DNA from: Elusimicrobiota bacterium
GTDB lineage: Bacteria > Elusimicrobiota > Elusimicrobia > UBA1565 > UBA9628
DNA length: 64,000 bases
Direction of reading: 5' to 3'
Assembly: GCA_027319565.1 (NCBI GenBank)
Contig: DAHVNA010000004.1
Location: forward strand, 1-64,000
Part shown: piece after piece, positions 1 to 64,000 of the stretch
How positions within the stretch are numbered: the stretch's first letter is position 1
How the letters are laid out: the number at the start of each line of letters is the position of its first letter
Notes under the pieces: model-generated
What the model saw: only the letters and a program-made list of their open reading frames with translations
The model's database searches: none
Told to the model about the DNA's origin: nothing
Translations under genes and position numbers: made by a program

Positions 1-112
1 CGCGTATCTAGCGTCGTCAACTTCAATTAAGGGATGGCCAAGACTCCAGAAAGGCATCGAAAGGGCCAGTAAAAACATCCAGACAAAAGAGGATGGGAGA
101 CGTTTAAAATTT

Positions 113-1147
113 TCAAGCCACTTCAAGGAGCACCTTCCCAAAATGATTCTGTTCGGCTAAATATTGATGGGCTTTCGCCGCGTCTTTAAGGGGGAAAATT
201 TTGTCTATGCTCGGGCGCAATTGGCCGAGATTGATGAGTTGAGAGACTGTTCTCATCTCGGAAAGATTTCCCATTTTGGCGCCTAAGATCTGGAGCTGTC
301 GGCTAAAGAGGTAGCGCATGTCCAAGTTGACGATAGGTCCGCTGGTAGAGCCGCAGCTGATGAGTTTTCCGCCAAAAGCGAGACTCTTAAGCGCGGCTTC
401 AAAAACCGTGGGGCCCACATGTTCAAAGACGATGTCGGCCATTTTCCCGCCGGTGATTTTTATGACCTGCCGCGTGATGTCTTGGGGCGGGCTCTGGATG
501 ACGGCATCGGCTTTGAGCTCTTGGGCCTTTTTTAATTTTTCTGTCGAGCGCGATACGGCGATGACAAAGGCCTTATTCCATTTCGCGATTTGAATCGCGG
601 CGCTTCCCACCCCGCTTCCCGCGCCCATGACCAGCACAATTTGATTGGGGCGGAGTTTCCCTAATCCGATCAGCATATGCCAGGCGGTTAAAAAAGTGAG
701 AGGAAAGGCCGCGCCCTCTTCAAAGCTGACGGAAGGAGAAAGCGGCAATAGGTATTTTTCCGGAACGCTGATATATTCCGCGTAGCCGCCCGCTCCGCCT
801 TGCGCGCCGATAATGCCGTATTGGGAACAATAGCTGTCTTGTCCGCTGACGCAAAAATCGCAGGAACCGCAGAATCTTCCCGGAGAGACCGCGACCCGGT
901 CGCCAACTTTGACGGAAGAAACTCCGGGCCCGAGTTCCGCGACTTCCCCGGAGACGTCCGAACCCGGAATATGCGGCAATTTAATTTTATAGGAGGGAAT
1001 TCCTTCCCGGATCCAGAGATCGAGATGATTGAGCGCGCAGAACTTAACGCGCACCAAGGCCTCGCCCTCTTTAGGCGCGGGCTTTGAAATCTCCGTCCAT
1101 TTGAGATTTTCGGGACCCCCGAAGTTTTCGAGAATGACGGCCTTCAT
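113..1147 (-). CDS. Zinc-binding alcohol dehydrogenase / quinone oxidoreductase (MDR family)
   Basis: CALNHLD, PHIPGSD, structural Zn motif CGSCDFC...C, GAGSGVG Rossmann motif, C-terminal GKVLL. Confidence 0.9.
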   Translation of the reverse strand: MKAVILENFGGPENLKWTEISKPAPKEGEALVRVKFCALNHLDLWIREGIPSYKIKLPHIPGSDVSGEVAELGPGVSSVKVGDRVAVSPGRFCGSCDFCVSGQDSYCSQYGIIGAQGGAGGYAEYISVPEKYLLPLSPSVSFEEGAAFPLTFLTAWHMLIGLGKLRPNQIVLVMGAGSGVGSAAIQIAKWNKAFVIAVSRSTEKLKKAQELKADAVIQSPPQDITRQVIKITGGKMADIVFEHVGPTVFEAALKSLAFGGKLISCGSTSGPIVNLDMRYLFSRQLQILGAKMGNLSEMRTVSQLINLGQLRPSIDKIFPLKDAAKAHQYLAEQNHFGKVLLEVA

Positions 1148-1156
1148 CGGGATTTC

Positions 1157-2152
1157 TCAGCGCGCGATCGGCGCTTTTTTGGGTTCGATATATTCTTTTT
1201 CCTCCATCCAATCGTCGTTATAGATTTTGGAAAGGTATCTCATTCCGGTGTCGGGGAGTAAAACCACCACGAGATCTTTGTCGCTGAGTTTTTTGGCCAG
1301 TTCTAATGCGGCCCAAACTGCGGCTCCAGAAGAGCCTCCCGCGAAAATTCCTTCTTCGGTTGCGAGGCGTCGAGTCGCCAAAAAGGCGTCTTTGTCGGTC
1401 ACTTGAATGACGTCATCTGGAAGTTTTAAATCCATCGTCGCCGGAAACATGTCTTCGCCGATTCCCTCGATGACGTAGGGCCGGGCCTCGCCTTTGCGGT
1501 CAAACTTTATTTTCTCGTAATAAATCGAGCCGATGGGGTCCGCTCCGACGACTTTCACCTTCGGATTTTGATCTTTTAAATAGCGTCCGGTTCCGCTGAT
1601 GGTGCCGCCGGTTCCCATTCCGGCGACAAAGTGCGTGACCTTTCCTTCGGTGTCTTTCCAAATTTCAGGCCCGGTGGTTCGGTAATGGGTTTTGGGGTTT
1701 TCCGGATTGAAATATTGATTGGGGTAAAATGAATTGGGAATTTCCTTGGAAAGCCTCTCCGCGACGGAGTAGAAGCTTTGGGGATCCTCGGGCTCGACTG
1801 CGGTCGGGCAAACGATGACTTCCGCTCCCAGCGCCTTGAGAAGGTTGATTTTTTCGCGCGATTGCTTGTCGGTGATCGTAAAAATCAATTTGTAGCCCTT
1901 AATCGAAGCCGCCAGCGCCAGTCCAATGCCGGTGTTTCCCGAGGTTCCTTCTATAATCGTCCCGCCGGGCTTTAAAATTCCGCGTCTTTCCGCGTCTTCA
2001 ATCATCGCGATTCCAATCCGGTCTTTAACCGAACCGCCGGGGTTGAAGAATTCGCATTTGACATAGACCGAAGCCTTGAGATTCTTGGTCATGCGGTTGA
2101 GGCGAACGAGCGGCGTGTTTCCAATGGTTTCTAGTATGTTTTCGTATTTCAT
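1157..2152 (-). CDS. PLP-dependent cysteine synthase / cystathionine beta-synthase family
   Basis: IGNTPLV, NPGGSVKDR (PLP lysine), TSGNTG, GMGTGGT; start moved to MKYENIL (2152) so it does not overlap recR. Confidence 0.9.
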   Translation of the reverse strand: MKYENILETIGNTPLVRLNRMTKNLKASVYVKCEFFNPGGSVKDRIGIAMIEDAERRGILKPGGTIIEGTSGNTGIGLALAASIKGYKLIFTITDKQSREKINLLKALGAEVIVCPTAVEPEDPQSFYSVAERLSKEIPNSFYPNQYFNPENPKTHYRTTGPEIWKDTEGKVTHFVAGMGTGGTISGTGRYLKDQNPKVKVVGADPIGSIYYEKIKFDRKGEARPYVIEGIGEDMFPATMDLKLPDDVIQVTDKDAFLATRRLATEEGIFAGGSSGAAVWAALELAKKLSDKDLVVVLLPDTGMRYLSKIYNDDWMEEKEYIEPKKAPIAR

Positions 2153-2153
2153 G

Positions 2154-2747
2154 TTATACCTCTTGTCTTCGTGTGAGCGCTTCGGAGAGCGTTCTTTCAT
2201 CCAAATAATCGATGTCTCCGCCCAGGGGAACGCCGTGGGCGATGCGGGTAATTTTGACCGGAACCTCTTTTAAAAGCCGGGTTAAATAAAGAGCGGTGGC
2301 TTCTCCTTCCGTGTCCGGGTCGGTCGCTAAAATGATTTCCCCGGTCCCGGGCAAAAACGCGCGGGCGCGGGAGAGAAGTTCTTCTATTTTTAAATGCTGA
2401 GGAAATTTCCCGTCTAAGGGAGATAGCGCGCCATGAAGGACATGATAAAGTCCGCGGTAGCTTCGCGCCCGTTCAAAAGCGACGACGTCTTGAGGCTCTT
2501 CGACCACGCATAAAACCGCGGGATCGCGGCTTTCATCCGCGCAGATGCGGCAAATTTCTTCTTCGGTAAAATCGAGGCATTGTCGGCACAGGCGCATCGC
2601 GGTTTTGGCTTCCCGGATCGCGGAGATTAAACCCTCGGCCTCGTTTTGCGGGGAGCGTAAAAGAAAAAGGGCCATTCGTTCCGCTTGTTTTGGGCCGATG
2701 CCGGGCAAGCGCTTAAGAGCGGCCGTCAGTTTTTGAAAGGATTTCAT
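2154..2747 (-). CDS. recR: Recombination mediator RecR
   Basis: LPGIGPKQAER HhH, C4 zinc finger, CVVE, YHVLHG, TOPRIM EGEATA, TRIAHGVPLGG. Confidence 0.97.
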   Translation of the reverse strand: MKSFQKLTAALKRLPGIGPKQAERMALFLLRSPQNEAEGLISAIREAKTAMRLCRQCLDFTEEEICRICADESRDPAVLCVVEEPQDVVAFERARSYRGLYHVLHGALSPLDGKFPQHLKIEELLSRARAFLPGTGEIILATDPDTEGEATALYLTRLLKEVPVKITRIAHGVPLGGDIDYLDERTLSEALTRRQEV

Positions 2748-4318
2748 TTTTTGACGATTCTTCCCCCTAGAATTTGACGAGCCTTGTTGAAAGATTCTTC
2801 CGCGGGGTTGGGCGCGGACAAAGAACGCGCGGGAGCTTTCTCGGTGATTTCAAGCGCGATGAGGGTTTTCGCGAGCTTGCTTAAGGCTTCTTGAATGAAG
2901 GCTAAATTCTTTTTCGCTTGGGAGGCGTCGAAAGATTGCGCGAAAATCAGGCGCCAGCGCTGCGGAGAGTCTTGCGATAATTCGGCCTTGGAAAGAGCGG
3001 CCGCTAGCGCCGGCTTTTCAGATTCAAAGGATTTGAGAAATTGAGTCCACATGTCCGAGTGAACGGCGGGGCTTGTTTCTTTTGAATCCGTCTCATCTGA
3101 AAGTTCGGAGGGTTCAGCGGGTTCGAAATCATCCAAAGCGTCTGATTCCGCAGCTGACTCCGCGACTACTGGAGAAGAGTTTTGCGGAATTTTTCCCGCG
3201 CTTAAACGCGCTTCCAAAGCTTCCAAGCGCTTGACCCATGAGGGTAAATCCGAAGCCGCTTCCAAGGTTCCAAAAAGGCCGAGCTCGAGATTAAGAAAGG
3301 GCGAATCGCTTAAACGCAAGTCTTGAATAATGGCGTTAAGCCTCTTTAAAATAAAGGTCAGGGCCTCAAGGCTGGTTTTTTTCTTGAGGTTTTCCGCTGC
3401 GCCTTTTAGAGAGATGGGCGAATAAAAACTGCGGTAAATTTCGTGGAAGAAACTGCGGATATCCTTGACGATTTGAGCGGGGTCCAAACCCTCTTCCTCG
3501 GCCTTGACGAGAAGTTTGCCCAAATTTTCCTTATTTCTGTCGATGAGAGATTCGGCGAAACTCTCAATTGTTTCCTTGGGGGAAAATCCCAATAAATTTC
3601 TGACGGAAGTCTCGGTCAAGGGGTCGTGGCTGGAAGAGCGGCATTGATCCAGCAAACTGATCGCGTCTCGCGCCGCGCCTTCGGAGGCCTGGGCTAAAAG
3701 AAAAAGAGCCTGGGAATCCACTTCAATTTTTTCTTGTTGGGCGATAGAAGCGAGATGCTGCGCGAGAATTTCATTGGACAAGGGCCGAAAGCGAAAACGC
3801 TGGCACCGGGAGACGATCGTTGGCGGAATTTTGGATGATTCCGTGGTCGCCAGAATAAACACGACCCGCGGCGGGGGCTCTTCCAGGGTTTTTAAAAGGG
3901 CGTTGAAGGCGGCGCTTGAGAGCATATGCGCTTCGTCGATAATAAAAATTTTGTAGCGATCGCGATGGGGGACCAGGCTTAAGGTCTCGATAATCGCTTC
4001 CCGGACATTGTCGACGCCGGTGTTTGAGGCCGCGTCCATTTCCAAAACGTCCAGGGAATTTGAACGCGCGATTTCCAGACAGGAATCGCATTCAAGGCAA
4101 GGTTCAGGGGAAAGGCCTTTTGCACAGTTGAGAGATTTGGCGAGAATTCTCGCCGTGGTGGTTTTCCCCACGCCGCGCGGCCCGGTAAAAAGGTAGGCGG
4201 GATATATCTTTCCGGCCTTAAGCGCGTTTTTTAGGGTTTTTGAAACCGTTTCTTGGCCGATGACTTCGTCGAAATTTCGGGGCCTAAATTTTCGCGCTAG
4301 AGGAACGTAATCGCTCAT
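2744..4318 (-). CDS. dnaX: DNA polymerase III subunit gamma/tau
   Basis: ARKFRP, Walker A GPRGVGKTT, DAASNTGVD, IIDEAHML, NALLKTLEEPP, SRC motif. Confidence 0.97.
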   Translation of the reverse strand: MSDYVPLARKFRPRNFDEVIGQETVSKTLKNALKAGKIYPAYLFTGPRGVGKTTTARILAKSLNCAKGLSPEPCLECDSCLEIARSNSLDVLEMDAASNTGVDNVREAIIETLSLVPHRDRYKIFIIDEAHMLSSAAFNALLKTLEEPPPRVVFILATTESSKIPPTIVSRCQRFRFRPLSNEILAQHLASIAQQEKIEVDSQALFLLAQASEGAARDAISLLDQCRSSSHDPLTETSVRNLLGFSPKETIESFAESLIDRNKENLGKLLVKAEEEGLDPAQIVKDIRSFFHEIYRSFYSPISLKGAAENLKKKTSLEALTFILKRLNAIIQDLRLSDSPFLNLELGLFGTLEAASDLPSWVKRLEALEARLSAGKIPQNSSPVVAESAAESDALDDFEPAEPSELSDETDSKETSPAVHSDMWTQFLKSFESEKPALAAALSKAELSQDSPQRWRLIFAQSFDASQAKKNLAFIQEALSKLAKTLIALEITEKAPARSLSAPNPAEESFNKARQILGGRIVKK

Positions 4319-4698
4319 CTTAACACTCTTTCTCCGTCAAAACTCAGCGCGCCCGGGCCGAAGGCCAAAACCATGAGTAGTCCCCCCATGATGGCCAGAT
4401 TCTTGATTAAGTGGGTCCGCTGATCGGGAGTGACGTGAAAGATGAGCGTGACCGGAATTAAAAATGCGGTTAAAAGAGCGGCTCCCCAGCGGCTGTAAAA
4501 ACCCAGGGCCAAGGAGAGCCCGCCGGCGGCTTCAATTAAAATCGCCAGGGCGCAGAGAAAGTAAGGAGAGGGAATTCCATAGACCATCATGGTCTGAGCC
4601 GTCGCATCGAAATGGAGCATCTTTCCGAACGCGGCGGCGAGAAAGGTCAATGCGAGCAGTAAACGCCCTAAAAAGGCGCAATAGTCTTGACGGGCCAC
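4315..4698 (-). CDS. DoxX family membrane protein
   Basis: GRLLLA...GK, E..GGL.LALG, KNLAIMGGLL, GPGALSFD; four hydrophobic segments. Confidence 0.9.
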   Translation of the reverse strand: MARQDYCAFLGRLLLALTFLAAAFGKMLHFDATAQTMMVYGIPSPYFLCALAILIEAAGGLSLALGFYSRWGAALLTAFLIPVTLIFHVTPDQRTHLIKNLAIMGGLLMVLAFGPGALSFDGERVLR

Positions 4699-4868
4699 TT
4701 AGACGAAGATATCAAAGGGGCTTTGCCTCTGTCAAATGGGTAAAACAAGCGAGTCGACGGAATTCCGAAAGCCAAGGCCAAAATATCAGAGGATTTCACG
4801 CGTGAAGCGTTGGTGTTCTCTGGGTAAGCAGGAAAAGGCGACTTAAACCGTTCTTGAGCATGCGGAAC

Positions 4869-5444
4869 TTATCTGTAAGGATTGGGGAGAAGCCGCCTAA
4901 ACATCCGAGCGTAGTCCGGAATTTGCCAGTGGGCGTTGAGCCCGCTGGGGTTGGGAAAAACCCAGAGCCAGGTGTTTCCGATTTTCTCCCGCTGAAGCCC
5001 GACGCGAGCGCGGGGGTGGTCAAAAGCCTCGCGGTAAAGCCCGAGCCCCAGAAAAGCGGCGTGATCGGGCTTATAGCGCAAAATCTTTCGCGTGAGGAGA
5101 TGAGCCCCACGGCGCAACTCTTCGCGGCTGAGTTCGTCAGCCCGCGCTGTCGCCCGAGAGACGATGTTGGTGATGCCGATATCGGATTTGAGCAGCTTCT
5201 CCGATTCATAAGGAGAGAGCGGGTGGCGCAAGAGTCCCGAGAGGTTGAGAGCTGGCCAGAAGCGATTGCCGGGTCTCCCAAAGTGATGGCCGATCGCCGC
5301 CGTGTAGAGGCCGGGGTTAATTCCGACAAAGAGGACGTGAAGCCGCGGGCGGATTATATCCTTGACAGTTTTTTCTCGGGCGGCTTCTAAATCCGCTTTC
5401 GTGGGACGCTTGCGGTCCTCATCAGAAAAAATTTTAGCGGCCAT
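4869..5444 (-). CDS. mug: G/U mismatch-specific DNA glycosylase
   Basis: VLFVGINPGL, HF..PGNRFW, GITNIV.R, PNPSGLNAH. Confidence 0.92.
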   Translation of the reverse strand: MAAKIFSDEDRKRPTKADLEAAREKTVKDIIRPRLHVLFVGINPGLYTAAIGHHFGRPGNRFWPALNLSGLLRHPLSPYESEKLLKSDIGITNIVSRATARADELSREELRRGAHLLTRKILRYKPDHAAFLGLGLYREAFDHPRARVGLQREKIGNTWLWVFPNPSGLNAHWQIPDYARMFRRLLPNPYR

Positions 5445-5534
5445 AAGTTCAAACCCAAGCTACAAAATAGATTCAGCGCGAGTAAAGTTTAAGCCTCGGT
5501 CTGTCATCCGCCTATAAAGTAAAATAAAAACATT

Positions 5535-6260
5535 ATGTTTGAATCTTGGGCCTTGGTGGCCGTGGCGGCCTTATTGGGTTCCACCCTTGCGGGAGTCACC
5601 GGCTTTGGCGGAGCCGCGATTTTACTGCCACCCCTTGTTTTCATTTTCGGAGTCAAAGGCGCCATTCCCATTTTGACAGTCGCGCAGTTGATTGGAAACG
5701 CAAGCCGGGTCTATTTTCACAGAGAAGCCCTAGATTGGAAGGTCGTCGGTTATTTTGGATTGGCCGCCGTGCCAAGCGCTATTCTCGGCGCCTATTTATT
5801 TTCCGTGGTGAACGCGTCCTTGATTCTTCGGGTCTTGGGCGTTTTTCTTTTGGCGACGGCTCTTTGGCGGCACTCGGGCGCGCAAAAAATCCCGAAATTT
5901 CCGGCTGCCGGCTTTCTTGGAGTGGGCGCGGTGTTTAGCTTTTTATCCGCCATTGTGGGCAGCGTAGGGCCGTTTATCGTGCCGTTTTTTCTGTCCTACG
6001 GGCTAGTCAAAAGCGCCTTCATCGGAACGGAAGCCCTGTGCACCGTCTTGATGCATATCGCCAAAATAGCGATTTATGGACGCACCGATCTTCTCTCTTA
6101 CCAATCGGCCTTTTTCGGGCTGGCTCTGGGGCCCTTGATGATTTTAGGCTCCTGGACAGGAAAGAAAATCGTCGACCGCATCCCCGAGAGGGTTTTTGTC
6201 ATTCTCGTTGAGATGACTCTTGTCCTCGCGGGCCTAAGCTTTCTTTTCAGGCCCGCCTGA
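5535..6260 (+). CDS. Sulfite exporter TauE/SafE family membrane protein
   Basis: G.TGFGGA.I..P.L repeat unit, about 8 TM segments. Confidence 0.85.
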   Translation: MFESWALVAVAALLGSTLAGVTGFGGAAILLPPLVFIFGVKGAIPILTVAQLIGNASRVYFHREALDWKVVGYFGLAAVPSAILGAYLFSVVNASLILRVLGVFLLATALWRHSGAQKIPKFPAAGFLGVGAVFSFLSAIVGSVGPFIVPFFLSYGLVKSAFIGTEALCTVLMHIAKIAIYGRTDLLSYQSAFFGLALGPLMILGSWTGKKIVDRIPERVFVILVEMTLVLAGLSFLFRPA

Positions 6261-6302
6261 CTTCTTTAAGAATTCTTGCTAAAATGGAAATCGGAGGGTA
6301 AT

Positions 6303-6878
6303 ATGGAACCAATCAAAATTAATCCATCAAAAACCGCTTTTGTTTCTATTGATCTGCAGAAAGGAATCCTGGGGTTTCCCACCCTGCCCCATTCGCCCCA
6401 AGAGGTTGTCAAAAACGCCAAGTCGCTCGCCGACGATTTGCGCTCTAAAGGTGGTTTTGTCGTCTGGGTGCGCGTCGCGATGGCCAAAGATGGGAAAGAT
6501 CGGCTGGATATTCCCTGCGATTCTCCAATGGCGATGAAATCTCTCCCCCCCGATTGGTCCGAGATTTCTTCCGATCTTGATATTCAGCCTGGGGATCATA
6601 TCGTGACTAAAAAGCAATGGGGAGCTTTTTATGGAACCGACCTTGAGCTTCAGCTCAGGCGCCGCAATCTCGACACGATCATCCTTGGCGGCATCGCGAC
6701 TTGTTTCGGAGTTGAAAGCACCGCCCGAGCCGCCTATGAGCTGGGCTTTAGGCAGATTTTCGCTCAAGACGCCATGTCTTGTCTGAGCGTGGAAAGCCAC
6801 GAACACGCCCTAGCCCGCGTATTTCCGCGTATGGGACACGTGCGAAGCGTCGCTGAGATTTTAAGCGCGCTAAAATAA
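6303..6878 (+). CDS. Isochorismatase-family cysteine hydrolase (YecD-like)
   Basis: IDLQKG, KKQWGAFYGTDLELQLRRR, GIATCFGVESTAR; GGAGG RBS before ATG 6303. Confidence 0.9.
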   Translation: MEPIKINPSKTAFVSIDLQKGILGFPTLPHSPQEVVKNAKSLADDLRSKGGFVVWVRVAMAKDGKDRLDIPCDSPMAMKSLPPDWSEISSDLDIQPGDHIVTKKQWGAFYGTDLELQLRRRNLDTIILGGIATCFGVESTARAAYELGFRQIFAQDAMSCLSVESHEHALARVFPRMGHVRSVAEILSALK

Positions 6879-6975
6879 AATCTCGAAGCTCTTTTGGCTA
6901 GATTGGTGTCTTCGGTCTTGGGGAGTAGATGTTATAATCTAATCATCAAGACCTTTCGGGTCTTTTGCTGAAATC

Positions 6976-7395
6976 GTGAAAATTCAATCGGGCTTTAATA
7001 TTATTTGCGCGGCTTTTCTGTGCTTGGGGCTTGCCTCCTGCAAAAAATTCAGAGGCAATCTGGCCATTTCAGGTTCGATTACCGTTTCCGGGAATCTCAT
7101 CAATGAAGTCATGCATCGGGAAGAGTCCTTGTTCATCGTGGTCAAAGACGCCGGGGGAACGCCCATTGCGGTTAAGCGCATTGTCAACCCTCAGTTTCCC
7201 GTTTTCTATAAAATCAACTCCGATGATCTTTTGCTCCCCGATGCTCATTTAAAATATCCGCTGACGGTGGAAGCCCAGTTGAGCACAAAGGGGAAAATCG
7301 GTCCTCCGGTTCCCGGCGATTTTGTCGGCATCTATCCAAACTCCGTCAGCCCGCGACAAAGCCGGGTCGGGATTGTCATTAACCGATATCTGTAA
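6976..7395 (+). CDS. Lipoprotein resembling the CcmI/CycH C-terminal domain
   Basis: Lipobox LASC; ISGSITV, LFIVVK..GG.PIAVKR..PQFP, VEA.LS..G...P.PGD..G pattern. Confidence 0.6.
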   Translation: MKIQSGFNIICAAFLCLGLASCKKFRGNLAISGSITVSGNLINEVMHREESLFIVVKDAGGTPIAVKRIVNPQFPVFYKINSDDLLLPDAHLKYPLTVEAQLSTKGKIGPPVPGDFVGIYPNSVSPRQSRVGIVINRYL

Positions 7396-7462
7396 AAGCG
7401 GCTCTTAAGCTCTGTTTCAGAGCCTTAAGGGAACTTTTTTCGCCTTCAACCGTAAGAAGGGT

Positions 7463-8179
7463 GTGAACTTTCAGCTTTGGGGGCGAAAATGCCTGGATAT
7501 TCTTTGGCCGCCGATTTGCGCGCATTGCAGGAGAGGTTTGTCCAGTAGCGTCAGCGGAACTCTATGCCATTCTTGCCGCGCGCAATTAATTCCCTTAGAA
7601 GCGCCGTTTTGCTTAAGATGCGCGGACGTGTCCAATCTTGTCAGCGCTCTTTGCGTTTCCTGCCGGAATAAAAAATTCGCCTGTCGACTCATTCGCGCGG
7701 CCTTTCTCTACCGGGGGCCCATTCATTCCTGGGTCTATTCTTTTAAATACCGGGGAAGATTTCCCGCCGCCCAAGAAGCCGGCCGATTAATGGCGCGAAA
7801 TTGGGCCCGCTTTCGAGAACTTCCGCCGCCGGATATCTTGGTTTCCGTTCCTCTTCATTTCCGACGGGAAAACGAAAGAGGATACAATCAGGCGGAGATT
7901 TTGGCCCGGGCTATCTCGAAAGAAACCGGCATTCCGGTTTTAAGTCCGCTCATTCGCGTTCGCGAGACTCAGGCGCAATGGAAATTAGACAAGAAAAGCC
8001 GCCAGCGGAATATCGCCGGGGCTTTTAAAGTCGCCCGCCCGGGAGATGTTTTGGGGAGGCGGATAGTCTTAATCGATGATGTCTGCACGACCGGCTTTTC
8101 TCTTGAGGCCTGCGCCGAGGCGCTCAAAGAGCGTGGCGCTATTGATGTCTGCGCTTATGCCTTTGCGCGCGAGATTTAA
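7463..8179 (+). CDS. comF: ComF family competence protein (double zinc ribbon + PRTase)
   Basis: Four CxxC pairs, VPLH..R..ERGYNQA, LIDDVCTTG. Confidence 0.9.
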   Translation: MNFQLWGRKCLDILWPPICAHCRRGLSSSVSGTLCHSCRAQLIPLEAPFCLRCADVSNLVSALCVSCRNKKFACRLIRAAFLYRGPIHSWVYSFKYRGRFPAAQEAGRLMARNWARFRELPPPDILVSVPLHFRRENERGYNQAEILARAISKETGIPVLSPLIRVRETQAQWKLDKKSRQRNIAGAFKVARPGDVLGRRIVLIDDVCTTGFSLEACAEALKERGAIDVCAYAFAREI

Positions 8180-8200
8180 ATCGGGAAGGTATTTCAATTA

Positions 8201-8324
8201 TGTCACCCTGACGGAAGTCGGGCCGAAGCGCAAAGTCTTTCTAAAAGGCGCTCCGGCACGCTCTCGCTTCGCGAGCGAAGCCAGGGTCCAGTATCTGGAT
8301 TCCGGCTTATGCCGGAATGATGAC
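8201..8324. repeat. REP-like palindromic element
   Basis: GTCACCCTGAC...CAGGGTCCAG TAT CTGGATTCCGGCTTATGCCGGAATGA; nested hairpins; its right half resembles the ends of the 59605-59738 element. Confidence 0.65.
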
Positions 8325-8354
8325 AACGGCTTACGCGAGTTTTTGGGAGAAAGA

Positions 8355-10167
8355 TATGCCGCTAGACTATTTTCGCCGCCCTTCTTTTATGTGCCTTTGT
8401 GTTTACATCGCCATTTTGTCCTTGGCTTATCATTTCGGATATTTAGGCATTGGTTTTAAGAAGGCTTTACAGCCCGCGCTTTCCTTTGATTCCGGATTTT
8501 TAGTTTTGGCCCAAAGCCCGAGCCAGGAGGGTTGGGGCGGATGGATTTTTGAAGGCAAAATTCTCCGCTTGCCGATACGCGGCCTGGTTTTGGCGCGTTT
8601 TCCCAGAAATTTTCCTTTGTTAGACGTTCGCCCGGGCGATATGGTTTTGGTTTCCGGGGAACTCAAGCTCCCCGAGCCCGCTCGCAACCCCGGAGATTTC
8701 GATGTTCGCTCTTTTTTCTCCATTCATGGAATTTCCTACAGAATAGACGCCTACTCGTTGAAATTCATCTCGCGCTCGATCGACGCGCGCTGGAAAATCT
8801 TTTCCTGGCCTTTTGCATTCCGGAAATCCATTCAAAGGGTTTTTTACTCGCGATTGGATCCGGTTAAAGCCCGGCTTTTAAGCGGAATGGTTTTGGGGCT
8901 TAAAGGGCGTCTACCCAAGATTCTGAACCGGCAAATTCAAAACGCGGGAGTGATGCACTTATTGGTTCCCTCCGGGACCAAGGTCGCGCTGATTTTGGCG
9001 GGAATTTGGTTTTTGGCTTTAAGAGCCTCTTTGAGGCCTTTTATCCGCTTCTGTTTGGCTGCATTGGCCGGAGGTTTTTACGCTATCGCCGTCGGCGGAG
9101 CGCCTCCTTACGTCAGAGCCCTTTTGGCCGCTTTATTTTTCGAGTGGGGTTTAAGGAGCGGGCGCGACGCGGTTCCTTTTCAAGCCTTGGTTTTATCGGC
9201 GTGGACGGAACTTCTGTGGGATCCGCTCTCTTTGTTTTCGATGGGATTTCAGATGAGTTACGCGGCGGCCTTCGGTCTTATCATCGGGTTTCCTCATTTG
9301 GAGAGGTATTCGGCGATCTTTAAGGGAAATTTTGGGCGGAGAATTTTTCAAATATTGGGCGCGACCGTGATTGTGGAAGCGGTTCTTTGGCCGATATTCG
9401 CCTTGGGTTTTGGCTGCGCTCCATTTTTAGGCGCATTGGCCAATTTAATCCTTTTTCCCTTGGCGGGAGCGTTCATGTTTGGCGGCTTGGCTTTATGGCT
9501 AAGCGCCTTGACCCATCTTGAATTGATATCTCAAATGCTGACCTGGGGCTTAAACCAGGGTCTGTCGTTTTTCTGCGCGGTTTGCCGGTTTTTTTCCGGA
9601 CTGCCTCTGTCTTTTGTTTTCTTATCTCATTGGAGCCCTTTTTCCCTCATGGCTTATTATCTGGCCCTGTTTTCTCTTTTCTTTTGGCCCAGATGGAAAC
9701 TCACGGCTTATTTCGCGGCGGCGGCCTTGTCGGTTTTACTCTTTGGCCTTATCCGTAATCTGATATCCCAGCCGCGGACGGCAATCACCTATTGGAGCCT
9801 CCCGCGCGGCCAAGCCGCTTTAATTGAAGAAAAAACCGGCGGGGCATCTTTAGTTTTTTCCAGGGCCAATGCGGGCGTGGTCCTTAAGATTCTTCGCGCT
9901 CAAGGCGTCAGTCGAATACGGAACTTGTTTTTATTGCCGGGTTCCTCTTCTTTTGAGGCGGAAAGACTTGCCTCCAATTTAAAGATTCTCGCGGTTCAAA
10001 AAGAAAAAGCCGATTTTCAAATCCAGAGAGGGGGTTACCGTTTTTATTTTTCCCCTCCCGAAATCCAAGAGGGGACAAAGAAGTTTGGTATAATCACTTC
10101 GCTGCGCCGCCATGCCGTGAGGGCGGAAATCAATGACCGCGGAATAAAAATCGATGCGAGCTTTTAA
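8355..10167 (+). CDS. comEC: ComEC/Rec2 competence channel (DUF4131 + competence domain, degenerate C-terminus)
   Basis: PGD.V...G.L..P....NPGDFD, AG..HL...SG, P..L...GFQ.SY, NL...P; follows comF; start at MPLDY assumed because 8317 lies inside the repeat. Confidence 0.85.
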
Positions 10168-11002
10168 GTCTGTTTCCCTGTTTTTTAACGCCGATAAACC
10201 CGAAGCGGTGCGGAATTTAAAAAAAATCGCGGAGGTTTTGCGCTCGCATCGGGTCGACATCAATACCGAGGGGGATGCCGACTTTTTAAACCAGCTTGGC
10301 CGCTCCGATATCGCCATCGCCGTGGGCGGAGACGGGACGATGCTGAAGGCGGCGCGGAATGTCGCTCCTTTCGGGATTCCGCTTTTGGGAATCAATTCCG
10401 GCGGTTTGGGCTTTTTAGCCGGGCTGGAAGCCCCGGATTTTTCGCGCCGAGCGCGAGAGATTCTTTCCGGAAATTTTAGGCAAGAAGAGCGTTTGATGAT
10501 TGAGACTGATCTTTGGCGCGAGAAGGAAAAAATTTTTGGGCCGGTTCTGGCGCTTAACGATTGCGTCATTCGCTGCGGCGATCAGGCGCGCGCGGTGCTT
10601 TTGGAAATGAAGTCAGAGGGCCATAAGATCGCGGATTATTTGGGCGACGGCCTGATTGTCTCAACTCCGACGGGTTCCAGCGCCTACGCCCTGGCGGCCT
10701 CGGGGCCCTTGATCGAGCCGTCTTTACAGGTGCTATTGTCTTTGCCGATCTGTTCTCATATGATGACCCAGCGCCCCCTTATTTTCCCGGCCTCTGAACG
10801 GGTCTCGGTGATTTTACGCAAGCGCCGCTCCAACGACATCCCCCAGGTTTTTCTATCGATAGACGGGCAGATCTCTCGCCCGATAGATGTCGAAGACGAG
10901 GTTCATCTCCGCCGCTTCAAAAAACCTCTTAAAGTTTTGCTGAGTCCGGAATCTTCTTATTATGAGACCTTGCGGCGAAAAATTCACTGGGGAGAGAGGT
11001 AA
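10154..11002 (+). CDS. nadK: NAD kinase
   Basis: GGDGTML, GIN.GGLGFL, ALND, GDGLIVSTPTGSSAYALAASGP. Confidence 0.95.
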   Translation: MRAFKSVSLFFNADKPEAVRNLKKIAEVLRSHRVDINTEGDADFLNQLGRSDIAIAVGGDGTMLKAARNVAPFGIPLLGINSGGLGFLAGLEAPDFSRRAREILSGNFRQEERLMIETDLWREKEKIFGPVLALNDCVIRCGDQARAVLLEMKSEGHKIADYLGDGLIVSTPTGSSAYALAASGPLIEPSLQVLLSLPICSHMMTQRPLIFPASERVSVILRKRRSNDIPQVFLSIDGQISRPIDVEDEVHLRRFKKPLKVLLSPESSYYETLRRKIHWGER

Positions 11003-12708
11003 TGTTAAGATCCCTGCGCGTTAAAAATTTTGCCGTCATCGAGGAAGCGGAGCTGGATTTTTCGACCGGTTTTAACGTCCTGACCGGGGAAACCGGCGCC
11101 GGAAAATCTATTCTGATGGAGGCCTTGGGGTTTTTAATGGGAGGCCGCGGCAGCTCAAGCTGGATTCGTTCGGGGGCTAAGACTCTTCAAATTGAGGCGA
11201 CTTTTGAAGCTGGCGCTTGGTCTCATTTTTTGCCCCCGAAAACGGGGAAAACCGGCTCCCTGATTCATATCCGCCGAGAAATGGATGAGGGCGGCAAAAG
11301 CCGGGCTTTTATCAATGAAGAGCCCGTTGCGGCGGCGGTTTTGTCTCAGATCGCGGATTCTCTGATTGATTTCCACGGACAAAATCAACACCAGAAGTTG
11401 ATGAAACCCTCTTTTCAGCGGGAATTTTTGGACTCCTTTGCGCAAGAGGGCGATCTCTTAAAAGAAGTGAAAGCCTCTTTTGAGAGATGGTCTTTTCTCA
11501 AACAAAAAATTGAGTCCTTAAGCTTATCCGAGGCCGAGAGAAACGAAAAATTAGATTATCTGCGCTTTCGCTTATCTGAGCTTGAAGCGGCCCACCTTGA
11601 AGAAGGAGAAGAAGAAAAGTTGGAGGCGGAACTTCCGGCTTTAAGAAACGCCGAGCGCCTTAAATCTGCGGCTTTTGAGGCTTATGGAATTTTATATTCC
11701 AGCGAAGCGTCCTGCCTGGCCCAAGTTCAAGAATTAGACCGCCAACTCTTCGAATTGTCCAATTTGGACCCGTCTCTGGAGCGTTTAAAAACGTCTCTTT
11801 CTCAGGCGCGGGCAGCCCTTTCGGAGATCGCCGAGACCTTGTCGAATTATCAATCCCGCTTGAGCGTCGATCCGGCGAAACTAGACTCAATGTTGGGAAG
11901 GCTGGACCAAATTTCGCGGTTAAAGAAAAAATACGGCAAAGATTTCGCCGGACTCTTAAGTGAACAAAAAGCCATCGCCGAAGAAGTTTTTCGTCTTGAA
12001 AATAGAGAAGAAGGCTTGGGACAGCTTGAGCGCCAAAAAGCCGAGGCGGAATCGGAATTAAAACGATTGTGCGAAAAGCTTCACAACTCGAGGGTGAAGG
12101 GAGCTCAGAAGCTTGAAAGAGCCTTATCCGCCGAGTTTAAGGGTTTGGGCCTGGGGCATGCGGAGTTCAAAATTTCAATTGAAATGGAAGAGGGAAATTA
12201 TCATGCCTGTGGGGCCGATGAAATCGAATTCATGTTTGCTGCCAACCCCGGAGCTTCTTTAAGGCCTCTGAGAGAAACCGCCTCGGGAGGAGAATTGTCG
12301 CGCGTGATGTTGGGCCTTAAAACGGTCCTAGCCCAGGCGGATAAGACCCCGGTTTTGATTTTTGACGAAGTCGACGCCGGGGTGGGGGGAGCGGCGGCTC
12401 GCGCCATTGGAGAAAAGTTGCTTCATCTGGCTAGAGGACGGCAAATTTTATGCGTGACCCATCTGCCTCAGATTGCGAGCCTGGCCCAAACCCAATTTCA
12501 CGTCTCAAAAGAAGTGAGCGCTGGAGCGGTGAAAACCCAGGTCAAAAAATTGTCGGGCGATGGGCGCCTTGAGGTCCTTGCGGTGATGCTGGGCGGAAGC
12601 CCCACGCCTGCCAGTTTCCGGCATGCCCGAGAGCTTTTGGAAGAATCCTCAAGGCAGGAAAAAGTTTATCCTGAAAAAGAGCGCGTGGAAAAGGCAGGGA
12701 AAAAATAA
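11002..12708 (+). CDS. recN: DNA repair protein RecN
   Basis: LTGETGAGKS, HGQ, coiled coil, ASGGELSR, IFDEVDAGVGG, VTHLPQIA. Confidence 0.97.
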   Translation: MLRSLRVKNFAVIEEAELDFSTGFNVLTGETGAGKSILMEALGFLMGGRGSSSWIRSGAKTLQIEATFEAGAWSHFLPPKTGKTGSLIHIRREMDEGGKSRAFINEEPVAAAVLSQIADSLIDFHGQNQHQKLMKPSFQREFLDSFAQEGDLLKEVKASFERWSFLKQKIESLSLSEAERNEKLDYLRFRLSELEAAHLEEGEEEKLEAELPALRNAERLKSAAFEAYGILYSSEASCLAQVQELDRQLFELSNLDPSLERLKTSLSQARAALSEIAETLSNYQSRLSVDPAKLDSMLGRLDQISRLKKKYGKDFAGLLSEQKAIAEEVFRLENREEGLGQLERQKAEAESELKRLCEKLHNSRVKGAQKLERALSAEFKGLGLGHAEFKISIEMEEGNYHACGADEIEFMFAANPGASLRPLRETASGGELSRVMLGLKTVLAQADKTPVLIFDEVDAGVGGAAARAIGEKLLHLARGRQILCVTHLPQIASLAQTQFHVSKEVSAGAVKTQVKKLSGDGRLEVLAVMLGGSPTPASFRHARELLEESSRQEKVYPEKERVEKAGKK

Positions 12709-14174
12709 TGAAAATTAGAACTCGTTTCGCTCCGTCTCCGACGGGGTTTCTTCATATCGGCGGGGCGCGCACCGCACTTTTTAACTGGCTTTTCGCGCGC
12801 AAACATAAAGGAACTTTTGTTCTTCGCATCGAAGACACCGATGAGGTCAGGTCCACCGAGGATTCGGTTCAAGCCATTTTAGATTCCATCCGCTGGCTGG
12901 GGCTTAATTGGGACGAAGGCCCCAAAGACAGCCGATTAAGCGCGGGGCCTTACGGGCCTTATTTCCAGATGCAGCGTTTGGATATCTATAAAAAATTCTT
13001 GGACCAGTTGATGCGGGACGGGAAGGCCTATCGCTGCTATTGTTCAAAGGAAGATTTAGATGAAATGCGTCGCTTGGCCGCTTTGGAGAAGCGTCCGCCG
13101 CGCTATGACGGCCGATGCCGGAACCTTACGGACCATCAAAAAAAAGAATACGAAGCCGCCGGAAAAAAATATTCGATACGTTTTAAAATGCCCGATTCCG
13201 GAACGACCACGGTGGATGATTTAATTCGGAGCAAGGTTTCTTTTGAAAACAACCTCCTTCAAGATTTTGTCATCGTTAAAACCAGCGGGGTTCCGACATA
13301 CAATTTCGCCTGCGTGATTGACGATCACTTAATGGAAATAAGCCATGTCATTCGGGGCGATGAGCATTTGTCCAATACCCCCTCTCAGCTGAGGCTTTAC
13401 GAGGCTTTGGGGTGGACGCCTCCGGCTTTCGCCCATTTGTCTATGATTTTGGGGCCAGACGGCGCTAAATTGTCCAAGCGGCATGGAGCGACCTCGGTTT
13501 TGGAATATAAAAATGAAGGCTTTATCCCCGGAGCCTTGAGAAATTATCTCGCGCTTTTAGGGTGGGCGACGAAAAACTCCCAAGACCTGTTCTCCTATGA
13601 AGAACTTATCTCCAGTTTCGATATCGAGGGCTGCCAAAAAAATCCCGCGACTTTTGATAACGCCAAGCTGACCTGGATGAATGGAGAATATATCCGCAAG
13701 ATGCCGATTTCGGAACTGATAGAGGCCGCTAATCCTTTTCTGGAACAGGCCGGCATTCATCCGTCTTCGGATTCTGCCCCTCTTGAAGCCGCGATTTCCT
13801 TAGAACACCAAAAATATAAAAAACTAACGGAAATCCCCGCTTTGATTAGTTTTTTCTATCAGCCCCTTGAGATTTCGCCTGCCGCGCGGGAAAAATCCCT
13901 TTCCGCTCCCGAGGTCCCGGGTATTCTTGAAGGCTTATCGGTTCTCTTTGAGACCATGGCGAGTTTTAAGGAAAAAGAAATTGAGGCCGCCGTTCGCCAA
14001 TATGCCCAGCAAAAAGGCTTTAAAGCCGGGCAGGTTTTTCATCCGCTTCGCGCGGCTGTTTCAGGAAGAACAGACGGGCCGACCCTTTTTTTAATGCTGG
14101 AGGTGATGGGGCGAGAGGAGGTCATTAAAAGGCTTAAGGCGTCTTCTCGGCTATTGGCCGCCGGCCCAGCCTAA
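12708..14174 (+). CDS. gltX: Glutamate--tRNA ligase
   Basis: RFAPSPTGFLHIGG, LRIEDTD, CYC, HVIRGDEH, KLSKRHG. Confidence 0.97.
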   Translation: MKIRTRFAPSPTGFLHIGGARTALFNWLFARKHKGTFVLRIEDTDEVRSTEDSVQAILDSIRWLGLNWDEGPKDSRLSAGPYGPYFQMQRLDIYKKFLDQLMRDGKAYRCYCSKEDLDEMRRLAALEKRPPRYDGRCRNLTDHQKKEYEAAGKKYSIRFKMPDSGTTTVDDLIRSKVSFENNLLQDFVIVKTSGVPTYNFACVIDDHLMEISHVIRGDEHLSNTPSQLRLYEALGWTPPAFAHLSMILGPDGAKLSKRHGATSVLEYKNEGFIPGALRNYLALLGWATKNSQDLFSYEELISSFDIEGCQKNPATFDNAKLTWMNGEYIRKMPISELIEAANPFLEQAGIHPSSDSAPLEAAISLEHQKYKKLTEIPALISFFYQPLEISPAAREKSLSAPEVPGILEGLSVLFETMASFKEKEIEAAVRQYAQQKGFKAGQVFHPLRAAVSGRTDGPTLFLMLEVMGREEVIKRLKASSRLLAAGPA

Positions 14175-14263
14175 GTCCTAAAATATGGTAGCTTGTAATG
14201 GCGAACTTTTTGTAATTTAAAGCGTAATAGATTTAAGTCATATAGACAGCGAAGGAGAAAAAT

Positions 14264-14731
14264 ATGAAAACCGCGGTTAAAAAGAAATTAGCTCCTAAAA
14301 AGACGGCGACAAAATCCCCCGTGTCCGGGAATTTTTCGGCGATCCATAAAGAGCTTCTGGAAATGAAAGAGGATCTGCTCAAAACCGTTTCACGGAAATC
14401 TCTTCCAGATGATTCCGAAATGGGAGATTCCATGGACCAGGCGAATCTTTCAACGGAAAAAGAGCTTATTTTCGAATTGTCGGACAATGAGCGCGTGACC
14501 TTAGACCAGATCGAGGCCGCTATCAGAAAAATCGAGAAGGGAATCTACGGCCTTTGTGAATCTTGCCATAATCCAATTCCCAAGCCGCGGCTTAAGGCGC
14601 TGCCTTTCGCGCGCTACTGCATTTCTTGCCAGAGCGCTTCCGAGCATGCTTCTGTGGAAGAGTCCGCGGAAGACTTGGCCGATGTCGCGGTGGGGGGCGA
14701 CGATAAAGATTCCGACTTCGGCGTCGCATAA
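14264..14731 (+). CDS. dksA: DksA/TraR C4-type zinc finger protein
   Basis: D.MDQA coiled-coil tip, YGLCESC..PIP..RL.ALP.ARYCISC; AAGGAG RBS. Confidence 0.85.
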   Translation: MKTAVKKKLAPKKTATKSPVSGNFSAIHKELLEMKEDLLKTVSRKSLPDDSEMGDSMDQANLSTEKELIFELSDNERVTLDQIEAAIRKIEKGIYGLCESCHNPIPKPRLKALPFARYCISCQSASEHASVEESAEDLADVAVGGDDKDSDFGVA

Positions 14732-14746
14732 AAAATTCAGCTCAAT

Positions 14747-14785
14747 AAAATCCCCCTTCTCATCTTAAGAGAAGGGGGATTTTTT
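14747..14785 (+). terminator. Rho-independent terminator after dksA
   Basis: AAAATCCCCCTTCTC-ATCTTAA-GAGAAGGGGGATTTTTT perfect stem plus T tract. Confidence 0.9.
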
Positions 14786-14851
14786 ATGTATTGAATTTTT
14801 AACAACTTTCATCTACACTCTCTCTGAACGCTTTTAAAGCGTTGATCTTTT

Positions 14852-17215
14852 ATGCCTTATTATCTCTATAGAGAAAATAGAATCTCCGGGCCTTACAAAT
14901 TGGCGGATATCCAATCTTGGGCGGGATCTCCCGACACCTTAATTTGCGAAGAGGATGCGGGATTACCCGATGGGCGTTGGTGTTCATTAACGGATTTGTT
15001 TGGCGGGGGAGGTTTACTTAAGAACTCTTTTGTCAACCAAGAAGAGGCCTCTCGGGAAGATCTTGATGAGTTGGAGTGGGCCATTCCTTTTTTTAAGAAC
15101 GACTCTAAAAAAATAAAAGATGATGCCCCTCAATTCTCGCAACTACAAGAAAAATTAAAAGGCGATTGGTTTAATGAATCTCAGACCCCTTTGTTTGGTT
15201 TTCCGCCCCAGCGTCCAGAATTTCTGATGCCGCAGGCGCCTGTAACGCCTGCGCAGCCACAGGCGTCTCCGCCACCGCCTGATTTTGAGCAGATTCTCAA
15301 GAGATATCTTGATATCTTTGAAGAGAGGCTTGAATCATTAAAAGAGATTCGACTGGCGAACATTTCTTCAGAGAAAAAAGACAATGAAAAGCTCGGGACT
15401 CCTCCGGTGAAAGCCTCTCCAGCGCCAACTTCCGTCAATCAAGAATCGTCTCCTCCCGCGCCGCCTCTTGCTTTTGCTCAGATGCCACCTCCTCCTGTTT
15501 TTAAACCGGCGCCTATTGCCCTCAAGATCCAGCCTCTTGCTCCTGTATCTCCGCCGCAGACCGATGTTTCGCCAGAAAAAAAAGACGATGACAAGGTGGA
15601 AACGCTTCCAGTTCAGGTCTCTTTGGCGGAAATTCCCGCCAATCAAGAACCGCCTCGAGCGGATGAAAACGGAGGAGAACTCCACTTTCAGATGGGAGAA
15701 TCTTTTGATTCCGCAGAGGCAACCGACGGCTTAAATATTCAGATGGGAGATTCCTTTGAAGTTGTTGAGGAAACCCCCGCGCAAGAGGAGACTCAGAATA
15801 TCACCCTCCGTCCTCCAGCGCAGTTCCCTCAAGAAACAGAAACCCCAATGGCTGTAAGCCCCTCTAGCGCTGAATCTGCTCAGCCTTTAGAGCAAACCCT
15901 TGAACAAAAGCCAGTTGAATTAGAATCTCCGCTGGCGGCGGTTTCTCCCGTTGCGGAATCTCCTCAAATTCAGATTTCTCCTGTTCCTCAAGAAACTTTA
16001 AGCGAATTGTCGGCGCCTCAGAGCGCTTCCGGAGGAGGGGAATTAAATCCCGCGCCTGTTGCCTCTGAAATTCCGCTGGCAGCTCCGTCAATGGAAAATC
16101 CAGGCGGGAGTTCTCCTCCTGGAGAAATGGCCTCTTTTACATTCCCAGTGAGCAGTCCAAGCCCCGAGAATCCGGTCCCTACGGAAAACTCTTCGGTTCC
16201 CGGCGCTCCGGAGAGTTTGATCCAATTTTCATCTCCCAGCGATGCATTGAGTCCTGGGCAATTTCCGCCTCAAAGCGCCGCTCTTGGAACTACGCCCCAG
16301 AGTATGCTTGACAGCTCGCTCCAATCCGGACAAGGCAGTTCCGCGGAACCCTTGATTACCCCGATTTTTAACGAACCCAACTCTCCCAGCGCTTTCCCTG
16401 GAGATATGCCGCCAGGCTTTGGCGCTCCAGCGTCCCTGGAGGCGGGCGCTCCCAGTCCATTTCAGAGTTCTCCGGATTCGCAAGAGTTGTTGAACCGATT
16501 TGCTAAACCCGAGGCTTCGGCTCCAGATAAGAATCAGACGAAAAAATCGTCCCCCAAAAAGCGTTCAAAAATTCTTCCGGTTTTAGGTCTTGGCGCCGTT
16601 GCCTTGGCGGCGGTTTCGTTTTTCCTGTTCTTTAGAAATCCCAAGGATATCAGCAGTATGCTCAGTCCCGGCTCAAACCAACGGCCGTTGGGAATGGACC
16701 AATCTCCACAAACTCCCGTCGCAAACTCGCAGTCAGCGCCAAGTTTGCCAATGTCTTCGGCTCCCTCTGCGGCAACGCCTCCTTCCGTTTCTCAAAATCC
16801 TTCTCCAGTTTCTCAAGAATCGGCCAATGCGGCTTCCCAGTCGCCGACTCCAGAAGCGCCCAGTTCTCCATTGCCTCAAAGCTCGGAAAATCCCGCCGTC
16901 AAAACGGTTAAAACCCCTTCAGAGAAAGCGATTGATTTTGTCAAACAATATCCGCTGGAGGGCTCCGCCGCAAACGTGGGAAGTTGGCTTGATTATGCTT
17001 TTGGAGCGGACGCGGATGCTAAGCAAGAATGGAGCGCGGGTAAATTATCCCAAGGAATTTACCTCGTTCGCTACCGCGTGACCTTTGGAAACTCTTCCAA
17101 GCGCAAGGCGATTGTCTATTTGTTTCAGTCCGATCCATCCGGTGAAATGGTTCTGGGCGATAACGCCGCGGCTCGTAATCTCCTCTCGGGTCGGATTCCC
17201 AAGATTCGCCGGTAA
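14852..17215 (+). CDS. Bitopic membrane protein: N-terminal GYF_2/DUF4339-like domain, long Pro/Ser/Glu-rich linker, TM, extracytoplasmic C-terminal domain
   Basis: YYLY....ISGPY.L.DI.....PDTLIC......W pattern; low-complexity middle; KKRSK followed by ILPVLGLGAVALAAVSFFLFF. Confidence 0.65.
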   Translation: MPYYLYRENRISGPYKLADIQSWAGSPDTLICEEDAGLPDGRWCSLTDLFGGGGLLKNSFVNQEEASREDLDELEWAIPFFKNDSKKIKDDAPQFSQLQEKLKGDWFNESQTPLFGFPPQRPEFLMPQAPVTPAQPQASPPPPDFEQILKRYLDIFEERLESLKEIRLANISSEKKDNEKLGTPPVKASPAPTSVNQESSPPAPPLAFAQMPPPPVFKPAPIALKIQPLAPVSPPQTDVSPEKKDDDKVETLPVQVSLAEIPANQEPPRADENGGELHFQMGESFDSAEATDGLNIQMGDSFEVVEETPAQEETQNITLRPPAQFPQETETPMAVSPSSAESAQPLEQTLEQKPVELESPLAAVSPVAESPQIQISPVPQETLSELSAPQSASGGGELNPAPVASEIPLAAPSMENPGGSSPPGEMASFTFPVSSPSPENPVPTENSSVPGAPESLIQFSSPSDALSPGQFPPQSAALGTTPQSMLDSSLQSGQGSSAEPLITPIFNEPNSPSAFPGDMPPGFGAPASLEAGAPSPFQSSPDSQELLNRFAKPEASAPDKNQTKKSSPKKRSKILPVLGLGAVALAAVSFFLFFRNPKDISSMLSPGSNQRPLGMDQSPQTPVANSQSAPSLPMSSAPSAATPPSVSQNPSPVSQESANAASQSPTPEAPSSPLPQSSENPAVKTVKTPSEKAIDFVKQYPLEGSAANVGSWLDYAFGADADAKQEWSAGKLSQGIYLVRYRVTFGNSSKRKAIVYLFQSDPSGEMVLGDNAAARNLLSGRIPKIRR

Positions 17216-17246
17216 AATATTTCGCAAATTATGCTAATTTGGACCT

Positions 17247-18770
17247 GTGAGACATTTCATTCATTTAGGCATACTTGACTGGGCGATTTTAGTCGCCTAT
17301 GTCGCGATCATCTCCGGCATCGGTTTTTGGGCGGCGCGGCGCGTTAAAAAAAATACGGATGATTATTTTTTGGCGGGACGCTCGATTCCTTCCTTCGTGA
17401 CCTGGGCCAGCTTCGTGGCCACCTGCCTTAGCGCGGTCACTTTTATCGGAGTTCCGGCGGAGGGCTATTCCTCTGATTTCAGATATTTGTTAAGTAGTCC
17501 CGGGGATATCGCCGCTACTTTTTTCATCGCCTACGCTTTTTTGCCGCATTTTCAAAAATTACGGGTGACTTCCATTTATGAGGCGATAGGCCTGCGTTTT
17601 GGATCTTCCGTCCGAACTCTATCCTCGGCTTATTTTCTAATCACGCGCCTTCTTGCATCGACCGTTCGCGTGGTCGCGGTGGCGAAGGTTCTTGAGGTGG
17701 TCAGCGGCGGGGGGCTTTCTTATTTAAATAGCGTTTTGATCATTGTCGGCTTTATTTTAGTCTATGCGACCTTTGGGGGCGGGCGCGCGGTCGCCTGGAC
17801 CGACACCATCCAATTTTTTCTTTTAATTGGAGGAGCCGTGGCGGCTTTGTTTTATCTTCTGACCCATATTCCGGGCGGCGTTTTAACCGTCATCGCCTTG
17901 GGCCGACACGCGGTTAAACCGGACGGAACGGTCTATAATAAATTTAATTTTTTGAATTTGTTAAGTCCGCCCAATCTTGGGATTCTCGCTTTGATGATGA
18001 TTTGGGGGTTTTTTAATTCCTCGGCCGCATACGGCACCGATCAGGACATGGTCCAACGGCTCTTGGCCTGCCGCGATGAGAAAGGGGCGCGCTTGAGCCT
18101 GATGATGTGGGGGCTTTCTAACGTTCCCATCGTCTTTGTGTTTTTAAGCATCGGAGCTTCTCTTTATGCCTATGCCCATTTTCACCCGGAATTAATATCC
18201 GGGATGCACGACCCCGACCATATTTTCCCGCGTTTTATCTTGACGGTGGTCCCTAGCGGTTTAAGGGGTCTTTTGCTGGCCGCTGTTTTTTCCGCCGCGA
18301 TGGGAAGCGCCGATTCCGCCATGGCGTCTTTAGCGACTTCGTTTATCGTTGATTTCTATGTGCCCTTTATTAATCCGAAGTCATCTCAAGAAAATAGGCT
18401 CAAGGCTTCCAAAATTTCATTTCTCGCTTTTGGTGTTTTCTTTATCGTTTTCGCCCTGATTTTAAGGCATTTAGACAATCTTTTGTGGCTGGCCTTTCGT
18501 ATTACCGCCTTTACCTATGGGCCGCTCTTGGGAATTTTTATAGTGGCGATACTGACTGGTTGGAAGCTCAAAGGCAGAAACCTCAGCATTTTGGCGGTTT
18601 CAACGAGTTTCTTGACCGCTGTCATGGCCGCTACCGCATGGATTGAGACTCTACATGGGGCGCGAGGATTTTGGAAAAATCTACATGAGACTTATTGGCC
18701 GCTTTATGTCGTTTTTGGCGCGATACTCGTCGTTTTCGGCTCGTATTTGTCACAAGAAAAAAGCGCTTAG
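17247..18770 (+). CDS. Sodium:solute symporter family protein
   Basis: DYFLAGRS, SAVTFIGVP, GG.RAVAWTD.IQ, GTDQDMVQRLL, AAMGS.DS. Confidence 0.93.
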   Translation: MRHFIHLGILDWAILVAYVAIISGIGFWAARRVKKNTDDYFLAGRSIPSFVTWASFVATCLSAVTFIGVPAEGYSSDFRYLLSSPGDIAATFFIAYAFLPHFQKLRVTSIYEAIGLRFGSSVRTLSSAYFLITRLLASTVRVVAVAKVLEVVSGGGLSYLNSVLIIVGFILVYATFGGGRAVAWTDTIQFFLLIGGAVAALFYLLTHIPGGVLTVIALGRHAVKPDGTVYNKFNFLNLLSPPNLGILALMMIWGFFNSSAAYGTDQDMVQRLLACRDEKGARLSLMMWGLSNVPIVFVFLSIGASLYAYAHFHPELISGMHDPDHIFPRFILTVVPSGLRGLLLAAVFSAAMGSADSAMASLATSFIVDFYVPFINPKSSQENRLKASKISFLAFGVFFIVFALILRHLDNLLWLAFRITAFTYGPLLGIFIVAILTGWKLKGRNLSILAVSTSFLTAVMAATAWIETLHGARGFWKNLHETYWPLYVVFGAILVVFGSYLSQEKSA

Positions 18771-20740
18771 TTCTCAACCGAAGACAGGACTCGGACCGGT
18801 AAAACCATGGAGTTAAGCCCTAAAAACTGAAGGCGTTTTTGCATTTGATAGGCCGTTTCATTGTGAAGCACCCGGTGAAACCAATTTTCATGTTGGAAGA
18901 TGAGCTTTCCGGCAAAAACAATGGCGCGCGGGTATTCTTTGGATAAATTGACGCATAGCTTCTCGGCTTCGGTGACGACTTCGGTTCCTATCCCAACGCG
19001 GAAATCGCTGGCAAACCCGAAACTATGCGCGAGAGCGACATAACGCTTAAGCGACTCTTCGGTCTCTTTCTGAACATCTTCGACCGCTTGAACGCCCTTA
19101 AAAGACGCGCTGTCGACCACCCCGATGGAAATAAAGATGAAATTTTTGAAATAGTTGGGAAAGAGTTTTTGAATGGAAAGAATGCAGTGGACGCCAAGCC
19201 CGCTGTATCCGCCCACGAGAATGACGGCGGTTGGAGCTTTAGGGTCCAAGGCGGGGAAATCGGTTTTTTCTGTTTGCGGGATATTCATCAAAATTGAATC
19301 AAGACGTTTAAAATCTTTCTGAAGAGAAACGTAATGGCTTTTGATGAGAAAACAGAGTCCAATCAGTGCGGCGGTCGTTGCCAAGGTGACCCATCCGCCC
19401 TGAGTGAATTTTTCAATCGTATTGAGAGCTAGAATCGAAAAACAGAGACAAAAGCCGATGATATGAACGCTGATTTTTTTGTACCAATCAGGGCGGCTTT
19501 TCCGGGAATGAATCCAGAACCGGATCATGGAGGCTTCGGTCAAGCAGAAGGTGATAAACACGTTGATGGCGTACATCAAAACCAGGGTTTCGGTGTTTCC
19601 GCGCGCGTAGAGTAGCATCAGCGCCGAGGCTCCGGAAATAAGCAGAATCCCGTCTTGAGTGGTCAAGCGGTCCGACAAGGTTGAAAATCGGTGAGGGAGC
19701 CAGGAATCATGGGCCATATTGGCCATGACCCTGGGGCCGTCAATAAACCCTGTTTGAGCGGCGACATAGAGAAGGGCTGCTTCCGAAAATAAGGTGGGAA
19801 TGACAAACCATTTTCCCAGAGTGGGAGACAGGCCCAACAATTGAACGAATCGGGTCGATAAAACGGCGTTCATCGTCTGTCCGGGAACGGGTTCCACATG
19901 GACCAGCAAGTAGGCAAGAAGGATTCCGCCGGCGGTCACGGCTAAAGAGACGGCCATGTAGGTCATTGTCTTTTTTCCCGTTTCTACCTTCGGTTCCCGC
20001 ATGATGGCTAGACCATTTGAGACCGCCTCAAGACCGGTATAGGTCCCGGCGCCCATGGAGTACGAATGGAGAAAAAGAGCCGCCATTCCCATGAGCCCGA
20101 TGGTCGCCATTCCGCCGCTAAATCCAGCGTGGACTTGATGGGCGACGATGGGAAAAGATCCGAGTTTAAGCCCAATCGTCCCAAATATGAGTATGAGGTG
20201 AGTTAGAATAAAAAAGAGAAATACCGGCATCATCGCCTCGACGGATTCCTTGACCCCTCTGAGATTGAGTCCCGCTAGAAAGCCGATAATGCAAAACTCA
20301 AGGGGGAATTTCCACATTTGATAGGAATAAGGCAAAAAGCTAAAGAAGGCATCAGTCCCCGCGGCAATCGAGGTGGTGATAGTGAGGACATAGTCGATTA
20401 AAAGGGCCGATCCGGAAATAACGCCGAAAGAAGGTCCCAAGAGTTTGGTCGCGACCACATAGCCGCCCCCTCCAAAGGGAAAATGTTCGATGACCCGAGA
20501 ATAAGCGTAGGAAATAATAAAAATACTAAGGGCTACGGCCAAGGCTACCAAGATCAACAGGTAGTGATTGGATCCGAGAACTCTAAAAGACTCATCAGGA
20601 CCGTAACAGGAAGAGGACAAGCCGTCAGCGCCTAGCCCTATCCAGGCCAGAAAAGCGACCAGAGAAATGCGGTGAAAGACTTGCGGATCCCGTACGTCTT
20701 GAGGCTTTCCAAAGACTAGGCGTTTAATTTTTTGAAACAT
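18767..20740 (-). CDS. APC-superfamily permease (KimA/YdaO-like, possible K+ transporter)
   Basis: GADGLSSSCYGP, YTGLEAVSNG, DGPRVMANMA.D.WLP, cytoplasmic C-terminal domain with LHNETA. Confidence 0.85.
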   Translation of the reverse strand: MFQKIKRLVFGKPQDVRDPQVFHRISLVAFLAWIGLGADGLSSSCYGPDESFRVLGSNHYLLILVALAVALSIFIISYAYSRVIEHFPFGGGGYVVATKLLGPSFGVISGSALLIDYVLTITTSIAAGTDAFFSFLPYSYQMWKFPLEFCIIGFLAGLNLRGVKESVEAMMPVFLFFILTHLILIFGTIGLKLGSFPIVAHQVHAGFSGGMATIGLMGMAALFLHSYSMGAGTYTGLEAVSNGLAIMREPKVETGKKTMTYMAVSLAVTAGGILLAYLLVHVEPVPGQTMNAVLSTRFVQLLGLSPTLGKWFVIPTLFSEAALLYVAAQTGFIDGPRVMANMAHDSWLPHRFSTLSDRLTTQDGILLISGASALMLLYARGNTETLVLMYAINVFITFCLTEASMIRFWIHSRKSRPDWYKKISVHIIGFCLCFSILALNTIEKFTQGGWVTLATTAALIGLCFLIKSHYVSLQKDFKRLDSILMNIPQTEKTDFPALDPKAPTAVILVGGYSGLGVHCILSIQKLFPNYFKNFIFISIGVVDSASFKGVQAVEDVQKETEESLKRYVALAHSFGFASDFRVGIGTEVVTEAEKLCVNLSKEYPRAIVFAGKLIFQHENWFHRVLHNETAYQMQKRLQFLGLNSMVLPVRVLSSVEN

Positions 20741-20796
20741 CGAAACTCTCTAGAAGCGGGCTATTGAAAGCGCGCTTTTGGAAAGTTCCAAGTTCA

Positions 20797-21948
20797 TTAT
20801 ATCATTTGAAGAGAAGATATGAATTTAAGCAAGCTCTGCTCATAGCGTTTTTTCTTGAGCGGGCTCAATGAACGAAAAATATCTTTTCTTTTGCTTAAGA
20901 GGGCCTGGGCGATGTCTCTGAGCTGTTCTGTCGAAAGAATTGCCGCCGGATCGAGATGTTCCGCCTCTCCTTGAGCTTTTCTCCAAGAGCGCATTTTCTC
21001 AAAGAGATTGATCTCTTCTGGTGGCGTGCGCCGTGTGTGGGATTTTTCGGTGGAACAGAAGAGTTCTTCGGGCGATTTCTCTCCGCGCACGACACAATCG
21101 ATAATATGACGGCCGAAGGCCTGAATTAGGTAGGGCGTCATGCCTTTGATCTGGGAAAGTTGGGCGACCTCTGTTGGCCGCGCTTTGGCGAGTTCGAGTA
21201 GAAGCTCGTCATTCATAATTCGAAAACGAGCCTTGTTTCGCGTTCGGGCGATTTCCTCTCGACAGAGATAAAGCTCTTTAAGAATCCCGCGGTTTTCCGG
21301 GCTCAGCTCGCGATTTCCCTTGATTTTGCGGTATCCCTCGGCGTCAAAAGGCCTGGTTTGGGATTGAAGAACGCATAGATGTTCGGCCGCTTCCTTGGCG
21401 TCCTCCAATCGTCCGCGTTCAGACAGAGATTTTTTTTGAATATTCGATAGGGCAATCAAGAAATGCGTGTCCAATTGGGCATAGCGCAATTGTTCGTCGC
21501 TCAAGGGCCTTTTTCCCCAATCCGCGCGCTGGTGTTTTTTGCATAGTTCAATCTGGAAGTGTTTTGAAATCGCCGCTTTGAGCCCTAACTCTTTTTCTCC
21601 GAGAAATCTTGCCGCGATCATTGTGTCGAAGAGATTTGTAAATTTAAACTGGTAATCGCGCTTAAGGCACACGACGTCATATTCCCCGGCATGGAAGATT
21701 TTTTCGGCGGCGGGGTTTTCAAAGATTTTGCCCAGGCAAGACATATCCTGAATTGCCAAGGGATCGATAATATAATCCTTTGTGAGAGATGAAATTTGAA
21801 TCAGGCAAACCCGTTCTCGATAAGCGTAAAAGCTATCTGATTCGATGTCCACCGCCAATTGGGGGGCATTTTCTATTTCTTGGATGACTTCTCTGAGTTC
21901 TGCTTCGGAGGTGACGACCCACGGGGGCGGAATTTCAATCTCTCCCAT
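20797..21948 (-). CDS. rnd: Ribonuclease D (DEDDy exonuclease + HRDC domains)
   Basis: AVDIESDS, CLIQIS, KIFHAGEYD, FDT.IAA, DW..RPL...QL.YA.LD. Confidence 0.9.
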   Translation of the reverse strand: MGEIEIPPPWVVTSEAELREVIQEIENAPQLAVDIESDSFYAYRERVCLIQISSLTKDYIIDPLAIQDMSCLGKIFENPAAEKIFHAGEYDVVCLKRDYQFKFTNLFDTMIAARFLGEKELGLKAAISKHFQIELCKKHQRADWGKRPLSDEQLRYAQLDTHFLIALSNIQKKSLSERGRLEDAKEAAEHLCVLQSQTRPFDAEGYRKIKGNRELSPENRGILKELYLCREEIARTRNKARFRIMNDELLLELAKARPTEVAQLSQIKGMTPYLIQAFGRHIIDCVVRGEKSPEELFCSTEKSHTRRTPPEEINLFEKMRSWRKAQGEAEHLDPAAILSTEQLRDIAQALLSKRKDIFRSLSPLKKKRYEQSLLKFISSLQMI

Positions 21949-24084
21949 TTAGATTGGGGCGGGAACCTTCTCAAAAGTAGAAGAATAAAATTTTTCCACG
22001 TATTCTTTGACCATTCTCTGGGCGGAAAAGCGCGGGGCGGAGGTGCGGATGGCCTCTTTCATCACCTTAACCCACCCATGCGGGATGGTGTCGGCGCTGA
22101 AATCGTAGAAGAGCGGAATAATTTGAGATTCAAGAGCATGATAGATTTTAGCGGATTCTTCCGCGTTTCTATCCGATGATTCTTTGCCAATTCCCTCGAT
22201 TCCCCATCCATTGGTTCCGGTAAATCCTTCTTCCCACCAACCATCCAGGATGCTGAAATTCGGGACCCCGTTTGAGGCCGCTTTCTGCCCGCTGGTTCCG
22301 CAGGCTTCTAGGGGCGGAACGGGATTGTTGAGCCACAGATCGCAACCCTGCACTAAATAGCGGGCCAGCTGCATATCATAGTCTTCGACAAAGGAGATAT
22401 GTCCGGCTAACGCGGGATCCTTGGCTATGCGGAATATTTGTTGGATGAGGGCTTTTCCGTTATCATCCGCGGGATGGGCTTTTCCCGCGAAGATAAATTG
22501 CACTGGGCGGGCGGAATCGAGGATGATTTTCTTAAGGCGTTCAAGGTCGTGGAAAATAAGGTTCGCTCTTTTATAGGTCGCAAACCTTCGCGCAAAGCCG
22601 ATGGTCAATATCTCCCGGTCTAAGAGCGCGCCTTGCGCCAAAATTTGGCCCGATTCCGCTCCTTCTTGCCAGCGGGATTTAAGCCGGTGTCCGAGAATGC
22701 TCAGGAGTCTCCCCTTGGCTTTGACATGGGCATGCCATATTTCATGATCCGGAATATTTTCGATACCTTCCCAAAAGCCGGGGTTGTCTTGGGCCTTGAC
22801 CCAATGAATGCCGAGACGCTTGTTAAAGAGTTCCTGAAGATCGGATTGAACCCAAAACCCGAGATGGACTCCATTGGTGATATATTCAATCGGAACTTCC
22901 TGAAGCGGCTTTTCCGGCCATAATTTATGCCACATCTCTCGGGAAACCTGACCGTGCCTTTTGCTGACTGCGTTCTTTTTCCCCGCCAGCTTTAAAGCCA
23001 AGGCGGTCATGTTCCAACCGGCTTCGTTGGGCGAATGGCCTAAATCCAAGAACTGTTCTTGAGATAGTTTTAATTCCTTGAGGTAGTCTTGAAAAAAAGG
23101 CATTAAAAGCTGAGCTTCAAAGACGTCATGGCCGGCGGGAACTGGGGTGTGGGTCGTAAAGAGAGTTTCTTTTGCGATTTCATTTTTTGCGTCTTCTAGA
23201 GACAAACCGGCGGCGATTTTTTCCCGCAAAAGCTCTACAAACAAGAAAGCCGCATGGCCTTCATTGGCATGAAAAAATGTCGCCGGAATTCCCAAAAACC
23301 GCAACAGCCTTAAGCCGGCAACTCCCAAGACAATTTCCTGCCGGAGGCGCATGCTGTGATCTCCGCCATAAAGTTGGGTCGTGATCTCACGATCCGAAGG
23401 GGAATTTCCTTCGACATTGGTGTCCATTAAATAGAGGGAAACTCGCCCGATATGAACGAGCCAGACAGCGATTTTAAGCTGCCAAGAGCCGAACGAAAAA
23501 TCAAAAATAACGCGCTCCCCATTGGGGCGGCACAAGGGCAAAATCGGAGCATATTCCCAATTGAGATCGTGATAGATGTTTTGCTGCCATCCATCCGGGC
23601 CGAGTCTTTGGGTGACGTAGCCTTTGGGATACATGAAACCTACTCCCACCAATGGCAAATCGAGATCGGAGGATGATTTGAGGTGATCTCCGGCGAGGAC
23701 TCCCAGGCCCCCGGAATAAAGGGGCAAGGAAGCGTGAAGACCAAATTCCGCCGAGAAATAAGCGACGGCCCTGTTCTTGGCGTCTTTGCCAAATCTTCGT
23801 TCAAACCATGTGTCCGAGCAACTGGTGTCATGGTCAAAAGCGTCCACGACCTGATCGTAATGGGCCAAGAAGCGCGGATCGTTGGCTAGTTTCTGAAGTC
23901 TCTCGGTTGAGCGATAGAGAAGAAGAACGGGATTATGGCTGGAAGATTCCCATAAAATGGGGTCGATGTCCCTGAAAAGAAAGCGCGCTTCGTGGTGCCA
24001 AGACCACCATAGATTATACGCGAGATCCTTGAGTCTTGAAAGTCGTTCTGGCAACGCTAATTCTTTATGATTTCCGGGATTCAT
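21949..24084 (-). CDS. glgP: Alpha-glucan (glycogen/maltodextrin) phosphorylase
   Basis: LAYNLWWSW, YSGGLGVLAGD, NEGH, FARRFATYKR, AGKAHP, EACGTSGQK. Confidence 0.95.
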   Translation of the reverse strand: MNPGNHKELALPERLSRLKDLAYNLWWSWHHEARFLFRDIDPILWESSSHNPVLLLYRSTERLQKLANDPRFLAHYDQVVDAFDHDTSCSDTWFERRFGKDAKNRAVAYFSAEFGLHASLPLYSGGLGVLAGDHLKSSSDLDLPLVGVGFMYPKGYVTQRLGPDGWQQNIYHDLNWEYAPILPLCRPNGERVIFDFSFGSWQLKIAVWLVHIGRVSLYLMDTNVEGNSPSDREITTQLYGGDHSMRLRQEIVLGVAGLRLLRFLGIPATFFHANEGHAAFLFVELLREKIAAGLSLEDAKNEIAKETLFTTHTPVPAGHDVFEAQLLMPFFQDYLKELKLSQEQFLDLGHSPNEAGWNMTALALKLAGKKNAVSKRHGQVSREMWHKLWPEKPLQEVPIEYITNGVHLGFWVQSDLQELFNKRLGIHWVKAQDNPGFWEGIENIPDHEIWHAHVKAKGRLLSILGHRLKSRWQEGAESGQILAQGALLDREILTIGFARRFATYKRANLIFHDLERLKKIILDSARPVQFIFAGKAHPADDNGKALIQQIFRIAKDPALAGHISFVEDYDMQLARYLVQGCDLWLNNPVPPLEACGTSGQKAASNGVPNFSILDGWWEEGFTGTNGWGIEGIGKESSDRNAEESAKIYHALESQIIPLFYDFSADTIPHGWVKVMKEAIRTSAPRFSAQRMVKEYVEKFYSSTFEKVPAPI

Positions 24085-24107
24085 TAGAGAACTATTCTAC
24101 AAAAATT

Positions 24108-25307
24108 TTAATAGCGCAACAGTGTTTTCTCGATTAAGCCAAAAGCTTCCTGAATTTGGGGTTTTGTGATGATTAGCGGGGGGGCGAAACGGATGGTTTT
24201 TTCGTGGGTTTCTTTGGCGAGAATTCCATTTTGAGCTAGTGATTCGCAGACCGGGCGGGCCGGTATTTTGAGTTCAACTCCGATGAGAAGGCCTTTCCCC
24301 CGAACCTCCCGAATTAAATCTGATTTGAGAGTTTTTAGGAGAGTTTTAAAGTATTCTCCGCTTAAAGCCGCTTTCTGGGAGAGTTTTTCTCGAATGATGA
24401 CCTGAAGGGCTGAGAGTCCAATGGCCGAGGCGAGAGGGTTTCCGCCAAAAGTGCTGCCGTGTTTTCCCGCGGTGAGTAAATCCAGCACTTCTTTTCGGGC
24501 GGCGACCGCGGAGATCGGGTAAAGGCCTCCGGAGAGGGCTTTGCCTAAAATAATCAGGTCCGGGCGAACACCCTCATGATCGCAACAGAAAAGTTTTCCC
24601 GTTCGGCCCAGGCCTGTCTGTATTTCATCGGCGCAAAGGAGGACATTGTTTCGGGCGCAGATTTCCCGGATTTTTTTGAGATAGCCTTGCGGCGGAATAA
24701 GCACGCCGGCTTCTCCTTGAATCGGTTCAAAAAGAAATCCGCAGGTGTTGGGAGTGATGGCGGATTCAAGAGCCTTTGTCGAACCGTATTCAATTTCTAC
24801 AAATCCAGGGGTCTTGGGGCCAAAGCCCGAGTAGGAAACAGGGTCGGAGGAAAATCCCACAATCGTGGTCGTTCTCCCGTGAAAGTTGTTGCGGCAGACG
24901 ATGATTTCCGCTTTTTCTTGGGCGATTCCTTTAATTTGATAGCCCCAAATGCGCATGGATTTGATGGCGGTCTCAACCGCTTCGGCGCCGGAGTTCATTA
25001 AAATCGCTTTATCTTGTTTGGTCAAACGGCATATTTCTTTGAGGAGCGGGCCCATCAATGTGTTGTGGAAGGCGCGAGAGGTCAGGGTTAAGCGAGATAT
25101 CTGGGATTTTGCCGCGGCGACAATCGCGGGATGATTGTGTCCTTGGTTGAGCGCCGAATAGGCGGAGAGCATGTCGAAGTAGCGTTTTCCGGTGACATCC
25201 CAAACATAAGGCCCTTTGCCTTTTTTGAGAACGATGGGCAATGGGTGATAATTTGGCGCTCCATAACGGTGGTCAAGGGAGATAAAGCTTTTGCTGATTG
25301 GGTCCAT
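24108..25307 (-). CDS. rocD: Ornithine--oxo-acid aminotransferase
   Basis: NYHPLP, LSAYSALNQGH, LTLTSRAF, EPIQGEAG, DEIQTGLGRTG, GKALSGG, HGSTFGGNPL. Confidence 0.93.
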   Translation of the reverse strand: MDPISKSFISLDHRYGAPNYHPLPIVLKKGKGPYVWDVTGKRYFDMLSAYSALNQGHNHPAIVAAAKSQISRLTLTSRAFHNTLMGPLLKEICRLTKQDKAILMNSGAEAVETAIKSMRIWGYQIKGIAQEKAEIIVCRNNFHGRTTTIVGFSSDPVSYSGFGPKTPGFVEIEYGSTKALESAITPNTCGFLFEPIQGEAGVLIPPQGYLKKIREICARNNVLLCADEIQTGLGRTGKLFCCDHEGVRPDLIILGKALSGGLYPISAVAARKEVLDLLTAGKHGSTFGGNPLASAIGLSALQVIIREKLSQKAALSGEYFKTLLKTLKSDLIREVRGKGLLIGVELKIPARPVCESLAQNGILAKETHEKTIRFAPPLIITKPQIQEAFGLIEKTLLRY

Positions 25308-25318
25308 TGATAAGGGGC

Positions 25319-26116
25319 TTATTGCCCGTTTCCTTGAGCTTGGGGTAGAATGTTTTGAATCTGCTGCATTTGGGCGTTGACTGAATTCATGATCGCTTTT
25401 TGGTCCACTTGAGGCGATTGACCGCCGAGAGAGTTGAATAAACTTGGCGGAAATCCCAAGGCTTGGGAGACATTGGAGGCGACGCCTTTGACGATATTGT
25501 TTTGGCTGAGCACTCCCATTCCGACGGACATCAGCTGCGGGGGAGCTTGGCGCACGGCGTCTTGGGCGAATTGGCGGATTTCCGGGTGCTTGGCATATTT
25601 TTTTACCAGTTTGCCGAAATTTGGGGAAGCGGACAAGCCCTTTAAAAAGGCGATGGGGTCGTGATTTTTCATGTAATCGTCGTTTAATTTTTTAAGATCC
25701 GGATAGCTCATCCAATCGCGTCCGTATTGCCGGATGACGGGGTAGCGTTGGGTATAAGCCATGGAGAGCGCTTGAACCTTTCCCTCGTTGGCGCGGCAAA
25801 GAGCGGTAAATTGCGCGGCTAAATTATCGGCCGCAGTCGGCTTCGGTTTTGAAGAGCTAAAAAGCCCTGGAATAACTCCTTTAATCATGTCTAGCCCGGT
25901 TTGGCCGGATTGAGAACCGGGAGAAGACGGTGTTGAAGAGGCATTTGTGCCGGTCTCTTGAGGCAAGGAAGTGACGTTAAATTCCGAGCTTGAGACATTA
26001 AGCGGGCGATTCTCTTGTTTTGAATAATAAAATATCGCCGCGCCCGCCCCCAAAAAAACAAATAGCGCCAGTAGCCCTAACAGTCCGCTGCTTTTTTTTG
26101 TCGGTTGATCTGCCAT
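25319..26116 (-). CDS. Hypothetical protein with N-terminal membrane anchor
   Basis: 265-aa ORF co-oriented between the response regulator and rocD; a single N-terminal hydrophobic helix. Confidence 0.7.
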   Translation of the reverse strand: MADQPTKKSSGLLGLLALFVFLGAGAAIFYYSKQENRPLNVSSSEFNVTSLPQETGTNASSTPSSPGSQSGQTGLDMIKGVIPGLFSSSKPKPTAADNLAAQFTALCRANEGKVQALSMAYTQRYPVIRQYGRDWMSYPDLKKLNDDYMKNHDPIAFLKGLSASPNFGKLVKKYAKHPEIRQFAQDAVRQAPPQLMSVGMGVLSQNNIVKGVASNVSQALGFPPSLFNSLGGQSPQVDQKAIMNSVNAQMQQIQNILPQAQGNGQ

Positions 26117-26122
26117 TGGATT

Positions 26123-26866
26123 TTACGCTCCATCATTTTCTTTTTCCGCGGAGATAATTCCTAGGTCTATTCCTTTGACCACCGCTTCCGTGCGGTTGGT
26201 TACGCCGAGCTTTTGGAACATATTGTTGAGATGATTTTTAATGGTTTTGACGCTCAGTTCAAGTTTGAGCGCGATTTCTTTGTTTGATTGTCCTCTGCCT
26301 AGCAGAGCGAGAATCTTGACTTCCATCCGGGTCAAGGCCACCAAGGGCGAATCGGCGGCGGTGTTGTTTGCTTTTCTCAGGCTGTCCATTAAGCGGCTCA
26401 TGACCGGTTGTGGAATCATGACGTTTTTGTTGGCGAAAGCCTTGAGCGCGTTGACTAGCTCATAAGAAGGAAGCATTTTAGACAGGTATCCGTTGGCTCC
26501 GGCTTGAATGGCTTCCATCACGTGGGATTCGTCTTCAAAAGACGAGAGAATCAGGACATTGGTGCGGGGACATTCCTTATGAATCTGTCGCGCGGCTTGA
26601 ATTCCGTCCATGTGAGGAAGTTTGATATCGAGTAGGATGACATTGGGTTTAAGGGTTTTGACCAGCCGGAGGGCTTCTTTGCCGTCGGCTGCCTCTCCGA
26701 TGACCTCGATTGTTTTTTCATCGGCGAGCATGTCTTTAATCCCTTCCCGGAAAAGAGTCTGGTCGTCAGCAATGATCACTCGCACCTTCCCGTTATTTTT
26801 CGATGGGTGATTGGTTTTTTTTGAGGCCGCGGATTTTTTCTTCTTTGCGGATTTTTTGGTTGCCAT
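26123..26866 (-). CDS. NarL/LuxR-family response regulator
   Basis: VIIADD, LLDIKLP.MDG, GA.GYLSK receiver; LT..E..IL.LL..G.SNKEIA..L..S.KT.K.H HTH. Confidence 0.95.
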   Translation of the reverse strand: MATKKSAKKKKSAASKKTNHPSKNNGKVRVIIADDQTLFREGIKDMLADEKTIEVIGEAADGKEALRLVKTLKPNVILLDIKLPHMDGIQAARQIHKECPRTNVLILSSFEDESHVMEAIQAGANGYLSKMLPSYELVNALKAFANKNVMIPQPVMSRLMDSLRKANNTAADSPLVALTRMEVKILALLGRGQSNKEIALKLELSVKTIKNHLNNMFQKLGVTNRTEAVVKGIDLGIISAEKENDGA

Positions 26867-26960
26867 AATAAATGATTTTAACATATTGAATTTAGTTCAA
26901 ACTCAAAATAGTATAATGAAATTAGAGTTTGGATTATTCCAACTGATAGGAGGTGTCAAG

Positions 26961-27860
26961 ATGAAACGGGTCATTCTTTTTATCGCCGTCAATTTGTTGG
27001 TCCTTTTGGTGATTTCTTCGGTCATTAGCCTTTTGGGGCTTAAGCCGTGGTTGGGGGCAAATGGAATTAACTATCAGTCTCTTTTGATCATGTGCGCTCT
27101 CTTTGGCTTTGGCGGAGCTTTCATTTCGCTTCAAATGTCTCGCTGGATGGCGAAAATGTCTTTGGGGGTTCAGGTCATTGATCCGCAGAATCCGCAGGGA
27201 GATTTAGAGGCCCAAATTGTGGCGAAGGTTCGCGGACTTTGTCAGCGCGCCGGGCTTGAAACCTTGCCGGAAATCGGAATATACCAAAGCCCCGAGGTGA
27301 ACGCTTTTGCCACCGGCCCTAGCCGCCGCCGCGCGCTACTAGCGATTTCCAGTTCCTTGTTGGAAAATATGGACTCAAGCGCGGTGGACGGAGTTATCGG
27401 CCACGAAATATCTCATATCGTCAACGGCGATATGGTGACGATGACGCTTCTTCAGGGAGTGGTCAACACCTTTGTCATTTTTCTCTCGCAGATTCTGGCT
27501 TTTGTCATTGAAAACGCGATACAGAAAAGAGAAGACGAACGCGGCGGGCTTGGTTTTATCGCCCAGTTTCTTCTCATTAACGCCTTGGAAACGGTGTTGT
27601 TTCTCTTGGCTTCTCCCATCATCTATTGGTTTTCGCGGCGGAGAGAATATGCCGCCGATTCCAGCTCGGCTCGTTTGACTAGCCCGCAGACGATGATTCA
27701 CGCTCTTGAGTCTTTGCAGACCACCCTGTCGGGACAAGACAACCGGGCGCCGGCCCTTTCGACTTTTAAAATCAACGGGCATGGCCGAGGCCTGATTGCG
27801 GCTCTTTTCGCCAGTCATCCGCCTTTGGACGCTCGAATCGAAGCGCTTAAGCGGATGTAG
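26961..27860 (+). CDS. htpX: Protease HtpX (M48)
   Basis: AGGAGGT RBS; GFGGAFISL.MS, NAFATG, HEISH, NGDMVT, FSRRREY.AD, SHPPL..RI. Confidence 0.95.
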   Translation: MKRVILFIAVNLLVLLVISSVISLLGLKPWLGANGINYQSLLIMCALFGFGGAFISLQMSRWMAKMSLGVQVIDPQNPQGDLEAQIVAKVRGLCQRAGLETLPEIGIYQSPEVNAFATGPSRRRALLAISSSLLENMDSSAVDGVIGHEISHIVNGDMVTMTLLQGVVNTFVIFLSQILAFVIENAIQKREDERGGLGFIAQFLLINALETVLFLLASPIIYWFSRRREYAADSSSARLTSPQTMIHALESLQTTLSGQDNRAPALSTFKINGHGRGLIAALFASHPPLDARIEALKRM

Positions 27861-28263
27861 ATTCGCCGAGGCTTTCAAGGACACTCTTGGCCTTGGGCGT
27901 GTTTTCTGCCGCGATCAAAATGCGGGTTTGATCGCCGCCGATCGAGGTGCCGTAAATCGTGGTGATATTGACGTGATTGTCGGCCAAAGCCTTGGTAATC
28001 CTTGACAGCTCTCCTGGTTTGTCGACCAGTTCAATGGAAAGGAGATTGGTTTCCACGCTGGCAAAACCAGCCTGGGTGAGAATTCCTGAAACATCGGTTC
28101 CTTCCGGCACCGCGACTCGGACTAGTCCCGAATCATTTGAAATTTCAGAGGCGATCCCGATGAGGTTGACCCCTTGATTGGCGAAAAGCCGCGTCATGGC
28201 GGCCAAGGCTCCGGGCCGGTTCGGCATGAAGATGCTAAATTGCTTAAGGAGTTCGATTCTCAT
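27847..28263 (-). CDS. ACT-domain protein (two ACT repeats)
   Basis: KQFSIF..NRPGAL and DKPGEL..I...LA...VNI. Confidence 0.85.
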   Translation of the reverse strand: MRIELLKQFSIFMPNRPGALAAMTRLFANQGVNLIGIASEISNDSGLVRVAVPEGTDVSGILTQAGFASVETNLLSIELVDKPGELSRITKALADNHVNITTIYGTSIGGDQTRILIAAENTPKAKSVLESLGESTSA

Positions 28264-28295
28264 AAGTTTTATTCTATCATAAGAGGCGATAGCTT

Positions 28296-29114
28296 ATGGA
28301 ACAAGGCGGTTCTTCAGATAAGACTTTAGCTCCAGCGACAATCAACGAGCGCTTTATCGCTTATGTTTTAGACTTGTCTCCCTTTCTTGTGGGATGCACC
28401 CTGAGCTTGTGGGCGATGGCGCATTCCTATGCCTGGCCTCTTTTCTTGACTCCGTTAAGAGTGGCCGCGCTTTGGATATTGGCCTATGGAATCTATCAGT
28501 TTGTGGGCGTTCATAAAGGGGGAACCATTGGCAAGAGATTGATGGGGATTGCGGTGGTTGATGGAAATGGGCAATATCCGGGTCTTTTGCAGTCCCTGGT
28601 TCGGGCCTTTGGGCAAATCTTGAGTTCAGTATTTTTTAATTTCGGCTTTTGGTTCTCTTTTTTTCGCGCGGATTCAAGAGCCCTTCATGATTTGATGTCG
28701 GGAACCTCGGTGATTCAGTCGCGCCCGAAAAGCAGGATAGAGTCAAATACGCTTTTTATTGCGGCGATCAGCGTTCTTATTTTTGTTTACGGATTTTTGA
28801 TCCATGGGATATTCTCATCTCCGGGGCTGGGCAATCGGCAAAAACTAAAGAAATCGGCTGATGCTCTCTATTTGCTCGCTAAAATCGAAGACGATTATAA
28901 AGCCCGACATGGAACTTATACGGATTCTTTGGCCGACTTAGCGCTTGCTTCCGGCAATGCCGACGAGTTTAGGGCCGCTTTGCGGCGGATGTTCGAGCCC
29001 GATCATTTTGAGATGCGCGCGGGAACCAATGTCTATTGGATTTCCGCGGTTTGTCTGGACCAGCGGCGCACTCGTTTGATTGTCGAAGGTCCTCCGCCGA
29101 GGGTTCACCGCTAA
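28296..29114 (+). CDS. RDD family membrane protein with pilin-like C-terminal domain
   Basis: ERFIAYVLD, GTIGKRLMGI.VV, ALHD...GT.V; then a TM and A..L...E..Y....G.Y...L..L. Confidence 0.8.
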   Translation: MEQGGSSDKTLAPATINERFIAYVLDLSPFLVGCTLSLWAMAHSYAWPLFLTPLRVAALWILAYGIYQFVGVHKGGTIGKRLMGIAVVDGNGQYPGLLQSLVRAFGQILSSVFFNFGFWFSFFRADSRALHDLMSGTSVIQSRPKSRIESNTLFIAAISVLIFVYGFLIHGIFSSPGLGNRQKLKKSADALYLLAKIEDDYKARHGTYTDSLADLALASGNADEFRAALRRMFEPDHFEMRAGTNVYWISAVCLDQRRTRLIVEGPPPRVHR

Positions 29115-30001
29115 TGAAGCTGGTGATCGCCGGCGGGACGGGTTTTATTGGAGAACGTTTAAGACAGGCGGCGATCTCTAAAGGCCATGAGGTTGTGATC
29201 TTATCCCGGCGTTCTCAGCGGGATTTTCCGGCGGTCGTGTGGGACGCGAAGAGTTCGGGGGAATGGCAGTCCGCCCTTGAAAAAGCCGATGCCGTCGTCA
29301 ATCTATGCGGAACATCCATCGTGGAAGGTCGCTGGAATGTGCGCCAGAAAAAACAAATTTATGATAGCCGAATTCTTCCGACTCGCGCCTTGGTCGCGGC
29401 CCTTTCCCAGGCGCAAGAAAAACCCAAGGCGCTTATCAACGCTTCGGCGATCGGGTTTTATGGAGACCGAGGGGAGGAAGAGCTTGATGAATCTTCAAAG
29501 CCGGGCGACGACTTTTTGGCGAAACTCTGTGTTGATTGGGAACGCGAGGCGTTGATGGCTCAAAGCCTGGGCGTTCGCGCGGTTTGTCTTCGCGTGGGGA
29601 TGGTTTTGTCAAAGGAGGGCGGCGCCTTGGGGCGCTTGGCATTTCCCTTTCGCTTAGGCTTGGGCGGGCATTTGGGGAACGGGCGACAATGGATGAGCTG
29701 GATTGCCGTTGAAGATCTTTTGGAGGTGATATTTTCTCTTGTTAATTCCGATCTTCTGGGCCCGGTTAATGCGGTCTCTCCTAACCCTATTCGCAATAGC
29801 GATTTTGCGTTGACTCTTTCTCAAACCCTCAAAAGGCCGGCATGGATTTCCACCCCGAAATGGGTTTTAAACTGCGCTGTGGGCGAAGTTTCTTCGGTGA
29901 TTTTATCCAGCCAGAGGGCTTTTCCCAAAAAAATCGCGGCATCGGGCTTTAAATTCCAGTTTGAAGATTTGTCTTCCGCGCTCAATTTTTACTTAAAATA
30001 G
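29114..30001 (+). CDS. TIGR01777-family NAD-dependent epimerase/oxidoreductase (YfcH-like)
   Basis: IAGGTGFIG, VVNL.G.SI...RW, ASAIGFYG, FLA.LC.DWE, G.G.QWMSWI. Confidence 0.92.
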   Translation: MKLVIAGGTGFIGERLRQAAISKGHEVVILSRRSQRDFPAVVWDAKSSGEWQSALEKADAVVNLCGTSIVEGRWNVRQKKQIYDSRILPTRALVAALSQAQEKPKALINASAIGFYGDRGEEELDESSKPGDDFLAKLCVDWEREALMAQSLGVRAVCLRVGMVLSKEGGALGRLAFPFRLGLGGHLGNGRQWMSWIAVEDLLEVIFSLVNSDLLGPVNAVSPNPIRNSDFALTLSQTLKRPAWISTPKWVLNCAVGEVSSVILSSQRAFPKKIAASGFKFQFEDLSSALNFYLK

Positions 30002-30121
30002 ATTTCATTTTTTTATCCTTACGAGCCCTTGACTTTACATCAATTGGGCGTTAACCTATTGCCAGGCCTAAAGCCTTAAAAAAGACGTCAAAATAGCTAG
30101 GCCTTTTGGCGGGGTCTTCTC

Positions 30122-30165
30122 TAGGACCTTTGGCCCATGCTTTAAAGCCAAAAATGGTTTATCCT
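30122..30165 (+). promoter_or_regulatory. Putative activator site (TAGGACCTTTGGCCCA) and -10 element (TATCCT)
   Basis: Same motif and same 38-nt spacing to the -10 as at 52448-52491; related copies near 30063 and 30098. Confidence 0.5.
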
Positions 30166-30171
30166 AGGAAT

Positions 30172-31704
30172 ATGAAAGAGAAACGGTTTAAGCGTGCATT
30201 GGCCTTGATTCTCGCTCTTTGTTTGGGGCTTTTGTGGCCAGGACAGGCCTATCAGGCTTTAGCCAAGGACGTCGAGGTTGACCCTTTAGTTCAGCCTGTG
30301 CCATCTCTTCCCGGGGGCTTAAACTCAGAGTCTGTCTTGCCCAATCCCTCGGAGAACGAATTTCAATCTTCCCTCTTGCCCCTAGCCTTGCCGGCCTTGG
30401 ACAAGGAAATTTCCCCGCTGCCCAATTCCGCCTTGGAAAAAGAGCCTTTGGGCAAGGTTCAAAAAGCGGCAGCCCCCCTATCCAACGCGGGAGAACTGAC
30501 CGGGAAATTCAATCAGCTTTCATCGGTTCAACAGCCAGAGAGTGCGGAACAAAGAGCTCAAAACTCAATTTTAGGGCGTTTAAACTCTCGTCTCTTTGGA
30601 AACAAGAAAGCCCCCATTTCCGGAACCGGAGCTTTTTCCAATAGTTTAAACGCAATCAATCAGCTTTACGACGGCGAAGGCGCGGCTTCTAAAAACCTGC
30701 CCCAGGAATCTGTGGCGAGCGCAAAGGCAGTGGGCGCTTGGCGTTCGGGGCTTAAGAAAGCCGCTCTCATCTCTGGAGCGGCGGGCGCGTCCGCGGCCTT
30801 GGCGGTTCCCGCATATGCGCAAGCCTTGCACCATGTTTCGGCGACTTCCGGCGCGTGGAATTTATTAGCGGCGGGCTGGCCTCTCTTCGCGCGCGGGGCA
30901 TATTGGGTCAGCATGGTTTTTGGTTTTATGATGGCGATTCCGGAACTTCATGAGCTGATCAAGAAAAGGAGCTACAACTGGAGAACCTATGGGGTCATTG
31001 CGGCCAATTTGATGGTGGGTCTCATCGTGGCCCCGGCCCAAACTTCGGCGGACAAATTTTTATGGGGTTCGGAGTGTTTGTCGGTTTCCGCGGTTTTGGC
31101 GGCGGGAATTATGCTGGCGAAATTTCTCCCGAAGGAAAAAACTCGGGAAAAGATTTCGCAGCAGGGCGGTTCTTGGCTCAGGAAATGGTTCGATTCTATT
31201 CGCACAGACCGCTCTCTCCAAATGACCTTGGCCTTGGCGCCCATTCTCATCGCCTCCGGATTTGGGATGTATTTTGGTCTTGCCGCCTTTATGCCTTCCT
31301 TGATTTTGGCGGTTTCACCCGTTCCATTGTCCTTAATTAGCGCCGGAATTCAGATATTGGTTCAAGGGTTTTACTTGTCTTTATTCGTTCCTGATTTAAT
31401 GGCGATAAAACGAGGAGAAAAGCCCTCCGGCTTTGCCCCGGGATTTGTGCTTCTTTTTTGCCTGATCGCCGCCTGCTTTGTTATCTGGGGAGGCACCCAG
31501 GCTTTTCAGAATCCGGCCAAACACATTGATTTGGTTTTAGTCGCGGCCTCAAACGTGCTCCAGTTCTTGTTTTCTTTCATCACCTACCGCGCGCTTAAAC
31601 GCCCGGATTCCGGCAAAAACACTAAGTCCCAAGATCCTAAGCTGACTGAAAATAATCGAGGAGTTTTTAACGGCGGCCTGATTTCGGTTTCCTGCTACGC
31701 ATGA
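30172..31704 (+). CDS. Exported multi-TM protein: signal peptide, Pro-rich linker, YDG motif, PQ-loop/SWEET-like membrane domain
   Basis: MKEKRFKRALALILALCL...AYQALA; two units resembling PQ-loop repeats (MMAIPELHELIKKRS; LFVPDLMAIKRGEKPSGFAPGFVLLF); stop overlaps the giant gene ATG. Confidence 0.7.
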   Translation: MKEKRFKRALALILALCLGLLWPGQAYQALAKDVEVDPLVQPVPSLPGGLNSESVLPNPSENEFQSSLLPLALPALDKEISPLPNSALEKEPLGKVQKAAAPLSNAGELTGKFNQLSSVQQPESAEQRAQNSILGRLNSRLFGNKKAPISGTGAFSNSLNAINQLYDGEGAASKNLPQESVASAKAVGAWRSGLKKAALISGAAGASAALAVPAYAQALHHVSATSGAWNLLAAGWPLFARGAYWVSMVFGFMMAIPELHELIKKRSYNWRTYGVIAANLMVGLIVAPAQTSADKFLWGSECLSVSAVLAAGIMLAKFLPKEKTREKISQQGGSWLRKWFDSIRTDRSLQMTLALAPILIASGFGMYFGLAAFMPSLILAVSPVPLSLISAGIQILVQGFYLSLFVPDLMAIKRGEKPSGFAPGFVLLFCLIAACFVIWGGTQAFQNPAKHIDLVLVAASNVLQFLFSFITYRALKRPDSGKNTKSQDPKLTENNRGVFNGGLISVSCYA

Positions 31705-34700
31705 TTCCAAAAAAGTTCAAGAAATTTCTCTGCGCGTTTTTAGCTTTGAGCTTAATCTTGTTGTCTCCGGGAACCCGTTTTTACACCCTTTTAGCCGCCG
31801 ATACTCCCAAGGAAGACTCTTCAGATCCCTTGGGAAATCCCCTGTCTCTTCCCAATCAATCCTTGGATCCGTCCGCAGCATTCGAGCTAGGTTCCGAACT
31901 TCCTTCGCCCGCGCCTTCCGCGGCCCCTGTCTTGCCTTTGGCCCCAGGACCCAATCTCCAAGAGACTCAAACAAATAATGAGATCCCGCAAACCAGGCCT
32001 CCAATTCCAGCTCAAGCCAGACTCGAGGCCTTGCCGCAGGCAAAGGACCAGCCGCCTAAGCAGGTCTCTCAGCCCATGGCCCATTTACAAGAGCAAAACA
32101 AACAAAATGAAAAGGCGGATAGAGAAAGTTTTTCTCCTGAATCCTCCGCTTTGGCCAGCGCGGCCCTTTTTGACGGCGCCGGCAGAATGGGGGGCAGCGG
32201 ACCGCCCATAGAGCCTCCCGCAGGTGGGTCTGAAGCGGCTTTGCCTCCGCAATCTCCTAGAGGCCCTCCGGGGGTATCCATTTTCTATGAAAATATCCTC
32301 GGCTACCGTAAAGTTGTCGGCCTCAAACACGATTCTAACCTTTCCCGCCTTCCTCTCAATGCAAAGACGCCCCAGATCATCGATCAAATCTCGCGTCAGT
32401 TCCATATATCGCGCGCGCGCGTTATTGAACTGGCCTCCCATGTCGGCCTTAAAGAAAATTCCCCCAATGCCGAGTGGGATGCCGTCTATTTGGGCCTTCA
32501 GAAACTCAATGCCCAGCGCTTTCAGCATTTTGACGCCCAGAAATATCATCTCGGGTTCCGCCAGATGGCGAATTTGAGCTATGAGACCGGATGGAAAGGG
32601 GGGCTTAAGCGATCTTTAGAAATTCAAAAACATCTTCTAGGTTTTTTTGCTCGCTTTCCCTACCACCTTTTTGACGTTTTTGTCCTGGGTTACTTCCGGC
32701 AAAACATCAGCTATACCTTCGCTCATTCGACTGAGGATTTCCTAAGTCTTGCCGATGCCGAGGGCGGCTTGGTGGTGGCGACCGAGAACGCGGAGAAGTT
32801 TTTCCGCCGGGTTCTGCGCGAGAGGGCGATATCGGGAAAAGGGGAGACCTTAAGCTCTCGTTTTCTCGCGACTCGTTTGGGGCGGGCGGTGAGAATGTTC
32901 GGCCATGTCGCGCCTCTGCCGCTTCTAGCCTTTTTGAGGCGGCGCTTAATCATGGCCGTCGCTTCGGCGGTCGCGATGGGAATTTTGGGCGCCTTGGCCC
33001 CGGGAGTCGCGATTCTGCACTTGAGTCTTTTATCAATTCCAGTGATGGGCCCGCTTTTGGTCGCGGGCGCCAATAGCTTGCCCGTTTTTATCGCCGGCAT
33101 TCCCGGTCTTGGGGGAATTTTCGCGCCGGTCGTGGCTGCTGCCACTGCGGCTTTGATGAAAGATTTGGTTCTCGGACCGCTTTTAAACACCTTCATTCTC
33201 TCGACGATTTTTACCTTGCCGCAATCACTGGATCAGCATCGCCGCCGGCTTGAGGCGGAACATCCCTTGGATTCCATCGGTTGGTCCCAGGCCTTGGCCT
33301 CGGCGGTTTTTGCCCGTGAATTCTGGAAATTCTTTATTTTGCAGGATCTCAAATTTTTCTTGGGGCTTCTGACGGTGGGGTCCGAGATTCAAGGCATACT
33401 TTCTTACGGAACCCAGATTGATGCCGGTTTGACTCCGGCTTGGCATGCGGCGACCGGGCATGATTTTCACGGCTTTCACGGGCTTTTTTCGGCTTTTGAA
33501 GCTCCGAAGGGTCAAAGCGTGATTCCTTTTGGCGGCGCGATCACCTGGGGAAATCTCCTTCTCTACAAGACGGAATCGGCGTTAGGATTTAATCTCTCCG
33601 ATGCGGTGATGCATGGCTTAAACTCTCACACCGCCGGGGCTTCGGCTATAGCGGTGACCAGGGCCGCGTCGGCTCCCGGCAAACCCTTGCCGTTTGATCC
33701 CACCCTTTACAAAAAATCTCCCAAGGAAGTGGAAAAGCGCATTGCTGAGCTCGAAAAATCGGCCGGGAATTTTAAAGATGAGATGGCCTCGGCGCGGGCG
33801 CAAGAGTTAAAGCTCAGGAAAGACTTGGCCTTAGTGCAAAAAGACGAGGCGGGTCTTAAGGCCCAAAATAAGCCTTTGACCGCGACGGAACTTAAAGCCT
33901 ATCAGGCGCAGTTGGAAAAATTAAAACAGGCTCAAAACCAGCGCTATATCCGCTCAAAACTATCGGAAAACCGTGATCTGAACCATCCCCAAAGCGAGGA
34001 TGAAAGGCTTCATCGCTTGGAAGAGAAGCTCAACGCCTTGGCTTCACAAACACGGGAAGACCGCATCGGCTATGCCGAGGACAAGGAAATCCATCCGGGA
34101 ATTTTGAAATCAGTGTTAAGCAACCTGGATCAAAAAATTGGAATTGACACGGGTAAATCTAAAGACTCTATCTCTCAGGTCAACCCGAAGACTCAGAAAA
34201 AAATTGAAGACTTGGTTAAGGAAATCAAAACCTTACGGACTAATGCCGCGGCGCAGATGAAGATGAGAGACGCGACGACAAAAGTGCTTGAGGTGGTCTC
34301 CAAGGCGCGGGATCAGGCCCTCAAAAATCGCCGGAACGGGCAGGACATGATGAATTTCATTCAAAGCCTTTCCCAGGTTTCGGCGGTGATGGATTTCGCC
34401 CTGGGGCTTAGAGAAATTAACGCCGCTCAAAATGCCATTGGCGGCATGGAAAACCTGTTAAATACTAATATTCAAAACATCAATCAGTCTCAGGCCTTGT
34501 CCCAGCAAAACCAGGCGGCGGCTCAACAGGCGGAGTCTAATTTACCGGCTTGGCAGCAGGAAGTGACGCAGCAGACCCAGGCCGATCAGGCCCAACAAAA
34601 TCAACTTTCTTCCGATTTTACCGAAGCCTCTTCCGCCGTTCAAGTCTTTACCTCGATTCAAAGCGTTTTGCCGTCTTTGATGGGGACCATCGCCTCTCAT

Positions 34701-37700
34701 GAGGGAGTGGCGAGCGGAAGTTTTGACGCGGAGGCGCAGGCTTTGGCGTCCAAATTCCAACTTCGTTTATCCGAATTAGGCCAAGTCTCTTATTGGCGTA
34801 CTAATGGAAATCCCAATGATCCGTCGGCTTTTTCGCTGAAAGGATTTAAAAATATCCTTTCAGAGGTTCAAAGCAATCTTCAATTGGCGCAAAATGGTCT
34901 TAGTGAGATTCAAACCGCTCCGGTCAATGCCTGGGCCCTGATCATTAAAGATGTTCCGGGGGGACCGGGAATTTCCAATTCGATGAGTTTGTCCGAGGTT
35001 TTAAGCGCGAGAAAATCTTATTGGGAAGGGCAGATGCAGACCTTCCAGCAAGATCTTAACTCGGTTCAAGCCATGCTGGACCCGAACAATCAGACGATGC
35101 TGACAGATGAGTTTGGGAGATCTTATCCGCAGTCTCTTCCAGTTTGGGAATCCCAAGCCAGTCAGACCTTAAACCAAGCGCAATCTTCCATTAATTCCAT
35201 CACCTCTCAGATGGATCAATTGTCTTCCCAGATCACCCAAGCCGGAGGCACGGCCCTGCCCCAGCTGTCGGGGCTTTCCCTTGCCCAGCTTCAGACTGCG
35301 GTTCAAAGCTATGGGACGGCCCTTGAAAACATCCAGATTCCCAACAATGGAACCCCGCAGGCCTTTCAGGCTTCTCTGGACTTAGTCAAGCTTGCTTCTC
35401 TTTTGCCGCAAGCGGCATGGCTGGTCATCCAGGGAAGCGAGGCGCAGACGACCGTGACCACCATTCAAAACGCGCTCCAAAATACCGTTCCCCAGGCCCA
35501 AAGCGCGATGAAACAAGCGGTCAACATGGTGCAAAATATCATTAACGACGTGGATGCAGATCAGGCCTTCGTGGCGCAATTTCCCAGCGCGAACGCCAAT
35601 CCCCAACCCTCTCAAGCCCAAGAACAGGCCCTGATTAGCCGCAAGGAAAATCTGCTCCAAAACGACATTATCACTCCTTTGACCGCCATTCAAGGCGCGG
35701 TGGAAAATACCCTGATTCCCTATCAAGAGTCTTCCATTCAACAGGTGTCCCAGAACGGGGATTATCAAGAGCTTTTTAGCGCCGAAAATTCGCTGATTAC
35801 CCAAACCATGCAGTTAAACGATAAGACAATTCCCTGGGGACTCATCTCTTTTGGCGGCAGTCCCGGAAATACGAGCGGGAGTTTGGCGAGCCTGCAAAGC
35901 TGGCAGACGAATTTTTCAAATCTTCTTCAAACGGTGACAACCGATAAGACCCAGGTCGATCAAAGACAAGATCCGAATTTCAACGGAAATGAGACGGTCG
36001 ATTATTTGAAAGACAGTAATTATCCCGGCGGCGGGCCTTATAGCTTGCCCAAAAAAATTACGCTCTACACCGCCGAGATGAATCAGCGCGCCCAACAAAT
36101 TAACACTCAAGACGCGCAAGTCAATCAAATCCTGACAAAAATCCAGGCCCTGTCGGGTGGAAAGTATAATCTCTCGGCCTATCAATTGCCCACGAATGTT
36201 CCCGCCAATCAAGCGGGATACAATCAAATTAACGGCTTGGTCAATAATGGAAATTTGACGAATTTGGCCACCCAGCTTCAAAATATCGCCAAGCAAGCCG
36301 GTTCGGCGTCTTCAATTAATGTCGGTGGGGGGGGCTTGGCAGTTAAGACCGGAAATCAGCCGTCGCCGACTGTTTCAAACGCGCAAGAGCTCGCTCTCTT
36401 GGCTTTGGATGCGGCTAAAATTTTAGCGCCTTCTCCCGGAAGCAGCCCTAATTCTCCGTCGATTTCTTTCTCAATTGCTCGCTTTCTTTACTCCTATTCG
36501 ACTGTTCAAAGTTCGCAACAGGAACTCGCGACCGAAATTCCGCAGGCGGAAAAATTCCTGACCGACGCGATTAACGCCTTAAATAACGCCCAAGCGCAAT
36601 TAAAACAAGACCAGGCCTATATCAACTCCGGGGGAAATAGCCCGCCGACCAACACGGTCTATCAAAATCAAATCGCGATGCTGAACTCTCTTCAGTCGGT
36701 TCTTCAAGAGGGAATGGCTTTTTTTAATCTCAAGATCAATACCTATGACCCCGAATCCTTGGGCACGGTCAACGAAGTCGCGACCTATTACAACGCTTTG
36801 GCTAATCAAGTTTACGGTTCAGGGAGTACCGTCGATCAAGGGGATCTCACGGCAATGAATTCGATGATGAGCGCCCTTCAAAATACGATGAACGGGCTTA
36901 ATCAGACCAAATCAGAGCTTTTGTCTTGGATGGGACAGCTAAACAGCCCTTATGACAGCGCGCTGCGGAGAACCTCGGACGCGATTTCCCAGATTCAAGA
37001 CGATACGCGCAAGGTGCTTGAATCCAATCACAAATGGACCAAATTAAAAAAACAACTCTCGCGCGCGGACCAAATCCTTAAGGCGGATATGGATTTAATT
37101 CAGGATAAGCAGGGAGAGTTGACCCATTTGATTGGCAATTTGCATGACGATGGATGGGACCGCTTGCCCAATCATATCAAGAAAGAAGTCGCTTCCCTTC
37201 ACTTAAGCGATTCCGGGTGGGGGATGGGGCTTAACTCTTCTTCCGGAGCTTCGGCTCTGGTCATCAAAAAATCGAGTTTCCCGGATTTCGTCCACAATAT
37301 TCTCTCAAGCTTGTCAGGAGGCCAAAATGCCTCGTCGGCCGATATTGGATCTTTGGGGCAAAGCATTTTGTCTAATCCTCAAAATATTTCCCAGTTGATT
37401 CCTGGGGCGCAGATCATGAACCTGGGAGATTCAGCGGATGGGTTTTATCTCGTCTATCAGACCGGGTTTGGCGTTCCTTATGGTCTCAGTTCGACGGAAC
37501 AAGTGACCTTGGGAAATGTCGCCCATGTGATGGGAAGTAATTTAAGCGTGATGGCATATGATACCTATGCTCCGCCCGAAACCGGCGGGGCTTCAAACGC
37601 TCCGTGGGGAGATAAGGGTATCGGCGTTCAGGTCGAGACCTTGCGCGAAAACGACGTCAATTATTTTGAGGCCATCATTCACCACGATATTCTGGACGTT

Positions 37701-40700
37701 CCGCCCAACATGTCGTTTGCCTCTCAGGCAAACGAGTCGCGGCTTCTTCTCTTCGATGATTATGCCCTTCTTTTGATGAATGGAAAGCTTTATGTCGGCT
37801 TGTCCGGTTTTGGAGACGCGGCGGCTCAAAATTCCGCCAATCAACCTTATTATTACGGCGCGAACGCTAAGACCTCGATTCAGCTGACTCCGGTGATGAG
37901 CTTAAACGCCGATCAGCAGGCCTTGTTCGCCAAAGACCCGCGGCAATTTTTCGAGACCGCCAATCTCGATTTTACCGGTCTTGATCCGAGTCTGAACCAA
38001 ACCTTCGACATCGCCGCGCATGGAGCGAGCGCGAACTTCTATGAAACCAAGGTCGGACCTAAGTTTGACGTGGCTTCTCTTCTTAAACAGGCGGGGGTGG
38101 TTTCAAAAAGCGACAATAATCCGTTCACGGTTGATCTTTACTATGCCAATTACGCCGGGACTTACGACATTACGCAGCAAACCTTGGGCACGACCATTTT
38201 AAAGGGATTCGCTATTTATGGCCAGGATGATTCAGGTAAGCGCGTTCCCATTGTTAATATCACCAATACCGCGACCGGAGAACTGGGACAACAATATAAT
38301 ATCGCCATCGATCAGCTTTCGGTCGAGCTTCCCCAAAATGGAATTGTGTTTAGCGCCGAGGGCCAAATGCTGGGGCCGGCCGACGCCTATTATGCGCAGA
38401 TCGGTAAGAAACTCAATGGACATTCCGATGTGTCTATCGGCTACGGTTCCCCGTTTGTGGGATACAACAATCGCTTATCCTTGATGTTTAACACTTCGGC
38501 GAGCCTCTCTCAGCTTTGGAATGACGTGACCCGCAGCGCTTCCGAGGATTTAAACGGCGGCAAAGCCCTCAAAAACTATCAAAAGCGGATGACTGATTTC
38601 CTTAAGCCTCAAAAAGGCCAGAAAGAGCTCAATGAACTTAAATCGGTTTTCGCAAAAGATGTCGGCAGAAGACTGATCGAACAAAAAATCGGGACCTTGG
38701 ATCACGATATTAAGGATTTACGCTCGGCCGGCGCCATTTTAGACAATGTCAAGGTCATCGGAGACGCCGGCTTTGTCTCGGGTCCGGTTTCAAACGATCC
38801 CGCGGAACTTGCCGCGACCGGCGGATTTATGACCGGGACGGAAACGATGATGACCTTGAGCAAGACCCAAAAAGAGCTCTTAGACAGCAAGGTCGTTTCG
38901 CTTTATAAGAACGGGTTATTGCTCCAATCTCGTTTGGTTCAATTGACTAAGGATTGGGAGGAAAATGCCCTTCAGATCGTCAAGGCGAGGCTGGCAGTTG
39001 AGAGAGCGACGTTTCTTTTGGAAAATTCCTCCTCCGTTATTGAAAGAGAAAAGGCCAATACGCGCCTAGCGGCGGCTCTTGAAAAGTTAGGCGAGGCGCG
39101 CGTTCGCTATAACATCATGGCCGGCAAAAATCCGGATTCCGCCACTCCGTTTGACGATTTAAATCTCGCGGATGTCCAAAATTTAGTCAAGGAAATTCAC
39201 TCGCTTGTAGCCGCTCCCGATCGCTTAAAGAAGATTCTTTCGTCTTTGGATAAAACTTCTCTTAAAGACCGCATCGGACAAGACCGTTTTAACATCATGG
39301 ACTGGATTCCGTTTGTGGATCAATTCACCTTTGGAATTGGAACTCAAATCCAGGATTTAATGGCGGGGCAGATTTTTGGCGTAGGTGGAACCCTGAGGCT
39401 TCCTTTCTACGATCCATCGTCTAAAGACAAGAATAAAAGCTATGTCTTGAAAAGCGCGGCCGATATCAAAGAGATGGAAGATATCCATTCTCAATACCGC
39501 TTGTTGGCTAATAACGAGAGAGAAGAAGCCGCGATTTGGGGACAGACGGCGCAGCAGATGACGAGCGCTTTGCCCCAAACCGGAAGCGATTTAGAATTCG
39601 CGCTTAAGGCTTATCGCAACGGCTTGATTTCAAGAGATGAGTTGCGCCAAGCGATTAATTTGTGGAGTCTCAATGCGCGGGCGACAGTCAATTCTCAATC
39701 CCGTGCCGCCGCCGCCGGCGCCTGGGCCGAGATGGATAGCGCGGTGGGCGAAAAACCTCCCGCGCAGGCGCCGCCGATCAGCGTCTCCAATTTGGGAGAC
39801 GCCATTCAAACCGCTTTTAAGAATTCATCCCTGGAGTCTTTGGCTCTTCATCAGGAAGAGTTTCAGGCTTTGGCCAAAGCCGATAATCATGTGACCCAAA
39901 AATTCTGGATCAATTTGATGATAGGGGCGGATCTGACCGCAACCGGAACCGGGTTTTTACCTTCTTTCGGCTTTACCGGATTTCCGATTTTGCCGATACC
40001 GGGTGCGCGTTTTCAGCCGGAAGAACTTCGCGAACTCCAAGTTTCATCGGATAAAGGCAAATCCGCCTATTACGGCGCCCTGGAATCGAAGCTGAAAATC
40101 GAGACCGCTCTTCAGATGTATCAGGATGTGGTTCAAGCCAAAACCGCGCAATCGGTCATCGCCCAAGTGGATCAGAAGGTGATTCCGGATCTGAATGAGA
40201 AGCTTTCCCAGGCCGCAACTTCGGGCGATCGGGCGCGGATGAGCCAAATCAAAAAGGAAATTTTTAACGCCAAGTTGTGGCGCGCCCAGATGGTTTTAAT
40301 TAATGACGAGGCCCATTCGGCGCTCAATGTTTTGATGGGGCGTCCGGCGGATTCCGGGCTGTCTATTGATCTGTCTCCCGAAGAAGCTTACCAACAACTT
40401 GAAGAAACGCTTAAAAATCAAAATTTGCCCGACATTCAAAAGACCATTTTTGACGCGCGCGTTCAAGTGGCCGAGGCTTACCAGAAGATGGTCGACAAAA
40501 ATTTGAAGGTCCAGGAAGTTTCCGCCGATCCGATTTCTCTGACGGCTCGAACCATTGGGCGCTTAATCAACGCTTTATCAGAAGAAGATTCGGGTCGCGC
40601 CGATAAAGTGATGGCGGCGCGCTTGAGGCTTTTGATGGAGGAAAGGCAAAAAAATTCTTTTGATTCCAGTTTGGCCAGCCTTCGCGCGCGCAGCCAGGCG

Positions 40701-43700
40701 CGACTTGAGATGATTGATTCCAATATTGAGCGATTATCCGAAAAGGGAGATCCTTTGAGCTTGGCTCAGGCGCAAGAACTAAAAGGAGAAAAAGCGGTCA
40801 TTAAGGCTTCTCTTCTCAGTCTCGCGGCCAAGCCTTCGGAAAAGGCTAATTCCGCTATTCTTCCAACGAGTTTCGCGGAACTTAGGCGCCGCCTGATTGA
40901 CAAAGAAGAGGCCATGGTTCGCCCTCCCCGCCTAGATTCTTTGCCTTCGGCTCCCGCGCCCGGTTTGGAAAAGGCTCCGGCGGAAATGTTCATGCGCTAC
41001 TTTTACGCCCAGCAAACCCTGGATGAAACTCCGATTAATCGCGGATTTTTGGAACCGTGGATTGAATTGCGGCTTAAAAATCACGATACGCCGCAAGCGG
41101 ATTTAATCGCGCTGGCCAAATTATCCCAAGACCGGGCTAATCGTTTGGATAAAATCGCACGGGAGCGCGCAGCGGCTTTAGCGGACGCGGAATTGGCGGA
41201 TTTTACGGAAAATGTCCGGTTCTTGAACTGGGCAGAATCTCATCACAATGGAAAAGACAAGGCTGATTGGGACGACATGATTCATTCTATTCGACAAAAG
41301 GTCTTGTCTCAATCGGAAGAAATCTGGGCGCTTCTCAATCTTCCAAGAGCGCAGGGACAAAGCATGGAAGAGCGCTTGCGCCTTCTGTCAAATTTAGTTC
41401 CGGAGTTTTCTGGAACGAAATCCTCCGGTGAGTTATCCCGCTTGCTTAAGGAGATTGATTCTTCCGAGGGGAAAGCGCGCATAGCCCGCCTGTTGGGCCT
41501 TGACGCTTTTGGAGCTGGCAATTCAAAAGACCTCTTCATGAACCAAATCCGCGCCGATGTCTTGTCGGAACATATGAGTTATCAGGGAATTACTCCGATA
41601 GCCGCCTTTGGAATTTTCCGCGGCACCCCCGTCTTTGGCGGATTTTTAGAAGCCCCCGATCCGCAGGAAATCGAGCGCGGGTTGACGAATATTTTGTCGG
41701 ATTCCATCCGGGAAGAGTTAAAGGCGCAGGGGCAGTTTAAAAAGCTTGAGATGGTTCTCTATACTCAAATGGCGCGCGTTTCCGGCGGGATGAAAGAAGT
41801 TCAGGCCGATAGCCGACTATTGGCGGCGGCGACTGCGGACTTAAAACAAAAGGAGTGGACCTCCGATCATAATCCCGATTCGCTCAAGGACAAGAAAGAT
41901 TTCTTGGAGGCAAAGAAAAATTTGGTCGCGGCTTGGGGAAACCTCGTCAAAGACTCGGCGGATTTGAAATCTAATTTCGTTTCCCTGGTGGCGGAACTCA
42001 AGGCTTTGGGGCAGAAAGGAAACTCTAAGTCTCCCGCGGCCTCTCTTAAGAATCTCAGTTTGGGGGATGAGCGCGTGCTGGAGGATCATGGACTACCGTC
42101 CACTCCTTCGGAACGCGGGCTCTTGGGCTATTGGACCGACCGCATGGAAGATCCTGATTTCATTGCCCAGCAAGACCGCTATCTTGAAGGCTTGGGAATT
42201 TCCCGGCAGATGATTGATTCTGTCGATTCCGTCGCTCGGCTTTACCGCACCGCTATTCGAGATTCCAAGGACGTAACGGCGGAAGACTTTTCCTCTCAAG
42301 AAAGGCTGCGCCTCTTAGCGCAAAACGACGCGCGCGGAAAGAGAAATCTTTTGATATTCGGGCTTTCCGCCTTAAAGACTGAAATTGAAAAAAAGGATCC
42401 GCAGTTAGGGTTTTTGCGGGGCGATTTGGAACGGCAATTGAGCCTGAGCGATCAAAAGCGGACGGAATACGCCCAGGCGGCCTTGCAGCTTCGCGATGCG
42501 TATTGGCACGCGGTTTCTGTTTCTCCGCGGGCCGAGGCCGCTTTCAAGGCTCTTGAAGCGGATCATCAAAAGTTGGTTCTGGCTAAGGATGCGTTGATTG
42601 ATTCCTATTTCGCTTCGCCATTGAAAAATGACGAGTTTATCTTGAGAGATGGGCTTTTGGATGATTATCTCAAAGCCCAGCAGGTTTTTGACGAGGACAT
42701 AATCCGAACCTTGGATTTAAAGGAAGTTCAAGGCAACGCCGAGCTGATGCGCACTCTCGATGCCCTTTATGACGCTCGAAAGAGCCTCAATCGCCAGATC
42801 GACTTTAAAGAGGCGGGGCGTGGAATTCTCGCTTTAGACGCCTTGGTCATGCTTGAGAAATCTCGCCTTTTTGACGAGAGATGGGAAGGCCGTTCGGAGC
42901 GCTCCATTGACGCCGTCTCTCTTAAGATTGCGGATTTGGAAAGCAAAAAAGCCGATTGGCTCAAGCACGGTTCAAAACTTTATCCGCTCTACGCTCAAAC
43001 CCGTATAGATAAGAACGGCCATCGTCTATGGACAACGGAGAGTTGGCTTGGCCAAGATGAGTTAAAAGAGCGGATGAATCTTAAGGACACGGACAAGGAT
43101 AAAATCATTGAAATTAAAGGGCGCTATTTCCTTAAGTCGGATTCCAGCGTTGAATTTCTCGGCGGGACGGACGCTTTGGAAAGGCGGAAATTGGAGGCTC
43201 AAAACGGAATGAAGAGCGATGAGAGCGCCATCGCTTTGGCGGAACGGCTGGGGAAATATGATTTTGCCCTCGAAAACGGGGAAAATGGCTATTCTGTTAA
43301 AGATCTCTTCGGCCCGACGGGGCTTTTGAGCCAAGGCAAGGTGCTTTTCTTTGAGGCTCCTGATCCAAAAGACCCGGGCCGCTTGCATTACCGGCTCCCG
43401 GCTTTGGCGGCCTGGGCGCGTTCTCCGGAGCGATATGAAATTTATGTTTATACGGGTAAAGGGGATTTGTCAACGGATAAATTTCAGACCCTTGAATCCT
43501 TGAAGTCTTCTCCGCTTAAAGGCGATTTTAATCGAGTTTACCTTTCCAAAAAAGGAGCCGTGGATTTGGCCGATTTCTTTGCCCAGCGCCGCCGCGCGGA
43601 GTTAAGAGCGGGATATGCGGAATTAAAACTTGCCGGATATGGTTTCGCGCGCAATGACAAGGGAGAGATTGCGGAGGTTTATTTAAGCCGCGATGATTTT

Positions 43701-45680
43701 AACGCGGCAAAAAGAGCGTTCTCTGATTCCAATTCCGGCCTTAAAGAGGCCCAAGTTCGTCTCTCGAAAGCGCAGAAAGATCAGGCGGAAGCGGCAAAAA
43801 AAGAAAAAGAAATTTCCCGGAAAATGCTGGAAGCCGTGCGCGTTTCTAATGATATTGCGGGAAGTCTTAAAGCCCAGATCCTGAAAAAATATCCAAGAAA
43901 GCATAAGGAGTTGCCGGCGGATTATTCCAAAAGATTGGACGAAAAAATTAAAAAAGCCTTGGCCGCAAACGGAGAGTATAAAGACGCCCAAAAGCGCTCA
44001 AACGTTATTTCAAAAAAATTAAACAAGGCTCGTGATGATTTAAAACTTCAGTCCGCTGTCTTGACAACCGCTCAAAAGCAGGTTAAAAATGCGGAGCAGA
44101 TTCAGCGGCATTCTAAAACCTGGAGCCTTTACCACAGCCGTGATTTAATTTTAGGCTTGGACTCGGATGGCAATGTGATTCGCGCCCAGGCTTCTCCGGT
44201 TTACGGAAAATCTGTTCTGGATGAACAATTAGCCTCGGAAAGAATCGCCGAGTATATCAAAGGGCCGCTTTATGCGGTCACGATGGATTCCGAGGGGCGC
44301 TTTAAGAATTATTACACCAGTCCCTCTAAATTGGAAAAGGCGGCCAAGAGTTGGGTCTTAAAGTCAAAGACTATCGATGGCGAGAAAAACGTGTTTGAGT
44401 CTAAAAACCATCTCAATCCCGCCTTGCGCATCAGCCATTACGAAGAGAATATCAACGGGAAAAATTATGCCGTTCTTCTCAATCAGCGTTATCTGGAAGA
44501 AAGCGCGAAAAATGTCTCTTCCCATCTTCCCTTCAAAAAATATTGGGGCGCGATGCCTTGGCGCTGGGGGAGTTTGCTCATGGAAGTCCCGCGCGAAATT
44601 GTCGGATTTCCCATCGAATGGGGCGCCGGCCGCGACCCGAGGTTCCAGCATTATCTTGGGCGCGTGGCGATGTATAAGGCCGAAGGCGGCGAGACCGAGC
44701 ATCATGGGTTTTTCCGAAATGTGGCCGGAGCTTTGGATGTTCTCAATTTCTTGCCCGATCCGGTCACTCCTTATTATGATTTGAGCCAGTTCCCGCCGGA
44801 TTTGCGCGTCGGGCAGTCCACGATCATGCCCGGAGAAAGCGAGGCTTCTTTGAGCGGTCGCTATAAAGACAAGAATATCCATTTAGGGGCTCGCTTTTTG
44901 GCGCGACTGCTTCGCTACTATCAGGAAGACATCAATGCCGCGCGTTTAAGAACCCTGGCCCATTTCCGCGGCGGGGTTTCTGAGTTTGTGATTAGCGAGA
45001 TGCAGGGGCGGGAAAAACCATATGAAGAATCTCAAAAGAAAGGGGGCGTTGGAGAAAAAGCCCTGGTCGAGGCGTTAAGCGAGAAGGACTTGGGATTATC
45101 CCCTAAAGCCGATGGTTCCGGGGAAATCGTTTTGTCGGGAAAACCCGATGATATTTGGGTTAACCGCGCCCAAAAAACGGTTCATATCGACGCCGGCGCC
45201 CGGGAGTATCAAGCTGATTCCAAAGAAGCTCACGATTATGTCAACCCGGTAGAAAAAGAGCTTCCGTCCAACAAAAACGATTTGGCGTCTCTTAAGCTCA
45301 AGAGCGTGGAAATTGAACGGATGAGAAAGGCTAGCGAGGTTTTGGATTCCAACGCTAGAGTTGCGGCTGAGAGTCTTCACAAAGACGTTTATGGACGGGA
45401 GATTCGGATTCTTTCCCAGAGAGAAGTCGAAGATCGCCTCCGAGCGGACCGGGCTCGCGAAAAGTCGCTTCAAAAGCGAATTTCCTGGTGGCGGCGCTAT
45501 GTCCGTCGTTTGGAAAAACTAGAGCCGGCGCTTCAAGTTTCTTTTGTCCCCCATGCGATTTTATCTCTCAAGGACAAATTTTTATCCTACGCCGCCAAGA
45601 TTATGCTTTTCTTTGGAACTCTCGCGACGGTTGCGGGGGCGGTTTTTAAGAAGAAAAAGCGGAGAAAGAATGTTCTATAA
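31701..45680 (+). CDS. Giant (4,659 aa) cell-envelope protein with hydrophobic block, coiled coils, beta-barrel-like and TolC-like segments
   Basis: Uninterrupted 14-kb ORF; signal peptide; C-terminal TM followed by KKKKRRK; domain calls made by eye. Confidence 0.85.
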   Translation: MIPKKFKKFLCAFLALSLILLSPGTRFYTLLAADTPKEDSSDPLGNPLSLPNQSLDPSAAFELGSELPSPAPSAAPVLPLAPGPNLQETQTNNEIPQTRPPIPAQARLEALPQAKDQPPKQVSQPMAHLQEQNKQNEKADRESFSPESSALASAALFDGAGRMGGSGPPIEPPAGGSEAALPPQSPRGPPGVSIFYENILGYRKVVGLKHDSNLSRLPLNAKTPQIIDQISRQFHISRARVIELASHVGLKENSPNAEWDAVYLGLQKLNAQRFQHFDAQKYHLGFRQMANLSYETGWKGGLKRSLEIQKHLLGFFARFPYHLFDVFVLGYFRQNISYTFAHSTEDFLSLADAEGGLVVATENAEKFFRRVLRERAISGKGETLSSRFLATRLGRAVRMFGHVAPLPLLAFLRRRLIMAVASAVAMGILGALAPGVAILHLSLLSIPVMGPLLVAGANSLPVFIAGIPGLGGIFAPVVAAATAALMKDLVLGPLLNTFILSTIFTLPQSLDQHRRRLEAEHPLDSIGWSQALASAVFAREFWKFFILQDLKFFLGLLTVGSEIQGILSYGTQIDAGLTPAWHAATGHDFHGFHGLFSAFEAPKGQSVIPFGGAITWGNLLLYKTESALGFNLSDAVMHGLNSHTAGASAIAVTRAASAPGKPLPFDPTLYKKSPKEVEKRIAELEKSAGNFKDEMASARAQELKLRKDLALVQKDEAGLKAQNKPLTATELKAYQAQLEKLKQAQNQRYIRSKLSENRDLNHPQSEDERLHRLEEKLNALASQTREDRIGYAEDKEIHPGILKSVLSNLDQKIGIDTGKSKDSISQVNPKTQKKIEDLVKEIKTLRTNAAAQMKMRDATTKVLEVVSKARDQALKNRRNGQDMMNFIQSLSQVSAVMDFALGLREINAAQNAIGGMENLLNTNIQNINQSQALSQQNQAAAQQAESNLPAWQQEVTQQTQADQAQQNQLSSDFTEASSAVQVFTSIQSVLPSLMGTIASHEGVASGSFDAEAQALASKFQLRLSELGQVSYWRTNGNPNDPSAFSLKGFKNILSEVQSNLQLAQNGLSEIQTAPVNAWALIIKDVPGGPGISNSMSLSEVLSARKSYWEGQMQTFQQDLNSVQAMLDPNNQTMLTDEFGRSYPQSLPVWESQASQTLNQAQSSINSITSQMDQLSSQITQAGGTALPQLSGLSLAQLQTAVQSYGTALENIQIPNNGTPQAFQASLDLVKLASLLPQAAWLVIQGSEAQTTVTTIQNALQNTVPQAQSAMKQAVNMVQNIINDVDADQAFVAQFPSANANPQPSQAQEQALISRKENLLQNDIITPLTAIQGAVENTLIPYQESSIQQVSQNGDYQELFSAENSLITQTMQLNDKTIPWGLISFGGSPGNTSGSLASLQSWQTNFSNLLQTVTTDKTQVDQRQDPNFNGNETVDYLKDSNYPGGGPYSLPKKITLYTAEMNQRAQQINTQDAQVNQILTKIQALSGGKYNLSAYQLPTNVPANQAGYNQINGLVNNGNLTNLATQLQNIAKQAGSASSINVGGGGLAVKTGNQPSPTVSNAQELALLALDAAKILAPSPGSSPNSPSISFSIARFLYSYSTVQSSQQELATEIPQAEKFLTDAINALNNAQAQLKQDQAYINSGGNSPPTNTVYQNQIAMLNSLQSVLQEGMAFFNLKINTYDPESLGTVNEVATYYNALANQVYGSGSTVDQGDLTAMNSMMSALQNTMNGLNQTKSELLSWMGQLNSPYDSALRRTSDAISQIQDDTRKVLESNHKWTKLKKQLSRADQILKADMDLIQDKQGELTHLIGNLHDDGWDRLPNHIKKEVASLHLSDSGWGMGLNSSSGASALVIKKSSFPDFVHNILSSLSGGQNASSADIGSLGQSILSNPQNISQLIPGAQIMNLGDSADGFYLVYQTGFGVPYGLSSTEQVTLGNVAHVMGSNLSVMAYDTYAPPETGGASNAPWGDKGIGVQVETLRENDVNYFEAIIHHDILDVPPNMSFASQANESRLLLFDDYALLLMNGKLYVGLSGFGDAAAQNSANQPYYYGANAKTSIQLTPVMSLNADQQALFAKDPRQFFETANLDFTGLDPSLNQTFDIAAHGASANFYETKVGPKFDVASLLKQAGVVSKSDNNPFTVDLYYANYAGTYDITQQTLGTTILKGFAIYGQDDSGKRVPIVNITNTATGELGQQYNIAIDQLSVELPQNGIVFSAEGQMLGPADAYYAQIGKKLNGHSDVSIGYGSPFVGYNNRLSLMFNTSASLSQLWNDVTRSASEDLNGGKALKNYQKRMTDFLKPQKGQKELNELKSVFAKDVGRRLIEQKIGTLDHDIKDLRSAGAILDNVKVIGDAGFVSGPVSNDPAELAATGGFMTGTETMMTLSKTQKELLDSKVVSLYKNGLLLQSRLVQLTKDWEENALQIVKARLAVERATFLLENSSSVIEREKANTRLAAALEKLGEARVRYNIMAGKNPDSATPFDDLNLADVQNLVKEIHSLVAAPDRLKKILSSLDKTSLKDRIGQDRFNIMDWIPFVDQFTFGIGTQIQDLMAGQIFGVGGTLRLPFYDPSSKDKNKSYVLKSAADIKEMEDIHSQYRLLANNEREEAAIWGQTAQQMTSALPQTGSDLEFALKAYRNGLISRDELRQAINLWSLNARATVNSQSRAAAAGAWAEMDSAVGEKPPAQAPPISVSNLGDAIQTAFKNSSLESLALHQEEFQALAKADNHVTQKFWINLMIGADLTATGTGFLPSFGFTGFPILPIPGARFQPEELRELQVSSDKGKSAYYGALESKLKIETALQMYQDVVQAKTAQSVIAQVDQKVIPDLNEKLSQAATSGDRARMSQIKKEIFNAKLWRAQMVLINDEAHSALNVLMGRPADSGLSIDLSPEEAYQQLEETLKNQNLPDIQKTIFDARVQVAEAYQKMVDKNLKVQEVSADPISLTARTIGRLINALSEEDSGRADKVMAARLRLLMEERQKNSFDSSLASLRARSQARLEMIDSNIERLSEKGDPLSLAQAQELKGEKAVIKASLLSLAAKPSEKANSAILPTSFAELRRRLIDKEEAMVRPPRLDSLPSAPAPGLEKAPAEMFMRYFYAQQTLDETPINRGFLEPWIELRLKNHDTPQADLIALAKLSQDRANRLDKIARERAAALADAELADFTENVRFLNWAESHHNGKDKADWDDMIHSIRQKVLSQSEEIWALLNLPRAQGQSMEERLRLLSNLVPEFSGTKSSGELSRLLKEIDSSEGKARIARLLGLDAFGAGNSKDLFMNQIRADVLSEHMSYQGITPIAAFGIFRGTPVFGGFLEAPDPQEIERGLTNILSDSIREELKAQGQFKKLEMVLYTQMARVSGGMKEVQADSRLLAAATADLKQKEWTSDHNPDSLKDKKDFLEAKKNLVAAWGNLVKDSADLKSNFVSLVAELKALGQKGNSKSPAASLKNLSLGDERVLEDHGLPSTPSERGLLGYWTDRMEDPDFIAQQDRYLEGLGISRQMIDSVDSVARLYRTAIRDSKDVTAEDFSSQERLRLLAQNDARGKRNLLIFGLSALKTEIEKKDPQLGFLRGDLERQLSLSDQKRTEYAQAALQLRDAYWHAVSVSPRAEAAFKALEADHQKLVLAKDALIDSYFASPLKNDEFILRDGLLDDYLKAQQVFDEDIIRTLDLKEVQGNAELMRTLDALYDARKSLNRQIDFKEAGRGILALDALVMLEKSRLFDERWEGRSERSIDAVSLKIADLESKKADWLKHGSKLYPLYAQTRIDKNGHRLWTTESWLGQDELKERMNLKDTDKDKIIEIKGRYFLKSDSSVEFLGGTDALERRKLEAQNGMKSDESAIALAERLGKYDFALENGENGYSVKDLFGPTGLLSQGKVLFFEAPDPKDPGRLHYRLPALAAWARSPERYEIYVYTGKGDLSTDKFQTLESLKSSPLKGDFNRVYLSKKGAVDLADFFAQRRRAELRAGYAELKLAGYGFARNDKGEIAEVYLSRDDFNAAKRAFSDSNSGLKEAQVRLSKAQKDQAEAAKKEKEISRKMLEAVRVSNDIAGSLKAQILKKYPRKHKELPADYSKRLDEKIKKALAANGEYKDAQKRSNVISKKLNKARDDLKLQSAVLTTAQKQVKNAEQIQRHSKTWSLYHSRDLILGLDSDGNVIRAQASPVYGKSVLDEQLASERIAEYIKGPLYAVTMDSEGRFKNYYTSPSKLEKAAKSWVLKSKTIDGEKNVFESKNHLNPALRISHYEENINGKNYAVLLNQRYLEESAKNVSSHLPFKKYWGAMPWRWGSLLMEVPREIVGFPIEWGAGRDPRFQHYLGRVAMYKAEGGETEHHGFFRNVAGALDVLNFLPDPVTPYYDLSQFPPDLRVGQSTIMPGESEASLSGRYKDKNIHLGARFLARLLRYYQEDINAARLRTLAHFRGGVSEFVISEMQGREKPYEESQKKGGVGEKALVEALSEKDLGLSPKADGSGEIVLSGKPDDIWVNRAQKTVHIDAGAREYQADSKEAHDYVNPVEKELPSNKNDLASLKLKSVEIERMRKASEVLDSNARVAAESLHKDVYGREIRILSQREVEDRLRADRAREKSLQKRISWWRRYVRRLEKLEPALQVSFVPHAILSLKDKFLSYAAKIMLFFGTLATVAGAVFKKKKRRKNVL

Positions 45681-45699
45681 TGGGGACTGTCCCCATTAT
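45677..45699. repeat. Perfect palindrome ATAATGGGGAC-T-GTCCCCATTAT
   Basis: 11-bp inverted repeat with a 1-nt centre, overlapping the giant gene stop. Confidence 0.8.
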
Positions 45700-45705
45700 G
45701 TTTAA

Positions 45706-46875
45706 ATGAATATCAAAATATCGGCGCTGACGGTTTTGATGGCGTGTTTAACGCCCAGTCTCTATGCCGGAGCTTTCTCCCGGAGCGTTGTCCAAGGCAA
45801 CGGCGTCATGCCGATGAATTTTTCTGGGGTCTCAAGTTTTGAGATTTTGCCTCAGAATGCGGCGGCTTTGTCTCCGAGTCTTGGAACGTCTTTAAACGAG
45901 GCTGCGCCCGTTTTGCCAAGTCCTGTTCCCCCTGCGGTTCCATCGGAGGCTTTTTCGGCCATGCCCGTCAACCCTCGCTTTTCCGCTTCGTCTTCTCAAA
46001 TTCAGCTTGGGGGAGGGGCCGCTCAAGGCCCTTTAGCGCGGAATTATTCCTCAGTCTCAAAGAATCAGGGCTTCCCTTTTTTTAAAAATATCCGGCATCG
46101 CGCTCTTGAGATGCGAGAGCCTCTTCAGAATCTGAAGGCCTGGGAAAATGACGCCAAAAAATCGGCCGAAAATGGGCGAAAAATTAGCGATGATTTATGG
46201 CGGCTCTTATCCCAAGGAAACTCCTTGCCCCAAAGACCATTGTCTAAGAACGCCTTGCCTCAATCCAATGCCTCGCCTCTCAATTCTCTTTTGTCTGCCC
46301 AGCCCAATTCATCCAATGCGGCTTTTTCTCAAGGCTTAAAAAACGCCCCTTTCTCTGATTCCTTATCGGGGCCAAACCCGGCGCAAAGTCCTTTGCCCAC
46401 GCTTGCCTCGGGGCGGGATCCAGCGGTTTCGGCAATTGGAGAAATTCCCTCCCCGGGAGATTCCGGAAATGAAATTTTTCTCGGCTCTTTGACAAAGCCC
46501 TCAAGGTCGGTCGAGATGGGGAGCGGTTTCGGGGGAGATTTACTATCGGACATTTCGTTTGTCGGCCGATTTCCGGTTTTAATCGTCATGCGCGTAGCTC
46601 GGCGGGTTTTAGATTTTTCCCTTTTCCGCGGGATGTGGAGTATTTCTCAAGGGTCCTCTCGAAGCGCGTCTTTGGGTTCCAATCCCAAGCGGGTTCTTTT
46701 TATCGCGTTTAACTCCAAGGGAGTTTCAATGCGTTCTCCTTCCGCGTTGAGCCTGGTTTCAGCCGCCGACATGCCGCCCTTATCTGGAACCGATGACGTG
46801 GCAAAATGGTGGCTTTCCTTGAGCCTGTTGCCAATTCTAGTCGCGGCCTTTTTATTTCGCCGCTCATTTTTGTGA
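45706..46875 (+). CDS. Exported low-complexity protein with C-terminal TM and basic tail
   Basis: Signal peptide ending SLYA; Ser/Pro-rich body; WWLSLSLLPILVAAFLFRR. Confidence 0.7.
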   Translation: MNIKISALTVLMACLTPSLYAGAFSRSVVQGNGVMPMNFSGVSSFEILPQNAAALSPSLGTSLNEAAPVLPSPVPPAVPSEAFSAMPVNPRFSASSSQIQLGGGAAQGPLARNYSSVSKNQGFPFFKNIRHRALEMREPLQNLKAWENDAKKSAENGRKISDDLWRLLSQGNSLPQRPLSKNALPQSNASPLNSLLSAQPNSSNAAFSQGLKNAPFSDSLSGPNPAQSPLPTLASGRDPAVSAIGEIPSPGDSGNEIFLGSLTKPSRSVEMGSGFGGDLLSDISFVGRFPVLIVMRVARRVLDFSLFRGMWSISQGSSRSASLGSNPKRVLFIAFNSKGVSMRSPSALSLVSAADMPPLSGTDDVAKWWLSLSLLPILVAAFLFRRSFL

Positions 46876-46880
46876 AAACG

Positions 46881-47615
46881 ATGAAAAATCGCAATCGCGT
46901 CGGTCTTTTTTGCATGGGAGCTTTGCTCGTTCTCGCCGGTTGCGGCGGAGCTCCTAGAAAAATCGTGGTTTTGGATTTTGCCGAGGGCCGGGTTGTCGAT
47001 CTCTCGATTACCGAAAAATTGACCGGAGTCAACGATTATGTCTTTTTCTCTCTTCCCAAAAAAAGCGAGTTTTTAGACGGGTATATTCAGGGCGTTGTGA
47101 CCGATTATGCCGACAATCCCATTCAAGGGGTGGTGGTCCGCGCCGTGGCCTCCGCAGAAGGCCAGGAAAGTCAAGATCAATTTGATACCGGGGAAAAAGC
47201 TTTGGCGGTCAGCTCTTTTGATCCCGGGGTCAGCGATTCAAACGGCTTTTACCGAATTCGTTTTTCCTTGCCTATTGTCAACGGCATTGTCGATGTTCGA
47301 GGGAAATTGGTGTACAACCCCGGCTGGGAAGAAGAGAAAGCCAATCTTGGAAAAGCCTATGAGCCTCAGATGAAACAGAGTCCGTTTAGGCTTTATTACG
47401 AGGAAAAAACCGGGATGATTGTTTTTGCGGAAGGAATACGCAAGGTGATTGTCTCTCCAGTCCGCAGTCTTTCCGGCGGGACAGCCATGGCCCCTTTGCC
47501 GGGAACATTGCCGCCTTCGTCTCAATCCGCGGCTTCTCCACAAAAGAAAGAATCAAAGCCAGCGGCCTCTAAGTCGGAAGACGATCTCTTTAAGGGATTT
47601 GGATTTGGCCCTTAG
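46881..47615 (+). CDS. Lipoprotein with carboxypeptidase-regulatory-like (beta-sandwich) segment
   Basis: Lipobox LAGC; IQGVVTD....PIQGVVV, SDSNGFYRI. Confidence 0.7.
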   Translation: MKNRNRVGLFCMGALLVLAGCGGAPRKIVVLDFAEGRVVDLSITEKLTGVNDYVFFSLPKKSEFLDGYIQGVVTDYADNPIQGVVVRAVASAEGQESQDQFDTGEKALAVSSFDPGVSDSNGFYRIRFSLPIVNGIVDVRGKLVYNPGWEEEKANLGKAYEPQMKQSPFRLYYEEKTGMIVFAEGIRKVIVSPVRSLSGGTAMAPLPGTLPPSSQSAASPQKKESKPAASKSEDDLFKGFGFGP

Positions 47616-47635
47616 TCCGTTGCGAACCTTTCATC

Positions 47636-48796
47636 ATGATGAAATCGGCTTACCTCGATTATAACGCGACGACTCCCATTCGGCCGGAGGTCATGGAAGC
47701 GGTCCTTCCCTTTTTGAAAGACGGCTTTGCCAATCCCAATAGTCCCTATCGGATCGGACAAGAAGTTCGCCGCTCGCTTGAGCTGGCGCGCGAGCGGGTG
47801 GCGCGTCTTTTAGGCGCTAAAAATCCGAGCGAAATCATTTTTACTTCCTCCGGTTCCGAAGCCAACTCCGCCGCCCTTTACGGAGCCGCTTGGCATTCCT
47901 TGCAGCAAAGCGGGAGAAACAAAATTATCGTCAGCGCCGTCGAGCATGAAAGCGTTCGCGAGACTCTCCCGATTTTGTCGAGTCAAGGTTTTAAGATTTA
48001 TGAGACCGGGGTGGACTCAAACGGGCTCATCAATTGTGAGTCTCTGCTAGAGGCCATCGATGAGCGCACGGCCTTGGTTTCAGTGATGCACGCCAATAAC
48101 GAGACCGGAGTTGTCCAGCCCATCGAAAAAATAGCGGCTTTTTGCCAAGACAGAGGAGTCTTGTTTCACTCCGACGCGGTTCAATCCGCGGGGAAAATAG
48201 CCCTTGATGTTGAGAGTTTGGGCGTGGATTTGTTGTCGATTTCCGGCCATAAATTGGGCGCGCTTAAAGGCGCGGGGGCTTTGTATATTCGAACAGGGGT
48301 CAAACTCTTTCCGCTCATTGCCGGGCTTCAGGAAAAAAGGCGTCGGGGCGGAACCGAAAATGTGATTGGAATCGTCGCGCTTGGAGTTGCCTCCCAGTTA
48401 AGTTTATCCGAGTTGTCTTCTTTTCAGAGATATTTATCTTGGCAAAAACAAATTGAAGAGGGGTGTCTTTCTGTTTCTGGCGTGCGCTTAAATGGGGGCA
48501 AGGCGAAACGCTTGCCGAATACCTCGAATTTTTCAATTGAGGGCGTTGACGGACATTCTCTGGCAATCGCGTTTGATTTGGCGGGGGCGTGCGTTTCTAG
48601 CGGTTCTGCGTGCGCGACCGGACTCTCAAGCCCGTCTCATGTTCTCCGCGCGATGGGTCTTTCTAAAGACTTAGTCAAAGGCGCCTTGCGCGTTTCAACG
48701 GGATGGAGAACCACCCAAGAAGAGGTCGATTACTTTATTAAAGTTTTCCCAAGCGTGGTTAATAAAATGCGCTCGGTTTCTTTGGTTCCGGCATGA
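47636..48796 (+). CDS. iscS: Cysteine desulfurase (IscS/NifS family)
   Basis: YLDYNATTP, NP.S, MHANNETG, HSDAVQ, SGHK, SSGSAC; adjacent to mnmA. Confidence 0.92.
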   Translation: MMKSAYLDYNATTPIRPEVMEAVLPFLKDGFANPNSPYRIGQEVRRSLELARERVARLLGAKNPSEIIFTSSGSEANSAALYGAAWHSLQQSGRNKIIVSAVEHESVRETLPILSSQGFKIYETGVDSNGLINCESLLEAIDERTALVSVMHANNETGVVQPIEKIAAFCQDRGVLFHSDAVQSAGKIALDVESLGVDLLSISGHKLGALKGAGALYIRTGVKLFPLIAGLQEKRRRGGTENVIGIVALGVASQLSLSELSSFQRYLSWQKQIEEGCLSVSGVRLNGGKAKRLPNTSNFSIEGVDGHSLAIAFDLAGACVSSGSACATGLSSPSHVLRAMGLSKDLVKGALRVSTGWRTTQEEVDYFIKVFPSVVNKMRSVSLVPA

Positions 48797-49863
48797 ATCA
48801 GCGAGTGATCGTAGCGATGTCTGGCGGCGTCGACAGCTCGGTGGCGGCCGCGTTATTAGTCGAACAGGGTTTTGAGGTCATTGGAGTGACCCTTCAACTC
48901 TTGCCCGGGGCTTCGACCGGCTTTGGCTGTTGCGGATCTCCCGCCGATATCGCCGATGCCAAGGCGGTGGCCTCTCGCCTGGATATTTCTCATTATGTTA
49001 TCACCATGGATGAACTTTTTGAAGATAAGGTCATTCGCCCTTTTGTCGAATCCTACCTTCGGGGAGATACGCCAAACCCCTGCGCTCTTTGTAACCGCTT
49101 CGTCAAATTTGGGCATCTTTTGGGTCTTGCCCAGGCTTGGGATGCCGGTTTTCTCGCCACTGGTCATTACGCGCGCGTCAAAGAGGGAAAACTTTACCGC
49201 GCCCAAGATGAAAACAAGGACCAGACTTATTTTCTTTATAATTTGGGCCCGCGCGAATTGTCTCGCTTGGTTTTTCCAGTCGGAGATTTGTCAAAGCCCG
49301 AGGTTCGCTCTTATGCCAGACGCCTTGGTCTTGAGACCGCGGATAAACCCGAAAGTCAGGAAATTTGTTTTATTCCCAATCGCGATTACCGCGGATTTGT
49401 CAAATCCCATCCTTTGAGTGCGGGCCTTGATTCCGCTCTTAAATCCGGTCCGATTAAAGATGTTTCCGGACGAGAACTGGGTCGCCATCAGGGAACAGTC
49501 GATTATACGATCGGGCAAAGAAAAGGGCTTGTCTCCGGCTCTCCCGCGCCCAAATATGTCGTGCGCTTGGATCCTAAAAATCAAACGGTCATTGTTGGAG
49601 AAAAAGAACAGACCCTGTCTTCCGTGTGCGAAATCTCTGATATGATCTGGACTTCCGGAATTCCCGTCGCGGAGGGGCAGGCGTCGGTTCGCATTCGCCA
49701 TCGCCATCCGCCAGCGCCGTCTAATTTTTCTATGACCGAAGAGGGGCGGATTCGCGTTCGTTTCGATTTTCCCCAGCGGGCTGTTACTCCGGGGCAATCG
49801 GCGGTTTTTTATCAAGGAGAAGAAGTGCTTGGGGGTGGAATGATTAAGGAGGTTATTGAATGA
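48793..49863 (+). CDS. mnmA: tRNA 2-thiouridine(34) synthase MnmA
   Basis: AMSGGVDSS, TPNPCALCN..VKF, ATGHY, KDQTYFL, ESQEICF, TIGQRKG, TPGQSAVFY. Confidence 0.97.
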   Translation: MNQRVIVAMSGGVDSSVAAALLVEQGFEVIGVTLQLLPGASTGFGCCGSPADIADAKAVASRLDISHYVITMDELFEDKVIRPFVESYLRGDTPNPCALCNRFVKFGHLLGLAQAWDAGFLATGHYARVKEGKLYRAQDENKDQTYFLYNLGPRELSRLVFPVGDLSKPEVRSYARRLGLETADKPESQEICFIPNRDYRGFVKSHPLSAGLDSALKSGPIKDVSGRELGRHQGTVDYTIGQRKGLVSGSPAPKYVVRLDPKNQTVIVGEKEQTLSSVCEISDMIWTSGIPVAEGQASVRIRHRHPPAPSNFSMTEEGRIRVRFDFPQRAVTPGQSAVFYQGEEVLGGGMIKEVIE

Positions 49864-50357
49864 AAAAAATCTTTATTTTTTTGGCCGCTTTATCGGCGTC
49901 TTTAGCTTGCGCGCCATCGACTAAACTTTTTTCCGATTCGTCTTCCCGCGCGATGGATGAAGAAGCTTCCAAAGCGCAGGTCCAGGCGGCCGAATCTCAG
50001 ACTCTTTCTTTCTTGGGAAATATTGATTCCGCCATTGCCGCCTACTATCATGACCGCGGCTCTATTCCTCCCGATATCAAATCCTTGGTTCCCAAATATT
50101 TATTTGAAATTCCGGTCGTGGAATTGGGACTTCCTAACTATAGAAATACTCGGATGGTGACGGTTTATCCGCCCAGTATTTTAAAGAACGGCAGAGTCGA
50201 TGGCAAGAAGATTAAAAATACCGGCGGCTGGGGATATGTCGTCAATGGAAACCAGGTGATCGCTTTTGTCGATGCAACGGCGGCTCTTCGCTATCCCATA
50301 GAGCCTCACGCGCCTAAATACTGGTATCAGCAATCCGGGGCCAGGCTTACTCCTTAA
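49860..50357 (+). CDS. Lipoprotein with pilin/pseudopilin (GspG-like) head
   Basis: Lipobox SLAC; T...LG.I.SAI..YY.D.G..P.....LVPKYL.EIP, GGWGY. Confidence 0.6.
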   Translation: MKKIFIFLAALSASLACAPSTKLFSDSSSRAMDEEASKAQVQAAESQTLSFLGNIDSAIAAYYHDRGSIPPDIKSLVPKYLFEIPVVELGLPNYRNTRMVTVYPPSILKNGRVDGKKIKNTGGWGYVVNGNQVIAFVDATAALRYPIEPHAPKYWYQQSGARLTP

Positions 50358-52440
50358 TTTTATTTAAGAAGGCCTCGTTGTTGGGTTCGCGTCCCAGGAA
50401 GTCTTTCATCGATTCCATTTCCGGCCGCTCGCTTCCCTGTTCAAGAATTTTTTTCCTGTAATCCATGCCGACCGCGGGGTTTAAAACGCCTTCTTTTTTA
50501 AAGCGGGAAAACATATCATCGGCAAAAACCTCCGACCACAGGTAAGAATAATATCCGGCTCCGTAGCCTCCCAAGAGATGCCCGAAGCTGGCGGCAAAGT
50601 GAGTGTTTTCTTGGGGCGGGAAAAGCCCGATCCAGCCCATGATTTGATTGAAAATCGTATTGACATCGCTGGGAACGGTCGCGTGGACGGCGAGGTCGGC
50701 CAGGGCAAAGGAAAGTTGCCGCAGGTAGGCCAAGGATTGTCCGAGTTTTTTAGAGCGCTTCATTTGCTTGAGAAATGGAGAGGGAAGTTTCTTTGAAGAA
50801 TCGCGGTAGTGGCCGGAGATATTTTTTAAAATCTTGGGTTCCCAAACGAAGTGTTCCATCATCTGGGAGGGAGCTTCGACAAAATCCAGGGCGACGTTAG
50901 AGCCGGCAAAGCTGGCGTATCTTGCCTTGGTCAGGGTTTGATGCATCAGATGCCCGAACTCGTGGAAAAATGTCTCCACCTCGTCGAAATTAAGTAGAGC
51001 CGGGCGATCGGAGCGCGGAGGGCTGAGATTGGCGACCATGGCCGCCACGGGGTTTTTATATCCATCCTTGAGTTCTCTTCCGTTGATTAAAGGAAAGGCC
51101 GCGGCATGTCCGAATTTTCCGGGACGAGGATAGAGATCAAGATAAAAATGCCCGATTCTTCCATTGGTTTTTGCGTCTCTGATTTCAAAGGCGCGAACGT
51201 CCTTGTGCCAAACATCGGGGTTTTGAATTTCAGAAAAACGAAGGCCTAAAATTTGTTGATAGCTTTTAAGCGTGCCTTCGACGACTTGATTGACCGGAAA
51301 ATATTCTTTTAATGAGCCCTCGTCTAATTGATTTTGGCTCTGATGCCATTTGCCGAGATAATAGCCTTTTTCCCATGAATGAACCTCTTGGGCCTCGGTA
51401 AAATCTTTTTTCTTGATTTTTAGAAGCTCTTTTAGTTCCGCGTCGCCCTTGGAGCGCAGAATCGGCAAGAGCCCGTTTAGAAAGTTCCAGACATTTTCGG
51501 GCTTCTCGGCCATACGGCCTTCAAGGGCCATTTCCGCATAAGAAGGATATCCTTGGGCCTTGGCCGATTCATCTCTGAGCTTGAGAGCTTCTTGGAGAAG
51601 GGGGATGTTTTTTTCGGCCGCGCGATTGTTGTATTTAAATTCGAGTTCTTTTCTGAGTTTTGAATTTTCGGCTTGCTGCATGAATGGGACGTAATCCGGA
51701 TATTTGAGGGTGACGATATATTTTCCATGGGCGTCTTTTTGAAGCCCGTCGACATAGTCTTGGGGGAGACCCTTGAGTTCGTCTCGGCTGACCGCGATAA
51801 AATCAGCGCTGTCGTTGATGTTTCTCTGAAATTCCATCGCGATTTGTCCTAAACGTTCCTCTATTTTGTTGAGTTTTTCCCTTTTATCCGCTGAGAGGCC
51901 TACCCCGCGAGACTGAAGGCTTTCAAGGCTGGTTTTAAGCAAAAGAGCGTCTTTGGAATCGAGATTCTCTTGTTTTTGAGCGCAGAGGCTTAAGGAGTTA
52001 TACAAGGCTTCGTAATCGACATTGGCATCGAATTTCTGGGCTTTTTCCTCGATTTGTTCCGCCGCCTGGCGAATTTGCGGATTGGGAGAAACCTGGCTTA
52101 AAAAAATCAGGGGCTGGATTTTGTCTGAATAGTCAGCGGAGGCTTCCTCCAAGGCTTTGGCGGTATTCTCAAAATTAATTTGATCTGGGGGAGTTGAGAT
52201 AATCTTTTGGATCTGGGTTTGATAGCGGGTTTCCGCTTCCTGATATTGCCCGAGCATTTCCTGGGGGCTTAGGAAAAAAGACAGTTCGGGCCCTGCCAGG
52301 GGGTGGTTGAGGGGTAAAGATTCGGAAGCGGGAACTTCTGACTCGCTTAAATTGGCGGCCATTAAAGCCGCGTTTTGGAAGACAAGCGCGGCAATGAGCA
52401 GCGAGAGAATTATTTTTTTGGCGCGAGAGTTTCTATTCAT
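50347..52440 (-). CDS. M3A metallopeptidase (thimet oligopeptidase-like) with N-terminal signal peptide
   Basis: FYLDLYPRPGK, FFHEFGHLMH, DFVEAPSQM.E, FGHL.GGY.AGYYSYLW, FLGREP. Confidence 0.93.
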   Translation of the reverse strand: MNRNSRAKKIILSLLIAALVFQNAALMAANLSESEVPASESLPLNHPLAGPELSFFLSPQEMLGQYQEAETRYQTQIQKIISTPPDQINFENTAKALEEASADYSDKIQPLIFLSQVSPNPQIRQAAEQIEEKAQKFDANVDYEALYNSLSLCAQKQENLDSKDALLLKTSLESLQSRGVGLSADKREKLNKIEERLGQIAMEFQRNINDSADFIAVSRDELKGLPQDYVDGLQKDAHGKYIVTLKYPDYVPFMQQAENSKLRKELEFKYNNRAAEKNIPLLQEALKLRDESAKAQGYPSYAEMALEGRMAEKPENVWNFLNGLLPILRSKGDAELKELLKIKKKDFTEAQEVHSWEKGYYLGKWHQSQNQLDEGSLKEYFPVNQVVEGTLKSYQQILGLRFSEIQNPDVWHKDVRAFEIRDAKTNGRIGHFYLDLYPRPGKFGHAAAFPLINGRELKDGYKNPVAAMVANLSPPRSDRPALLNFDEVETFFHEFGHLMHQTLTKARYASFAGSNVALDFVEAPSQMMEHFVWEPKILKNISGHYRDSSKKLPSPFLKQMKRSKKLGQSLAYLRQLSFALADLAVHATVPSDVNTIFNQIMGWIGLFPPQENTHFAASFGHLLGGYGAGYYSYLWSEVFADDMFSRFKKEGVLNPAVGMDYRKKILEQGSERPEMESMKDFLGREPNNEAFLNKIKE

Positions 52441-52447
52441 AACGTTT

Positions 52448-52491
52448 ATTATAGGCGAGTTTTATTGATTAGGTAAGGGGCATTGGACCTA
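52448..52491 (-). promoter_or_regulatory. Putative activator site (TAGGTCCAATGCCCCT) and TATAAT
   Basis: Minus-strand motif starts 38 nt before TATAAT, as at 30122. Confidence 0.5.
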
Positions 52492-52507
52492 AAGGCTGGC
52501 TAGGACT

Positions 52508-53632
52508 TTAGGGTAGGTTTTTGCTTAGCGCGTTTAGGCGCTCATCGGCCCTTGTCCATTCATCGTCCGCATGGGGGCCGACGACCGTGTAATGCCCCAT
52601 TTTCCGGCCAGGGCGGGCTTCTGATTTTCCGTAGAGGTGGACTTTGAGGCCTGGGATGCCCTCAAGCGCGTTCCAGTTCGGCTCGCCACCGCTCCAGATG
52701 TCTCCCAGTAAATTGACCATGACGGCGGGCCCTTTCATCGCGCAGGAGCCTAGCGGTAGGCCTCCAACGGCGCGCGCGTGTTGCTCGAATTGAGAGGTCT
52801 CGCAGGCTCCTAATGTGTAGTGGCCGCTGTTGTGCACGCGCGGAGCGATTTCGTTGACGAGCAACCGATCGTCCGGCAGGAGAAACATCTCCACCGCCAT
52901 CACTCCGACGTGGCCGAGAGTTTCCGCAATTGTAAGCGCGAGTTTCTCGGCTTTGAGCGCGGTGTCTTTCGTGATAGCAGCCGGCGCTCGGGTCATGTGG
53001 AGAATGCCGTTTCTGTGGATGTTTTCGGCGATAGGGTAAACGGCGACGCGTCCATCGCGGCCGCGCGCGAGGATGACGGAGATTTCTTTCTTGAATAAAA
53101 CGAGACTTTCCCAAACGCATGGCTCTTTCAGGACGTTGGCGGCTTTCGCGGTGTCGGCTGCGGAGTTAATTCGCGCTTGGCCTTTGCCGTCATAGCCGCG
53201 CGTTCGCCGTTTGAGGATGACCGGAAACGGAAGGTTTTCTGCCGACGCGGCTTCTCCATAGGGCGTTTGCGGAAAGCCGTATTCATCAAGGAATTTTTTT
53301 TGAACAAGTCTGTCTTGAATTTTCGCGAGGACCGACGGCGCGGGGAAAAGGGGTTTCATGCACGCGATTTCTTCCAGAACCGAGAGGGCGATCAGTTCCC
53401 ACTCAAGGGTGATGATGTCGCTTAATTGCGCCAAACGCCGCGCGGCGGAAATATCATCGACGGAGCCAACAATGGGAACATCCACAATTTGAAGCGCGGG
53501 AGAGTTTTTGTCCGCGTCAAGCGCGGCCGTTTTCCATCCGAGATTCTTGGCCGCCTGGGCGATGAACCGCCCGAGCTGTCCGCCTCCTAATATTCCCAGG
53601 GTTTTCCCGAAAGAGAGCGCTTCTTTTGTCAC
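52508..53632 (-). CDS. purK: N5-carboxyaminoimidazole ribonucleotide synthase
   Basis: [45 protein letters not shown]...PGRKMGH. Confidence 0.96.
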
Positions 53633-54129
53633 GGGCTCAGACGGTCTTTGAGGACCGCGGCCGTTTGCCGCGCGCGGAAGGTTTTGACGCGGCGAGAAAG
53701 CTCGGCATTCGAGAGAGCGAGAATTTGAGCGGCGAGATGTCCGGCGTTGGCCGCGCCCGGTTCCCCAATCGCGAGCGTCCCGACTGCGACGCCGCGCGGC
53801 ATTTGTGCGATGGATAAAAGTGAGTCAAGCCCTTTGAGGGCTTTAGAAGCCACTGGGACGCCGAGAACCGGGAGAGTGGTTTTTGAAGCGGTCATGCCGG
53901 GTAAATGCGCAGCGCCTCCTGCGCCAGCGATAATGACTTTAATTCCGCGCGCCTCGGCTGTTGCGGCATAACGCATCAGCTTATCCGGCGTGCGGTGAGC
54001 GGAAATAATCGCCGCCTCGTAGGGCACCTCGTAATTTTTTAGAACCGCAGCCGCGGCCTTCATCGTTTTCCAGTCCGATTTTGATCCCATGATGATGGCG
54101 ACGAACGGCGTTTTTTTTAGGCGCTTCAT
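53629..54129 (-). CDS. purE: N5-CAIR mutase
   Basis: [42 protein letters not shown]. Confidence 0.97.
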
Positions 54130-54130
54130 G

Positions 54131-54157
54131 CGAATTCCAGGGACAGCATACTTAATT
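54131..54157 (+). repeat. 27-bp junction repeat CGAATTCCAGGGACAGCATACTTAATT (copy 1)
   Basis: Identical to 58804-58830; one base from the purE start codon. Confidence 0.9.
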
Positions 54158-54208
54158 CAAATCCTTTTCGGCATCAGGAAACGTCATTCTACTATTTTCA
54201 CCGACCAA

Positions 54209-54265
54209 TCTCCCGTGCCACAGAAGATAAATCGCGGGATAGGCGAGAAGCTCCAAAATAAAGGA
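54209..54265 (-). pseudogene. cusA C-terminal remnant (SFILELLAYPAIYLLWHGR)
   Basis: Nearly identical in translation to the end of the intact CusA (SFILELLVYPAIYLLWHGR). Confidence 0.85.
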
Positions 54266-54333
54266 TCTCAAAAAATCGGCGCCCATTGTTGTTTGTGGAT
54301 GCGGGCGTTTTGCCGCCCCGCAACGGCACACTT

Positions 54334-54630
54334 TCATTTAATCTTTGGACCCCGCAGTTGTCCATCGATCAATTTAAGCAGTTGGTGGATTTGACTTCGT
54401 TTTTCGATAGGATGGCGGAGGTGCCGATCCGGATCAACGCGATAGCGATTTCGCCTTCCCTCTTTGATGACCGACAGATAGCCGCCCTCAATTAAGTCGG
54501 AGACGATGCGCTGTGTAGCTCGTTCGGTGATCCCAATGGCACGGGCCACGTCCTTGAGCCTAACGGCGGGGTCTGAGGCGATACAAAGAAGCGCGTGTCC
54601 ATGATTGGTAAGAAATGTCCATGCTTTCAT
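54334..54630 (-). CDS. Winged-helix transcriptional regulator (WTFLTNH subfamily)
   Basis: WTFLTNHGH.LL.I, DVA..IGITERATQRIVSDL...GY, GRRNRY. Confidence 0.9.
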   Translation of the reverse strand: MKAWTFLTNHGHALLCIASDPAVRLKDVARAIGITERATQRIVSDLIEGGYLSVIKEGRRNRYRVDPDRHLRHPIEKRSQIHQLLKLIDGQLRGPKIK

Positions 54631-54746
54631 TATAAGATTGTGTCATAAAACAAGCCGCACAAAAAATTTATTTTGCGGCCGATCGTATTATAACGTCAAA
54701 TTAACATCTCTGCGGGGCGGCGCCTGCCCGTCTTATAAATAGGACA

Positions 54747-54775
54747 TTTAAAACACGATAATATTATCGTATAAT
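54747..54775 (+). promoter_or_regulatory. icd promoter (TTTAAA-17-TATAAT) with a perfect 16-bp palindromic operator ACGATAATATTATCGT
   Basis: Palindrome at 54755-54770 fills the spacer and touches the -10; divergent from the wHTH gene. Confidence 0.75.
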
Positions 54776-54799
54776 AGCTGGAGTCTAAAGGAGGACACA

Positions 54800-56260
54800 T
54801 TGAATAACAAAACGCCTATCACCATCGCCTACGGAGACGGAGTCGGCCCGGAAATTATGGAGGCCACTCTTCGAATACTAGAGGCTGCCGGAGCGCTCCT
54901 TGAACCGGAGCGAATTCAGATCGGAAAGGAAGTTTATTCGCGGGGTTTTTCCGCGGGCATCGAGCCTTCTGCCTGGGAGTCTTTGCGGCGCACGAGGATT
55001 TTTCTTAAAGCTCCCATTATGACACCGCAAGGCGGAGGCTTTAAAAGTCTCAACGTGACCATTCGTAAGACCCTGGGCTTGTATGCCAATGTGCGCCCTT
55101 GCGCGGCGTACGCGCCGTTTGTCAGCACCCGGCATCCGCTAATGGATGTGGTGATAATTCGCGAAAACGAGGAGGACCTTTACGCAGGCATTGAGCACAG
55201 ACAGACCGACGAGGTGATTCAATGCCTGAAGCTCATCACGCGGCCGGGCTGCGAGAGAATTATACGATACGCCTTTGAATATGCGAGTTCCCATCATCGC
55301 TCGAAGGTGACCTGCATGACCAAGGACAACATAATGAAACTTACCGATGGATTGTTTCACGAAGTGTTCGGGGAAATCGCGGCGCAATATCCCGCCATCA
55401 AGAGCGAGCATATGATTGTGGATATCGGCGCGGCGCGGCTGGCTGATTCTCCCGAGCAGTTCGATGTCTTGGTTCTTCCAAACCTCTACGGCGACATTCT
55501 CTCGGACATCGCCGCCCAGATATCGGGCTCCGTGGGACTGGCGCCGTCGAGCAACATCGGCGAGAATGGAGCGATGTATGAAGCGATTCATGGATCGGCG
55601 CCGGACATTGCGGGGCGGGACCTTGCCAATCCTTCCGGACTATTGCTTTCTTCCGTGATGATGTTGGTTGATATCGGGCAACCGAAGGTCGCGGAGCGCA
55701 TTCATAACGCGTGGTTGAAAACCATTGAGGATGGAGTTCATACCGGGGATATGTTTACCGAAGGCCTAAGCGTTTGTCGAGTCGGCACGCGCGACTTTAC
55801 CAACGCAGTCATTGAGCGGCTGGGAGCGCTTCCCGAAAGACTCAAGGTTGCGAATTATTCAACCTTCGCCCCCTCCCGTTCCGCGCTCGCGGGAAAAAAA
55901 TGGGAACGTCAAGCGCCGCTGCGGAAAGATTTAGTAGGAGTGGACGTGTTTGTTCACTGGCGCAATGGCGCCCCGAACGATCTTGGAAAACTCCTGAACC
56001 AGGCGAGTAACGACGCCTTGAAACTCATCATGATCACCAATCGCGGGGTGAAGGTCTGGCCGGATGGGTTTCCGGAGACTTTCTGCACCGATCATTGGCG
56101 ATGCAGATTTGTTTCTCCGCAAAATGGGAAGAGCATCTCTCATCGTGATATCATCGGCCTGCTTGAGCGAGTCGAAAAGAGCGGACTAGATTTCATCAAA
56201 ACTGAGAATTTGTGTAATTTCGACGGCAAGCCTGGCTATTCATTGGGTCAAGGCCAATGA
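54800..56260 (+). CDS. icd: NADP-dependent isocitrate dehydrogenase (long form with C-terminal extension)
   Basis: GDGVGPEIM, LKAPI.TPQGGGFKSLNVTIRK, RENEEDLY, KDNIMK.TDG, NLYGDILSD, EAIHGSAPDIAG, C-terminal TFCTDHWRCRF; AAGGAGG RBS, TTG start. Confidence 0.93.
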   Translation: MNNKTPITIAYGDGVGPEIMEATLRILEAAGALLEPERIQIGKEVYSRGFSAGIEPSAWESLRRTRIFLKAPIMTPQGGGFKSLNVTIRKTLGLYANVRPCAAYAPFVSTRHPLMDVVIIRENEEDLYAGIEHRQTDEVIQCLKLITRPGCERIIRYAFEYASSHHRSKVTCMTKDNIMKLTDGLFHEVFGEIAAQYPAIKSEHMIVDIGAARLADSPEQFDVLVLPNLYGDILSDIAAQISGSVGLAPSSNIGENGAMYEAIHGSAPDIAGRDLANPSGLLLSSVMMLVDIGQPKVAERIHNAWLKTIEDGVHTGDMFTEGLSVCRVGTRDFTNAVIERLGALPERLKVANYSTFAPSRSALAGKKWERQAPLRKDLVGVDVFVHWRNGAPNDLGKLLNQASNDALKLIMITNRGVKVWPDGFPETFCTDHWRCRFVSPQNGKSISHRDIIGLLERVEKSGLDFIKTENLCNFDGKPGYSLGQGQ

Positions 56261-57120
56261 GAGAAAAAATCGGTCCTTATAATAAGCGAACCATTGCGCT
56301 CGCGACGAAACATCAAAAGCAGGAGGCGATAGCTCCCTCTTTCCAGCGGATCCTTGGAGCGTCCATCACAGTTCCGAAGGGAATTGATACCGACTTGTTC
56401 GGAACTTTTTCCGGTGAAATTGAGCGTGAGGGAACGATGTTGGAAACCGCTAGAAAGAAGGCGAGGTTGGCGATTAAAGTCAGCGGACTGCCCTTTGGGC
56501 TCGCTAGCGAAGGCAGCTTTGGGCCAGACCCTTCCTGTCCTCTTTTCCCGTGTGGAATAGAGTTGATTGTTTTTATTGATGACGAAAGAAAGATCGAAGT
56601 TGTGGAAAGTGACTTGACTGAAGAAACAAATTTCAGTTCCATAACGGCCGTTTCGGCCCGAGAGATCCATGATTTCTTGGAACACGTGCGTTTTCCTTCT
56701 CATCGCCTTGTTGTGTCGCCTGAGGGTAAAATGGATTTGAGTCTTTTGAAAAAAGGGATCGGTCGATTTTCTGAACTTGAGGAAGCTATTCAGGCCGCCG
56801 CTCGCGGATCTCCGACGGGAAAGGCGCTCATTGTGGCGGATATGCGCGCTCATATGAATCCGACTCGTATGGTTTGTCTCGAAAAATTGGCGGAAAAACT
56901 CGCTCGGCGTTTGGCTTCGCCCTGTCCCGTTTGCGGGGCTCCGGGGTGGGGGAGTGTCGGCGTTATCAAAGGGCTTCCCTGCGAGTCTTGCGGCTCTGAG
57001 ACAGAACTCGTCGTCCAAGAAATTTATGGCTGCGCCTCTTGCGCAACTCGCGAGAGTAAACCGCGTGGTGATGGGAAGATGTTCGCGGATCCAGGCGAAT
57101 GCCCGCGATGCAACCCTTGA
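56257..57120 (+). CDS. DUF6671-like protein with C-terminal Cys-rich zinc ribbon
   Basis: ATKHQK..AIAP, DTD.FGTFSGEIER, ASEGSFGP, DMRAHMNPTRM, CP.C..PGWG, C..CNP; family name recalled, not searched. Confidence 0.75.
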   Translation: MREKIGPYNKRTIALATKHQKQEAIAPSFQRILGASITVPKGIDTDLFGTFSGEIEREGTMLETARKKARLAIKVSGLPFGLASEGSFGPDPSCPLFPCGIELIVFIDDERKIEVVESDLTEETNFSSITAVSAREIHDFLEHVRFPSHRLVVSPEGKMDLSLLKKGIGRFSELEEAIQAAARGSPTGKALIVADMRAHMNPTRMVCLEKLAEKLARRLASPCPVCGAPGWGSVGVIKGLPCESCGSETELVVQEIYGCASCATRESKPRGDGKMFADPGECPRCNP

Positions 57121-58100
57121 GTCCGGGGGCGATCATCCGCGCTGACGCCCGGAACATCCGGCGCGCGGCGGATATCCTGCGCGCTGGCGGGCTTGTCGCG
57201 TTTCCGACCGAAACCGTTTATGGCCTTGGCGCGAGCGCTTTGGACAGCGCGGCCGTTCGCCGGATTTATCATGCTAAGGGCCGTCCCTCTGACAACCCGC
57301 TCATCGTTCATGTTGATGGCGAAGATATGCTTGCGCTTGTTGCCCGCCGCGTGCCGCCGCTTGCGCGGCGTCTGATCGCCGCATTTTGGCCAGGGCCGCT
57401 AACGCTTGTGCTTGAGAAGGCTGAGCGCGTTCCTCTATCCGTTACCGCTGGGTGCCGAACCGTCGCCGTGCGTTGCCCCTCTCACCCGGTCGCGCGGGCG
57501 TTGATTCACGCGCTTGGAGAGCCCATAGCCGCTCCCTCGGCCAATCGATCGGGGCGCCCCAGTCCGACAACCGCCGCGCATGTCGCCAACGATTTAGGTC
57601 AAAGAGTGGCCCTGATACTTGATGGCGGGCCGTGTCGCTTTGGCCTTGAGTCTACGATCATCGATGCACGAGGTCAAAGTCCAGTCTTATTGCGTCCGGG
57701 AGCGTTGTCGCCTGAAGGAATCTCGCGCATTGCCAATGCTCCCTTGGTTTCCTGTGGCCGCGCGGCTCCGCCTTCGCCCGGAACACGCCATCGTCACTAC
57801 GCGCCATTGTGCCACGTCAAGCTCGTCTCTCCCTCAGCCGTGCGCTCCGGTCTTATCCCGGGTTTGGGGCCACGAGACGGCTTGCTTCACTATTCACGCT
57901 GGGGCGGTTTGCGCCCAGCTTTCCTTCCGGCCTTTGTGCAGCGCGTGTCGGCGGGTCCCGCGGCCTATGCGCGCGGCCTTTTCGCCGCTTTGCGCGCCGC
58001 AGAAAAGGCGGAAGTTCAAACGCTGTTTGTCGAGACCTTGCCCGAGCGAGGCATTGGTCGCGCGATTATGGATCGATTGCGCCGCGCGGCCGAACGCTGA
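57099..58100 (+). CDS. sua5: L-threonylcarbamoyladenylate synthase, Sua5 type
   Basis: VAFPTETVYGLGA, AKGRPSDNPLIVH, WPGPLTL, AAPSANRSG.PSPT, GLESTII, SPG...RHYAP, C-terminal SUA5 domain (AIMDRLRRAA). Confidence 0.95.
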   Translation: MPAMQPLSPGAIIRADARNIRRAADILRAGGLVAFPTETVYGLGASALDSAAVRRIYHAKGRPSDNPLIVHVDGEDMLALVARRVPPLARRLIAAFWPGPLTLVLEKAERVPLSVTAGCRTVAVRCPSHPVARALIHALGEPIAAPSANRSGRPSPTTAAHVANDLGQRVALILDGGPCRFGLESTIIDARGQSPVLLRPGALSPEGISRIANAPLVSCGRAAPPSPGTRHRHYAPLCHVKLVSPSAVRSGLIPGLGPRDGLLHYSRWGGLRPAFLPAFVQRVSAGPAAYARGLFAALRAAEKAEVQTLFVETLPERGIGRAIMDRLRRAAER

Positions 58101-58158
58101 CGTTCTCTCAAGAAACTAGGCCAAAGTAAGTTTTGTGTTCTTAGAGATTCCTGGAATT

Positions 58159-58803
58159 TTATTGTCCATCAACATCCCGCCCATGCCATAGAAGATAGAT
58201 CGCGGGATAGACGAGGAGTTCCAGGATAAATGAGGTGAAAAGACCGCCGACCATGGGGGCGGCGATTCGCTTCATGACGTCTGCGCCCGTTCCGGTCGAC
58301 CACATGGCCGGAAGAAGTCCCAGAAACGCGCAAGCGACCGTCATCATTTTTGGGCGCAGACGCTTGGCCGCGCCGTCATGAATCGCTTCTTTAAGATCGG
58401 CTTGCGTGTTAAGACGTCCGGCGGCGGCGCGCGCTTGTTTTTCGAGATTGAGATAGAGAAGCATGAAAATGCCCGTTTCGGCGTCAAGCCCTAAAAGAGC
58501 GATAAACCCTACCCAGACCGCGACGGAGAGATGATATCCCAAGAGCCACAACAGCCAAATCGCTCCGACTGCCGAGAACGGCACCGCGACTAAGACGATT
58601 CCCGCTTCAATCCAGGAGCCTGTGTTAAAGTAGAGAAGCAATACGATCAGCAAAAGAGCGAGCGGGCCGATGATGAGGAGCCTTTTCTCGGCTTTTTTCA
58701 TCTGTTTATACTGTCCGCTCAATTCATAACGATAGCCCGAAGGAAAAGTGACCGATTTCGCAATGGCCGCCTTGGCCTTTTGGACGTAACCCCCGATATC
58801 GGA
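58159..58803 (-). pseudogene. 5'-truncated duplicate of the last ~640 bp of cusA
   Basis: Collinear with 59790-60431, mostly synonymous differences; homology ends exactly at the 27-bp junction repeat. Confidence 0.92.
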
Positions 58804-58830
58804 CGAATTCCAGGGACAGCATACTTAATT
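58804..58830 (+). repeat. 27-bp junction repeat (copy 2)
   Basis: Identical to 54131-54157. Confidence 0.9.
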
Positions 58831-58894
58831 TAAATTCAGATCCCAGGCCCCATAAGATCGGCAATGTCGAGATGAAAATCCCGATGGATGCCAC
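58831..58894 (-). pseudogene. 64-bp internal fragment of a diverged cusA (VASIGIFISTLPILWGLGSEF)
   Basis: Aligns without gaps to 61268-61324 (LLTLPLLWRLGSEF), 42/57 nt identical by hand count. Confidence 0.75.
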
Positions 58895-58952
58895 AATTTC
58901 GGGGACAGACTTAATTCAAAAAATCGGATGAATTAATGATCCCCTGATCCCC
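58895..58952. repeat. Degenerate junction repeat (copy 3) plus a partial inverted copy
   Basis: AATTTCGGGGACAGACTTAATTCAAA (58895-58920), then TGAATTAATGATCCCCTGATCCCC (58929-58952). Confidence 0.65.
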
Positions 58953-59039
58953 ATAGGTCACGGTCTTGGCGCGAAGCGTGCCAGCTGACATAAGAACGCA
59001 AGAGAGAGCGCTTAAAAATATTTTTCGTTTCATTTTCAT
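58911..59039 (-). pseudogene. 5' stub of a secreted protein, cut off by the junction repeat
   Basis: GGAGA RBS; MKMKRKIFLSALSCVLMSAGTLRA signal peptide; the frame runs into the repeat and stops after 42 aa. Confidence 0.6.
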
Positions 59040-59063
59040 GATTTATTCTCCGGTTCAAAATAT

Positions 59064-59492
59064 CTACATGTCCTTAAAAACCTGGGCGCCGCCGAGGCTT
59101 CCTTGATAAATCAAGAGCGCGACCAGGAGCAATCCTAAAAAAAGATAGCCTGCGGCGGGCCGCCGGTTTCGTTTATAGAAATACGCGCGCCAAAGGGCTA
59201 GGGCAGGCACCAGCAGAGCGAGCGAGGTTCCAAGCCACTTGTGGATCATCATCCCCTGCACGCCCACGTCGTCCTTCATCCAAAAGAGCCAGCCTGTCAG
59301 CGCGGTCAAAGGCGTCACGGCGGCGACGTAGAGCATCGTCCACCAGCCGACTTCATTGAAAGATTTCCGCCCCGACCATCTTTCCAGAAAGTCGCTGCCG
59401 ATGGAAACCGGAACCAAGGCCGTCGTGAAATTGACCAGGATCGGATGAATCTTATACTGCATGACCAGATGAGCCAGCATGATTTTTAACAC
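59064..59492 (-). CDS. DUF2231-like membrane protein
   Basis: IHPILVNF, A.TGW, HKWLG, YQG.LGG; AAGGAGG RBS and GTG start. Confidence 0.8.
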   Translation of the reverse strand: MLKIMLAHLVMQYKIHPILVNFTTALVPVSIGSDFLERWSGRKSFNEVGWWTMLYVAAVTPLTALTGWLFWMKDDVGVQGMMIHKWLGTSLALLVPALALWRAYFYKRNRRPAAGYLFLGLLLVALLIYQGSLGGAQVFKDM

Positions 59493-59581
59493 TATTTTTC
59501 CTCCTTATGGTAGCGCCACTTCCAGACGGTGTAGATGGCAGGGTAGCTCAGAAGCTCCATGATGAAGAAAATGAAGTTGCC
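59492..59581 (-). pseudogene. C-terminal remnant of a diverged cusA (GNFIFFIMELLSYPAIYTVWKWRYHKEEK*)
   Basis: Matches GLFTSFILELLVYPAIY of the intact CusA; its TAG overlaps the GTG of the DUF2231 gene. Confidence 0.75.
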
Positions 59582-59604
59582 GAGAGTCATTGATGATCCG
59601 CTCA

Positions 59605-59738
59605 CATCACTCCGGCAATCCCTAAGCCGGAGTCCAGACTCTCAGAAAGCCTACCACTGGCCGCTCCCCAACAGACTTTGGAAGCGGCATTTCCTCGGCT
59701 TATGCCTCGGTCAGATTCCGGCGTTCGCCGGAATGACG
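59605..59738. repeat. REP-like bipartite palindrome enclosing a copy of the cusA leader element
   Basis: CATCACTCCGGC..GCCGGAGTCCAG ... GATTCCGGCGTTCGCCGGAATGAC; interior 59658-59712 matches 63013-63064. Confidence 0.7.
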
Positions 59739-59789
59739 AACCTGAGCAGTTACTTTTCGCGAACAAAATATTTCCCTTGACTTGCGGTG

Positions 59790-62700
59790 CTAATTCCCAA
59801 TATCCCGCCCATGCCACAAAAGATAAATCGCGGGATAGACGAGAAGCTCCAAGATAAATGAGGTGAAAAGTCCGCCGACCATGGGGGCGGCGATTCTTTT
59901 CATGACGTCTGCGCCCGTTCCGGTCGACCACATGGCCGGAAGAAGTCCCAGAAACGCGCAAGCGACCGTCATCATTTTTGGGCGCAGACGCTTGGCCGCG
60001 CCGTCATGGATCGCTTCTTTAAGGTCGGCTTGTGTGTTAAGACGCCCAGCGGCGGCGCGCGCTTTTTTTGCGAGATTGAGATAGAGAAGCATGAAGATGC
60101 CGGTTTCGGCATCAAGTCCTAAAAGAGCGATAAATCCCACCCAAACCGCGACGGAGAGGTGATATCCCAAAATCCACAACAGCCAAATCGCGCCGACGGC
60201 CGAGAACGGCACCGCGACTAAGACGATTCCGGCTTCAATCCAGGAGCCGGTGTTAAAATAAAGAAGCAATACGATCAGAAAAAGAGCGAGCGGGCCGACG
60301 ACGAGAAGTCTTTTCTCGGCTTTTTTCATCTGTTTATACTGTCCGCTAAATTCATAACGATAGCCCGAAGGAAAAGTGACCGATTTCGCAATGGCCGCCT
60401 TGGCCTTTTGGACGTAACCCCCGATATCGGAAGTTTTTAAGTCCACATAGACATATCCTGAGAGTTCGCCGTTTTCATCTCGAATCATGTCAGGTCCCTG
60501 GCGTATGCGAATTTCAGCGATCTCGGCCAATGGAATCTGCTCGTCTTTGGAAACGGGGACCAAAACTTCTCCGATTTTTCTCAAACTGTCTTTAAAGTCC
60601 GGGGCATAGCGCACGTTCACCGGAAAACGATCGCGGCCTTCGATGGTCTTCGTCACGCGCTCGCCTCCTAAGGCGGCGGCGATCATCGAATTTGCGTCAT
60701 CAACTGAAAGCCCGTATCTCGCCAAAGCCCGGCGCTTTAAAATGATGTCGGTGTAATAGCCCTGGGCGGTCCTTTCCGCCACGGCGCGCCTAGTTCCAGG
60801 CACGGAATTAAGAGCTCCTTCGATTTCAGCTCCGAGTTTTTGAATCACGGATAAATTCGGGCCGAAAATTTTAATTCCAACGGGCGTTCGCATTCCGGTT
60901 GAGAGCATATCGATGCGATTTTGTATGGGCTGGGTCCAGATATTGGGATAGCCCGGGATCTTAAGCTTCTGATTCATTTGAGAGATCAGCTGCCTCTGAC
61001 TCAAATGGCATTTCCAGAGTCCGCCGAGACAAGGCGTTGTCGGCCAAAATTTTCGGGGTTTTAAAACGACGGTCGTTTCCATCATGGACAAGGGTGCGGG
61101 ATCGGTCGCGGTTTCGGCGCGGCCAGCCTTGCCGTAAACGGTTTTAACTTCAGGGAAAGATTTGAGGATTTCGTCTTGAATTTGAAGGACCCTCCGGGCT
61201 TCCGTTATCGAGACTCCGGGAAGAGTGGTCGGCATGTAAAGGATGGTTCCCTCGTTGAGCGGAGGCATAAACTCAGATCCCAAGCGCCATAAAAGAGGCA
61301 GAGTCAAAAGGAAAAGCGCGGCGGCCGAGAAAATCGTTCGGCGCGGATTTTCCAAGACCCAGTTGACCACCGGCGAATAAATTTTAAAAAGCCGGCGGCT
61401 GATGGGGTGTTTCTCTTCCGGATAATAGCGTCCGACTAAAATGGCGTCGGCGGCGCGGTTAAGCCAATGCGGCTTAATATTAAATGAGTCCATTCGCGCA
61501 AAAAACATTCGGACTGCGGGGTCTAGGGTCACGGCTAAGACCGCGGCAAGCGTCATCGCGAAAGTTTTTGAATAGGCGAGAGGCTTAAATAACCGGCCTT
61601 CTTGCCCGGTAAGAGCGAAAATCGGAAGAAATGCGGCTGCGATAACGAGAAGCGAGAAAAAAACCGAAGGGCCGACTTCCATTAAAGCTTTGAGGCGCAC
61701 CTCATGAAAATCTCCCTTGCGTCCCTCTTCTTGCCACTCCTCAAGACGCTTGTAGGCATTTTCGACCTCGACAATCGCGCCGTCAACGAGAATTCCAATT
61801 GAGATCGCGATGCCGGAAAGAGACATGATGTTGGTGGTCAGGCCCAAAGCCGCCATCGGGATAAAAGCCAAAAAAACGGAAACCGGAATTGTCAGAATCG
61901 GAACCATGGCCGACGGCGGGTGCCATAAAAAAAGAAGGATCACGAGACTGACGATGAGCATTTCTTCAAAGAGCGTTTCTTTGAGCGTTCCGACGGCTCG
62001 TTTGATAAGACCCGATCGGTCATAGACCGGGATGATGCGAACTCCGGGCGGCAAAGAGGGAGAAATCTCTTTTATTTTTTCTTTGACGCGGTTGATCACA
62101 TTGAGCGCATTTTCTCCGCTGCGAATGATGACGATTCCGCTGACGGCGTCGCCAAGGCCGTTGAATTCCCCGACGCCTCGCCTTCGAGCGGGTCCCAGGC
62201 TGACTGTGGCGATATCTTGAACCAAAACAGGCGTTCCCGTTTCAGGGTCTCGTCCGACAGAAGTTTGCTCGATGTCTTTGATTCCTTTGAGATAACCGCG
62301 CCCTAAAATCATGAATTCTCTTCCCGAAAACTCGATCGTGCCGCCGCCCGCTTCGCTGTTGGATTCTGAAACGGCTTTGAGAACCTTGGTCAGCGAAATG
62401 TGATAGCTCCAGAGAGCGCTGGGATTTATTTTGACCTGATACTCTTTTTCATATCCGCCGATGGACGCCACTTCAGAGACGCCAGGAACGGCTTGAAGCT
62501 GATAGCGAATGTGCCAGTCTTGAAGGGCGCGGAGTTGAGATAAATCCAGCGCTTTTGAATCATCCACCAGCACGTACTGATAGACCCAACCAAGACTGGT
62601 CGCGTCCGGTCCCATTGCGGTTTTCACTCCTTTGGGAAGCTCCGGAATGATTTTGGATAGGTACTCTAAAACGCGCGAACGCGCCCAATAGAGGTCGGTT

Positions 62701-62996
62701 CCGTCCTCAAAAATTACGTAAACTAAAGACACCCCGAATTCATTGATCGCGCGAATCGCCTTAACTTTAGGCGCGCCCAAAAGAGCCGAGACGATCGGAT
62801 AAGTCACCTGGTCTTCCAATACTTCGGGCGATTGATCCCAGTTTGAGGAGACGATTACCTGAGTGTCCGATAAATCCGGTATCGCGTCGAGCGGCATTCT
62901 TTTGACCGTGTAAAAGGCGTAGGCCAAGGCCACGAGAGTCAAAAGAATAACGAGAAATTTATTGCGCGCCGAAAACGAAATGATTTTAGAGATCAT
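59790..62996 (-). CDS. cusA: CusA/CzcA-family heavy-metal efflux RND permease
   Basis: DAIPDLSDTQV, EDQVTYP, YWARSRVLEYL, GPDATSLGWVYQY, NIMSLSGIAISIG..VD, GSEFMPPL.EG.ILYMP, DPAPLSM.ET, RLRPKMMT. Confidence 0.95.
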   Translation of the reverse strand: MISKIISFSARNKFLVILLTLVALAYAFYTVKRMPLDAIPDLSDTQVIVSSNWDQSPEVLEDQVTYPIVSALLGAPKVKAIRAINEFGVSLVYVIFEDGTDLYWARSRVLEYLSKIIPELPKGVKTAMGPDATSLGWVYQYVLVDDSKALDLSQLRALQDWHIRYQLQAVPGVSEVASIGGYEKEYQVKINPSALWSYHISLTKVLKAVSESNSEAGGGTIEFSGREFMILGRGYLKGIKDIEQTSVGRDPETGTPVLVQDIATVSLGPARRRGVGEFNGLGDAVSGIVIIRSGENALNVINRVKEKIKEISPSLPPGVRIIPVYDRSGLIKRAVGTLKETLFEEMLIVSLVILLFLWHPPSAMVPILTIPVSVFLAFIPMAALGLTTNIMSLSGIAISIGILVDGAIVEVENAYKRLEEWQEEGRKGDFHEVRLKALMEVGPSVFFSLLVIAAAFLPIFALTGQEGRLFKPLAYSKTFAMTLAAVLAVTLDPAVRMFFARMDSFNIKPHWLNRAADAILVGRYYPEEKHPISRRLFKIYSPVVNWVLENPRRTIFSAAALFLLTLPLLWRLGSEFMPPLNEGTILYMPTTLPGVSITEARRVLQIQDEILKSFPEVKTVYGKAGRAETATDPAPLSMMETTVVLKPRKFWPTTPCLGGLWKCHLSQRQLISQMNQKLKIPGYPNIWTQPIQNRIDMLSTGMRTPVGIKIFGPNLSVIQKLGAEIEGALNSVPGTRRAVAERTAQGYYTDIILKRRALARYGLSVDDANSMIAAALGGERVTKTIEGRDRFPVNVRYAPDFKDSLRKIGEVLVPVSKDEQIPLAEIAEIRIRQGPDMIRDENGELSGYVYVDLKTSDIGGYVQKAKAAIAKSVTFPSGYRYEFSGQYKQMKKAEKRLLVVGPLALFLIVLLLYFNTGSWIEAGIVLVAVPFSAVGAIWLLWILGYHLSVAVWVGFIALLGLDAETGIFMLLYLNLAKKARAAAGRLNTQADLKEAIHDGAAKRLRPKMMTVACAFLGLLPAMWSTGTGADVMKRIAAPMVGGLFTSFILELLVYPAIYLLWHGRDIGN

Positions 62997-63101
62997 AGTT
63001 TGATTCCTCTGTGGCCGCTCTCCAACAGACTTGGAAGCGGCACTTCCTCGCCCATGCTCGGTCGGAACATTCTTGCGGCTTTTGCCGTATCAAAGGTGTA
63101 G

Positions 63102-63175
63102 GCCTCGCTAGCTCAACTGGATAGAGCGCACCGCTGACTACGGGGGAGATTCGGGTTCGAATCCCGAGCGGGGCA
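63102..63175 (+). tRNA. tRNA-like RNA / pseudo-tRNA (Arg-like body, aberrant anticodon arm)
   Basis: Acceptor GCCTCGC/GCGGGGC, D arm GCTC-AACTGGATA-GAGC, T arm TCGGG-TTCGAAT-CCCGA; anticodon arm CACCG-CTGACTA-CGGGG has an A.G mismatch and a pyrimidine at 37; no encoded CCA. Confidence 0.75.
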
Positions 63176-63236
63176 TATGCCGGTTTCCGGCGGATAGCGA
63201 CTTTCCCTCCAAAGTCAGCGGTCGTTGTCCATCCCC

Positions 63237-63266
63237 TTGACAAACATGCATAAGAGGGCTTACAAT
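63237..63266 (+). promoter_or_regulatory. Sigma70-type promoter TTGACA-N18-TACAAT
   Basis: Near-consensus hexamers about 80 nt upstream of a strong terminator T tract. Confidence 0.75.
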
Positions 63267-63271
63267 AAAGC

Positions 63272-63349
63272 GTAGGCGGTGTGCTCCGAGTTAGCGGAGT
63301 CTTCCCCGTAGTCAAAGCGGCGTCCACAAAGGCGCCGCTTTCTTTTTTT
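63272..63349 (+). ncRNA. Putative ~78-nt small RNA / attenuated leader complementary to the tRNA-like RNA
   Basis: Bounded by the promoter and terminator; internal hairpin CTCCG-AGTTAG-CGGAG; two segments antisense to 63124-63149. Confidence 0.6.
63314..63349 (+). terminator. Rho-independent terminator
   Basis: AAAGCGGCGTC-CACAAA-GGCGCCGCTTT followed by CTTTTTTT. Confidence 0.85.
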
Positions 63350-63371
63350 CCAGGGGTGCGGTTGATTTTTA

Positions 63372-64000
63372 TCACATCTTCATCCCGGGCATGGAGCCCA
63401 TTGAATCCGAGGGAGCGGCGTTTTTGGAGTCTTTGCCCGGTTGAGCGAATGATTGGATCGCGGATTGAAATTGAGATTCCGCGTCGATTAAAAAATTAGC
63501 CGAAGTCGTTACCGTTTCTCCGGGACTTAAACCCGATAAAATTTCGTAATAGCCCCCGGCTTTTGTTCCTAACTGGATTGATCTCGGATCAAGAGTCCCG
63601 TCTTCCCTAGCCACAAAAACGTATTGTTTCTCCCCGGTGTTTAAAACCGCGCCTTCCGGCACGCTCAAATGCTCTCCCAGCGGAGATTGAATTGTGACAT
63701 CCACATAGGTTCCGGGTTTGAGCAGTCCCAAGGCATCATCCAGCCGGGCTCTGACGCGCGCGGTTCGAGTGGTGGGGTTGATCACTGGATCTATTGAAAG
63801 GACATTTGTCGTCCAGACTTTTCCCGGGAGAGTTTGGGATTTAATCTTCACGGGAATTCCCGGATGAATGAATTGCAGGTCATATTCATAAACATCCGCA
63901 TAGACCCATACCGCCTGTCCGCGTTTTCCCACTAAAAGCCCTTGAGCGAGACTCGGATTCTTGACCCAGGCGGAAACCTGAGCGGGAGACAAACCTAAGA
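63372..64000 (-). CDS. cusB: CusB-type RND periplasmic adaptor (5' end lies beyond the window)
   Basis: VWVYADVYEYDL, IDPVINPTTRT.RVR, LKPG.YVDV, L.VP..AVL.TG, GL..GE.V..SANFLID.ES, Met-rich tail. Confidence 0.9.
   Translation of the reverse strand, partial: LGLSPAQVSAWVKNPSLAQGLLVGKRGQAVWVYADVYEYDLQFIHPGIPVKIKSQTLPGKVWTTNVLSIDPVINPTTRTARVRARLDDALGLLKPGTYVDVTIQSPLGEHLSVPEGAVLNTGEKQYVFVAREDGTLDPRSIQLGTKAGGYYEILSGLSPGETVTTSANFLIDAESQFQSAIQSFAQPGKDSKNAAPSDSMGSMPGMKM

Follow-up and report, generated by a model that had tools for sequence, protein, structure and literature searches.

A tRNA-Val(GAC) gene of clashing identity and its neighbouring antisense RNA in an Elusimicrobiota genome: a candidate RNA-only toxin-antitoxin pair

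The window, by which we mean the whole 64,000-nucleotide stretch that was analysed, holds a single tRNA gene called by ARAGORN, a tRNA-Val(GAC) at 63102-63175 on the plus strand. It lies in the 375-bp gap (62997-63371) between a cusB-like and a cusA-like gene, on the strand opposite to both. A preliminary description had placed it antisense within cusBA, which is correct for the strand, but the gene sits between the two coding sequences and inside neither. The same description had noted the tRNA-like gene alone; the gene is real, but a promoter, an antisense RNA and a terminator downstream of it had been overlooked. The tRNA gene and its surroundings are:

59790-62996, minus strand: cusA-like RND transporter gene, flanking (ORF; Pfam ACR_tran)
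63012-63068, no strand assigned: dispersed REP-like repeat adjoining the left edge of the module and outside it (blastn, 15 matches in its own genome including this copy)
63102-63175, plus strand: tRNA-Val(GAC) by ARAGORN with Arg-type body (A20), U37, A28.G42 and U4.G69; putative toxin
63372-63998, minus strand: cusB-like gene, 3' part, flanking (ORF; Pfam HlyD_D23)

A 129-aa ORF spanning the gap was rejected as spurious, having no Pfam match and lying at a site that is empty in a related genome (G004). The REP-like repeat, frequently found within GTCATTCCGGC-type palindromes, recurs in this genome at 59658-59715 of the window and at 13 further places; many copies also occur in relatives and the repeat is widespread in the order. 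Two of its copies precede a short ORF that we take to resemble the start of a GIY-YIG nuclease. Elsewhere in the window, a near-exact copy of the C-terminal 187 aa of cusA lies at 58159-58722, downstream of the intact gene. The two RNAs of the module described here, from the tRNA gene and from the unit downstream of it, would each find their complement in a cusB-cusA read-through transcript (62997-63371, minus strand).

Read directly from the sequence, the anticodon GAC occupies 63136-63138 and is followed by U37 at 63139; the anticodon stem has an A28.G42 mismatch (63130/63144), A20 lies at 63121, the acceptor stem includes a U4.G69 wobble, the discriminator is A73, and CCA is not encoded. 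The Rfam model RF00005 scores the gene at 48.8 bits (gathering score 29, E 2.7e-08), with one non-standard pair, located in the anticodon stem. The GAC anticodon, T37 and A.G mismatch noted earlier are confirmed. The minimum free energy fold of the tRNA alone lacks canonical D and anticodon arms. Across ten relatives, 97.1% of 210 cloverleaf cells are paired. The acceptor, D and T stems are paired in 100% of cases, bearing out the earlier view that these arms are intact and do not reflect simple decay, and the anticodon stem is 88% paired with compensatory change in four of its five pairs and a retained 7-nt loop, a mismatch being present in that stem in 5/10 aligned modules. The proposal of a tRNA-Arg(ACG) register shifted by 4 nt did not hold up, as this register yields no anticodon stem and its ACG triplet is not invariant (6/10 aligned relatives).

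The body of the tRNA points towards Arg. Among the 43 other tRNA genes of the genome, A20 is confined to the five Arg tRNAs (GCG, UCG, CCG, UCU and CCU), and with the anticodon arm masked the closest tRNA to that of the window is Arg(CCU). Housekeeping Val tRNAs have a purine at position 37 and no A20, and the window tRNA departs from them in both respects. The genome has its own canonical Val(GAC) on another contig (C58), which agrees with the earlier statement that the window gene is not a normal tRNA-Val; of the two genuine genes whose presence was to be checked, Val(GAC) was thus located, and no Arg(ACG) was found in the 92% complete assembly, where CGY codons are apparently read by tRNA-Arg(GCG).

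Downstream of the tRNA lies a second transcription unit, which ends in a terminator and is complementary to the tRNA in three segments:

63271-63350, plus strand: antisense small RNA of about 80 nt with a putative start; putative antitoxin (duplex and covariation)
63276-63286, plus strand: duplex segment 1, pairing with 63124-63134 (3' D strand and 5' anticodon stem)
63288-63297, plus strand: duplex segment 2, pairing with 63105-63114 (tRNA nucleotides 4-13)
63303-63314, plus strand: duplex segment 3, pairing with 63135-63146 (anticodon loop, including the anticodon, and 3' stem)
63314-63350, plus strand: intrinsic terminator that ends the antisense RNA (11-bp stem and U tract)

In this way 33 tRNA positions, anticodon included, can pair with the small RNA. 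In ten aligned modules, 92.7% of 329 duplex cells are paired and 15/33 pairs have changed on both sides; none of 500 shuffles reached an equally high value and slid registers gave 37-47%, although the modules are related and the structure was derived from one of them, so that the shuffle controls overstate the contrast and no probability is implied. G.U cells outnumber A.C cells (39 vs 16), as is expected of RNA pairing on this strand, and the longest exact complementary run is 11 nt compared with 5-9 nt beside 43 housekeeping tRNAs. The genome also holds a second odd tRNA with its own downstream region (contig C43), 72% identical to the window module over 251 columns, from which the window copy differs by four compensatory changes in the duplex; in cofolding each of the two copies favours its own partner (-9.8 kcal/mol against -3.9, and -18.8 against -4.6). 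As a stand-alone test, cofold energy was discarded: the cognate partner came first in only 14/34 modules (among the top five in 32/34), the window module's own partner ranks fourth, and housekeeping tRNAs with their downstream windows reach -12.9, leaving the groups poorly separated. In Rfam, no family matched the antisense RNAs at gathering score, and weak matches to STnc240, BTH_s1 and Xoo8, far below gathering, were set aside. The module contains no conserved ORF. As judged from its sequence, the locus is a tRNA with clashing identity accompanied by a separately promoted, co-evolving small RNA capable of pairing with it.

That the locus could be a decaying tRNA gene beside a chance inverted duplication is an idea we give hardly any credence. 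The modest Rfam score and several broken relatives would suit it, but compensatory change in both cloverleaf and duplex contradicts it, and the G.U bias, the conservation of promoters and terminator and the occurrence of three gene arrangements also speak against it. Another reading, which develops the guide idea of the preliminary description, is that the tRNA serves as a scaffold offering other RNAs a guide or an antisense stretch, in the manner of the phage C4/CI RNAs; the downstream RNA would then be its sponge or its target. C4-type phage RNAs are tRNA-shaped and present antisense sequence, and the anticodon arm here does pair with two downstream sites. Even so we judge this very improbable: complements of the anticodon arm elsewhere in the genome are at chance level (none of at least 13 nt, and three of 12 nt against about four reckoned by chance), no conserved gene follows the terminator that closes the downstream RNA, and in related modules this RNA is also met in divergent and convergent orientation. 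There is conservation of the anticodon and of the identity elements, Rfam gives no C4 match, and the terminator of the downstream unit faces the 3' end of cusB. Nor do the maintained anticodon stem, the preserved 7-nt loop and the recurrence of GAC in 8/10 aligned modules support a guide that had given up decoding. Rather than being a guide, the anticodon arm is itself targeted by a dedicated antisense RNA encoded beside it.

Three more elements complete the module:

63064-63090, plus strand: ECF-sigma-type promoter GGAAC-N17-CGTAT, presumed from its motif to drive the tRNA
63192-63230, plus strand: 3' trailer hairpin, putative precursor-inactivating element (inverted repeat; fold z -4.08)
63237-63266, plus strand: sigma-70 promoter TTGACA-N18-TACAAT of the antisense RNA (11/12 consensus matches)

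The loop region of the trailer (63206-63222) is complementary in cis to the anticodon arm (63130-63146). This pairing is weaker than the duplex, with 73.2% of cells paired and change on both sides in 9/17 pairs, and it is missing from one of the ten aligned modules. An exact TTGACA lies ahead of the antisense RNA in 24/34 modules, and GGAAC-N15-18-CGTA precedes 21/27 modules of the Elusimicrobiota type and 0/7 metagenome modules. The same ECF-type motif is also found in this genome ahead of an ECF sigma gene and recA. Genome-wide, the loose motif is not enriched (13 vs 11.7); a stricter version occurs 9 times vs 1-6, having been fitted after the fact. From the ECF-type and sigma-70 motifs we infer that the tRNA looks stress-inducible and the antisense RNA constitutive. 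The genome has seven ECF-sized sigma genes, and a candidate regulon with GGAAC-N16-17-CGTAT, including recA and the sigma gene, comprises positions C25:21871, C30:6418, C31:10227, C38:2689, C26:6007 and C23:17958.

Related modules are patchily distributed. A sequence-model search returned ten full-length GAC-type modules in 7/78 genomes of the family, and among 151 genomes of the phylum full modules were present in only two (G000, which is the genome of the window, and G017), with none beyond the family; six weaker matches in that set proved to be ordinary Arg or His tRNA genes. Sister classes with the anticodons GUC, GCU, GCC, GGC, AAC and CUC have their own matched antisense RNAs. Further genomes and metagenomes also contain the GAC/U37 type, its antisense RNA lying in tandem, divergent or convergent position, and named records with related modules are mostly Elusimicrobia. 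A pattern scan of a genome collection gave 13 matches, two of them ordinary Arg tRNAs. The 26 metagenome matches comprised ten tandem modules (some duplicates, and one with a 5'-truncated tRNA), five of divergent type (four checked), one at a contig end, six Arg-anticodon tRNA calls and four degenerate copies; as the metagenome pattern required A20, C36 and a base other than A at position 37, these matches are no evidence for those features. Neither of two pattern scans of viral contigs produced a match, a search of plasmids yielded a single partial match covering the tRNA only, and three metatranscriptome contig sets contained no match to this stretch, which says nothing about expression. One locus (L060) carries a family tRNA with no antisense RNA within 1.2 kb on either side.

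Several relatives are organised in larger units. Two loci, L061 and L089, are tandem arrays in which two or three GAC/U37 tRNAs follow one another; every tRNA has its divergent antisense RNA, and the loop of a hairpin downstream of it can pair with the anticodon. L061 bears the label Bifidobacterium breve but may be misbinned. At L099, L106 and L090, extra promoter-antisense-terminator units without a tRNA of their own follow the first antisense RNA, and those of L099 and L106 look complementary to a tRNA with a CUC anticodon. In L037 (about 669-790) and L077 (3069-3208), a related insertion of about 50-65 nt occupies the same place in the T arm of tRNAs of different classes, the antisense RNA being intact.

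The module behaves like a cassette. Of six genomes compared at the orthologous cusB-cusA junction, three have a module, each a different one (that of the window, a GUC module in G001 and a CUC module in G002), G003 has only an antisense RNA, G005 retains a remnant of the terminator, and the site is empty in G004. A search led by the antisense RNA gave ten matches, in which the tRNA was intact in six and absent, deleted, interrupted or mismatched in the acceptor in one each. Matches of the family found through the tRNA kept the antisense RNA in 10/11 cases. Taken together, these counts point to asymmetric decay, with the antisense RNA often outliving the tRNA. HicBA or ParE genes are neighbours at L022, L037, L077, L081 and L082; type II toxin-antitoxin neighbours were thus seen at 5/28 loci scanned for small same-strand ORFs, four of the five in one genus, and the window locus has none. 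Near 5850-5920 of L022, a collapsed module with the 5' half of the tRNA fused to the 3' half of the antisense RNA lies between two HicBA pairs.

These patterns bear on whether the module might serve its host as a stress-induced, antisense-gated mistranslation switch producing low, tolerated levels of error rather than growth arrest, a reading we regard as unlikely. A stress-sigma promoter is as compatible with a response that serves the host as with a selfish toxin, and the motif shared with the ECF sigma gene and recA, the mild nature of Asp-to-Asn and Glu-to-Gln exchanges and the lack of a toxin-antitoxin neighbour at the window copy would agree with such a switch, as would the increased carbenicillin tolerance brought about by mistranslation through tRNA-ProX (PMC10404621). 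The patchy presence in the family and the exchange of modules at one site, however, look selfish, and orphan antisense RNAs and arrays with HicBA look like selfish cassettes.

Identity clashes were scored for each class against the identity table in PMC9976931, in which bacterial Arg identity consists of A20, C35, U/G36 and A/G73, bacterial Val identity consists of A35, C36 and A73 and is impaired when position 3 or 4 is in a G.U pair, and amidation requires U1-A72. The window tRNA carries A20 and a purine discriminator, as Arg tRNAs do, and lacks C35 and U/G36, having A35 and C36 in their place; a C followed by U/G is found one base later in 9/10 aligned modules. It has the main ValRS determinants (A35, C36 and A73), A73 being present in only 6/10 relatives. 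C3-G70 is shared with the genome's own Val(GAC) and is thus no antideterminant here. Throughout the GAC class, A20 and C36 are present in 10/10 and base 37 is U or G in 9/10 and never A, while positions 34, 35 and 73 vary, the discriminator is not conserved and C73 occurs in 2/10. We infer that an ArgRS reading C36-U/G37 one base late would fit this pattern of conservation. The window tRNA, which keeps A35, C36 and A73 and has no C35 in the normal register, could also be valylated and harmless, and the GAC class is less clear-cut in identity than the GCU and GUC classes. In the GCU/GCC class, the short variable arm and C35 occur in 7/7 and A20 in five by script and in the other two by eye; the GCU class combines A20, C35 and U36 with a 4-nt variable arm, a set that predicts Arg at Ser codons. 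U1-A72 and G73 are found in 9/9 tRNAs of the GUC class, and the hosts tested have GatB (5/5) and no AsnRS above the cut-off (0/5), from which Asn at Asp codons is predicted. The CUC modules also have U1-A72.

The same elements allow a reading in which the tRNA does harm or is of use without decoding: an uncharged or poorly charged tRNA jams ribosomes or a synthetase, or acts as a decoy for anticodon nucleases, with the small RNA as off-switch. An odd or non-purine base 37, C73 and the mismatched anticodon stem are poor for decoding, and some allo-tRNAs are lethal without codon suppression (PMC5389517). We nevertheless consider it quite improbable: the GCU and GUC classes, with their canonical loops and full determinants for the wrong amino acid, are sensible only if charged and used.

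The explanation we prefer, and hold to be somewhat better than evenly probable, is that the module is a toxin-antitoxin pair made solely of RNA, its putative toxin being a tRNA that mis-decodes. An ECF (stress) sigma factor would transcribe the tRNA as a precursor, kept inactive by pairing of the trailer with the anticodon arm until processing and CCA addition. The mature tRNA would be charged at least partly with Arg via A20, the C35-U/G36 determinants perhaps being replaced, one base along, by C36-U/G37. It would read the Val codons GUC and GUU (about 4.5% of codons), so that Val-to-Arg errors or frame slips would stop growth. The small RNA from the constitutive sigma-70 promoter would invade and unfold the tRNA, and toxicity would show itself only once induction outstripped the supply of antisense RNA or that RNA was lost. 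Sister modules would place Arg at Ser AGY, Asn at Asp and Gln at Glu codons. The toxin-antitoxin reading is favoured by covariation, own-partner preference, identity clashes, toxin-antitoxin neighbours, asymmetric decay, turnover at the junction and the toxicity of natural missense tRNAs; it is weakened by possible valylation, weak discrimination in cofolding, the small number of toxin-antitoxin neighbours, the L060 tRNA without antisense RNA and the unenriched loose ECF motif. On the wider proposal our judgement is evenly divided: these modules may form a widespread, modular RNA-only toxin-antitoxin class, in which a code-misreading tRNA toxin (Val to Arg, Ser to Arg and, by way of GatCAB, Asp to Asn and Glu to Gln), produced as a self-inhibited precursor from a stress-sigma promoter, is unfolded by its cognate antisense RNA, the GAC class being read one base out of register.

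The locus holds a real, co-evolving pair of tRNA and antisense RNA of a kind that we did not find described. No tRNA with a dedicated antisense partner appears in the literature searched, which included PMC11415595 and PMC7609411 and in which most subscription papers were not searchable. In E. coli, toxicity has been described for natural missense tRNAs (PMC5389517, PMC10404621). If the proposal is true, it would provide both a purpose and an off-switch for natural mismatched tRNAs, which in these cited papers are toxic and have a control that is left unexplained; it would also add a third way in which RNA-only toxin-antitoxin systems act and be a case of an antisense RNA that serves a single tRNA. 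Annotation by anticodon labels such genes ordinary tRNAs for Val, Asp or Ser, so that they are missed. The complete unit is shorter than 300 bp and depends on host enzymes alone.

Compared with known tRNAs, that of the window shares with an ordinary tRNA-Val(GAC) (RF00005) the cloverleaf, the 7/5 branch and A35, C36 and A73, and differs in A20, U37, U4.G69, its status as an accessory copy and its own antisense RNA. Pro identity elements are C1-G72; the window tRNA has G1-C72, and its flanks are cusB and cusA, with no ProRSx. The tRNA-ProX of Streptomyces is likewise a natural mismatch of body and anticodon and is toxic when expressed, but it combines Pro identity with a dedicated synthetase gene, whereas the module described here has no synthetase and a dedicated antisense RNA (PMC10404621, the main text of which has no occurrence of 'antisense'). 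The allo-tRNAs of Mukai et al. (PMC5389517) likewise show mismatched identity and anticodon, missense suppression that kills E. coli, and a location near toxin-antitoxin systems. They have an 8/4 or 9/3 acceptor branch and mostly Ser identity, in contrast to the 7/5 branch, short variable arm and Arg-type body seen here (PMC5389517). Neither 'antisense' nor 'complementary' occurs in the main text of that paper, and its supplements on allo-tRNA loci may bear on novelty.

Among toxin-antitoxin systems, the module resembles hok/sok and tisB/istR in having a self-inhibited precursor and an antisense RNA with its own promoter, and differs from them in having no conserved ORF. In these type I systems, a self-inhibited precursor is opposed by a short antisense RNA from its own promoter, and the toxin is an mRNA-encoded peptide. 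SdsR is an mRNA-regulating small RNA overlapped by RyeA. The type VIII systems CreTA and SdsR-RyeA likewise consist of two adjacent small RNA genes, on the same or opposite strands, one proposed as toxic and one as neutralising (PMC10767807, TADB 3.0), and the window too has two RNA partners side by side, a tRNA gene and a promoter-sRNA-terminator unit. CreT sequesters rare tRNAs, and CreA acts via Cascade on transcription. We do not place the module in the type VIII class, toxicity and rescue being predictions here. Unlike in CreTA and SdsR-RyeA, the proposed toxin is the tRNA itself, and the non-overlapping antitoxin would pair with that tRNA directly.

What the first reader, a model, noticed from the sequence alone, without database searches (positions are those of the whole stretch)
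63124..63349. tRNA-like RNA plus a cognate antisense sRNA/attenuator: a candidate RNA-RNA switch
Seen: a TTGACA-N18-TACAAT promoter drives about 78 nt ending in a strong terminator. Its segment GCGGTGTGCTC (63276-63286) pairs with tRNA-like 63124-63134 (11 bp, one G.U). TCTTCCCCGTAGTCA (63300-63314) pairs with 63135-63149 (15 bp, one G.U). Together they cover 26 contiguous nt spanning the whole aberrant anticodon arm, are separated by a hairpin, and occur in permuted order. The second duplex can alternatively extend (GCGG with CCGC) into the terminator's 5' arm. A third site, AGTCAGCGGT (63213-63222), pairs with 63130-63139. Established: phage P4 CI and P1 C4 RNAs are RNase P-processed RNAs that act on bipartite nearby targets to control termination or expression. 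Inference: an analogous system built on a real tRNA scaffold, controlling termination (read-through would be antisense to cusB) or left over from a mobile element.
Basis: partly seen in the sequence, partly recalled or inferred. Interest (0 to 1): 0.85.

Follow-up and report, generated by a model that had tools for sequence, protein, structure and literature searches.

The report
Miscoding tRNA with its antisense silencer
A tiny two-gene unit pairs a tRNA that seems built to insert the wrong amino acid with its own matching small RNA that would switch it off, which suggests a kind of RNA-only toxin-antitoxin module that we could not find described.

Summary
The pairings are real and co-evolve. 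The unit is: ECF-type promoter, tRNA, self-complementary trailer, sigma-70 promoter, ~75-nt antisense RNA, terminator. It recurs at dozens of loci in one Elusimicrobiota order and in a few viral contigs. Across 10 close units, 14 of 30 inter-RNA pairs change on both sides; cognate pairs beat within-subfamily swaps (0 of 20,000). The tRNAs have mismatched identities: Arg-type bodies with Val/Ala anticodons (this window) or Ser anticodons, and U1-A72 bodies (the GatCAB signal) with Asp or Glu anticodons. Their promoter motif also precedes recA. Downstream genes are mostly convergent, so the attenuator reading fails and the roles look reversed. Best reading (0.55): a stress-induced miscoding tRNA toxin held silent by a constitutive antisense antitoxin. 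One gene junction in the genus holds three different units, an orphan antisense gene, a remnant, or nothing. Expression, charging and toxicity are untested; the amino acid on the window's tRNA is the least certain step. Ten literature searches found no such pair. The scan's earlier notes hold related themes on other DNA, not this unit.

The parts
63064..63091 (+). ECF-type promoter motif GGAAC-N17-CGTA for the tRNA
   Evidence: Conserved before nearly all Elusimicrobiota units. A matrix built from 36 motifs of other loci scores recA first, an ECF sigma gene second, and this site 19.5 bits; 25 hits at 15 bits or more against 5-7 in shuffles. Function inferred.
63102..63175 (+). tRNA with Arg-type body (A20 at 63121; nearest host body tRNA-Arg(CCU)), anticodon GAC at 63136-63138, U37, A28.G42 mismatch, U4.G69 wobble, A73, no encoded CCA
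   Evidence: ARAGORN, Rfam tRNA 48.8 bits, numbering, body comparison. An ordinary tRNA-Val(GAC) lies elsewhere in the genome.
63176..63236 (+). 3' trailer: small hairpin plus an 11-bp hairpin whose 17-nt loop region is antisense to both strands of the anticodon stem; candidate cis-inhibitor of the precursor
   Evidence: Fold z -4.1; 7 of 13 pairs with the tRNA change on both sides; in the window precursor the trailer-paired fold is 6.8 kcal/mol below the forced cloverleaf, but only 7 of 21 precursors prefer it.
63237..63266 (+). sigma-70 promoter TTGACA-N18-TACAAT for the antisense RNA
   Evidence: a similar promoter precedes the antisense segment in all 30 curated units, where it was part of the curation.
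63272..63349 (+). ~75-nt antisense RNA, permuted: segments pair with tRNA positions 22-33, 4-13 and 33-50, opening the D and anticodon arms; start site inferred from the promoter
   Evidence: No Rfam family over threshold.
63314..63349 (+). intrinsic terminator of the antisense RNA
   Evidence: 11 pairs, 7 G-C, U tail; stays formed with the tRNA bound.
63012..63066 (+). dispersed REP-like repeat abutting the unit (not part of the conserved unit)
   Evidence: Many copies in this genome and genus.
59790..62996 (-). cusA-like RND transporter gene (flank)
   Evidence: ORF; PF00873.
63372..64000 (-). 3' part of cusB-like membrane fusion gene (flank, convergent with the antisense RNA)
   Evidence: ORF; PF16576, PF19335.

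Best explanation
An RNA-only toxin-antitoxin-like module whose toxin is a miscoding tRNA. Shown: the layout, the cognate pairing, its co-evolution, and the mismatch between tRNA body and anticodon. Inferred: (1) the antisense RNA is made constantly from the sigma-70 promoter and opens the D and anticodon arms of any mature tRNA, so it cannot decode; (2) the trailer slows maturation of the precursor; (3) when the ECF sigma that also serves recA is active, probably on DNA damage, tRNA exceeds antisense; (4) the free tRNA is charged by body identity but reads another amino acid's codons: Asn at Asp codons, Gln at Glu codons (non-discriminating synthetase plus GatCAB), Arg at Ser AGY codons, and for this window probably Arg at Val GUY codons or a frameshift; (5) proteome damage slows or kills the cell, which serves dormancy, abortive defence or selfish maintenance of the unit.
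For: Co-variation: 92.6% of 299 cells paired, 14 of 30 pairs with two-sided change, slid controls 36-53% paired. Cognate specificity: within-subfamily permutation 0 of 20,000; the two paralogues in this genome do not cross-react (-11.6 and -16.1 cognate, -1.8 and -3.6 crossed). Identity mismatch: all 12 curated Asp-anticodon units have U1-A72 and G73, as host tRNA-Asn and tRNA-Gln do and host tRNA-Asp and tRNA-Glu do not. U1-A72 specifies amidation and G1-C72 plus U20a prevent it (PMC9976931, passage). The host has gatB and no asnS or glnS over cut-off (92% complete). Glu-anticodon units with U1-A72 also occur (7 of 30). Six Ser(GCU) units have A20, C35, U36, A73 and no long arm, the Arg set. 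Coupling: 9 of 9 Arg-body non-C35 tRNAs in 101 genomes belong to units; 29 of 30 A72/NUC tRNAs have a cognate antisense segment (24 by script, 5 by eye), and the exception is a half tRNA. In viral contigs, antisense occurs with 5 of 13 tRNAs with an intact acceptor stem and 0 of 19 with a broken one. One orphan antisense gene sits at this same junction in G003. Some units are interleaved with ParE-type and HicB-like genes. Natural dual-identity tRNAs are toxic in E. coli (PMC10404621, abstract and Discussion).
Against: No expression, charging, decoding or toxicity data. The window's class is the weakest case: it lacks C35, and A35, C36, A73 are the main ValRS determinants, so it could be a plain Val decoder; host tRNA-Val(GAC) also has C3-G70 and C4-G69. 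The shifted-Arg idea rests on C36 in 10 of 10 and U/G37 in 9 of 10 and on a recalled suppressor experiment, not on a call. C33 in 3 of 10, a pyrimidine at 37 in 6 of 10 and stem mismatches in 5 of 10 may hinder decoding. Asp-class tRNAs have A38, not the C38 determinant, and 4 of 23 have A73. The cognate partner ranks first for only 14 of 30 tRNAs and 19 of 30 small RNAs by nested energy, 18 and 21 by helix score. Eight of 13 intact viral mismatched tRNAs have no perfect nearby antisense of 10 nt. The recA motif was found in 2 of 5 relatives within 300 nt. No mobility gene travels with the unit.
Confidence: 0.55

Rival explanations
1. Regulated, adaptive mistranslation. Same parts and same miscoding, but the purpose is a mild, threshold-controlled burst of protein variation under stress, not growth arrest.
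For: [quoted passage not shown]
Against: Patchy presence and fast replacement at one junction, tandem diverged copies with private specificity and type II TA neighbours look like addiction or defence modules more than core physiology.
Confidence: 0.2
2. The tRNA does not miscode. It is a mimic or back-up: uncharged ribosome or RelA ligand, synthetase inhibitor, or a nuclease-resistant spare tRNA for the anticodon's own amino acid, gated by the antisense RNA.
For: Non-canonical loops, stem mismatches and mixed discriminators A/C/G in the window's class; ValRS determinants present in the window copy.
Against: Asp, Glu and Ser classes keep canonical loops and exactly the determinants for a different amino acid; a harmless spare would not need a private silencer; viral copies without antisense often have broken acceptor stems.
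Confidence: 0.13
3. C4/CI-like switch: the tRNA-like RNA acts on the promoter-terminator leader to control read-through.
For: A processed-looking RNA with bipartite nearby targets, as for P4 CI with seqA and seqC (PMC4825925, passage); a 4-5 bp extension into the terminator arm is possible here and by eye in relatives.
Against: 15 of 17 Pfam-supported downstream ORFs are convergent; terminator unchanged in the model; Asp-class antisense RNAs pair mainly 5' of the terminator; the layout is inverted or convergent in some viral units; no Rfam C4 match.
Confidence: 0.05
4. The small RNA is the effector (for example against host tRNAs or mRNAs) and the tRNA-like RNA is a stress-induced sponge.
For: Strong constitutive promoter; RNA toxins acting on tRNA supply are known (CreT, listing abstracts); orphan small RNAs exist.
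Against: Among 45 host tRNA genes each small RNA binds its own partner best; the small RNA sequence follows the partner and not a fixed host target; mRNA targets were not searched.
Confidence: 0.05
5. Decaying tRNA pseudogene with local inverted-duplication scars.
For: REP-like repeat next to it; degenerate copies exist.
Against: Two-sided co-variation, conserved promoters and terminator, dozens of loci.
Confidence: 0.02

Closest known systems
Type VIII toxin-antitoxin systems (CreTA, SdsR-RyeA)
   Same: Two adjacent RNA genes, no protein; TADB 3.0 defines the type as RNA toxin plus RNA antitoxin on the same or opposite strands (PMC10767807, passages).
   Different: The proposed toxin is a tRNA; the antitoxin would act by direct pairing in permuted segments, without CRISPR-Cas and without overlapping the toxin gene. 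Toxicity untested.
Dual-identity mistranslating tRNAs (tRNAProA/ProN/ProT of Streptomyces and Kitasatospora)
   Same: Body of one amino acid, anticodon of another (PMC10404621, abstract and Discussion).
   Different: Arg and Asn/Gln-type bodies rather than Pro; no dedicated synthetase next door; each has its own antisense RNA and a stress-type promoter.
Type I TA loci tisB/istR-1 and hok/sok (recalled, no call)
   Same: Stress-induced toxin gene with a constitutive antisense RNA; inhibitory 3' fold-back in the precursor.
   Different: No peptide; the target is a structured tRNA; control by an ECF-type motif, and no lexA was found in this genome.
Phage P4 CI RNA and P1/P7 C4 RNA
   Same: Processed small RNA with split complementary sites nearby (PMC4825925 passage; PMC2864571 table and passages).
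   Different: True tRNA body with synthetase determinants; no downstream operon to attenuate; no Rfam match.

Membership tests
Type VIII toxin-antitoxin | Both partners are RNAs, encoded side by side | tested here: met
   tRNA and ~75-nt RNA with own promoter and terminator; no conserved ORF seen.
Type VIII toxin-antitoxin | Antitoxin is specific for its cognate toxin | tested here: met
   In silico only.
Type VIII toxin-antitoxin | The toxin RNA inhibits growth and the antitoxin rescues | not testable with these tools
   Needs expression assays.
Type VIII toxin-antitoxin | Homology to CreTA or SdsR-RyeA | tested here: not met
   Only tRNA (RF00005) over threshold in Rfam; no CRISPR gene among the flanking ORFs scanned.
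Dual-identity mistranslating tRNA | Determinants of one synthetase with another amino acid's anticodon | tested here: inconclusive
   Met for Asp, Glu and Ser classes; for the window's Val class A20 and an Arg-type body are present but C35 is not.
Dual-identity mistranslating tRNA | Misincorporation shown in vivo | not testable with these tools
   Needs reporters or mass spectrometry.
tRNAProX family | Pro-type body next to ProRSx | tested here: not met
   Nearest host body is tRNA-Arg(CCU) for 10 of 10; no synthetase among flanks.
C4/CI antisense immunity RNA | Match to Rfam C4 or related models | tested here: not met
   (E up to 10).
C4/CI antisense immunity RNA | Target lies in the leader of a downstream same-strand operon | tested here: not met
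   15 of 17 Pfam-supported downstream ORFs are on the opposite strand.
C4/CI antisense immunity RNA | RNase P processing | not testable with these tools
   Intact acceptor and T arms would allow it; no reads.
Ordinary tRNA-Val(GAC) | Purine 37, paired anticodon stem, Val-type D loop | tested here: not met
   U37, A28.G42 mismatch, A20; the ordinary gene is on contig C58.
T-box riboswitch | Rfam match and downstream amino-acid gene | tested here: not met

The most novel reading that the evidence does not exclude
A widespread family of RNA-only toxin-antitoxin modules in which the toxin is a re-addressed tRNA that rewrites the genetic code on demand (Asp to Asn, Glu to Gln, Ser to Arg, Val to Arg or frameshift), each copy locked by a private, co-evolving antisense RNA and released through an ECF-driven, LexA-independent DNA-damage response; temperate phages of other lineages carry the same design.
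Probability: 0.5. Interest if true: 0.95.

Novelty: categorically new. Interest (0 to 1): 0.88.

Why it matters
If true, a tRNA gene can itself be a toxin, and cells or phages can switch a codon reassignment on and off with a 300-nt cassette. It would add a new toxin class to TA biology and give the first antisense control of a specific tRNA that we could find in the searched literature. It makes the question of whether bacteria use programmed mistranslation directly testable with matched on/off pairs. Such genes are labelled as ordinary tRNA-Val, -Asp, -Glu or -Ser by annotation tools, so the class may be widely overlooked. Orthogonal tRNA/antisense pairs could also serve as switches in synthetic biology.

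Tried and rejected
Expression: no RNA holder was listed for the stretch, and three metatranscriptome contig sets laid on 54000-64000 gave only short, diverged pieces; this says nothing either way. Viral scans with the small-RNA motif (4 contigs) and the short promoter pattern (22 contigs) gave matches without a tRNA. The U1-A72/Asp pattern found 0 viral contigs; the NUC/GCA pattern found 7, none with a perfect antisense of 9 nt. PLSDB plasmids gave one tRNA-level hit and INPHARED phages none. The promoter-plus-tRNA pattern matched 9 of 401 genomes of the phylum, all in this order; absence elsewhere may only reflect the promoter. One search used a miscounted pattern and was redone. The covariance model R1 scored only 37 candidates per genome, so its counts are lower bounds. 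Rejected: anti-termination; small RNA aimed at host tRNAs; a peptide toxin (only a 10-codon frame without room for a ribosome-binding site, and a 129-codon shadow ORF on the minus strand, not followed in relatives). No protein or complex folding was run, as no protein belongs to the unit. mRNA targets of the small RNA were not searched.

Full report
Observation. The window has a tRNA gene at 63102-63175, a sigma-70 promoter at 63237-63266 and a terminator at 63314-63341, all on the plus strand, between cusB-like and cusA-like genes on the minus strand. Together the small RNA covers positions 4-13 and 22-50 in permuted order. The three-helix score was not reached by any of 1000 shuffles; the nested energy was reached by 12 of 500. 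Only this tRNA and one paralogue among 45 in the genome have a perfect 10-nt antisense run nearby.

It is a family. BLAST, a covariance model and patterns found a paralogue on contig C43 and homologues in relatives. Seven of 21 matches in the named genome collection carry Elusimicrobia titles, which gives the phylum. I curated 30 units by hand: 10 of the window's class, 12 with Asp anticodons, 6 with Ser, 2 viral. Units were chosen because they had a tRNA and a downstream promoter; interrupted or truncated copies (L085, L092, L094, L151, first unit of L141) were left out. On the 10 close units, 14 of 30 inter-RNA pairs change on both sides and 92.6% of cells pair; 0-1 of 500 shuffles reach these values and slid registers fall to 36-53%. 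These controls ignore relatedness, and the structure came from the window copy. The trailer co-varies too, more weakly (7 of 13). Cognate pairs beat within-subfamily permutations (0 of 20,000), though the cognate ranks first in only 14 of 30 rows and 19 of 30 columns.

The tRNAs have mismatched identities. All 10 of the window's class are closest to host tRNA-Arg(CCU) outside the anticodon arm and carry GAC (8), GGC or AAC, with C36 in 10 and U/G37 in 9. The Ser class has A20, C35, U36, A73 and no long arm, the arginine set (PMC9976931, passages). The Asp class has U1-A72 and G73 in 12 of 12; that pair confers amidation, and G1-C72 with U20a prevents it (same paper). Its nearest host bodies are tRNA-Asn or tRNA-Thr. 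A pattern for A72 with NUC anticodons matched 33 places in 23 of 101 genomes; of the 30 fetched, 23 read GUC, 6 CUC and 1 UUC. That pattern could only find NUC, so it does not show that other anticodons are absent. The host has gatB and no asnS or glnS over cut-off. So Asn at Asp codons, Gln at Glu codons and Arg at Ser codons follow from known determinants; Arg at Val codons for the window copy is a weaker inference. It needs ArgRS to read C36-U37 in place of C35-U36 (a recalled suppressor result, no call), helped by a U4.G69 wobble of the kind that impairs E. coli ValRS. Valylation or frameshifting remain open.

Coupling to the antisense RNA. All 9 Arg-body tRNAs without C35 found in 101 genomes are in units. 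Of the 30 A72/NUC tRNAs, 24 have promoter plus antisense by script and 5 more by eye; the last is a half tRNA. At the cusB-cusA junction, six genomes of the genus hold a Val-class unit (window), an Asp-class unit (G001), a Glu-class unit (G002), an antisense gene alone (G003), a terminator-like remnant (G005) and an empty site (G004). In G004 units alternate with small operons that include a ParE-type gene. In viral contigs, Arg-body tRNAs with Val or Ser anticodons carry a perfect antisense run of 10-16 nt in 5 of 13 cases with an intact acceptor stem and 0 of 19 with a broken one (Fisher 0.006, kin not independent). The antisense gene lies downstream, upstream or convergent. Two such units sit beside replication/RecT genes and an integrase. 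Eight intact viral tRNAs lack such a run, which limits the claim.

Regulation. The tRNA is preceded by GGAAC-N17-CGTA. A matrix from 36 such motifs of other loci ranks, in this genome, recA, an ECF sigma gene, a comF-like gene, two integrases and a RhuM gene among its top 11 hits (recA named from its sequence). The bare motif is only modestly enriched (15 against 9-20 in shuffles); the matrix gives 25 against 5-7. The motif precedes recA in 2 of 5 relatives. No lexA was found (genome 92% complete). A DNA-damage or general stress regulon is inferred, not shown.

Against the attenuator. Fifteen of 17 Pfam-supported downstream ORFs are convergent, and the terminator stays formed in the model. By eye, three units are followed by small same-strand ORFs with their own promoters.

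Known systems and literature. Closest are type VIII TA pairs (PMC10767807, passages) and tRNAProX mistranslators (PMC10404621, abstract and Discussion); it works like a union of the two but is a member of neither named family. CI/C4 RNAs share only the split nearby targets (PMC4825925, passage; PMC2864571, passages). Ten searches listed no paper on a miscoding tRNA with a cognate antisense RNA; I saw listings and abstract starts only, the library lacks most subscription papers, and I read no supplements (the c4 motif descriptions of PMC2864571 are in one). Two earlier scan notes touch related themes on other DNA; the miscoding idea was written down before them, and I did not test them.

Verdict. 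The element is real, conserved and co-evolving. Best explanation: stress-induced miscoding tRNA toxin with a constitutive antisense antitoxin (0.55); adaptive mistranslation (0.2); non-decoding mimic (0.13); attenuator (0.05); small RNA as effector (0.05); scar (0.02). Interest 0.88.

Noticed in passing
G000:C25:21869, C30:6420, window 7428-7460, C31:5792, C46:4143, C31:10229: A GGAAC-N16/17-CGTA motif precedes recA, an ECF sigma gene, a comF-like gene, two integrases and a RhuM gene, and no lexA was found: possibly an ECF-driven, LexA-independent damage regulon.
   Followed up: partly
window 63012-63066 and 59658-59715; many contigs: Dispersed REP-like repeat of about 55 nt, with many copies across the genus.
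   Followed up: partly
L094 1590-1670, L092, L141 first unit, L151: Short palindromic insertions interrupt the T arm or variable loop of some Asp-class tRNAs while the antisense gene stays intact; they may inactivate the tRNA.
   Followed up: no
window 58159-58722 and 54152-54337 (minus strand): Two partial extra copies of the cusA C-terminal coding region lie downstream of the full gene.
   Followed up: no
L174, L179, L186, L189, L196, L175, L185, L188, L222, L229, L230: Groups of viral tRNA-like genes with Arg-type D loop, NAC-UA or GCU loops and unpaired acceptor stems, with own promoter or terminator and no nearby antisense; perhaps decoys or decayed toxins.
   Followed up: partly
L225, L235, L245 upstream of the tRNA: Intact Ser-anticodon Arg-body viral tRNAs are preceded by hairpins that look like opposite-strand terminators; a fully overlapping antisense transcript is possible.
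   Followed up: no
L167 and L141, downstream of the unit: A second promoter plus antisense-like segment without its own tRNA follows the unit; seen by eye only.
   Followed up: no
G000:C42:16407: The genome reads CGY codons with tRNA-Arg(GCG); no tRNA-Arg(ACG) or tRNA-Ile(GAU) was called, the latter probably unassembled.
   Followed up: no
window 62986-63375 (minus strand): A 129-codon open frame spans the whole unit from the cusB stop to the cusA start; treated as a shadow frame.
   Followed up: no
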